This document shows positions 1-64,000 of a DNA stretch of 64,000 nucleotides, piece after piece. The stretch covers positions 434,001 through 498,000 of the forward strand of contig JAPETS010000012.1 of NCBI GenBank assembly GCA_026023565.1, written 5' to 3'. Each line of letters opens with the position of its first letter. Positions within the stretch are counted from its first letter, which is position 1. The translations under genes and the position numbers were made by a program. The DNA is from Cirrosporium novae-zelandiae. Taxonomy: Eukaryota. Under the pieces are notes generated by a model. It was not told the origin of the DNA. It made no database searches and worked only from the letters and a program-made list of their open reading frames with translations.

Positions 1-1332
1 CTTACTCGTACGTATTTTATTTCTGAACATACGATCCATGTTTGCTATATCATATTTCGAATTATCCAAGCATCACATCCTGAGGTGTTCTCCTGCATGA
101 GATATAGTGTGTGTTATCCTTGGGAAGGTATACTGTAATAAAACTGTTGGCTTGCTGAAAAGGTTCTTCATAAAACATTTTTGGAGCATGGCCCTTTGGC
201 AAGAGGACTGGAGAAGTCAAAGCCGTCATTTAATCGGTCGACTCCAGAATGAATACTCAATAGCACCGATATTCCGGTCGTTTTGGTGGTGAACTTATTG
301 GAAGAACCAATATACATGATGACGAAGCATACAGCTCTCCTTTTCCGCGAGCATATTCTCCCTCATGATTTCTTCTATATCCGTCGTTAAAATATCCTCT
401 TCAATGGAGCTTGCGAGTATGCTGGCTCAAGGGATCGAGGGCACCACTGCCTTTTATACTTATCGTCTTTCACTTAAAAATTATATCTCGGTGCTGCTTT
501 TCAATAGATTCCTGGAAGCTCATTTGTATCTAGACCTTTAAGCACTAACCTAACCTCCCGTATAGGTTCCTAGGCGAAGAAACATATAAGCCAGGCATGA
601 AACTCACCTCTGCAGTACGCCTTCACTCTTTCAATCTGTCCAACTCCATATCCCCATCCTCTAAACTAACTCACCTCCTAGCCAACCTTCATCTGCGACC
701 CCATAGATGGTACCGTAAACTTCGTCCACTCTTTCCCAAACGTCTGCATCTCCCTCGGCTTCACCGTCAACTACACCCCCGTCGTCGGTGTAATTTTCAA
801 TCCCTTCCAATCCCTCCTCTACAGTGCTATCTCCGGCTCCGGTGCCACTGTCACGAATGTCTTGACCTCTAAAACACAACCCCTCCCCCTCAAGCAAACT
901 CCAGAACCCCTCACCGGCCTTCAGAACTCTCTCGTCGCTGTAGAATGGGGAAGTGATCGAAATGGCAACAACTGGAAGACCAAGACCGAAACCTTCTTGA
1001 AGCTTGCAGCTGAGATCGAGGATGGTGGGAAAATGGTTCACTCATTGAGGTGCTCTGGATCTGCGGCACTTAATCTCTGCGCCGTGGCTGCGGGGACTAT
1101 TGATGTGTATTGGGAGGCTGGGTGCTGGGCTTGGGACGTGTGTGCCGGGTGGGTTATTCTCAAGGAGGCGGGCGGAATCATGGTAGACGCGAATCCGGGC
1201 AACTGGGAGCCTACAGTAGATGGGAGGAGGTATATGGCTGTTAGGGGAGTAGGAAATGCAGGGGGGCAAAAGGAGATGGTGGAGGAGTTTTGGGGGGTTG
1301 TTGGGGACAACATCTTTGTTTATGAGAATTAG
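1..1332 (+). CDS. Inositol monophosphatase family protein (5' part lies upstream of the window)
   Basis: Manual splice: ..xYS | intron 8-565 (GTACGT..CTAAC..TAG) | FLGEETYKPGMKLTSA | intron | PTFICDPIDGTVNFVH...GSAALNLC...YWE.GCWAWDVCAG. GEE, DPIDGT and WD are IMPase motifs. Stop at 1332. Confidence 0.92.
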
Positions 1333-1785
1333 AGGCTTGGATTTGTGGAGAGGGTAGTAGGATGGAAGGTTTGTGGATGGATGGATAGAGAGATACCACC
1401 AGCGACTGTCCTTGGCTGCATATAGCAGCATAGAGCACATAGAAACTTAGAATCAGATTTGATTGTCTATAAAAGCTAGGATCACGAATAACCCGCCAAC
1501 TAATGGTGGAAACATAAATGCCAAGCCTCGCCGAGCCATCGCACGTTGCTGTCTGATCGTGATCAATTGGACGGCCCAAGGACGTCGAGGCATCAAAGAA
1601 TCTAGCAGCACTATATAGCCTGAAAGGTCAAGAATCCACTGTTTAGTAACATGTATAAACGAATGGAAGAAGCCACCGGTAAGTCATAAAATCGGCTTCT
1701 GAAGGCCTCCCGATATGCACATTTATTTAAGGCGATTTCACCTTCACCAACCGTAATTGCGAATCGCAAAATGCCAATCCTCGCT

Positions 1786-2865
1786 TCAATATCCAGCTTT
1801 AATTTTACTTAAGTCCCTGATTTCTTGCACAGTTGGTCTAGACGTATCGACTGGTGCCTGATCGGGTAGACGCAGTAGCACAAAGCGCCAATATGCCCCC
1901 CCGAGCGTGTTGTGGCGAATGTCGTACGAAGAGACGCGATATAAGCCATCGTAACGCGAACCGGCAGAGGGTCCATATTTCGACGAACCGCTACTTGAGC
2001 GAATGACACGAATCGGGTTTTGAGTTTCCAGGGACCGCAGAAGGGCCCTGGCTCCAGCGGTTTCAGTAGGGGTAGTTGGGTCAGTGTTATCTTCTGCATG
2101 CGGCGCAGTGTAATATATAGTGTCGCCCAAGTCGACGTCAAGATCTGAATGCATTGCCAAGATAACCGCGTAAGCACCATCCGGGCTTGTTCCGTCAATC
2201 CCCGTCATCCCAGTTCCGTGTGCGCCATCGCGAGAGGCGCATCTTCTTGTCGCAAACCAAGCACCGATTTCTAGTCCATTGTTGCCGAAGACTTTGGCAC
2301 TTTTTTTCACATAATTTGGGTCGACACGAGATACCTCCTTTCGATTACTTTGGTATCTTAAGATATGATGCATAATTCCGTTTATACCGTAGATAGGACG
2401 TCCAGGAGGTGCAATTCGAGGGGTCTGACGTCGACTTGGCTGTGCAGTCAAGGTTCTACTGCTCTCGCCGCTATTCTTGTGTCCTTCCGTTCTTAAGGTT
2501 GGCGTGAGGATTAGTGGTCCTTCAATTACTGGCGTCAAAAGTTGGCCCCAATTACAAACTTCAAATTTTTGGTGAAGAGCAGTGGCCTCGTCTGCAAAAT
2601 ATTTAGGAAATTCTATTCCTAGTCTAAGCCCCATCATAACCTCTAGATTTTCCTTAAGCTTCAGTCGTTTTGCGAATGCTTGAGTTAGATTCTTAATCTT
2701 TCCCATAGCTTCCAATAATTGAGCAAGCAGCATCTTTTGCTCATCATTCAAGCTTGAACCTTTCCTAAGAACATCCGCGTACCGTGAAATTGTGTAGTCC
2801 CATTCTAAGTGGGAAGCTAAGAAACTTTCAGGAGAATTTTGATTGAATACTGTTGATGAAGTCAT
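1786..2865 (-). CDS. Stand-alone SRA/YDG (SET and RING associated) domain protein
   Basis: Intronless 359-aa ORF. The C-terminal half has FGNNGLEIGAWF, GAHG..MTGIDG, DVDLGDTIYYT, PIRVIRS and RYDGLYRV, characteristic of SRA/YDG. Confidence 0.85.
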   Translation of the reverse strand: MTSSTVFNQNSPESFLASHLEWDYTISRYADVLRKGSSLNDEQKMLLAQLLEAMGKIKNLTQAFAKRLKLKENLEVMMGLRLGIEFPKYFADEATALHQKFEVCNWGQLLTPVIEGPLILTPTLRTEGHKNSGESSRTLTAQPSRRQTPRIAPPGRPIYGINGIMHHILRYQSNRKEVSRVDPNYVKKSAKVFGNNGLEIGAWFATRRCASRDGAHGTGMTGIDGTSPDGAYAVILAMHSDLDVDLGDTIYYTAPHAEDNTDPTTPTETAGARALLRSLETQNPIRVIRSSSGSSKYGPSAGSRYDGLYRVSSYDIRHNTLGGAYWRFVLLRLPDQAPVDTSRPTVQEIRDLSKIKAGY

Positions 2866-4180
2866 TGTGAGAAGGTAGATGAGACAAGTTTCCCTAAGGT
2901 CTTATTATGATCAGGAATGTTTCTATCCTTGCATTGCACTTGAGTAGAAAACAATAATGGGAGAGATGTTTATGAAAAGTTTTATAAGTAATTTAAAGGA
3001 GTTAGTGGGGACTTACACGGCCTTCAAGATGTAAAGCTGTAAACGGAACTGGGAAAATAGTGGTAGAGTCCAATCGTAACCCAGCACGGATAAGCCTAGA
3101 ACGGCCAAGTAGTGAGAATGTACTAATGTTTCTCAAGCTCCCAATATTAAGTAGCTTCAAGGACAACGATATATGAGATGTGAATGCCGATGGAATGTAT
3201 GAAAGGAGTTAAAAATCCATAAAGTTGAAAGGCTCAAAAACAATTGAGATTATAAGAGTAAATTTAAGTAAACAAGCTACTTAGGCTAACTTGTCGGATA
3301 ACTGGGATTGTTTCTGAAAAATCATTGGTCTCGACTTGTTTAGAAAGAGATGATCCTTTATGTAAAGTAGAATTGAAGCTAAGCCGATGACCAAAGCCGA
3401 ATTCTAAAACCTGGTAAGTTATAGGATATAGCAAGATCGATCCAAAGTAGTGAAGCATTGACTGGCGTTCAAAAGACGGGAGCCGCCACTACTGTAGGTC
3501 TTGATATAAAAAAAGAAGTCACAAATACCAATTATGCCGCTAGGATAGCACCGTTTTCCCCAGATCAGTTTCAACATGTATGATAATGGGGACCATGAGC
3601 CAAGGAGACATATAAGTTAGTTATATGTACTTAGTAAAAACAAAGTGAAGATGAAATAAGATGAAGTAAACAAAGTTTATTAAATACCTAGGTACTGTAC
3701 TGTACGTACAGGGAAATACATGGAAGAACCCATGTGGTCGCGGATAGTCCCGAGGACCCGAAAGACCCTAAAACTTTATCGGTTCCGGTTGTTTGCATCG
3801 TTTGACCAGGAAAATACGTGCAGTTGAGACTTGGCGAGCTCAGAGCTTGCCCAAAGCTTCTTATCCTCTTAAAATATGGGGCGTCTATTCATCCTTGGAC
3901 TAGCCAACTGTATAACCCTCGTTGGCTAAATCCATCACCGCCCAAAGACACCGCATAGCTAAACCAGCACCCCACTGCCACCTTACCCTGGTTGTCATCA
4001 CACCGAATCCAATACTACTTTGGAGTATTTCACGCACCCTTTCCTTCGGAATGTCCTAATTGGAATGTCCTAATACTTTACTACCGGTGCATTACTTGTG
4101 TGCATGAAGCGGGGACAAGGCCGACGAAGCTAGGGCAAATATGCAGACTAAGGGCCTGGGGTTCTTGTTAGGTACTAAGG

Positions 4181-6427
4181 ATGGACTTATCTCACAGTGA
4201 GGCTGGACTTTTGTCTGGGAAATCAAAAAGAACTCATGATCGTTCGAGGAAAAAGGGTCATTCTTCTAGTCGCCGTAACGCTGCTGAGGGCGATGAAAGA
4301 TATCCTCCCAAGGACGAACCAGACGTGGAACATTTACGTCAAGCTCGCGCGAACTATTTCAGTAAATCACCAGCTGAACGGCAGGCAAGGGCAAAGGTGC
4401 CGAATATATCTGGACCGTATGAAAAAATGAATCATCCAAAATCATCACATCGGGGCACGAAAGACCCAGAGACCGGCCATCACAAACATAGGTCTAAACG
4501 AAGCCACACCGCTCGAGAGGAAAGGGCATTCAAGAAGAATGATGAAGGGGAATATGTATATCGCAATAACGAGCGCAAGGAAGAAAATGACCAAAAATCA
4601 GCAAAGACTACGACACAGGAAGGTCAAGAAAGTAATAAAAATGAACTACGAAGGAGAAAAACAGTAAAACCACGGACGACAAGCAAAGGAAATCCGACAT
4701 CAACAAACACTGATGGCAAAGAATCTAAGCATGGAAAGTCGAAGGCCGAGGACGGGCATAAGGCTCGAAGATCTCGTGCTGATGGTGCCAATCCTGGGAA
4801 ACCCACCATAACAAGGTAATAACCTATTCATGATCTTGGTATACTATATATCGTCTAATCAATAGTAGGAGTAAAACAATGTATGAATCGCCATCTAAAC
4901 GACATCCGTCTCTCGAACGGGCCAAAGCTACAAGGCATGCATCTGCCAACCCTACAATCCCACCTCAAGTTCAATCTAGCTCAACCAAGGTCGAACCGGG
5001 AAAGAAAAATGATCGCAACACTGGGTTTCTGTCCATGCTTTTCAAAGCGCCTCCACCTGCTCCCCCAGAGAAGAAGTTCGTCTACCACGCTTATTTCTAA
5101 GGGCTACATAGTAACTATGCTTAGGGTTCAATGCATAACATGCCTTTCCGACGATCTTCCTTCGTCAAAAACAGCAAAATTATCCTGCGATCATCGAATG
5201 TGCCATAGTTGTCTGAAACGGGTCTTCAAATTATCTTTGACGGATCCATCACAAATGCCTCCGAGGTGCTGCCGCCCACAGGAACATATTCCTCTGAAAT
5301 ATGTTGATAAGCTATTCGATGACTCGTTCAAGATGAAATGGAATAAGAAGTATCATGAATATACAACCAAGAATCGTCTATACTGCCCAAAACGAGGATG
5401 TGGTGAATGGATCAGACCCGCCAATATCCATGCTGACACTTCAAGCGGAGCTACAGGTGGTCGAAAGTACGGTATCTGTACGCGATGTAAGACGAAGGTG
5501 TGCGCTCTTTGCAACAACAAATGGCATCCCAGTCGAACCTGCCCTAAGGACGAGGAAACCCGCAAATTTATCGAAACTGCCAAACAGGAAGGCTGGAAAC
5601 GCTGCTTCAATTGTTCTGCCATGGTCGAACTTAAGGAAGGGTGTAATCATATGACTTGCCGATGCACCGCTGAATTTTGCATGATATGCGGTGCCAAATG
5701 GAAGACCTGTGATTGCCCTTGGTTTAACTACGACACCGTTGAACAAGATCGTCTGCTCCACATGAATGTCCCTCATGCCCGTCAGGTTCATGCTAACGAT
5801 CCAGCAGCAGCAAATGCACCCCATGCATACCACGAAGAACTGGATCGCCGCCGAGACCAGGAAGCCCGCGATGAAGCCCTTGCCCGTCGTCTACAGGGTT
5901 TTGGGGACGACGAAGACGATACTCTTGCTCCCGAAAATGTTAATGGCAATATCATCGGTATCGGCAATGCAGCTGGGCATTTTCTCAATCAAGATTTTAT
6001 TCGTCGAGCTACTGGATTTCTGACTGGTAATTTTGGCCAAGGGATTGATCGTGTCGCTCAAGAAACCCGAGATAATGATGCAAATCTTCTTCGCCCACCT
6101 GCTGCCCTTTTGCAAGCCGAGCGAGCTGAACGAGCTGCTGCCCGTGCGCAGATGCGGCCACCTCAGGCTCATCTACCTGTGCGTGCCCGTACCAATGCAT
6201 CAAGAAGACACAACAACGCGCCAATAGCAACAGCAGAAGAGCTGGCTGTACCAGGACACACTACCCATAATTACGCTACTGAAGCTACAAGACATCACCC
6301 TGCTGCTGAAAGGAGAGGGACCAGGAGAGTTTCTACTCTGGCAGGGCTGACAAACGGGGCGAGAGGACAAGGAAGAGTGAGCGGATGGTTAAACGGAGTG
6401 GCTATTGGATCCAATCCACACGAATAA
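4181..6427 (+). CDS. RBR (RING-IBR-RING) E3 ubiquitin ligase with a basic low-complexity N-terminus
   Basis: Introns 4816-4868 and 5076-5124 join three ORFs. RING1 CITC..CDH..CHSC, IBR YCPKRGC..C..C, RING2 RCFNC...GCNHMTCRC..FCMICG. Confidence 0.9.
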
Positions 6428-7076
6428 GATACTCATTTCCTTAAATCGGATTGGCTGAATAAGATCCACTGGCAAAAATATCAAATGATAAAAAACATGA
6501 TAAGATGCTATTGGGACTAGGGTACATCGGATAACCATACTTATGGGAGTTTTAGTGTCATTTCTGAGTTGGTTTGGTTCACTTCTCTAGCCGGGCGGAT
6601 TACTGACGTCGATGATTGGTTTACGATGATGAACTTGATATGAATACCCCTTTCGTTTTGGAAATGCAAATCACGAGTATGGAATAGATAGCTACCTAGG
6701 TAGTTTAGTTGGTAAGAGGCGGAATACTTTAGTGGAATATTATTACCTTTATTATCTTGTGTAAATGCACTTACTTTATTAAAGTATTCATACAATTTCC
6801 TAATGAAGCATACTTGTATTTCGAGATGTTAATTTCCAAGCTGACCTTAAAGGGTTGGTTCTGGTCTGATTGGATTGTTTATTCAATTATCCCCAGCCTT
6901 ACAGCCCTAAGCCCTTATCGATAAGATTCTATGACGATTTCTCGAAATTTTGCTACCCCTCCACCTTTGTTTTTAGCCCAAGCAGCTACTTTTTATCTAT
7001 TTACAAATCGAATCTTTCTAAATTTTGGTAATACCCCTCGAAAATAGTTCTCATATCCCCATCCATCTCAGTCGCG

Positions 7077-8554
7077 ATGCCAACCCAACTGGAGGAGGCA
7101 AGTTTTACGGACCCAAATACCCCTCTGTAAGAAAATCCTAACAAGCTACGAAAGCTCGTGGAGTTCCTCCACCACGGAAACACACAGATCAGACAAATTG
7201 GTAACCAGCTTCTCCCAGAAAACCAATAACTATAATGTTTGCTTCATATTACTTACTTCCCCTTGCCATGCGCTTAGCCGTCGAGACCCTCGTCCCCTTC
7301 TCAACGTCGGAACCGTCCCTCTTCAAGCGCAATCAGCTAGAACCAATCAAAGATTTGAAATTGCTAATTCGGGATTATGCGCAGATCGCGCATAATGCTA
7401 TCACAATTATGATTAATCTGACGGCAAGTCAGGAAGATATTCGGGATGCGCTGGCTGGGGATGATAAGTTTTTGTTAGATATGGTGCTTAAGATTACTGT
7501 GAGCTTTTTGAGGGGAGTGAGAACTTCCACGCTTTCTTGTTCTTCGATGCGATTGTTGGATTATATATTATATTTATATATGTTGACTGATCGCCTTATT
7601 GGTAGACCGACGCCGAAAGAAACGCCGACTCGCTCTGCATGCTTCTAACAAACCTCTCGAAATCGGATATCCTATTAGACCACCTACTTCCCCTAGAGCG
7701 GAAAGATCCCCCGAAAAGTCTTTCCACTACCAATAAAGCGATGGACCAGCTAATGGCCGTATTTGTCAAAGGCGAACGCGGGAAATGGAATAAACATTCC
7801 GATTATGATTATTTAGCTTACGTCTTTGGAGACTTGGCGAAGGTCCGATTCTCATTTCCCCCTTGGAGTTTAGAAGGAAAGACGATATTGACGGGGTCAT
7901 TTGCAACAGCACCAGTCATTTCGGACATATATGAACACAAGCCCCTCGCCCGATTCCCACATTCCGCTCCAGAATCTCCTCCCATTCACGGATCATGCGT
8001 CTCTTCCCCGTCGTCTGGGGGTGACGCTAACGCTTAAAAACACGCTCTTTGATACTTCGAACCACCTTAAGCTCCTGTCTCCCCCAGTGTCCCTCCTGCC
8101 ATACCTCCTCATGCCTCTCTGCGGCCCCGACACCGCTTACACCATCGAAGAGACCGAGCAGCTCCTTTCCGAGCTTCAGTTTCTCGGCGAGGACAAGAAG
8201 CGAGAGAGGGATACTCGAATTATACATGCATTATTAGAGTGTTTGATGTTAATATCCTGCGGGAGTAGAGAGGCGAGAGAGATTGTGAGAGAAGCTGGAA
8301 GCTATCTTGTTGTTAGGGAATTGCATGTTGATGTTGAGGATGAGGGGGTGAGAGAAGTCTGTGAGAGGTTGGTAGATGTGCTACAGAGAGATGAAGCCCC
8401 TACAGAGGAGGAAGATGAAACCAAACAGAAGACTCTGGAACAAGGAATATCTTCACTATCGATTTCGACGGCAGCTAAGGAAAAAAACGAGAAGATAGAA
8501 AAAGCGGAAGATTTCGATGATGAAGACGATGACAAGGTCGTGGAGATCTTTTGA
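7077..8554 (+). CDS. HGH1: HGH1/FAM203 family protein (eEF2 chaperone)
   Basis: Exon 1 MPTQLEE, GC-AG intron 7098-7154, then LVEFLHHGNTQIRQI. Later CMLLTNLSK, YDYLAYVFGDL, RRLGVTLTLKN and CERLVDVLQRDE, with an acidic tail. About 5 exons. Confidence 0.88.
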
Positions 8555-8816
8555 ACAAATTCGGATCAATCTTTAATTACCTACCCTCCACGAACCCTCT
8601 CGGGATATAATTGTTCATATATTGTTAGGGAATAGCTAACCCCAAAGGGCTGATTGGGGGTGGCGGCAGGTGTAGATTTATTTGAGTGCATAGACTTGCA
8701 TGGCCTCTTGCAGATCCACGACATATATTATTCAATACAAAATATAATAACTCAAAAACAGATATACAATTCCTTGAAAATAATTAACCATTTTTATTGC
8801 AAAACAAGCAAGCAGC

Positions 8817-9278
8817 AAAAAGTTCAGATGCCACCTCTTACATGAGAGAGCGCATCCTATGAAAACCACCTCCAAGCGAGAGTAGTTTTACAACCTGTTG
8901 TGGTCTAGAACTCACAACACAAATTTTTGTGGTCCTCCCGCCAGAAAATTGCGAAAGAAACCAAATTCAGGCTCGGTAAGCCAGGCTCGGTGTAATGATT
9001 TCTCCAAGGCTCAGCCAGCACCTTGGGAAAATTACACACAAAGCTCGGTTTCCAGAGACGTAATTTTATTTTGTTTTCGGGTCCAATCAAACTTTTGGAC
9101 CGAAAACGAACCATAGGGGAAGACTGTCCCCTTTGTCAGACTGTTTACGACTTGCGTTGTCGGATTACAGAATCAATTGTGGAGACTGTAGGAGTTGAAC
9201 CTACACACTTTGTTTGGCGGGGAACAGAGTGCACCAATGGTTGTAGCGCTTCCGTAACCGATACACTACACCGCCTCC
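8817..9278 (-). ncRNA. Candidate Pol III-transcribed structured RNA (or tRNA-derived SINE) with a tRNA-like 5' domain
   Basis: On the minus strand: A-box TAGTGTATCGG (9258-9268), B-box GGTTCAACTCC (9191-9201), T-arm TGTAGG/CCTACA, acceptor-like GGAGGC/GTCTCC+A, at least 6 downstream hairpins and T5 at 8817-8821. Family not recognised. Confidence 0.6.
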
Positions 9279-9575
9279 CGATAATAATTTGATTCTGAAA
9301 ATTGGATGAATTTGAAGGTTGGATGTTGAATGGTTACTGAAAGATTTAGAGGGATTCATAAGTTAGCTTCTTTGCTGGCAAAATTGAAATCCCGGTCACG
9401 AATAAATTTTAATGTGAAAATTAGTGACCATGCATACAGCAAATCATAAGGCCAGGGTAGGTCAGAACTTGAAAGGTCATGGAGGTTTTCGCAAGACCTC
9501 TTTCCCGGAATTTAGTAATAATATTATAGTATTTCGAGGTATAGTGGGGAATAACTACTCCCACAACATCTAGGT

Positions 9576-10292
9576 TTATATCGTCCGCATTTCAAAGTCT
9601 CGACGCATGGATTCTTTCACGATGCTCCCACAGAGCTTTGCATATGGATTTGTCTGCACACCCAACTGCCTCGCAATGCCGTTTCCGTATCTCCCTCCGA
9701 GAAATAAATCCCTACTTGCCATTTCCTCTAATCGATCGGTATCAAATCCTCTCAGCTCACCAGGGAGATTTCTATCCTCACCCCCGGCCGGTTTCATTGA
9801 CCGTGATCTCGAGAGCCGTAATAGGAGGTGTCCTCGATGGGAGTGAGAAGATGCAAGTATCTTTGCCTGGAAGGGTGAAATAGGATCGCTTGGTTGCGAG
9901 GGAGATGCCAGTGTGATTGCTTGACATAAATCTGAGAATAAGGTACTCGAGGAAGCGGCTTGGTCATTCAGATCATCTCCTACGAGCATTCTTGTGGCTT
10001 GTGCCCTGTTATTCCATGCCGATGGATAGTTTGGATACTGTTCAATCAGGTGTGTTAATGAGGAGATGGCTTTCTCAATCGACGTCGTTGAAGGATTTGG
10101 AGTATTCAAGGGGCGTATTGCTGCGACTTCTTGTGCTTGGAGAGACTTTAGGAGATCGGGATGGAATTGAGATAGTCCTGGAAGAGAAGGGTCGATGATT
10201 TGGATAGTAGATGAAGGAGAAGATTCTGGATCAAAAAGAGCACCAAGGACTCGGGAGTCATTGTTGCTGAGGTCTGCTTTTACTTGGGACAT
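9576..10292 (-). CDS. TPR protein, TTC36-like (probable HmgX-type HppD accessory factor)
   Basis: Likely start MSQVKADLSNND. TPR-like YPNYPSAWNNRAQA and C-terminal GGRYGN.IARQL..QTNPYAKLCG resemble the TTC36 NPYA.LC motif. Divergent from hppD. Confidence 0.75.
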   Translation of the reverse strand: MSQVKADLSNNDSRVLGALFDPESSPSSTIQIIDPSLPGLSQFHPDLLKSLQAQEVAAIRPLNTPNPSTTSIEKAISSLTHLIEQYPNYPSAWNNRAQATRMLVGDDLNDQAASSSTLFSDLCQAITLASPSQPSDPISPFQAKILASSHSHRGHLLLRLSRSRSMKPAGGEDRNLPGELRGFDTDRLEEMASRDLFLGGRYGNGIARQLGVQTNPYAKLCGSIVKESMRRDFEMRTI

Positions 10293-11094
10293 CTCGAGGC
10301 TGTATGATTCACTGCAGTTCCTGCAAAGGCACAAAAATGCTATCTTTAACTGTGGAGGGACGATGGTGGTAATGACTGGGATGATCACCCTCAACCTTGA
10401 ATGCAGTTCCCCATGGGGTTCCTCGAATAAGCGAAGGAGCTCCGCTTTTTGATGATTGCATGGTGGACACGGCTAGAAGTCATCATGTTGTATTTCAAAG
10501 ATAACGGATTAGCAAATTACCTTCCGAATGTGATTGTTTGGTGGCGTAGGCGGTTCGGTAGCTGATGATGATGATGGTGGTGGTCAGCGATCTTATCGGC
10601 ATAAGACGGTTATAAGCGGGTCAACTTTATGGGCTTTCATAAAGGAACAAAGCCGATGATCCCGTTCATCCTATCACTTGTATCTCTAAACCCTGGGTTG
10701 CCTCTAAAGGATTGTATCTCTCTGACGATGAATAATCTACACTCAAACACAGTTCGAGACCAAATTCAATACGAATCCCCTTGTGACCTTACTACTATTA
10801 TTGTCTGGTCGGAGATAAGAAAAATGTTTCCTACTTTTCCGTCAACTTCACCTTGCTTCTCCGCTTCTACTTTCTTAAATCTGGAGTTGTATTGTACTTA
10901 TTTAAAAGTTCCTCAACTCTGCGTCTCATATCCTCTTTATCTTCTCTAATATAATATTCTTTTATCTTCTTCTTTCATCTACTTGATCAAGCCTCCGTTA
11001 TCACCCCCACAATAACACACCTAGCTTCCTTGGAAATTTCTCAATCATCATCTCGGTAGGCTTACCTATCGGTAGGACAAGTTAAACCGTTTCC

Positions 11095-12454
<1,360 letters not shown>

Positions 12455-12829
12455 GAGGTTCCTCAGCGATATACGAATAATGATATGATGGAAGGAACTA
12501 AGATCATGGCGTTCGGACCGTCAACTTGACATTTGAATTTTGCACAACTGACCCACCCAATTACAGTAAATAATTAATGCAAATTGTTCCAATCTAATTA
12601 ATGGCTAGACTAGCAGTTCTCGATAGGGTTCATTAGAGTAGGTAGTCAGGTGCATCCGCGCAACACTTAACACGCTCGCGCGTTCACTACGACCCACATA
12701 TGCCCGCAACATTCTTTGTCTTCAAACTTTACTCGTGTTTGATAAATAGCCACTCCTTTCTTCTTAATTTTAGTCTACCCGACTCCATAATGATAATGCA
12801 ATTTTCAACTTCATTAATTTTAATGCCGA

Positions 12830-15440
12830 ATGATTCGACGTCGTTTGAACACCTCCATCGACCGCCGCGCCCGCAATCTCAGCCCCAACGAAGAAGAGCC
12901 GCTCGAATTACGACCATGCATTGCCGAATTGGTCAGAACCGAATATTGTCCTCCGGAATTACTTTTACTAGTTGATAAGATCTTGATTGTGGACACGGAA
13001 ACAGAACATGAAATTCTGCAAGCTTATAAACTTTTCTTAAGTGATGGGGAATATTGCATCCAAGGTATACTAGATATTTTACCCGTACATACTCAATAAG
13101 AACTTGCATCGCTAACATCGTATTAGCCGTATTGAAATCCGAGGTTCATCGATTCGTCTGGACAGGAGAAACGAAAGAAGGCTCATACATTGTGCTTACT
13201 AAATATGAGCTGGCAAGGGCTAAGAGGCTTAATGGAAATGGCGAGGTCGCGTACGTTTCATGCAGAATTTCTACCAAGGAGAGATAACTTATAGATGATT
13301 ATCACAAAGATACATCGCTATTGCCGACTTCCACGTGGTGGGCTATGATGGGCGCGAATCCAATGACTCCATCCAAACAGAAGTCCGGCAGAAAATACCA
13401 CCATCAAGCCATCCATTAACAGAAGAGAACCTTGAAGAACTTGATGCTAGCTTTGAGAAACAATTAAAGATGGCAGTTGATGCATTTGAGAACCCTTCTG
13501 AAGGTCATCCATCGTCACCAACACCGATGGAACACGGGGCTGGTGCAATGGAAGGTATTGATGTTAGAGATATGCAGTCTTCTGAACACATCTCCTTGAA
13601 GCGTGGTGCCGATCCTTCAGACGCTGGTGACTCCAAACGACGAAGAGTTTCGCCTGATATTTTGGACAGTACATCAAGAAACTCCTCTCACATGTTAAAA
13701 ACTCAAGCAATGATAATCGAAAAGCCTCTCCTTAATGCTCCTAAACCTTCATCTTCCATTCATAATTCCGAGGAGTTCCCCAACGTTGGACGTTCTGGCC
13801 TACAAAAATTTGCATCTCACTCCAGTGAAGACCGCCAGATTTCTTTCACTACTCAAACTCAGCAGCCAGTCAATACGGCCAAAAACCAGGTCATCAAAAT
13901 TGATGCTAAGATTACATTAGGCGAACGCAGCAACGAGGAGTCAACCACGCAGGACGCCATTTTAAGACAGCCAGCAATAGACACCTCGCAAGATGAACAG
14001 GAAACTCCCTCACTCACAAAACGTCCAGAGAGGATATCTAACAATCAAAGCGTCGATACCACCTACCCACTTAAGAGCAGTAACAATGTGCCCCCCAATA
14101 CTCCACTTAAGTCGGGACGATATTTACTCGCAAGACCCCGGAGACGTCATAGAACCTTAGTCGCCAGAAACGCACGACCCAAAGGTCAGAAGTTATATGA
14201 TGGGCTGTCTGAATTTCTGAACAGTACGACTGAAAGGCCTCGAAATGAACGTAAAAATTATTTTACCACACACCCTAGTACTAATGATAATACCCACTCG
14301 CATATAAAATCTCGATCTCTTGGTAACATTGGCGAGATTTCCGCTTTTAAAGATAGGGAAACTGCCCCTACATCAAAGCACGCTGCTCCTAATAATGAAG
14401 ATACAAATGATATTTTACGCTTAACGGCCAGAAACCTACACCATACACGCCGAGATAATTCCGCTGTTGATTCAAAAGTGGAATCTTCACGAAGTCCTCT
14501 AGAGGCTGATTCCCACGCAATCACTACCTCCGATAATGGCACATCTACCAGTCCCACACCTGTTAGCCGGGTGCCGGGCATTCCATTTTCTAATCCCGCT
14601 TCTAAGAGCGCCCTTTCTGCCCATAGAGACGGAACTACTGTTTTACATGGCCGATCTTGGTCCTCGAGTTCGGGATATTCACACCGCTCAGGGGCATCTG
14701 CTCGTCCTGTCTCCAGAAGCTCTCTTCAAGCATCTTATACCCCAAACGACAGCTCAAAAACAAACAATCCAAGCTCTACTTCTAGATCCCTGGGCACACT
14801 GAATGCAAAACCTAGCTACATCGCGAACACCTCCAATTCAATCAACAACAACCATCTGCCAAAACTACCAACCAGAAATTCCAAATCTAACCAGCAAGAC
14901 ACCCCCAGACCCCACCACCAACACCAAAAACACAACCTCAAAATAACGTCCCTTTCTCACCTTCCCCACCTCCCACCACGCAACTACCGCCTTACAGCCC
15001 TCATAATCATCACCTCTGTCTCCCCCACCATAAAACGCCCCCGCGCAAACCTAAACATGCTTCCACAACGCGACTGCGAAGTCACAGATCTCAGCCTCCT
15101 ACAAAAATATCTCGGCGACGCCGACACCACCACCACCTCCTCATCTTCTCCCCAAACCCTAAAAACAATCCCCCTAAGCGTATTCGTAGATGCCCAAAAC
15201 TTCAACCCGCAACCCGGAACCGTAGCGCTAATTAAGAATGTGAGGACCCATGAATGGAAGGGCGGGAGCTTGAAGGCTTATGATGTTGATTGTGGTGGTG
15301 GGAGGGAGTGGTTTGTTGGGGGCGTGGAGAGGTTGGTGGAGTTGGGGGTTGATATGGAGGTTGTGGGGGCGTTAGGTGATTTGTGGGATGTGGTTGCTAG
15401 GAGGATTGGGTTGGGTGGAGATGGTGAAGGGAAGGGGTAG
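12830..15440 (+). CDS. Uncharacterised protein with putative N- and C-terminal OB-fold domains and a long disordered linker
   Basis: Introns 13065-13126 and 13251-13309. N-terminus YKLFLSDGEYCIQAVL...EGSYIVLTKYE resembles RPA1-N OB. C-terminus LSVFVD...PQPGTVALIKNV..HEWKGGSL is OB-like. The middle is S/T/N-rich. Confidence 0.7.
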
Positions 15441-15928
15441 GTTTTGGTCGGGGTGAGGGTGTTTCTGGTGTATATAAGATGTGGTAGATCTAGACCTGGG
15501 TTTAGATATAGGCCATGTATCATACATGCGTACTCTATGTATACGTATCTGTTAAAGAAGGATACCCAATTGCATTTTTTCCCTCCTGTATGTGCTATGG
15601 CCGAAAGCCAAGTTATATATACTAATCCACAATTGACCAGTTGAAGAGACACATTCCCCCCGCGCTGCATTGCGTTGCCTTTCCTCGCTTTCTCTCTTCT
15701 TTTCTTTTGATCTCCCTATTTATACATAGCCGGCTTTTAAGAAAGAGTTTTTAAAGTGAGCTGACTTAAGTGGGTGGGTGGGTGGTAAAATCTATACTAT
15801 TGAGGGAAACATATACACATGATGATAATGATGATGATTATTCATTTTATTGTCCGCAATGTCGCCTTTTGGTTATGACGGAACATTATATGTATAATAT
15901 TCGGGCTAAATTTATGGTCAAGAGTTCT

Positions 15929-17702
15929 TTATTTTGGGAGTATAATTTGATTAGGTAATTGATTCCGTTTGTTGTTGTTATTGTCTGAGGGGTGGTGGTA
16001 GTGCTTCTAGATTTAGATCTGATGATGGTTTTTGGCCGTATACGACCCACCTAGGATTTGACATTGTTAGTTTAGAGTTTTAGCAGCCATCTGGGTATGG
16101 ATTGGTGGATAGTAGATGGTGGATGAAATAATGATAAGAGGTAGATAGAAAGCGCATAACATGTCAAAGGAATTCAGAGGAAAATGGAAGAAAACTCACA
16201 TGGGCACATAAATATGCCGTTCCGTCTCCTCCATAAACGCCTTCCTCACCTGCGTCAAGTAAACCATCATCCTCTCCTTACTCCATCCCAACCTCTCCGT
16301 AAACAGCCTCAACGCGATTCCCTCCAACCCTTGCAGCGCTGCCTTCTTAATCTTCGGCTCGCTGACGTACCACGGAAACTCTTTTACGTGGATGTTGATG
16401 AAGCCGGCTGCTTTGAGGCGCGAGGTTAGTGTTGAGGGGGTCTGCATGTGGATGTTTCGTTTTGAGGCGGCGTCGACGACGTGGGTGCAGTACTCGGTTA
16501 TGAGGCTTGGGGGGTGCGTGTTGGGGGCACAGGCGCAGATCATGGGCCAGGTGTATTCTTGGTATTCGACCCAGCCGGAGGGTTTGAGGAAGCTGAGGGG
16601 GGTTTGAGGGTTAGTGGGTATTTAGAGGTGGCTTGGAAGGGCCTGTGAGGCTCTATGGCATTGGGGAGGATGAATGAGTGATTGGAGAAATGCAATGCAT
16701 ACCGAAATGACTGTCGACACAGTTTGTCCCAGTCTCTCCAGCCAATAGAGAGAAGACGCCCATGGATGAAATCGAATTTATGATGATACGTCCAATCAGC
16801 TTCCGCGTCGTCGACCTCGAACTCGCAGTTTGGCGGTATCCTGCCAAAGGTACTTAAGATCCATAAACTTAGAAGTCCACTAACTTAAGGGGAGAAGACA
16901 GGTTATAGGAGTTTGAGTATCGAAATGTATACCATGTAGGTTGTATTGGACTGTTAGGCATTCCCGATAACCCCATCATCAGCTAGAGTTGTATGTTATG
17001 ATGAGATGGGTTTGCGCACCTCAAATCTACCCCGATAATTCTTGCGGAAGGATGCGCGTCCGCCGTATCGATCACCCAATTCCCGGTTCCCGTTGCAATA
17101 TCAAGGATATCTTGGACGTCACCTGAGATCGGCGCACACTGAAGTTTGCCGTCGAGGGCTTCGAGCCAGATTCCATGCTGGAGGTCTAGTCGATCTTGTT
17201 CGAGCTCGTCGTTTGGAAGATCATATCCTTGATTGGATGAGGTTTGGTTAGCTCATTTCTGCCACAAATGATTGCTCTTCGAAATATAATAGCCTCTACT
17301 ACAACCCAGGGCTATAAGGGGGAGTCCTCACGTCCTGCTTTAAACGAATGATACCTCCGTCCATTGCTGTATTCGAATTTCGTCACTTCGCTATTCAGAC
17401 TATTTAAGCTCCTATTTGGCGCAAGGAGTATACAAATCAGCATTAAATATATGATAAAGATAACATATCTATGAGTCTTATGCTGAAATCATGCCGAGCC
17501 TGGATAGCGAATCGACCAGCATAGAATATAGAGAGGATACGAACGAAAAATTATCGTCACCAAGAGTTGAGTCGGCTTCTATCTGCTATATGTACGACCG
17601 AGTATTAGCAGTCGACTTCAACGGTTGAATAGACACAGCATTTAGCTAGAGGAGACTGACAGCGACATCCTCGGCGGTTGTAGGGAGATCAGACGAAGTC
17701 AT
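15929..17702 (-). CDS. Class I SAM-dependent methyltransferase (LaeA-like/TAM fungal family), multi-exon
   Basis: Spliced manually: NGRRYHSF, PNDELEQDRLDLQH, ILDIATGTGNW, IIGVDLSPIQP, PPNCEFEVDDAE, FDFIHGR, LKPSGWVEYQE and VVYGQKP. No frameshift found. Confidence 0.88.
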
Positions 17703-19283
17703 CGGGCAGGAGCTAGTTGGTTACTAGGCGACTTGAGTTCCAATACGTATCATTCATTATCCTGAGAAGTTTTTAATAAGTGGCTATAAGCAATCAAATA
17801 TTCATTCAGAACCATGCTCGACATGCTATATTCTAGAGATCAGATGACATTTTGCAATTCTTTAGTCACGAATTCTACTCACTAATAGTTTCCAGCATAT
17901 AAACAAGGGGGTGGAAAGATCTTTCGATGGTGCTTCAACGAGTATTTCGTCCGCATCATTAAACAAATCAGAAACAATTGTGTTTAGATCTGAGATTGTC
18001 GGTATATTATTTTCCATCCCCGACGGTTGTTGGGGGTCGAATGCCTCTCGTAATATTACGCGCTAGTCAGTTTTATAATACGGCCATCTCTTTGTCGACC
18101 TTTCTACTAATAGTTAATTACTGTAATAGCACGGAAATCAAAAACATCAATATCTAGTCTATTATCTACCTACGACACAGGGACGTTCCTATCCCACCTT
18201 GGCGGAGGAACGCCCTGATATCATGTTCCACAACCCTAGCAAACAAATAGAGTGTAAGAGAAAAAGAAGCCTCAACTTCTTAACAAAATGCGGCTCTGTA
18301 TCTCCTACCCGACTCTCCTATCATCCACTACGATATCCCCATTATCCTCCAAATTATGTCTGACGACAGCCTTTAATTTCAATATGCATTCGTCATCAAT
18401 TCTCAACCCAAAACAATTCCGCTCACTTCCAATCCATCAAACAAAAAGAAGCAAGCTTCCCTTTCCCAAATAAAAAGGAAAGGGCATTTCGGGGCGGTTT
18501 ATTAATACGTTCTCCAGCATGTCAAAAAAGAAATCTACTCAAACTCAGCTAATGAAAACTACCGAGCGAGTGGGAGGGCTTAGCAACCATCTACTTTACA
18601 AGTAGATAGATGTTTCTTCCCTCCATGTTATTCGGGCTAATTCTCACCAAGACCTAATTAGTGAATCCTTTTGTTGGATCCCCTTCAGGGCACAAGGTTA
18701 CACAAAGTAAGACGGTAAAAAATGTGACACATAACAATATAACATTCAGCCTCACCATCCCGTTGTGTGATGCTGTGCTGTTGCATTATGTAAAATAGCA
18801 TGACTTATATTCAGCTAGACAGGGAACTACATCTTGAATCGAGACAGTCAACTTGTGTCATGTGAACAATATGTTTCGTATATTTATGTGAATACTTTTC
18901 GCAGCCTTGTCTTAGCAACGTATTTGTAGGCTTGGCAAGATGAAGGGTCAACGTGGTGACTGGCCTTGGAATGGAAGCCCGACATAGCAATCTCAGCCTT
19001 GCGAGGTATTGAATAAGGGCACATGACTACTTTTGATCTCATCAATCATTTCGAGACTAGGATTTGAGTTTCCTAAATTGGAAGTATGACATATCCAAGT
19101 CTTACAGGCCATAATATTGAAACTGGGTTTGATTAAGTTGGATGTGTTTGTGGTACTAGGATATTAAATAACATTTTGACTGTTTATTGATATTTATAGT
19201 CGCATTATCTACCGACATATCTATGCTTCCAGCACTTCCATTCAAATTCGTACAAATCTTTGTGAAAAGAATCAAAAGCAGAC

Positions 19284-21176
19284 ATGGCAGATCCTATCTC
19301 CGTGGCCGGTCTTGTTCTCAGCGGAGTCTCTCTGACCTTTCAGGTCTTCTCCGGCTGTATAAAAGGCTATGAACTACTCCTTCGTGCCAATAACATGCCC
19401 CAGAAATACCACTACCTTCGCATCCGACTCCAAATGGAGCAGCACAAGCTATTGGATTGGGCCCGTTTCACAGACCTGAGTGAAAGGGATGAAACTTTGA
19501 GTTTGGGATTGAGGCTGAACCGTCAAGTCTTGAATGACATACTGCATGAGCAAGATTGCTTGCTGTCAGATTTGGAGTCGTTGGAGAGAAAATATGGGTT
19601 AAAAGTTGAGGTTGTTAGAGATAGAGTCGGGGATGGCAGTAGCATCAGTGAACAAGAGAACAAGAACGATGGCAAAGACGAATTAATGAAAGGCCATAAG
19701 AATCCTAAACGAGAAGACAAATTGAAATTAAAGGCCTTGTCCTGGATTGAAAATTCCCGGAGATACCCTAAGCATCTTCGCTGGGCGGCATTTGACGATA
19801 AAAGGTTCGAAAAGTTGCTTGATAACCTATCTGTACTCAACAATTATCTTCGAGCACTTATGGACTCTCATCAAAGATCCGCGCTTCAACGAGAACAACA
19901 CCAGACCTCTATGCAGGTTCTCCAGTTAAATGATAAGGTGGATGTTCTGTTACAGATTTTTGGTACTACCAGTCCTAGCCCCGAGCGCAAAGGCAGTCTA
20001 TCCGCAAGTAGTACAGTCACAACACTAATTGGATATGACCCTCAAGTGAAGGCAAATGATGATGTAGAAAGGAATAAATATGAGGTCAAGCTCCAACGCC
20101 TTGCACGTTTCAAAGCTCTAAGTATCGCTGTTGAGAGCAACTCCCTGTATGCAGGACATTCCACGGATTTCGAATTGAACCTTTCCTCACATAGAGCAGT
20201 AGCTCCACGGTTAGAAGGCATGCTCCTTCAACTCTTTGAAGAGAGCACTATAGCTTTTGAGAGAAAACCGTCCCGTTCGAACGCGCTATACAATAGCGTT
20301 CCAGTATGGGTGGAATGGAAATACTATGAGCCGACTGGACCTTCACAAGAGCCTGCAAGCTTCATAGCGGGACGTGTTTCTAAGCTTGCGGCCTTGCTAC
20401 ATGATCCAGAAAAGCCTGAGGAGTTTCGAGTGCCAGATTGCCTGGGGTATATCACCGATTTCAAGAATACTCGATATGGGTTTGTATTCAAGAAATTACC
20501 GACTCTTTCAGAAAAAGCCCTTCCCATATCATTATATCAACTCCTCATGCGACAAAAACGACCTTCGCTGACAAAACGACTGGAACTTGCAAGAGCACTT
20601 GTTACTTGCATATGGTATCTTCATGCGACCGACTGGTTGCACAAGGGCCTCCGAAGCGATAATATAGTGTTCTTCAAAGGCGAAAGCCAAATCGATCTAT
20701 CACAACCGTATCTGAGCGGCTTCGATTATGCGCGTCCAGCCAAGAGAAATGAAGTCACGGAGCTACCTCCAAATAACCCTGAATACGATATCTATCGCCA
20801 CCCCAATGTACATGGGGATGTTCCGCGTGACGGTAAACGAGGATATAAAATGATTTACGACATATATAGTATTGGAATCGTATTATTAGAGATCGCCAGA
20901 TGGCAGCCTATCGCAGCCATCGCTGGCATTCGGAAGCTGGATCGGAATACTAAGCCAAATGAGACTAAATCCATAAGGGCCAAGATTTTGAATGAGGATG
21001 AGTATCTTGACGTGATCAAAGCAGACTTCGGGGACAAGTTTATGGAAGCGGTTCGTACCTGCCTAAGTGGTGACTTTGGCGTTGACAAGTCATGGAGCGA
21101 TGAGGAAAATGCTGTACAGCTGCAAACTGAGTTTTATGACAAAGTCGTAAGGCCTCTGGATGAGATATTGGTTTGA
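19284..21176 (+). CDS. HeLo (prion-inhibition and propagation) domain fused to a pseudokinase; MLKL-like architecture
   Basis: Intronless, 630 aa. N-terminal hydrophobic helix MADPISVAGLVLSGVSL, RLQMEQHKLLDWA and RWAAFDDKRFEKLLDNL are HET-S/HeLo-like. Kinase fold with VWVEWK, LHKGLRSDNI, SGFDYAR, YRHP and DIYSIGIVLLEIA. Confidence 0.9.
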   Translation: MADPISVAGLVLSGVSLTFQVFSGCIKGYELLLRANNMPQKYHYLRIRLQMEQHKLLDWARFTDLSERDETLSLGLRLNRQVLNDILHEQDCLLSDLESLERKYGLKVEVVRDRVGDGSSISEQENKNDGKDELMKGHKNPKREDKLKLKALSWIENSRRYPKHLRWAAFDDKRFEKLLDNLSVLNNYLRALMDSHQRSALQREQHQTSMQVLQLNDKVDVLLQIFGTTSPSPERKGSLSASSTVTTLIGYDPQVKANDDVERNKYEVKLQRLARFKALSIAVESNSLYAGHSTDFELNLSSHRAVAPRLEGMLLQLFEESTIAFERKPSRSNALYNSVPVWVEWKYYEPTGPSQEPASFIAGRVSKLAALLHDPEKPEEFRVPDCLGYITDFKNTRYGFVFKKLPTLSEKALPISLYQLLMRQKRPSLTKRLELARALVTCIWYLHATDWLHKGLRSDNIVFFKGESQIDLSQPYLSGFDYARPAKRNEVTELPPNNPEYDIYRHPNVHGDVPRDGKRGYKMIYDIYSIGIVLLEIARWQPIAAIAGIRKLDRNTKPNETKSIRAKILNEDEYLDVIKADFGDKFMEAVRTCLSGDFGVDKSWSDEENAVQLQTEFYDKVVRPLDEILV

Positions 21177-21385
21177 AGAAATTCCTCCAGTAAATCAGCG
21201 ATGGTCGAATATTTAGGAGAAAATGCGTTGAATACTATACACCTGATTCGAGGTCCATGTTAGATTTCTGAGCTTGGAATTCTATGATTGGCGTATTTGG
21301 TTTATATTCCCAAAACTAGGAATTTTCGGATATAAAATTGCAATTATTCGCTGCAGACCTCCATAGCGATTCTGTAATAGCGCAA

Positions 21386-24323
21386 CTAAATATAATCACG
21401 GTTGCATTCTTGTCCGAAGCTGAAGCATTCTTGGCCACTCTGGAAAGTAATTTTTAAGCTTACGGCTGATTTTGGCTGGACCGCTTCAGTGTCTACCAGT
21501 TCACCTATAGTCATACCAGGGATCTTGAGCATATTGCTCATGAAAAGTTCAGACACTTTAATGGTCACGTCAGGAACCTTGATCTTGCTGATAGGAGAGA
21601 CTGGCAAAGACGCGGTCAACCACTTGGGCATTGTAGGAGTGTTATCAGTCAATCGTATTGTTACTTTTGATGACCAGTGCCCCGCAGTCTCCTCGTCCCA
21701 TAAGATAAGTTCCGCACGGCCATAATCCTTGGATCTTCCTAAACGCGAAATCGGTTGAGACTGAACTCGTATTACGTTTGTAAAAAACTTAATATCCCAG
21801 GATGTCAGCGATTTCAAGAGCATTGCAAATGGTCTTGGAGGTTTAGTTGTATTTCGGTCCCCTAAAGGCTCCACATGCAAAGTGAACGACGCCGCGCTGG
21901 GTATTAAAGTCACCGACTCACATCTGCCTATAGGTAACTCGAGTTTATTTGTTCGCCAGTCACGTACTTGAGATATGTAGTACGGGGATCTCAGACCGTT
22001 AAGGTCGAGCTGCAGAAGTTTTTTATCCTCTAGAAATGCCAAGTGAAGATCTAAGTCTTTCGATAAAAGGTATAGGGCCGATGAAGATTGGCCAAGCGTA
22101 GTATTCACGACGAATAATGCGGAGTATCTTAACAAAGACCCTCGGAGAATATCGTAAATATTCAAGTATTGTTGATCCGATATCTGGATGTAGTTTGGAG
22201 GCCGGTCGGAAAACGCTCTCGACAGAGAAGAAATGTATTTAATAAAATTAGGTATCATTGTGGTATCAGCGAACCGCAAAGTCATCCTACTATTTGGGTC
22301 GTGAGGTTTGTACACTCGACTATAGGCTCTACCATAGTCTCCTTGTCTTTTTTCCTCAATATGATTGCAGTCCGACCAGCTAATTGTAACCCTTTCGCCG
22401 TCCGCCCAAAGTTGCAGGTCTGCAATGGAAAGCCAACTGGATGTAGAAACCATCCTATTGGATAGTGAATCATATTCTTCGACCGATATGCGCCGAACCG
22501 TCTTCCATGCTTCCTCGGATTTGGCTTCGAAAAGGTACAGTCTGTAAGTCATGTCTGCATCCGGTTCCCGAGCAGTCGGGCTCGGCATTTCAGCAGGCAG
22601 ATAAATAGTATAAGAAGTTAACGTAGTAGAAAAAATGCACAATTCCCTGGTCTGGTCCGATACCAAAAACGAACAAGTCTCGGTCTCGGTCTCAATTAGG
22701 ATTTTACCTTCGATAGTAGACCCTTTCACGGTTGAAGGCCGAGATGTACTCTCACTATTAAGAGACGGCTCAGGAGAAGGCCGAGGAGTAAGCTCGGTGG
22801 GAACCATGCAGCATTCACCGATGAAGACATTGGATGGCGTAAATGATTCAATCTTGTTAACTAAGAGTTGGGAATTTAATCGCTGTTTCGGATGGCTCAC
22901 AGCCTAGTAGTTCGTCAGTACTCCATTTCGAAAGTAAAATGCCCAAATAATATTCTGGACAAACCAAATCAAGCCAACCGTTCATCGAACTTATGCGAGG
23001 TCCTTGACACTGCATTGGATATGCAACGTGAATCGAGATTAGGTTGAGATTTGATTTGATTTGTTGAAAGAATTAGATTCAAAGACTTACCATTTGCCTA
23101 ATCCAGCTACAGGGTCCATTGTTGGCATCGCTTCTGCCGGCAGGATCGAGTTCATCTAACCAACGAGAAACTCCTTCGACATGATCAGAGAAACTCTTGA
23201 ATTCAAGACCAAGACCATCGTTGCTGAGGAAGTCCTCCATCACATGAAGAGGTCTGCCTTTGATTACTGTATAGAGCTCCAAGAACACACAGCCGAGAGA
23301 CCAGATATCAGTAGAATCATTCCTTGAATGTTCTCTATTCACAACTTCCGGTGCAGCATACTTTGGCGTGTGCCTGGTGACTGTACCTTCGGTCGTACTG
23401 TGGTCCCTATCAGCCCAATCAAGAGATATTCCAAAATCACAAAATAGGACCTTGCGGTCTTTTACTAATATATTTTTTGGCTTGATATCCTTGTGGCGAA
23501 CCTTTTTGGTATGAAGAAACAAGAGAGCAGTAGCGAGACATCCAAAGGACTGCTTTAGCCAATGCTCCTGGTCAGTTGTGATGGGGGTTTGCTTTAGTAA
23601 CGTTGACAAGTCATAATCAGCGACTGGAGACATGAGTAGACAGACCGAGTCTGAGTCTGTATAGCTTCCAACAAATTTGACGACATGCTGATGCCCTTGT
23701 AGTCGCTTCACAGTGGCCAGCTCCTTTTGAAAACTTCTCATTATGTCCCGATCCGCGGCAAAATTAGGACCGCGCCTTATCTTCTTGCGGGCGAGTTCTA
23801 ACCTAGACCCATAACGAACACAGTCCACTTGACTATGCCATTGGCCTGTGCCTCCTTCTCCTAAATCTCGAAGTGATTTATAAATCCTGTCGCCGTCTTC
23901 AAAATATTGGTGCTTGAGGTCTGAGCCTCTCTGGAATTCAAGCGAGTCTGGCGAGGAGAGTACATGTTGCTGTAGCCGCAAGAACTCATTGGTGAGAGTC
24001 GCATTTTCTCTGATTGAATTAGGTAGATATTTGGGTGAATATGGGAAGGAAAAATCTAGGAGTTCGCTTTTGGAGAAGTCGTCGAGAATATCAATCCGCT
24101 TGAGTATTCGAAGGACAATGTATGTCCTTAGCCTCCTTGGGTGGTATCCTGGGGGTCCACCACCTTTGGATATTAGGCAACTAATAACCGTCAAATATAT
24201 ATCGTTGAATCTGTGCAATGAATTTGATGCGATGTCGTTGGGTGGGATTGAAGTAAATTCAGATAAGGCTGACTCGACATCTTCGTTGGTAAACTCGTCT
24301 GCTTCAAGATGTTCCAGCTCCAT
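21386..24323 (-). CDS. Ser/Thr protein kinase with a large uncharacterised C-terminal region (~916 aa)
   Basis: Exon 24323-23091, intron 23090-22904 (GTAAGT..CTGAC..TAG), exon 22903-21386. Intact motifs LGEGGTG, ARKK, HKDIKPKN, DFG, YAAPE and DIWSLGC; subdomain XI (PKQR) is supplied by exon 2. Confidence 0.87.
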
Positions 24324-24947
24324 GTTCGCACACCTCACCTAAAGCATCGACAACAGCCTTATTCCCAATCAAATATAAATGGGAGCAGACATCAAATTTC
24401 CAGCTATGAGAAAATCATAGTATAGCAGAGTGGCTTTGATGAAGATGATCTGTTTCAGTAGCCGTTTTGGGGCAAAGATGGTGTCCAGCCGACAACCAGC
24501 TTCCCCAGTGTACCGGGTGCTTTCTGAAGGATGCGGAGAGAGTGTGGAGAAACATCATATATCGTTTCCCGCTTACTGTCAATCTCATGCAAGGCTGACC
24601 CAAAGCCTCCTTTCAGCTTATTACCAACTTATTGGACCAGCTGAAAAGCTCCCAGCCGTGTCACGCAGAGAGGCTTTGCTCAATTAAGCCAATTCGGGAT
24701 CCGATTGTCTTGGAAAATTCGCTTTACGAAATTGTTGCCTACTACGCCCATAGAAGGACGTGGAACCTCGCAACAGGCTGGGACCAACTGTTCTGCAAGG
24801 CTCTCTGGGTACAAACATTCTGGAGTTTATAGTATTTGGTTGTATCGATCCATATACCTACCGTATATACCACTCTTTAACACTCAACCTAATAATCTTT
24901 AGTCACATTACTCAAAGCCTGTTAAATACTAACCCAAGTGCTTCAGA

Positions 24948-27163
24948 ATGTCAACCTCGACGGATAGCCATTCAGCGAATCACAACATTGGCATCTCAGT
25001 CCCATTCCAGAACTGGAGCCACGATAGGCTATTCAACGCCGTGCAGGACTTTATCCAAGAATCAGGCTTAAATGATCATACAGACTATTTACTTCGAGGG
25101 GCCTTTCTTGCTCAGGACCCACATGCCTTTGATCATGATCGGCGTCGCGATGATGGTCTTGGTGTGAGGGATGAAGAAAGGGTATGGTTGGATTTGGAAT
25201 ACAGTGAAAAGAAGATCGACAAATTTAAGCAGCCGTGGTTACTCTATCTCCTCGTTGGTTGCTGCTCTCTAGGAGCAACAGTACAAGGATGGGATGAAAC
25301 AGCTGTTAATGGAGGTATAAAACCTCCCCGCAGTTTAGGTGCGGCACTGATGAATCATGATTGTAGCTCAGGTTTTCTACGAAGAAACATTCAATTCAGG
25401 GCGTGCTGTTGATCTCTCCCCTGCTATTCTATCCTTGATTAATGGTGCTCCATATCTGCTTTGCGCTTTCTCATGTTGGTTCGTGGGCTTTTCACTTTCA
25501 GATTACGCCGTCGCTATTCAGTATTAGCTAATTAGACATAAACCACAGGCTTAACTATCCTCTTAACTATTATTGGGGTAGACGAGGAACTATTTTTTTC
25601 ACGTGCATAGTTTCTTCAGTCTCCTGTTTAGGGCAAGCTTTTACGCCTAGCTGGCAAGCTCTCTTTGCCGTAAGACTTGTTCTAGGCTTGGGTATTGGCC
25701 CGAAAAGTGCAACAATACCTATATATGCAGCCGAATGTGCACCATCGCAGGTGCGAGGGTCTGTTCTTCAATTTCTTTGAATAATTAAGATTCTTGGTAC
25801 TAATTTTGTCGCTAGGGCGCTCGTAATGATGTGGCAGATGTGGACAGCATTTGGAATAATGTGTGGATGTATTAGTGGAGTAATATTTGGAACAGTGATC
25901 AAAAGTCATGACCTAGCATGGAGATTAATCCTAGGAAGCCCAGTAAGTAGGAGCTACACTCTTCTTTGCTAGTATTTAAATAACTCGCGAGTTTAAAGAT
26001 GATTCTTCCGATAGTAGTAGTTCTCTATGTCTTCACTCTGCCTGAATCACCTCGATGGCTTCTCCTCAAAGCACATGATGGTGACAAAACGAAATATTCC
26101 AAGGCATTTGACTCCCTATGTCAATTACGCAACTCGAAACTCCAAGCCGCACGGGACTTGTTCTTGATGAACCACCTTCTCAAAGTGGAGAAGGAAATCT
26201 GGAATGAGTCGCATCGTTTCCGAGAACTCTTTACTATTAGAAGAAACAGACGCGCTCTCATAGCTAGTCTCATAACAATGTTCTTCCAGCAATTCTGTGG
26301 CGTCAACGTACTAGCTTACTACTCGACCTATGTACTCACAAATAATGCTCACTGGCGCCGTAACCAAGCACTTGTCGCATCAATGGGCTTCGGTATAATC
26401 AATTTCCTTTTTGCTCTGCCTGCGGTTTGGACAATTGACTCCTTTGGTCGCCGAAACCTTCTTCTGACAACATTCCCATTCATGGCATTATTCCAGGCAC
26501 TGGTAGCAATCTCCTTTGTTTTTGAAAAAGGAAGCACAACCCAGACTGCACTACTTTTAGTTGGCATGTATCTATTCAGTGTTGCATATTCTCCAGGAGA
26601 AGGGCCTGTGCCATTTGTTTATAGTGCAGAATCAATGCCCTTGTACAATAGAGATTTAGGTAAGAGCAAACCCCCTCATACCCTTTCAAGGCTTATAGGA
26701 ATTATCAGGCATGGGTCTCGTCACATCGGTCACCTGGCTCTTCAATTTTACCCTCGCTATCAGTTTCTTGCCATTTCAGGCCAGCAGTGCTGGCCCCACT
26801 GGTGCATTTGGTTTCTACGCAGGATGGAACATTGTCGGATGGTTTGCTATCTTACTGTCAGTCAACAATAGCATTGCCCCTTTCCCATATTACCTCAAAC
26901 CTAACTTCCCCACCCCTCTCTCTAGCTTCGTTCCCGAAACCAAAGGCCTCACCCTCGAGGAACTCGACGACGTGTTTAAGATAAGCACCTGGAAGTATGC
27001 CACCTACGGCCGGAAGCAAGCCGAGTGGTTTATCAGAAGATACCTATTCGGACAGCTCATTCCGAAGCCAAAGTTGCCCATTCCGACAGAAAGCATCAGG
27101 GAAGAAGAATATAATATGGAAACCAGCTGGCCGCAACCACCACATAGCAAAGATGATGCCTAA
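24948..27163 (+). CDS. MFS sugar porter (polyol/myo-inositol transporter-like), multi-exon
   Basis: Motifs GATVQGWDET, WGRRG, GIGPKSATIPIYAAEC, PESPRWL, QQFCGVN, DSFGRR, YSPGEGPVPF.YSAE and PETKGLTLEELD. Confidence 0.93.
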
Positions 27164-27565
27164 CAATAGGTATTTCCAGGAAATTTTGGATCAAAGTGTC
27201 GCTTTTCAGATCAGAAATTCTATTTTATTGCCCAGTTCCACAAGAAGGGAGGGTATGAATTTTGGGAAATTGAAGTATGGTATGATATGATGTTGATATA
27301 CTTTATATATGCAATAATATTCACGTATCTAGCAACAACTCTTGGAAGAAGGGTGCTATGCGGGACTCCTTAGGAAACTTTGCCTTCAAGAACTTTTTGG
27401 TGAGACAGAGAGCTTTATAGGATTGATCAGGGTGCTTAATCTATGCTCTCCCTTTTTCTTTTTAAAGAAATGAAAGATCCATCTCCTTTCTGCACATGTT
27501 TAACCTATCCTAGCTGGCCTATCCCAAGCCTCAGATTAATCCACTCCACCGATCATCCTTTCCAT

Positions 27566-27978
27566 AGAGAACTAACCCCCCCCCCTCCCAAAAAAAACAA
27601 TATCCCTACGATTATAAAAAGGGAGCGAGCGAGAAACGAAGACGTACTACTAGTACCCAAGTTCTTAGAATCCCCCCCCCCCCTCAAAAAAAAACGAACT
27701 CCTAGTCTATGTATTAAACGAAACTAGGAGGTAGAAATGAAAGAGACTAGGTCCAAAGGTAGGATTGGGGAAGTGGTTCTAGGGAGAGGGCTTTAAGGGG
27801 AAAATTGGGTTTTGATAATAATTTGAGTTGATGGGGGGCCTGCCTTGAAGTCTAGAGGATAAAAAGTTAATTTACGGGTATATAAAAAATTAACTTTGTT
27901 TGAAGGGTTTTCTTATGGTTACTTCTCTAGGATTGTTCTTTTAGGAGGGGGGGGGTTAGTTCTCTTTCATTTCTACCT
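27566..27978. mobile_element. Degenerate inverted-repeat (MITE/foldback-like) element
   Basis: AGAGAACTAA-C-run-TCC..AA.AACAA at 27566-27600 is the imperfect reverse complement of ~27932-27965. AGGTAGAAATGAAAGAGA at 27729-27746 is the exact reverse complement of 27961-27978. Confidence 0.5.
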
Positions 27979-28038
27979 GTTGTCGAAAGTATAAGAGCAA
28001 ATAAAATCAATTACGCATCCCCCCCTATATCATCCATC

Positions 28039-30438
28039 TCAAAGCCTACTCATCTCCCCACTCCCACCCTCACCCAAAGCCCTCCTCCTCGCCTCCTCAA
28101 CAACCAACCCCGCACATCTCTCCCCAATCAAATAAGCATTAACCTGCGTATGATTAGTCGTCAAGATCGGACACACGCTCATATCCGCAACCCTCAAACC
28201 ATCTAGTCCCAGCACCTTAAAACTCGCATCCACGACCCTCTCCGGGTTTGAAGCAGAGCCCATGGCACAGGCACCCATGCTGTGGAAGCCCTGGGTGAGG
28301 TTCTCGCGGATGAAGGATTCGAGGATGGGGATGTCGGTGGCGGGGGAGGCGAGATTTGAAGGGTTTGAGGGGCTGCGGGGCCCGTGGAGGACGGAGCGAA
28401 TGATTGATTTGAAGGCTGGGGTTTTGGAGAGTTTGAGCATTTGCTTGAGGGTTTCTAGGGCGGTGAGTTTGTCGAGGGGGTGGCTGAGGTATTTGGGGTC
28501 GATTGTTGGTAGGTCGCGCGGGTTGGAGGAGGCGAGTTTTAGGGTTCCGCGGGAGAGGTTGTTTTGGTTCAGGCCTTCGAGAACGAGGATGCTCGCGTCG
28601 GGGGGGCAGGGGCCCTGGTAGAAGAGTGGGCCTGAGTGCATCCAGACTTCTGTGTTTGGGCGTGTGGGAACAGTGAGAAAGTTCTGGGTTTTGGGGGGAA
28701 GGGAGGAGAATTCGGCGGATGCGAAGAGGGCGGGGAGTTTGGTGAAGATTATGGATGCCGAAGCTCCGAACATGGCTAAGGGGCCGGTTTGGCTGGATTT
28801 GTATTCTTTAGTGGCGGATTTGAGGGCGCTGGGAGAGTTTAGGAGTTGGTTGTGGCCTGCGATCGAGCGATCGATAATGAATTCGCAGGAAAAGGCGGAG
28901 TGGTCCAAGAGGTTTTTGCCTACGTAGGGCTGGTTGAGGATGGGTGGGATGCCGAGAGGGGCTAGATCTTCAGAAGGACCTATTCCAGAAAGGAGGAGAA
29001 GGTGGGCAGATTGGAAGCAACCAGCTGAGAGGATGACTTCGCAACGAGAATGGACATAAATAGGGTTATCTAAACCCTCTGGCTTTGTTGGAAGTAGGTG
29101 AACGCCATTTATCCTCTTACGATTAAAAATAAGACGCGAGCATATCGTGTTAGTCACGATTGTCAAGTTTTTCAAACGCCGTCGAGTATTATCACTGAGA
29201 AATGCGGTAGCGCTGGTAACTCTGACCCCATTATCGGTATTGAATTGAGCAACTGATATACCAAGGGGATTCCCATTGTTGTGGTCAGGGTTTATATCGT
29301 GGCCAGATTCTTGCGCAGCCGTGAGACAGTAGGGAATCAGGGGTTGCCAGATTTTATTGTAACCCACGGCAAATGGACTAGAGAAAGATGATTAGTGGGT
29401 ACACTGGAAATAAATGTAGTGTAGAACAAGATAAATGGAAAGCGAGTAAAGAATAGCATATGCTTACCCTCCTTTACCATGGGTGCTTTTAGCTGGTCGA
29501 GCATATTTTTCCATCCCTGATGGACAATCGGGGCGGAAGTCTTCCAACTGTTTCTATCAGCAATATCCACACTTAGATATGGAATCAGGAGCAATACATC
29601 TTTCAAAACTTCTAATACATTATCCCATTTCCACCATGAATCTCCAACAATCTCCGCCCAGTCATCAAAATCAGTTTTGGGGCCCCGAACCCATCCCATG
29701 AAATTATTTGTCCTAATAACTTGTTCAGACTTAGACGAATAGCATATACATAGTACTTACGAGCAGCCCCCGATGCCTCGACCTCTAGGATATGTGATGA
29801 TTCGTCCATTAAGTGTAGCTTGAGGGGTTGTAAGATAAAGCCAATTCCCAGCCTCACTCCCAAATTTTGGTACAGTGAGCCCTGGTATAAGATTATCGGG
29901 GTCCTCCTCCACATCGCCACCAGCTTCGACGAGGAGAATTTGACGGCCTGGAATTGCAGCTGCGATGCGAGCTGCAATGAGACATCCTGAGGTGCCCCCT
30001 ATTCCAGATGTCAGTAACTTTTGGGACGAGATGTTCGGTGGAAATAGATAGTGTTGACTAGAAAAGGAAAATATATTGATTAGGCCCAGTCTTCAAGTTT
30101 TTCTATCGACAATTTCCTTGGATGTATAAATGAATGCAATGGGGATAAATAATTTCCTTGAAAGTATGAGATGAAGTTCTTCAGATTCTCCAATCTCTAG
30201 TCGACACCTAAGGATTATAACCTTCACCAAAGCTCAGAGCAACAACGCGTTAAGGTCACGAAGAACTTCCCTTCTTCTTAATTATCTATATAAGTATCGC
30301 ACTTTTCTCAAACCATCTTTCTCTCCATCAAAGAGGGAAATACTAACCTCCAACGATAATATAATCAAAAGATTCGCCTTCAAGTTGTTTCAATGAGACT
30401 TTATTGGATGGAGAATCTGCCAGCTCCCAAGCAGCCAT
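28039..30438 (-). CDS. GMC (glucose-methanol-choline) oxidoreductase
   Basis: Exon 1 ..FDYIIVG, 349-nt intron 29999-30347, then GGTSGC (FAD binding), YPRGRGIGGCS, EVILSAG, LLLLSGIGP, VGKNLLDH, FHSMGACAMG, GLRVADMS and NHTQ. Confidence 0.93.
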
Positions 30439-32747
30439 TTTGCCCGAGGTCCGCCTTATACGTTGCCAAAGAGTTGCTTAAGGACAAGAGCAACCAAAGC
30501 TGAAGATAGACAAATTATGGAATAATGGTTATTTTGTCTTCTTTGAGAGATGGTCTCTTTTTTCAATAGGAAGCATCCTCTATTCGCTATCGGGGTTTGG
30601 ATTCAATCCATGATCTGTTGATACCCATTTTCGTCTATTGTTTTATTACCCCGCATTCTACTACTCGAGTACAGTATCCCCCCACCTTTCATCATCATCA
30701 AAGTTCAGGAACAATGTAGGTACGCAATGTGGAGTTGAAAGTTCGACTAAAGATCGTTCAACCCTTTATAATTTGAAAGCTTGTGTCAACGAGAATGGAA
30801 GATGAGATCCACTGGTCGTGTTTTGCTACTTATCTACAGCAGATATATCTGATAGGGTGACACTTCTTACCTACCCCACTCTTGAGGTTGATACATTGCG
30901 TTACTCAATAACTGCCAGGTTTCTCCAGTTACAACATGATTTCCGCGAAACCTAGCTCAGGAAACTGAAACTCTAGAGATTGGTAGTGTGAGCGGAGAGC
31001 TTCATTGAATTGTTTAGCAATTCAATTGTTGGCCATACTTCCAGGACAATGAAATCGGGCGTCAAGATTACCTTCCACAAGACCCTGGAAAGCCCTTAGG
31101 TTGAAGCACAAGATTTGGATGATCACTTTTCATGAATGAGGCCGTTCTCATGCTTGAAGGACTAAAAATAAATGGCTCGCTCCCGAGAAAGTGTCTGTAC
31201 TGGATGCGTTTGCTGCCCCAGATCCTACAATCTACAAGTAGTCCAAGGGCGTGGTTCTAGTTACCGGTTACGTTCGAGGATTGTTACCTTTGAAGCTCGA
31301 GACTTACCCTCTCTATTTACTATATTGCCTAGAATTATCCTTTTTTACTTGCTGCCTGTCCGTTTCTTGGTTCAATTTCTTCCGGTTGGGTTGGGATAAC
31401 GAAAATTAGTGAATTTTCTCCGCTCCATGCCAGGTTCATAGCGGTATGCCTCCCTCAATATACTGACTTGTCCTGTTATAGACTTGTCAATCGAGGCATT
31501 AGGGTTTCCTTGAGACTGCTAGAAGAGACATTCCACTACATATGTTTGCCAGAGGTGAAACAATAGGAAAGATACCTAGGTAGTCGAGCTTGATGGAAAG
31601 TACCTAGTGGTTATGTCTAGCCACACAGGCTTAGGTCTTGCCGCAGAAGGAATAGCTTAGACAAAGTTCTGTTGTGTGAGATAGACATGTGCTGTTCCTG
31701 ATTACGCCATAGCGCGTGACAATGTCAAGGATAACTTCTTAGAAGCATTGAAAAAAGCAACCTGGAAATGTTACGAGGGTAGCCCTAGAGCCACAAACAA
31801 AGTAGCGAGGATTGTGTACCGAGACATTGGGATAGAGCTATTTCCCTTCTTCAACCGCAAAAGATCTTCCATCAGCTTGCGAACTTCTCACTCAAGTATA
31901 TGAGGGTCCTCTTAGTCTATAGATAATATCTGAGGATCCTAGCGACATGTAATACATGAGAAAGAATACCTACTCCGAAAATATGGCCCTCAATGATACA
32001 ATGACTCATATTTCCATTCCCAACATTCCCTTTATAAGCTTCGTTGAAAGAAACTACCATGGGACGGCCGGTATCAACACATTTAGTCATCGTAAAAGCT
32101 TGGTTTGCGTGCTAAAGTCGGCAGAAGAAGGATCCGAATGAAGATATTCCAGTGGATGTCTTAGAGGGAATTTTTGTAAGCGAAATTAGAATTAATAAAC
32201 AAATCACATTTACAAGATAAGTATTACGAGCACAATTTTGGCTGAAAATTATATAAGCCCTTAACCGGGTTACCTCGGTGTATCGCCTAAGCCAGTGAGC
32301 TTCCTTTTTATGCCGTCGTTATCTCCTGTGCCCCCTCTAGTCAAGAGTGGATATTTCGAATGAAACGCGAGAGTGGATCACTGAATATCCACACATCTAT
32401 GCGGAAAAATAAACAAGCCTTTCCAGATCTAAGCACCAATCGCCACCACTTATCTAGATCTAATATGCTTACTGTATAATGTTAGTGTAATGTTAGTGGA
32501 ATAATTACCTCCAACACCTTATCATCATGGAAAATTTTAGCATTCCTTCATTGGCTCCTTGTGCTCCGCTCTTCTATCCAGACAATGGCCTCGCTTCCAT
32601 AAGTCTCCAGCATCTCCATGTTAATGATTTGAAACCAGAGGTATTTCGGGGGCCGATCGCTATCACCCACCATTTTTTATTTCACACGGAGTCTTTATTC
32701 TTGGGAATATAAAAACCCAAGTAGGCACATAAACAGAGCAAGCGAGA

Positions 32748-34442
32748 ATGATGGCCGATGTACCCCCAGCAACCCCGCCTAATCTAGCAGACCTCGAAAA
32801 AGGAGGAAACCCCTCTTTTGAAAATGATGCTGCGCAAACAGCCGCCAATATTCCCTCACAAGATTCTATTGACTCTGCGGCCAGTGACTCGAAACCGCTC
32901 AAGGCATTCTCCAAATGGAACGTACGCATTGAATCATTGTTGAGCCTAGAGGCGCGAGGAATAGAGCGTGTAGCACCCAATGAACGTCATTCAGTATCGA
33001 CATCACGATATGTGCAGATGACATTATTATGGTTCAGCGCAAACGTTACAGCAAATAATCTTTCACTCGCATTCCTAGGACCAATTGTGTATAAGTTAAG
33101 TTTCGTTGATGCTGCATTGTGCTCCGTATTCGGGTCGGCGTTAGGATCTCTTTTGTGTGCGTATATCAGTACTTGGGGACCAAGAAGCGGAAATAGGACT
33201 ATGGTATGCTGCCTCTCTTTTTTTGTTATTGAATATATTTTTGTTTTGCCAACTAAACCGTCCTTGCTTTCATCTCTTTCCTGACTGATAATCTGATTTT
33301 CATAATAGATTATCGCTCGTTACTTCATGGGTTACTACCCAAGCAAACTCTGCTGTCTTCTCAACATTGTCATCATGGCTGGGTACGGAATGATTGATTG
33401 TGTTATCGGTGGACAGATTCTCTCTGCAGTTGCTGATGGCCATATGACAATAATCGTAGGAATTATCATCGTCGCTATCATTTCTCTTGTCGTTTCCGTT
33501 CTCGGCATGTCTATATTCCACCTCTATGAACGTTGGGCTTGGATCCCGCAAGTCTTAGTACTGTTTGTTCTCATTGGAGCATCTGCAGGGAAATACGACA
33601 CCACTTATCCTTCAAGCGGCGATAGCACCACAGTGACAGCGAACCGCCTCACATTTTTCTCTCTCTGTTTGTCAGCCCCCGTCGCATGGACACCTTCGGC
33701 TGCAGACTACTACGTATATTATCCGGAAAACACATCCAGATGGCTAACCTTCTTCATGACCTCCCTTGGTCTTATCTTGGCTTCTTCCATCGTGGATCTG
33801 ATTGGAGTCGGCCTCGCATCGGCTTGCATCTCTAATTCCGCCTTTGAATCTGCCTACAACACCTCGTCCGGCAATCTCATTCTTCAGGGTTATAGGGCCG
33901 CTAATCTTGAAAACTTCGGGAAATTCTGTTGTGTAATCATTGCCCTGGGAGTTATCGCTAATAATATTCCTGGCACGTATTCGGCTGCCCTAGGCATCCA
34001 AGTCATGGGAAGATACCCAAAGCGTGTTCCTCGCTGGATACTTACCATCGCCGTTGTCATTGTCTACCTGGCATGCGCCCTTGGTGGCCGAAACTCTCTC
34101 TCAGAAATCTTCGAAAACTTCCTGGCTCTGATGGGTTATTGGGTAACGATATTCATCTGTATTGTCGCGGAAGAACACTTTATTTTCCATCGCAACCGTG
34201 AGTACGACTGGACCGTATGGGAAGACCCTAAGAAGCTACCTGTGGGCATTGCAGCGCTAGCAGCCTTCTTAATTGGATGGGCGGGGGCAATTGTCTGTAT
34301 GGATCAAGTGTATTATGTTGGGCCTATTGCAAAGTTGGTGGGCGCGGAAGGAGCAGATTTGGGGATCTGGGTCGGAAGTGCCTGGACACTGATTGTCTTT
34401 CCGCCAATGAGGATGCTAGAGTTGAAGTATATCGGACGGTAG
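32748..34442 (+). CDS. NCS1 purine-cytosine permease family transporter (FCY2/TPN1-like)
   Basis: Intron 33204-33308. Motifs LEARGIERV, LWFSAN, WGPRSGNRTM, GGQILSAV, ADYYVYYP, NNIPGTYS and FENFLALMGYW; many TM segments. Confidence 0.93.
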
Positions 34443-34610
34443 GAAGGGAGTGAGTCTGACCATTAAGTTATGATATTTGCGTTGCGTATATTCTCAGAAC
34501 AACTACGACTATAGATTCGTTAGACTAATTATTATTGTTTTCCAAGTTTGAACATCCACCTAACTTGGATGCAGGAGACAGATATCGGATTTTGCCATTA
34601 ATACGTCACT

Positions 34611-35008
34611 GATAAGATGATAAGGCCGGGCCGAGAAGCGGAGGTTTTCGGGGCACCATTTTATCCGAACCCGGATTACCCCAGCTTCTCTATCTCTTTA
34701 CTCCAACTTTTTCAGAACGAGTAAATCGATTTCATAACGGCATGGCTAGAACGATAGGATAACGAGATACTATCCGCTTGTACCTACTACGCCCTTTGAT
34801 CCCCTGCATAAGGGACCTGCATATTGCAACCGTCCCTCAAGTTAGATAACACGATGTAACTACCTTGAACTTGCTGACAATGGAAGGTTCGGAAATATAG
34901 CAATCATAGATTGACGATAACGATCACAGACTTGGATAGGAAACTCTATCCAGTTTTTTTCAGAGATCCAGTGGAGATATCTGCCTTGGCATGCTGACCT
35001 TACTTATC
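34611..35008. promoter_or_regulatory. Cluster of GATAR sites (putative AreA/NIT2 elements) upstream of the L-amino-acid oxidase gene
   Basis: GATAR at 34611, 34619, 34753, 34758, 34845 and 34916, and CTTATC at 35003; some occur as close pairs. Confidence 0.4.
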
Positions 35009-35161
35009 ACTCTCCAGCTCTCTTAGCATACGCGGCGTAATTCTCTACTTTTCATTGTAATCACGATTACTCACGCAGACCGCCGAAATTTGATAGCAGA
35101 ATGCAACTATAAGAGGTACGATGAATCTGAATGAATATTGGACTCCAGGCAGCTCATAATA

Positions 35162-37445
35162 ATGTGGTTCAGACTCTCCTCTCCGGTCGCCCTTGTGGCT
35201 GAAATTTCTCTCCTCTCCCAAGCTCTCGCAAGCTCAATACCGCGACCCTCGATTCAGTTCCTTGGTCCGTTGTCGTGCGAATCCAATGGTATCAGCAACA
35301 TTCATATAAAGTACCTTGGGCCATTGAATGGCGACTTGTCAATCCACTACGGATCGTGCGAGTACTCGGAGTCCACCCCAGATACTCATCACATCGTTGG
35401 GACAACAGTCGTAGGGGATCACCCCCTAGCAAAACGCCATGATACCTGGAGGGACAGACGGCCAGAGAAATTTGTATGGATAGTCCCAGACAATGTCCAA
35501 GATAGCGGATGCCTCCATGCCTATTCCAATGGGCGGTTAATTGGAAGCTCAGAGCCTATTGCGATGAAGAAAAGAATGGCCAGACGAAGCACTGCATTTG
35601 CCGATATTGCTGATGCTGAAGGTCCATGGTTTGATGGGGTGCAATATCTGAAAGAGAAGGAGCCAGGCTCGGTATTCGTCGCACAAGCCAAAAGCAAATC
35701 TATTGGAATTATAGGTGGAGGGATGTCTGGATTGATGAGCTCCTTGCTCCTGGACTCTGTTGGGATTCACAATTGGAAAATCATTGAAGCCAGTGGAAGA
35801 GTTGGTGGAAGAGTCCACACAAGTTATCTCAATGGCACCACTCCTGATCAATATCAGTACCAAGAAATGGGCCCCATGAGATTTCCTGTCAGCATCAAAT
35901 ACTCTGGCACCAACGACACCCTGGAAATCAAGGTACGCAAACTCACTTCTTTTCTTATACATCTCAAATATCATATTCTACAGTCTCAATTGTGTATGCA
36001 AAGCATTCACTGGGGTGATTTCCAAAAGAGTTCGACCAGGTGGTCAGACATCCCCCTCTTTTAGATCAATTAAGCCATTTCATTTGCTCCGGAAGAAAAA
36101 TTTATGCTTTAGTCATTGACTAAAAGTTTCTTAGGACCACAGAATGGTTTTCCAGCTCGCAGCCAAACTCAATGAAATGAACAACTACGACGAATCTCTA
36201 GCAGTAAACTTCATCAAATGGATCCAGTCCAGTGCCAATGAACCAGTCGATACGGATAAGCGTCGACCAGATGGCACAGTTCCCGGAGCGGCCGAAGTGT
36301 CTGCAAATCCTTCTCTAGCAACCGACGACACCGCAGGCTACTCCAATGCAACCATCACCGCAATGGATAACGCTGAAGATGCCTACGATGACTGGGTTGG
36401 CCTAGATGAAGACAAAATGCGTTCATTAGCTACGAATATTTTCCGCGCCCACAAGCAAGCCGTCGAGGACGGCCTATTTGATTTCTCGGAATCAGGCTAC
36501 CTTCGATACAAGCTAGCAGTCGATCTGAACATCACAGACATGGTGGACTCGACGGCAGATGTTAACCCATCCTGGCCCTACGAAAACGTCTACTTCTCAG
36601 CAACAAACTGGCGTACCATCGACAAAGGCCTCAGTCGCCTACCCGAAGCCTTCCACCCATTCGTCCTTAACCGAACGATCCTCAACACCACCGTCTCAGA
36701 GATGTCGTGGGACAACACGACAGAAAAGATGACAGTGAAATGGCGCACAGACCCCTTCTCCCTCAACACCTCCTCCTTAACCTTTGACTACGTCATCACC
36801 GCAGTCCCCTTCTCCAAAGTGCGACTCTGGCGCCTTCCAACCTACTCCTCCCTCCTCTCCCGCGCCATCGACACCCTCAACTACGAGCAAGCCTGCAAGG
36901 TAGCTCTGCACTACAAGACACGCTTCTGGGAGCACCTCGACTACCCCATCTACGGCGGCTGCGGCAGCACCGACATCCCAGGCATCGGCAGCATCTGCTA
37001 CCCATCCTACAAGATCAACTCTACAGGCCCTGGCGTCATCCTCGCAAGCTACAACTCAGGAACCTACGCCCGCACCCTCGGCAGCATGACGGAAGCCGAG
37101 CACGTCGGCCTCGTGCAGCGCGCCATGATCGAGGTCCACGGCTCCGTTGCCGCGGAACAGTGGACTGGAAACTATGACCGCATCTGCTGGGAGAACAACG
37201 AGTACCAAGCCGGCGCGTGGTGCTCCCCCATGGTCAACCAGCAGCAGCTATATCTACCCGCGTACTTCCATACCGAGTTACACACCGTCTTCGTCGGGGA
37301 ACATACCAGCTTCACCCATGCATGGATTTGGAGTGCCTTGGAGAGTGCCATCAGAGGCACCAGCCAGCTCTTACTTGATATGGGCTTGGTGGATGAAGCC
37401 AAGAATGTTACCACAGAATGGATGGCTAGATGGATGAATGTTTAA
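35162..37445 (+). CDS. Secreted flavin-dependent L-amino-acid oxidase / amine oxidase
   Basis: Signal-peptide-like N-terminus. Motifs IGIIGGGMSGL, EASGRVGGRVHT, EMGPMRFP, FDYVITAVP and FVGEHTS..HAWIWSALESA. Intron 35933-36134. Confidence 0.92.
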
Positions 37446-38044
37446 GTTGGAGGAGGAGGGGGATATGTTTTTGTTTATGATACCGCTTAACCTGCCTACT
37501 TACTCCATGTCAAATGTATATACACATATGAAAGAAAATGATGGACGATGGCCATATGAATGAAGAAGGAAGAGAAAGAGAAAAACAAAAGGCTCGATTT
37601 TTTATTTATCGATTTTCAACAACGATAACTAAAAAAAAAAGTTAAGAAAGGTTAATTATGATTTTTGATGTGCAATCAATGTATGTATATAACACCTCTC
37701 TAATATATATATATATACAACCACGAATTATGCCAATGAACAAAAGGGAAAGAAAAAGAAGAGGGGAGTTATCTTTTTGTGAATTGTCATTTTTTCCTGT
37801 TTTTAGGGGGGGGTGGCGGATAAGAAGGGAAAAAGTTATTACTACTACTATCATTACTATTAAGAAAATGGAGTTGGATTGAAACGGATTTAGGAAGGGG
37901 GAGAAATCCAGATATGGCCTGTCTCAATTTTTTCTATCTATTTATCAATTTGGTAACTTAGACCAAGAAAGGGGGTTTTAATATTCATAAAATTCATTTT
38001 TTTGTAGTTTTTTTTTTCATACGTCTTCTTTTCCTTCCTTACTT

Positions 38045-39088
38045 CTATTGCGCCTTCTTTGCCATCCTGGCTGCTCTCCTCTCATATGCCCTCTTCATGT
38101 CGGATTCGGTATTCAGGCAGTAATCCCACCATCTGAAGGAGCTGGCGTAGTTGCCAATGAACTGCTCGTGGTGCACATCGTGGTGGTGAGCGCCGGCCCA
38201 GAATGGGAGGAAGTGGTGCAGACTCCAAGGGAAGTCGTAACCGCTGTGGGAATCGACGGCCTGGAACAGGCGTAGGGTGATCCAGATGTACATGGTGAGG
38301 ATGTGAAGTTTGCCGAAGAACGCGCAGAAGAGGATGGGTGAAGCGACGGTGCCGAGGCCGAGGGTCATGGTTTCGATGGGAGATGCATATTCGGCGGCGA
38401 ATCCAAAGGGAGCAGTGTACTTGTGGTGGATCTTGTGGATATAGCGGTACAGGAACCCGTAGTGCATCGATCGGTGCAGCCAGTAGTGCCAGGTGTCTTC
38501 CATGATAAAGAATATGCAGATTTGATAGACCATGGTCAGGGCAGAGGGGAAGGGGACGCCGGTGTCGAGGCCACAGAATTGAGCCATTGGGTGGAAGAAC
38601 CTGAGTGGAAGTTTTGTTAGGAATGATGTAAGAGAGGTTTGTTGGGGGGGTTCTATTTGGGGGCATACCAAATTTGAGGAAGCTCAACGGTGAAATGACT
38701 GAGCAGAACCATCTTTGCGCAATCCCATTGTTCCCTGGCAGTGGGGATTTTTGTCTAATTGCGGCATTAGCGGGGAGTTCCTCCTGCAATTGAGATTCAG
38801 AAATATGCTCACGTTTTGAATCTTGTATTTGTTGAAGGCGGGGATAGCGTCAATGATCATCCAGGGCAGACATCTTCCAAAGTAGACACCTTCGTGCATA
38901 ACAAAGGACATGATTCCAGTGGCGAGGACATCATTCTGCATATAGGCGTACCAGGCAGCCCAAAGCCTTTCAAACAGGTTCAGGTGAACATTGTATTTTG
39001 AAATTTCCTCGAAAGAAGCCCAGTAGGTTTCCGCAGATGGAGAGAGTAGAGATGTTGCATTCAACGTAGCATTCATGATTGCACTCAT
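38045..39088 (-). CDS. ERG25: C-4 methylsterol oxidase
   Basis: Introns 38755-38812 and 38601-38668. His boxes [19 protein letters not shown] and [21 protein letters not shown]. Confidence 0.96.
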
Positions 39089-39673
39089 GGTGGAATATGG
39101 CTATCAGCCTAGACGGCCAGTTTTCACTTTCCTCTAGCTGATGTTTAAAAGGGGAGATTTTGTTATCGCGAATTGGCGAGATCGGAAGAGAAAAAAAAAG
39201 AGAGTATGGAGTTGGATAACCCCAAACAGAGAGGAGAAATTCGAACCAGGAGTTAATTAGGGAAGGGGAAAGAGAAGAGTGGTGAAGAATGGGGAAGAAA
39301 AAAGAAAAATAGAAGGAATTCTTTGCAGCTTGGAGTTCTGGATAAGTACCTGTAGAAGTATAGATAAACTGAAAAAGCAGACCACTCGGATTTTCGGTCT
39401 AACGTGTTGTAATGCCGGTGGAAGAATGGTGGAAGCAGGGACAAAGGATTGGCGATTGGTCGTGGAAGCGAAGTTCACAAGTTGAAGATTTGACGGAGAC
39501 CTTGACACCCGAGTGATACGATCCGATATGATTATTTGAGTTGCCACCCACACAACTAATGCCACTAGCCAACTGCCGTTAGGTTAAGATTATCTAAAGA
39601 TGACTTCACTCCACAAATTCTAATCTTCCCATTTATTTGTTGGTCTACAAGTCCTGACCAAGTTACTTGTATA

Positions 39674-39724
39674 ACAGTTGGCAATTGACAGTTGACAGTT
39701 GACAGTTGACAGTTGACACAATTG
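39674..39724. repeat. Tandem 7-mer (ACAGTTG)n in the ERG25/NCA2 divergent promoter
   Basis: Four perfect consecutive copies at 39688-39715 with degenerate flanking copies. Confidence 0.9.
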
Positions 39725-40068
39725 AACATGACTTGTACATTTTGTCGTCTTTCGTGTCATCCTTATCAACCAGCAAAAAAATAAAATAACTTCGATTTTG
39801 ATATCTTGAGCAGTTTAGATACTACATGCAGATCTTGTAAACTAGAGAGACAAGTTTTATAAGATTTTCTCCTCCAGTACTTGCCTATTCGTTTGTAGTT
39901 CGTAATCGTAAACACAGAGGAAAGAAGTCGCCGGTCACTTCCGATGTCAACACCAACTTAAGCATTTTTTGCCCTTTTCCTATCTTCTGTTAACCCCCCC
40001 GGATCTCGGCGGAATATCAAAACGAGGAGGGTCTTCCCTTGTCGTGCCATACCTTCCATCGAGCCATC

Positions 40069-42774
40069 ATGTCTTTTGTATCCGAGTAAGTAGATCTATT
40101 GGTGTTTTCTAGTTTTGTTACGATGACACATTTGTGGCTCGGAACTGAAATTGAGTTGTGGAGAGACACTATCCGCTGTCTCATTCCAGTCAAAAAGATA
40201 ATTCTAAACTTGTCAATCCAATCCTCGGCAGAATCAGAACCATGATTATTGAATTTCAGCCATTAACGATGTTATCAATTACCTTTGGAGTATCGTGCCG
40301 GAAAGGCTGACCACAGACCATAACTAGCATCGTCCGCCGAATTGATAACCAACTGGAAGGCCTTCATCGTTCTAGCGTTCATGCCACCACCGAAAATATA
40401 TCTCTGGCTTCCCAGACAGATGGCCAGACTACACAACCACAATCCAAGGAAATCAATCGAATCAATCAACTACAAAAGGTCGCCAAAGCATTATCAACCA
40501 CCGCATCCCCAGTAAGCCCGCTACTATACTCCCGAAAGATCCAGCAGCTGCTTGCAGAGGCGAGGCTGCCAGAATCCTCCGAGGCGTTGCCTCAGGACAC
40601 CAGTAATGCTGCTCTTGATGTCCAGACGAGTCTAGAATGGCTCATTGTAGGAAAGGCAACAATTCAAACTCATGGCCTCATATTAAACACCTTGCTTGAC
40701 CAAACCATTCCAATTAGCAATGATATATGGTATTGGGATGATATTCTGGGATCATATGCATATACATGCTTGTATTCGCTTCAAACCTCCCCGCTACGAT
40801 TATGGGGCTGGTCAAGGTCTATTTACCAAGAAGCACGACAACGTTGGGAGCGTGAAGGACTCTCCACCCTAGCTAATGATCAAAGGCAAAACATTTCAAA
40901 TCGCTGGATGAATTTCTATGGTTTGGTAAGACAAACTATTCAGGAACGCTCTATTGTCGACATCCAGTCACGGCTTATGCTATCACCTTTTGCTGCATCC
41001 CGGATGGAGGCACGAAGAAACCAGAAAGGCCTCCGGCGGCTGAGGGAACTTAGTGCAAGCGGATTAGGCGTTATTCTCGACGAAGGTCTGTCGTTCGATC
41101 TGCCAAATGATGCTGGGGAATGGATTACGTCCACAGACTCGGATTCTTCTGCTAGCTCAGAGTGGGTCGGCGTAGTTGCAAAGAGCATCTCTTTGATGGA
41201 GGCTGTGTTGAGCAGCGTTACCACCCTTGAAATAGGTGTCACTGACTTTGAAGAATCGGTGTTCTTGACCGTGGAGAATGATTCAGAAGTCACGCCACAA
41301 ATATCTGCCGACACAGATCAGTTGCCAATTCCAGGAGTACTCGCTAAGAGATTACAACAAATACTTGCTGTACATTTGCCAAAACACCTAAATGAGTCCA
41401 GGAGCTTGACCACGCAATATGGTAGGCCTTCACGAATAGTTCGATATTGGCCAGCAGCTACTGCTCTCCTTCTCTCTGGCAGTACCATCCTCAGAATTAT
41501 AGTACAAAGGAAAGCCGATATAATCCAGTGGATTCGAGACCTAGGCACAACTACTGTCGACTTCTGGGTGAATTGGGTAATTGAACCTGTCAAGAAACTT
41601 ATTGGTACTATCCGTCATGACGAGGGTAGCGAAATTGCCATCATGAGCAAAAGTAGCCTTGAAGGTGATAGGGAAAGTCTAGAAAGAATGGTTGTCGATT
41701 TTGCGATTGATCACCCTTATGACGGTCAGCCACTCAACGAAACACAGATTATAGAAGTCCGATCCAAAGTGAAAGAAGGAGATCTGACCCCTGTTTTAAA
41801 GGCCTATGAAAGAGACCTCCGCAAACCATTAATGGGAACCGTACGAGGTGACCTTATTCGTGCGATGCTGATCCAAATCCAGAAAACAAAAGTAGACGTT
41901 GAAGTTGCCATTGGCGGTATAGATGCTCTGCTAAAGGATCAAGAACTTGTCTTTGGGTAAGTCTTTCTAGATTTCACAATAAGTGAAGTCAAGGCAACTT
42001 TATCCTTTTTGCAAGGACAGGATTGTTCTATCGGCCTCGCATATCATAAACCCTTTTGATACTCTTCAAGAAACATGGGCTGATTCAAACAGTTTTGTTG
42101 GACTTACACCTGGAATTATTGTATCTTTGACAGTATTCCGGTGGCTCATGGATACTTTTGGAAATCGTAGAGGCTTACGAACTGGTCAACAGCGTGGACA
42201 AATGATTCGAATCCTGCGGTAAGTCCCAAAATGCTTGTTTTAAACCGAATCAAATCAAACCCAATTCTGCCCAAAGGTTATTCCAGTATGCAACGATCAA
42301 ATACAGTTTTTTCCAAAATTCACAGCGCGTCTTAGGTATAGAGGATACTGGAGATTCCGAGCATCTACTTCTGGTCCCTGCCGTTGTGTCGGGTTCTACT
42401 TTGTTGGCCAAGTCCTTAACATACTTGGGGTATTTCCAGATGAATTGACTCTCCCCCAGTTGAATTTGGTTCTTTGCAAATGCTTAGAGTTAATATATTA
42501 TCGATAATCCTCTGACAATATCCATAGCAATATCCACCGTATCCTGACGTCGGCGACAAATTCGAACAATGGTATCCTTTCATACAAGGAACGCGGGTTG
42601 CTGTTATGTGAAATTCATCTTTTCCGCGAAAGGGCTAGGATGCTACTTCCCAGCGACGTCAACCGGGAAATAAAGGAAGAAATCAATGATCTAGTCAACC
42701 ATCGGGTTGGAATAGAGAAACAACTTAAGGTCGTCGATAGGATCTTATGGGCATACCGCAAATGGCTAAGGTGA
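40069..42774 (+). CDS. NCA2: Nuclear control of ATPase protein 2 (mitochondrial)
   Basis: Exons 40069-40085, 40328-41956, 42093-42218, 42528-42774. Motifs IWYWDDIL, GRPSRIVRYW, NWVIEP, SLERMVVDF, LIQIQKTKVDVEVAIGGID.LL..QELVFGFVG and GLLLCEIH. Confidence 0.92.
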
Positions 42775-43759
42775 CTCGGAGTGGAGGCCTTGTGAAGATT
42801 TGCTTTACTCGCTCAAAACTTTACCGCATAAATAACGTGCTAAATGGGCATGGGGAAAACACGCATTGAACTAGCATTTGATTATTTGATGGGGAAGGGC
42901 CAACATCTTCATGTACACTCTTTGAAGAACAGTTCTTACACAAAACAGACAAAAAGCAATTAATTGTATTTAAAGACATAGCATTAAATGTGACAACGCA
43001 ACGGGTTCTGCCTGAAGTATAATCCCAAAGGAGATGTATACTATTATGTAAGGTTATTGAAGGCGTTTTGATGTTTTGGTCGTATAAGTGATGAGATTTG
43101 AGGGCTCTCGTATTTGTCAATAATCAACATGTGACAGATCCAGGAGAAATGGAATAGAGTGAATGAATTTATAGAAAATTAAATTATTGGGAGGAATTAA
43201 TCAGGATATATAGCCGAGCATGATTAGGGACTATTGCTTTAAGGAATGCCTTTGGAAAAACCTCCTTTGTACGTACACTGTCGCAGATAACGTGGAGGGC
43301 AAAGCGGGTGATCCACTATCTGTGGCTTGAGATGTGTGGCGTTTGTACCTCTTTGATTGTACTGACTGTACACGGGTGTATTTGACATTAAACAACCAAA
43401 ACAACCTGGTTATTCCATCATTCACTGACTCCTGCTACCTGAAATCTGAGACCGGAGGTAAGTTGTCATCTGCTCGAAGAAATAAACCTCCTGACTTGTG
43501 ATTTCACTAGAGTTCATCCTGACTCTTTGTGTTCTTCTTCGAAACAAAACCCCATTTCTGTATTGCCATCTTTCGACAGACTGTCCTCGAACTCCCTTAA
43601 ATTACCCAATCGAACCATCCCGCTCCAAATACCACCCATCCCTCACAATTACCAACTGCACCTCCCAAAAACATTCCGATCTATTAGTTAAGCCTCGAGG
43701 ACCTCTCGACCTTCGTACCCTACAACTTTCTCTGTCGTGCGATCGCTGCGGCTTTGACC

Positions 43760-44497
43760 ATGGCAGGCACACGCAATTATGACTTCTTGGCAAGTCCAGC
43801 ATTTTCTCTCCCCGCCGTTATCTCAGACAAGCCCGCTAACCTCTTTTCCTAAAGATTAAACTCCTTCTGATTGGCGACTCTGGAGTTGGAAAGTCATGTT
43901 GTTTGTTACGGTTCAGCGAAGACTCCTTTACACCTTCGTTCATCACAACAATAGGCATCGACTTTAAAATCAGAACCATAGAGCTCGATGGCAAGAGAGT
44001 CAAGCTACAGATATGGGATACTGCTGGTCAGGAACGCTTTCGGACAATCACAACAGCATATTACAGGGGGGCTATGGGGATTCTATTAGTCTACGATGTA
44101 ACCGATGAGCGGTCATTCAATAGTGTGTCTACTCTATCCCCGATACGTTCCACGCCACTAACAGTTCCTAGACATCCGAACATGGTTCTCAAATGTTGAA
44201 CAGCATGCCACGGAAGGTGTCAATAAAATCCTAATTGGTAATAAATGCGACTGGGAGGAGAAACGTGTCGTCTCCACGGAGCGAGGCCAGCAACTAGCCG
44301 ATGAACTTGGCATTCCCTTCCTCGAAGTTTCGGCAAAATCCAACATCAACGTTGAAAAGGCATTTTATAGCCTTGCTGCCGACATTAAAAAGCGGATTAT
44401 CGATACATCAAAAACCGACCAAGGTGGTTCACAAGGTGTAAACGTGAGCGAGCCAAGTGCTGGCGTAGGGGCTGGGATGGGCGGGAAATGTTGCTAG
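43760..44497 (+). CDS. SEC4: Rab GTPase, Sec4/Rab8 subfamily
   Basis: [14 protein letters not shown] intron 43790-43854, [46 protein letters not shown], intron 44123-44171, GNKCD, EVSAK, C-terminal CC. Confidence 0.97.
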
Positions 44498-44729
44498 ATG
44501 GGTTGGCACCCCCCCTATTTACTTTCAAATAGAGGGAAAGAGAGGATGGTTTTCATACCCGTGCCGTGATTATTTGAACCTTTCCATCACGGCCAAATAT
44601 ATTCCATTCCAGGCTGGCTGGGACTGGGCGTTTGCAGGACAGCGGTATATTTTCATGTGAAAGGATTTGTTTTGAACCCATGAAGCATCTTTTTATTTCT
44701 CATCGTCCGTCGATCATACACACAAACAG

Positions 44730-45880
44730 ACACAATCATGAGAGAGAGAGAAAGAGAGAGAGAACAAGGTAGGTGAAAGGGGGAGGAAGGGGAGAGGTTA
44801 GGGGAACGGGGGGGCCGGAAGAACTGTCGTGCTCTAGGAACAAATATAATACGTGCAGAGCACCACATGCCTTTTTTGATTTGTTACAACTTGCATGATG
44901 AAATCCTTGCTTTATCCATCATCACCTTTTTTTACAATATTCATATCTGATTAGATCAATTGATCAGATGGCCTTTTATTTTTTATCGACACACATGATG
45001 AAAAAAAAATGCAGGGCTATATACGACTTAACGATGAGAGAAGAAGAGGAAAAAGAAAGAAAGAAAGAAAGATGAAATTCAAATTTTTTTCCCTTCCTCT
45101 ACCTCCCCTTTTTTTCTCTCTCTCTCTCTCTCTTTATTTTTTTAAGTTCATAGGTGATAGGGAAGGGGGGAGAATGAACCGCAAACCGCAAACCGCGAAG
45201 AAGGAAGGGAGGGAAATAAGATAAAGACATCATTTCTTGGGATGGGAAGGACGGACGGGAATATAGGTTTTATAGGTTTATAGGGATTTATTTGCATTTG
45301 CATTTTTATAGAATTATATTTATTTATTTTTAAAACCTTTACTCTTTGGATTTTGGCTTTTTCGTGTTTATTTGTTTATTTATTGAGAGAGAAATATATA
45401 ATTATATAATTATATAATTATATATGTATGTGGTTTTTTTTTTGAGGAGAAGGAGGCGTACGTACGTACGTGGGCTTCATAGGCAGGCAAGGGCAGACAG
45501 GCAGAAAGAAGGGAAGGAAATTAAAAAACAGCAATGAGGGATTGGGTGAGTGACTGAGTGACCCAACAGCGATAAAGATTTCTACTCTACTCTACCCTAG
45601 GCGTTTGAGATTATGATTTGAGGGACCTCTTGATGGATTGGTTAGGGGGAAATTTGGATATGGATGTTTGGGGGGGTTTTTTTTATACTTTTTGGGTTTT
45701 TATATTGGAAGGGGGATGAGGGATGGGAAGGAATGTTTCAGATTTTTTTTTTTGGTTGGGAGGGTTTTGGGGGCATTGTGTATGTATGTATATATGTTGT
45801 ATATTTGTGTATTTGTGTATTTGTGTATGTGCACATGGCTGGCTTTCTCTCCCTCTCTCTCTCTCTCTCTCTCTTCTAGG
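44730..45880. repeat. Low-complexity / microsatellite-rich intergenic tract
   Basis: (GA)n at ~44740, (CT)n at ~45115 and ~45855, (TATAATTA)n at ~45396, (CGTA)n at ~45457, and poly-T/A runs. Confidence 0.85.
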
Positions 45881-45900
45881 AAGGCATCATATATCATTGG

Positions 45901-47142
45901 TCACCAGAGTAGCTCCGCCAGCGCAACAGCAGGGTTAACCTGGGTTTCATACTCGATCCACTCCGGCAGCAAGAACTGGCGTCTATGCCAGGTCCTAACG
46001 AACCTCCTCGCATCCTGGACCTTCTCGAAGCTAAGAATCCACCGCTCAGGGAACAGGTAGCGGCGATCGGTGAGGAGGGTTTCCTTGGTGACGGTGCGGT
46101 CGTATGGCAGGTAGGCATGCTTGTGGTTCACGAGCCCCCAGGGGACTCCCTGCATTTTGCTGTCGAGCACGAGGGCGTTGTACAGGGAGGGGAAGTCGAT
46201 GCGGCGGCTGTCGAGACCGAAGACTACGGTTGGATAGTGTGAGCCCGTGGTGGGGGAGGTGGGGGCATCGAGGATGGTGAGGATGTCATCTACGATTATG
46301 GGAACGGAGCTTGATTTTTCGGTCCTGATCGAGAGGGATTGGGAAGGCGGGGAGAGGGAGTAGGTCTGTAGGAGGGCGTGCACATCTTCGCCGTCGATCA
46401 TCTCGCCTGGAGCGGGCGGGATGGGGGAGTACAGGGAGGTGGGTGTGAATCTTTTGGCCAGCGAGTACAGGTGCTCGAGGCGTTCCTGGTAGATGGATGC
46501 GGCCTCCTTAGTGGGGAAGACGAGATAGTACCACCCTCTGGTTGCGAGCGTGCTGATGTCGCGAGCCGGGATCACCTGGGTGAAGTTTCCGCGATTCCGC
46601 CAGCCTTGGATATGCTGGCCTTCCGGGACTATGCGGCGGAAGTCATCTTCCACCAAAGTCTTGCTCAGGGATTGGAGGACTAGGATGACCGGCTTGGACG
46701 TAGTAGGCCCTGCCGTCGTAGGAAACAATTCATGATCCTTTGCTTTATTTTTCCCCGGAGCCTTCTTCTTCGTCTTCGTCCCCGTCCTCGTCCTTTCCTC
46801 AGACCGAGATTGTTTCCACAACGTCCATTCTTTATTCAACGCATCCTCTAGCGAAGGAAGCGGGAGGCGCGGGACGTCATCCTTAGGAGGCAGGCTGCGT
46901 CGTGGATGTTCCCTAGAAATTTCTCCAGCATGCTGTCTAGATTCAGGCCGAGATTTGCCCAGGTCCGGAAACAGCTCTTGGAGCGAAGTGGTATGGTCGG
47001 GTTTGTCCCCGCCGGTACTGTAATCATGGTTCAATGCCGCTGGTTGGCGCTGGATTGTCCTCCAAGCACGCAGTAAAGAGATTCGAGGACAGCATGATGA
47101 CTTTGATAGCAGCCGGAGAGCACTATGACGCATCAAGCGCAT
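45901..47142 (-). CDS. Uncharacterised protein, probably mitochondrial, possibly RRM-like
   Basis: Intronless 413-aa ORF with an Arg/Leu/Ser-rich presequence-like N-terminus. Segments VLQSLSKTLVEDDFRRI, YYLVFPTKEAA and WILSFEKVQDARRFVRTWHRR look like alpha/beta RRM-type elements. Confidence 0.7.
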   Translation of the reverse strand: MRLMRHSALRLLSKSSCCPRISLLRAWRTIQRQPAALNHDYSTGGDKPDHTTSLQELFPDLGKSRPESRQHAGEISREHPRRSLPPKDDVPRLPLPSLEDALNKEWTLWKQSRSEERTRTGTKTKKKAPGKNKAKDHELFPTTAGPTTSKPVILVLQSLSKTLVEDDFRRIVPEGQHIQGWRNRGNFTQVIPARDISTLATRGWYYLVFPTKEAASIYQERLEHLYSLAKRFTPTSLYSPIPPAPGEMIDGEDVHALLQTYSLSPPSQSLSIRTEKSSSVPIIVDDILTILDAPTSPTTGSHYPTVVFGLDSRRIDFPSLYNALVLDSKMQGVPWGLVNHKHAYLPYDRTVTKETLLTDRRYLFPERWILSFEKVQDARRFVRTWHRRQFLLPEWIEYETQVNPAVALAELLW

Positions 47143-47689
47143 GGGTGGCTTGGGAAACAGCTCAAAGACTCCGGGCGGTCTTGGGGGATTTGGGGGGAGC
47201 GGGGGTCAATGCATATGGAGATGGAGCGGAGTTTATAGCTTCAAGCGCTTGTGGAGGTCCTTTAGCTTTCAAGGGGGTATTAGTATTTCTAGCTGGAAAT
47301 GATGTATAGCAAAGCCAATTCAACTTACAGATCGAGAGTAATGAAAGAGACTTGAATTGATTTCAATTTGGAAAAGATAGCAATTCGTGTATTCCGAGAA
47401 ACATCAAGGTCTCAGATTAGGCTAGCGCAGAACGTCGATAAAATATTTTTTTGAGTATCAACAACCTCTGCCAATTGGAAAATGGAAAATGTAACATGAG
47501 GAACTAAGTCGACCATAAAATAGGTAAACCATTCTAATTATGTCGAGTTATTTAATATGATAATGAAGTCTGAAAAAATACAGTACAGTATAGAGACCTC
47601 GTTCTCGACATAAAATTCTAATACTTCTACTTGCTTTCCGGTGAAGGCTCCCCGAGACTTTTGTTATTTTACCCATCTACACTTTTAAA

Positions 47690-49991
47690 ATGATTTCTTC
47701 ATTTGCTGTTAGACCGGTCAAGAAAGATCTCCAATATGGATTCAATGTCTATTTCTCCCCCCAAGATCTTACGGAGCTGGAAATCCCCAATGGAGACCTT
47801 TGCGAAATCAAGCTTAATGATGCTGTGTTGGGCGCAGCAACTTCTTGGCCAGCTGCTCAAGGTATTCATAAAGGTGTGGTTCAGATGTCAAGGGATCTTA
47901 TTGACCATCTGAAGCGTCTTTACGGGTTTAGGTTGGAAGACAAAGTTTCTATCTCAAGGAAGAGGACCCCTCTGCCTACAGTGGATGTTGTATTGCTCCA
48001 TGAAGACCCTTCAGAGAAGCGTCAGACTCCTATATCGGAAGCAAAGCTTTCATATTGGACTGGGGCCCTGATAACATCCCTATTCAATGCCAAATATATA
48101 TATCCTGGATTAAGGTTTAAAAAGGTTCAGTTTGGAGCTGAACAGAGATCTTTCATCGTTACATCGTTATCGGACTCACAGGATAGAAAGTACTCTGAAT
48201 TGTGCTTGTTCAAAGGACACTCACAGGCTTGCCTTGAAAGCCACCCCGAAATAGCGGTTCATAAGAAGGGGGACCCGGTCTTTGAGATTACTTATGATGG
48301 TGTTGGAGGGCTTTCTGATCAAATAGACACAATTAGTCAAATACTCTCCCCGCTTGGAGGAAGCAGTGGTCCATGGCATAGAGGAATCATCATATATGGA
48401 GCCGAAGGAACTGGTAAGAGCCTCATGCTACAAAAGGTGGCAGCGCTTCCTTGGAACAAGGTTTTCTACATTGAGTCAACCCAGTCTGCCCAAACTCTTC
48501 CTGACAAAGAGGTTTTCGCTACAGCCTTGGTATCTCAGCCAAGCCTTATTGTGATTGACGATATTCACAATCTATTTCCCAGCCGTGTTCGTGCAGATGC
48601 TGCTGGTAGTACAGCCAGGTGTGATGCTTTCGTGAAAGGACTTAAGACATTACGAGATTCACAGGTTTTTGTCGTTGCTGCAGCTTCACATCCAAACAAT
48701 GTTCTGAAGCCTCTCAGAGCTTCGGATATGCTTTCGTTTGCAATCGAATTACCAATACCGACAACTGAAAAGCGGATGGAAATTCTACATGTTCTTCGTA
48801 ATAGGCATAAACGCATCAAGCTCGGGGATGCCTCGTTAAACGAGGTTGGGAAGCGTACGCATGGCTATGTAGGTCATGACCTAGCAAAATTTTATGTTCA
48901 GCTCGGTCAAATCAAGACCTCGCAGCTTTGGAAGCGTCGGAAGAATAAAAAGGCCTCAGGGGCAAGTGAGGCGGCAACCGATACGAGCTCTCAAGATATC
49001 GATGAAATTACCAATCAAGATATTGAGGAGGGCCTTAAAGTCGTAGGCCCTACGGCCCTGCAAGAAATTATTTTAGAAGTCCCAAACATTCGCTGGAGCG
49101 ATATTGGGGGGCAAGATGATATCAAAGCCCGTCTACAAAAAGCGGTGGAATGGCCTCTGAAAGTAAGAATTAACCTTGAGGCCCTTGATCATACGATAAT
49201 AACAATACATATAGTATGGAACATATATGAAAAGAGCCAATCGCCGTCCCGTGCGAGGGATACTTCTATACGGACCTCCCGGTTGTTCCAAAACCCTCAT
49301 GGCGAAAGCACTAGCAAATGAAGCCGGAGTTAACTTCATGTCCGTGAAGGGCGCCGAGCTAGTCAGCATGTACGTAGGAGAATCAGAACGAGCTGTCCGA
49401 GAGGTCTTCAAAAAAGCCAGAGCTGCCGCACCCTGCATCATATTCTTCGACGAAATCGATTCTCTCACAAACACAGGTTCTGGATCTGGTGGTGGTGGTA
49501 GCCAAAGCTACGAAATGAATATCAAGACCACATTCCTGACCGAGATGGACGGAATAGAAGAGCTCAACGGTGTGCTGGTGATAGGAGCCACCAACAATCC
49601 AGACAAGCTGCCCCCGGAGCTATTACGCCCAGGTAGAATTGAACGCCTGGAGTACGTTGCCCCCCCAAATCTGGACGCCCGGAAGGAGATATTCAAGAAG
49701 TGGATCGCAAAATGCGACCAAGGGATAGTATCCCCCGGCGTCCTCGCATGTGTTGGCGATTTTGCTGCTCGTACCGAGGGGTCCTCGGGAGCCGATATCG
49801 TTCATCTGTGCCTGGCTGCGGCGGACGCGTTCTTGGACCGTGCAACAACGAAGATAGACAATAGCACCTCCAACGACGAAAAGATATCTAGGGAGGACTT
49901 TGAGAGCGCAATACAACATGGAGAAAGATCTATAACTCCGGAGATGGTGCGGAAGTTTGAGGTGTGGCGGATGAAATATCGGTCTGTTTGA
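47690..49991 (+). CDS. Type II AAA+ ATPase, AFG2/Drg1 (SPATA5)-like
   Basis: Intron 49163-49214. D1 has GAEGTGKS, IVIDD and THGYVGHDL; linker EVPNIRWSDIGGQ. D2 has LLYGPPGCSKT, MYVGESE, IIFFDEID and LLRPGR (GCSKT is typical of Afg2). Confidence 0.85.
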
Positions 49992-51228
49992 TTGAGAAAA
50001 GTAGAAAAAGTTTTTTATATATGTGATGGGTTACACGACACACTACACACATATTTACATTTATTACTTCTTCTAGAGGTTACATACCTATCCTCCCATG
50101 CCCTCCCTCAAACATCTTTCCCCAATAAAATATCAAAAAAGTTCTCATTCCAGTTTCAAAACTGAATTAAAGAAAAAAATTTCAACCATAACACAAAATA
50201 ATAAATAATTATAATTTAACGTTGGTAGATTGATAAGCTACTTATAAAAGTAACATAATTCGTCGTTGTTATAATTATTCTGAAAAATTGTGAAGTCATA
50301 ATAAATATCTGGGGAATCAAATTTGTGAGTCCGCTTTTTTGTAACTGAATCAACTCTAAGACGATTACGTTACGTTACGTTACTTGGTTTTTCTTTCTGT
50401 TTCTTTTTTTAAATAATAATAATTAATTCATTTTTACCAAGTAGTTCTAGTATACCTAATTCAATTTTGTTTCATAAATTTCTATCAAGTAATTATCAAG
50501 TTCTTAATTAAGCACATGTTGGGGTAAACTAACTAACTCCCCCCCAGCTTGCCTATCTGTCTATCTATATCTATAAAACTAACTTCTATCAGAAATTTTT
50601 CTTTCTTTCTTTCTAAAAATAAGCGAAACGAAAAACAAATAGCGAAAAGGCGAAAATAGATGATATCCAGGTCTATTCATCCTTCCATTCCTCCCTTTCC
50701 TTATCGGTTTGGTTTGGTTTGGTTGGGGGGTTGGGATCGATGATCTTCTCGTATTCGCTACTCTTTCTTTATACGAACATCGACTCCACCCCCACAACTT
50801 CATCTCTTCTCGAGATACGAGCGATAGCGGCTAGGTCTTTTTGTTTTTGTTTAGCCTCCTTCCTTAATTTCACATGTGCAAAAAAAAACGACATGCAAAT
50901 TTTGTATGTAGCATTCTAGCGAAAAAAGGAAAAAGAAAAGAAAAAAGTAAATGGTAGTTTAATACCATACCAACCTTCCCTCCTTTATTTTCCGCATCCA
51001 CCCCCATAGGCGATAAAGAGTGAGGTTGTTTGTTTATTTGTTTGTCTTTTTGTCTGTCTGTTTGCTTGATGCATGGTATCTATGTCTTATTTCACCAAAA
51101 TGTTTCAGATGTGAACGCAACCCATGTGTGCGTGTCAGCAGCTTCAGTAACCTCCTTCCCCTTTTGAATCGATGCCAAAACCTTCCCTTCCCCCATCACC
51201 ACAGCCACAACCGCAGCCATGTGTGATG

Positions 51229-51259
51229 TGCGACATGCGACATGCGACATGCGACATGC
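51229..51259. repeat. Tandem 7-mer (TGCGACA)x4
   Basis: tgcgaca tgcgaca tgcgaca tgcgaca tgc, read directly. Confidence 0.9.

Positions 51260-64000: not shown

Follow-up and report, generated by a model that had tools for sequence, protein, structure and literature searches.

Between two protein-coding genes of the window, by which we mean the whole 64,000-nt stretch of DNA analysed here, lies a 462-nt element whose first ~100 nt look like a derivative of a tRNA gene, followed by a long run of consecutive hairpins; the structured region extends from this head to the first run of five T (T5; Table 1). The reading we favour, tentatively and at somewhat less than an even chance, is that of an orphan Pol III gene, single-copy and lineage-restricted, whose tRNA-like leader is comparable to the leaders of RPR1 and SNR52 and to the fungal tRNA-X dicistrons. 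A recruited tRNA gene is the simplest account because the promoter and a minihelix are intact, the decoding parts are ruined, the structured run continues to the T5 run, and the element is present in a single copy. Against a Pol III gene stand the lack of a homologue in 80 HGH1-anchored fungal loci and a folding comparison that does not clearly favour either strand. A preliminary description, made from the letters alone, had already proposed a Pol III non-coding RNA here, and that proposal is borne out in part, by the tRNA-derived A/B-box head, the structured body reaching to T5, the lack of an Rfam family and the single copy.

The analysis shows the sequence elements, the fold, a lack of known family and a single copy; the transcription, termination, processing and any function of the element we infer. 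In the scheme that we propose, the first ~100 nt would be a decayed tRNA gene that has lost decoding and has kept its A and B boxes together with a 12-bp acceptor/T minihelix. TFIIIC would bind these boxes and place TFIIIB on the AT-rich DNA just upstream; Pol III would then start a few bases before 9279, run through the head and ~360 nt of hairpins, and stop at the T5 run, leaving a transcript whose 3' end would be a hairpin with a U tail. The head would most likely be cut off, or at least 5'-trimmed, by RNase P/RNase Z, a step that is proposed because the minihelix with its discriminator A has the shape of a minimal RNase P/RNase Z substrate, and the ~360-nt body would persist as a stable protein-bound RNA. 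The four internal T4 runs might end Pol III transcription early, and the absence of any internal T5 run over ~440 nt is not unusual, having a chance of ~0.6 by our own estimate.

Table 1. Features of the element and of the neighbouring genes, in window coordinates
Feature	Position	Strand	Remarks
tRNA-derived head	9180..9279	-	looks like a four-way junction; comprises an acceptor-like stem, an expanded D region, an anticodon-like arm with 8-nt loop, the T arm and the discriminator A
A-box-like element TAGTGTATCGG	9258..9268	-	sequence reading; fits the form TRGYNNANNGG
B box GGTTCAACTCC	9191..9201	-	within the T arm (9205-9187); pattern match and Rfam alignment
Structured body	8822..9179	-	~358 nt of consecutive hairpins by folding; family-less in Rfam
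Hairpin	9115-9132	-	z -1.44
Near-perfect hairpin, 13 bp	9073-9107	-	-14.9 kcal/mol, z -3.97, 0/200 shuffles as good
Imperfect central hairpin, ~99 nt	8966..9064	-	-33.1 kcal/mol, z -3.31, 0/200 shuffles as good
Hairpin	8990-9037	-	z -3.84; part of the larger 8966-9064 hairpin
Possible loop-strand contact, UGGCGGG	8937..8943	-	complementary to CCCGCCA in the anticodon-like loop (9221-9215)
Hairpin	8896-8919	-	z -2.39
Hairpin	8862-8889	-	z -4.13
Hairpin	8827-8856	-	z -2.74
T5 run, candidate Pol III terminator	8821-8817	-	directly 3' of the last hairpin and CTGA-AC
RBR/IBR ubiquitin ligase	4883-6427	+	neighbour protein
HGH1, several exons	ends 8554	+	neighbour protein
hmgX/TTC36-like, 238 aa	10292-9576	-	relatives named hmgX (L-tyrosine degradation cluster) or tetratricopeptide repeat protein
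Glyoxalase/HPPD-like ORF	11095-11793	+	HPPD-N-terminal and glyoxalase Pfam matches near threshold

The tRNA-like head

Read on the minus strand, the head is closed by an acceptor-like stem of 6 bp, in which GGAGGC (9278-9273) pairs with GTCTCC (9186-9181), and a discriminator A stands unpaired directly after it, at 9180. The T arm, TGTAGG/TTCAACT/CCTACA at 9205-9187, has a T stem of 6 bp, and with this stem stacked on the acceptor-like stem the 3' strand CCUACAGUCUCC forms one continuous 12-nt strand of the minihelix. A further stem of 11 bp, AGTGTATCGGT/ATTGGTGCACT, contains four G-U pairs. These features agree with the preliminary description, which had placed the A and B boxes, the T stem with its TTCAACT loop on a 6-bp acceptor-like stem plus discriminator A, and the GU-rich 11-bp stem where we find them. 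Where it saw no valid D arm or anticodon arm, the former point needs amending in part: alignment to the Rfam tRNA model (RF00005) recovers a D stem of 4 bp (GTGT/GCAC), with A14, G18 and G19 placed in a D loop that a 25-nt insertion interrupts. The anticodon-like arm carries an 8-nt loop, CCCCGCCA, without U33.

The Rfam alignment spans 9275-9180 and every position of the model (1-71 of 71), with a score of 18.9 bits that falls short of the threshold of 29; the E-value of this match is 0.49 for a search of 901 bases with 4227 families, or ~0.008 by our own arithmetic when rescaled to a search of the complete window with the tRNA family only. The acceptor strands pair completely (6 bp) when the register is shifted by 3 nt, and not otherwise. 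ARAGORN called no tRNA gene in the window, the head included. Of the features by which a tRNA is recognised, the head has a GGTTCRANYCC-type T loop, an A box, an acceptor stem and a discriminator, and it lacks a score above the Rfam threshold, detection by a tRNA finder, a 7-nt anticodon loop with U33 and a compact D loop. With its D-loop insertion, its U33-less 8-nt loop and its sub-threshold score, it looks like a sequence derived from a tRNA gene that, on this evidence, cannot be a decoding tRNA.

Folded on its own, the head reaches a minimum free energy of -36.5 kcal/mol (z -2.98), as good as which none of 200 shuffles was. The pattern GGTTCRANYCC matches the window once, at the B box itself (9201-9191), and taken alone this is not significant, with one match against 0.66 expected and at least one in 46 of 100 shuffles. 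Likewise, the window has a single A box with a B box 20-70 nt downstream of it, and no such pair occurs in the 535,225 bases of other fungal loci (all 80 HGH1-anchored loci). There is no canonical TATA box upstream of the head.

Two kinds of repeat lie close by. A tandem 17-nt direct repeat (76% identity) is found at 9290-9323, immediately upstream of the head, and a 12-nt inverted repeat, 9300-9289 with 9176-9165, brackets the head with 11 of 12 pairs formed. This inverted repeat, noticed post hoc, is marginal, being matched by 17 of 500 shuffles, and its upstream arm (9300-9289) probably lies ahead of the start site.

The structured body, its strand and its family

Downstream of the head, the body folds on the minus strand at -118.7 kcal/mol (z -4.04), and the whole 462-nt element at -156.5 kcal/mol (z -4.47); in neither case was any of 100 shuffles as good, so that in the comparison with shuffled controls which the preliminary description had proposed, the fold is the better one. 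The six hairpins that it named all fold as described, at z-scores from -1.44 to -4.13 that are biased, the windows having been picked for being hairpins. The CTGA-AC-TTTTT end that it reported is present too, and its T5 run is the first run of at least five T downstream of the head on the minus strand; the four T runs between head and T5 reach T4 only. A GCT/GCTT-like simple stretch follows 3' of the T5 run. The G+C content of the element is 46%, and neither strand has a stop-to-stop open reading frame of more than 97 aa, so that the element is taken as non-coding.

Some sequence motifs recur within the body. The central hairpin was matched to its own reverse complement by nhmmer (9064-8966, E 1.5e-6); it contains ACCGAGC three times and an exact 10-nt direct repeat (8968-8977 and 8982-8991), and the last two hairpins before the T5 run (8862-8889 and 8827-8856) share a YCUCUC...GAGGUGG design. 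Both recurring motifs, ACCGAGC and GAGGUGG, are marginal and were found post hoc.

Among 24 control windows of 462 nt on the same strand, 23 had z-scores between +2.18 and -2.22, where the element scores -6.7 under the same 25 shuffles as these controls. The sole exception, 45100-45561 (z -5.83), is simple-sequence DNA, with TATAATTATA repeats, GA/CT tracts, poly-A and poly-T in the block 45000-45660, and its folding score is spurious. In a scan of 169 windows of 200 nt, four consecutive windows of the element had z-scores from -1.4 to -2.6, with flanks near 0 on both sides, and three windows elsewhere were lower, at -3.3 to -3.6; it is thus the length of the run that is unusual, and no single hairpin. 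The three low-scoring windows, all on the minus strand and with 20 shuffles each, are 13501-13700 (-3.6), 3601-3800 (-3.57) and 16101-16300 (-3.25).

The preliminary description had taken the G-U pairs as favouring the minus strand. The claim is only weakly borne out, with 17 such pairs in the minus-strand fold of the body against 11 in the plus-strand fold. The plus strand has the lower z-score (-4.81, against -4.04 for minus) at a weaker energy (-110.1 kcal/mol, against -118.7). Folding hardly separates the strands, and what sets the orientation is therefore the T5 run together with the tRNA-like head.

At curated thresholds, Rfam had no match in the whole window. At E up to 10, searches of 8600-9500 and 8810-9185 returned the sub-threshold tRNA match and otherwise only trivial hairpin or wrong-strand matches, namely microRNA models on the 9073-9107 hairpin, at 14-16 bits against thresholds of 90-111, and a plastid-UTR model on the wrong strand at 15.9 bits. 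The silence of Rfam on the known families up to that E-value is in line with the earlier failure to match RNase P/MRP, SRP, U3 or snRNA motifs, and the proposed check against Rfam has given no strong match to a known family, only tRNA below threshold. As far as the Rfam models searched can tell, the body appears to belong to no known family. Literature searches brought up no account of such an element in Pezizomycotina.

Several candidate families were considered individually and rejected. For nuclear RNase P RNA (RF00009) there was no model match at E up to 10, and the CR-I and CR-V patterns, whose strands form P4, were absent; RNase MRP RNA (RF00030) likewise had no match at E up to 10, with the GAAAGUC-type CR-I unmatched. 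The sole AGNNNNAU match sits in a hairpin loop. SRP RNA had no match at E up to 10 to any model of the Rfam SRP clan, Fungi_SRP included, and C/D box snoRNAs (SNR52 type, U3), which pair a 5' C box (RUGAUGA) with a 3' D box (CUGA), were set aside with no UGAUGA even at one mismatch and no match to a snoRNA model. CUGA occurs four times in the element, once near the 3' end at 8827-8824. Resemblances to strings of the U1 Sm site, U2, U3 and human RNase P are judged to be chance, because no model matched.

Genomic setting, copy number and relatives

The element occupies the spacer between HGH1 (plus strand) and the hmgX/TTC36-like gene (minus strand), and protein relatives show that the preliminary description had named both neighbours correctly. 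It starts ~300 nt 3' of the hmgX stop codon (9576), on the same strand, and ends ~260 nt from the stop codon of HGH1, which is on the opposite strand. Spacers between convergent or co-oriented protein genes are typical sites of tRNA-type genes. Judging by the neighbouring genes, the element probably lies at the edge of a tyrosine-degradation gene cluster. The best named relatives come from lichen-forming fungi and their allies in the Pezizomycotina and are no more than 54-56% identical, which indicates that the genome is from a sparsely sampled lineage.

Neither blastn (word size 7) nor nhmmer found a second copy in the 64-kb window. In a public set of 157,048 contigs (35.7 Mb), one 15-kb contig covers 8000-10300 with no differences, the set itself possibly being the source of the window; no further contig of this set matched the element at 80% likeness or above, and the single-copy result covers copies of at least that likeness. 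From two further sequencing runs nothing aligned to the locus. One copy in the window and one contig at 80% likeness or above together argue against an active SINE, and a single copy is the outcome that the preliminary description had set as favouring a non-coding RNA over a SINE.

For comparison we used loci from a fungal metagenome scan anchored on a 10-sequence alignment of HGH1, in which 109 of 503 pattern-matching stretches encoded a relative and the best 80 served as loci (535,225 bases). Across these 80, blastn and nhmmer found no homologue of the element beyond one weak match of 50 nt (70% identity, E 0.11). Rfam families had no match in the 10 loci scanned for them, and ARAGORN called no tRNA gene in the 42 scanned. 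Gene order is not kept, the IBR gene being present in 3 of the 80 loci (L032-L034) and hmgX in none. These three loci are near-identical and represent the closest relative found in the comparison; their IBR ligase has 73% protein identity to that of the window and lies ~4 kb from HGH1, inverted. B-box-like strings are very rare in the loci: GGTTCRANNCC has one occurrence on the two strands of the 535 kb, where the 64-kb window has two.

Competing explanations and known Pol III systems

Fungal SINEs of tRNA origin share the layout of the element, an A/B-box head followed by a few hundred bases of unrelated sequence, ~0.5 kb in all (the Mg-SINE of Magnaporthe is ~0.47 kb), and we regard it as unlikely, though deserving real weight, that the element is the relic of such a SINE or of another retroposed Pol III element, an old, immobile and functionless copy. 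A direct repeat matching at 9 of 10 positions, AATTATTATC (9289-9280) and AATTATTTTC (8785-8776), brackets the element, abuts the head and is possibly a flanking repeat, and the GCT/GCTT-like stretch after the T5 run would suit the same origin. The ratios TpA/ApT and (CpA+TpG)/(ApC+GpT), 1.0 and 0.98 in the element as against 0.76 and 1.27 in the window, also point this way, being near what we take to be the thresholds of repeat-induced point mutation. However, the direct repeat was noticed post hoc and its sequence is rich in A and T, a G+C content of 46% is unlike the outcome of heavy repeat-induced mutation, and the body is unusually well folded. Moreover, the element differs from fungal tRNA-derived SINEs in being single-copy at 80% likeness or above, with no other copy in the 64-kb window and one contig running straight through it; in having no A-rich tail; and in having an internal terminator, a T5 run 31-35 nt ahead of the putative 3' repeat that would end a transcript before the tail that a SINE requires. 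A somewhat smaller chance attaches to a dead tRNA gene next to ordinary spacer or the 3' UTR of hmgX, with hairpins that are fortuitous or act at the level of DNA or mRNA and with no separate RNA gene. The position of the element on the hmgX strand, so soon after the stop codon, fits this account, as do the failure of the head in tRNA tests, the nearly equal folding of both strands, as expected of DNA palindromes, and the similar or lower z-scores that further windows of 200 nt reach within the first 17 kb. It accords less well with a structure that is sustained over four consecutive 200-nt windows up to T5 between flanks of z near 0, with a 462-nt z-score unbeaten by 23 ordinary control windows, with a 3' UTR that at 760 nt would be long for a fungal gene, and with a minihelix and two promoter boxes that are intact despite the ruined decoding parts.

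A very divergent nuclear RNase P, RNase MRP or SRP RNA with an RPR1-type leader seems highly improbable. Its dimensions, a leader of ~100 nt and a body of ~360 nt, are near those of S. cerevisiae RPR1, whose mature RNA is 369 nt, and the RPR1-type layout of an A/B-box leader, an RNA of ~370 nt and a T-run terminator is present, a layout that describes the yeast gene and not the RNase P family; yet Rfam gave no match at E up to 10 in searches of 376 nt and 901 nt, and the CR-I, CR-V and GAAAGUC strings were unmatched. Quite improbable, too, is that the tRNA-like module is no disposable leader but belongs to a long Pol III RNA of a new kind, in an isolated lineage of ascomycetes related to lichens, with the CCCGCCA loop docked on UGGCGGG ~270 nt downstream. 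Head and body would then act in a single particle that presents a tRNA-shaped arm, a tRNA mimic inside a ~460-nt ribonucleoprotein RNA, without counterpart among known Pol III RNAs. The contact (9221-9215 with 8943-8937) would comprise seven pairs, six of them G-C, at -16.5 kcal/mol, which is marginal, being equalled by 24 of 500 shuffled bodies and noticed post hoc; the duplex energy between head and body is not significant, as 34 of 300 shuffles equalled it. It is improbable, finally, that the element is a Pol III precursor of small RNAs, in which the head would provide promoter as well as RNase Z cleavage and the hairpins would be diced to microRNA-like RNAs. The body does offer an imperfect hairpin of ~99 nt (z -3.31) besides several shorter ones, but most stems, at 10-13 bp, are too short for Dicer products, and the microRNA models scored far under their thresholds (14-16 bits versus 90-111). 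Neurospora, also of the Pezizomycotina, makes its major milRNAs by Pol III, and milR-4 depends on RNase Z cutting the tRNA that is transcribed together with it (PMC3547838); the Neurospora leaders described there are real tRNA-Ala genes, however, and not decayed ones.

The recruited-tRNA Pol III gene that we favour has its nearest parallels in yeast. According to PMC2566860, S. cerevisiae RPR1 has a tRNA-like promoter within its first 84 nt, snR52, RPR1 and Zod1 have A and B elements upstream, and the yeast leaders could not be folded into a tRNA-like shape by the authors. The element is like RPR1, SNR52 and ZOD1 in that its A and B boxes stand within the first ~100 nt, ahead of a longer structured RNA, and that the unit ends at a T run, and unlike them in a body without RNase P, MRP or C/D snoRNA features; its head is a further difference, still folding into a four-way junction of tRNA-like form that includes the 12-bp minihelix.

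The tRNA-X dicistrons are the other parallel. Yarrowia has tRNA-5S and tRNA-RUF70 (tRNA-Trp-RUF70) dicistrons (PMC2566860), and Neurospora milR-4 is cut by RNase Z from a Pol III transcript that contains tRNA-Ala (PMC3547838); in both cases the tRNA supplies the promoter to a promoter-less second RNA whose 5' end is set by RNase Z. The element resembles these in having a tRNA-shaped unit 5' of a second RNA, and its sequence and fold contain the shape of an RNase Z substrate, a 12-bp minihelix with discriminator. It departs from them in that their leader is a working tRNA, whereas that of the element is non-decoding, and in that their second RNA is ~70-120 nt or a small-RNA precursor, whereas that of the element would be ~360 nt and family-less. 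By analogy the element would be intermediate between dicistrons with a working tRNA and A/B-box leaders that can no longer be recognised as tRNAs. The element is thus a plausible orphan Pol III RNA gene, of a layout that is known in its general form.

If the element is transcribed, a long RNA without a family would be added to the very few RNAs that Pol III makes in fungi, and the gene would be an intermediate of a known evolutionary route along which a tRNA gene becomes first the leader of another RNA and then no more than its promoter, standing between the dicistrons of the Yarrowia type and the unrecognisable leaders of RPR1 and SNR52. Fungi of this group, for which hardly any molecular tools exist, would also gain a tRNA-like cassette of natural origin that combines a Pol III promoter with processing. 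As a dead SINE or tRNA relic, it would be ordinary. A tRNA-like fold that serves as an RNase P/RNase Z handle within a longer RNA, as proposed here, is also found in MALAT1-mascRNA and in the 5S precursor of Haloferax, whose tRNA-like element is mentioned in PMC2566860; unlike the head of the element, these folds do not act as promoters, and their place is either 3' of the functional RNA or directly upstream of it.
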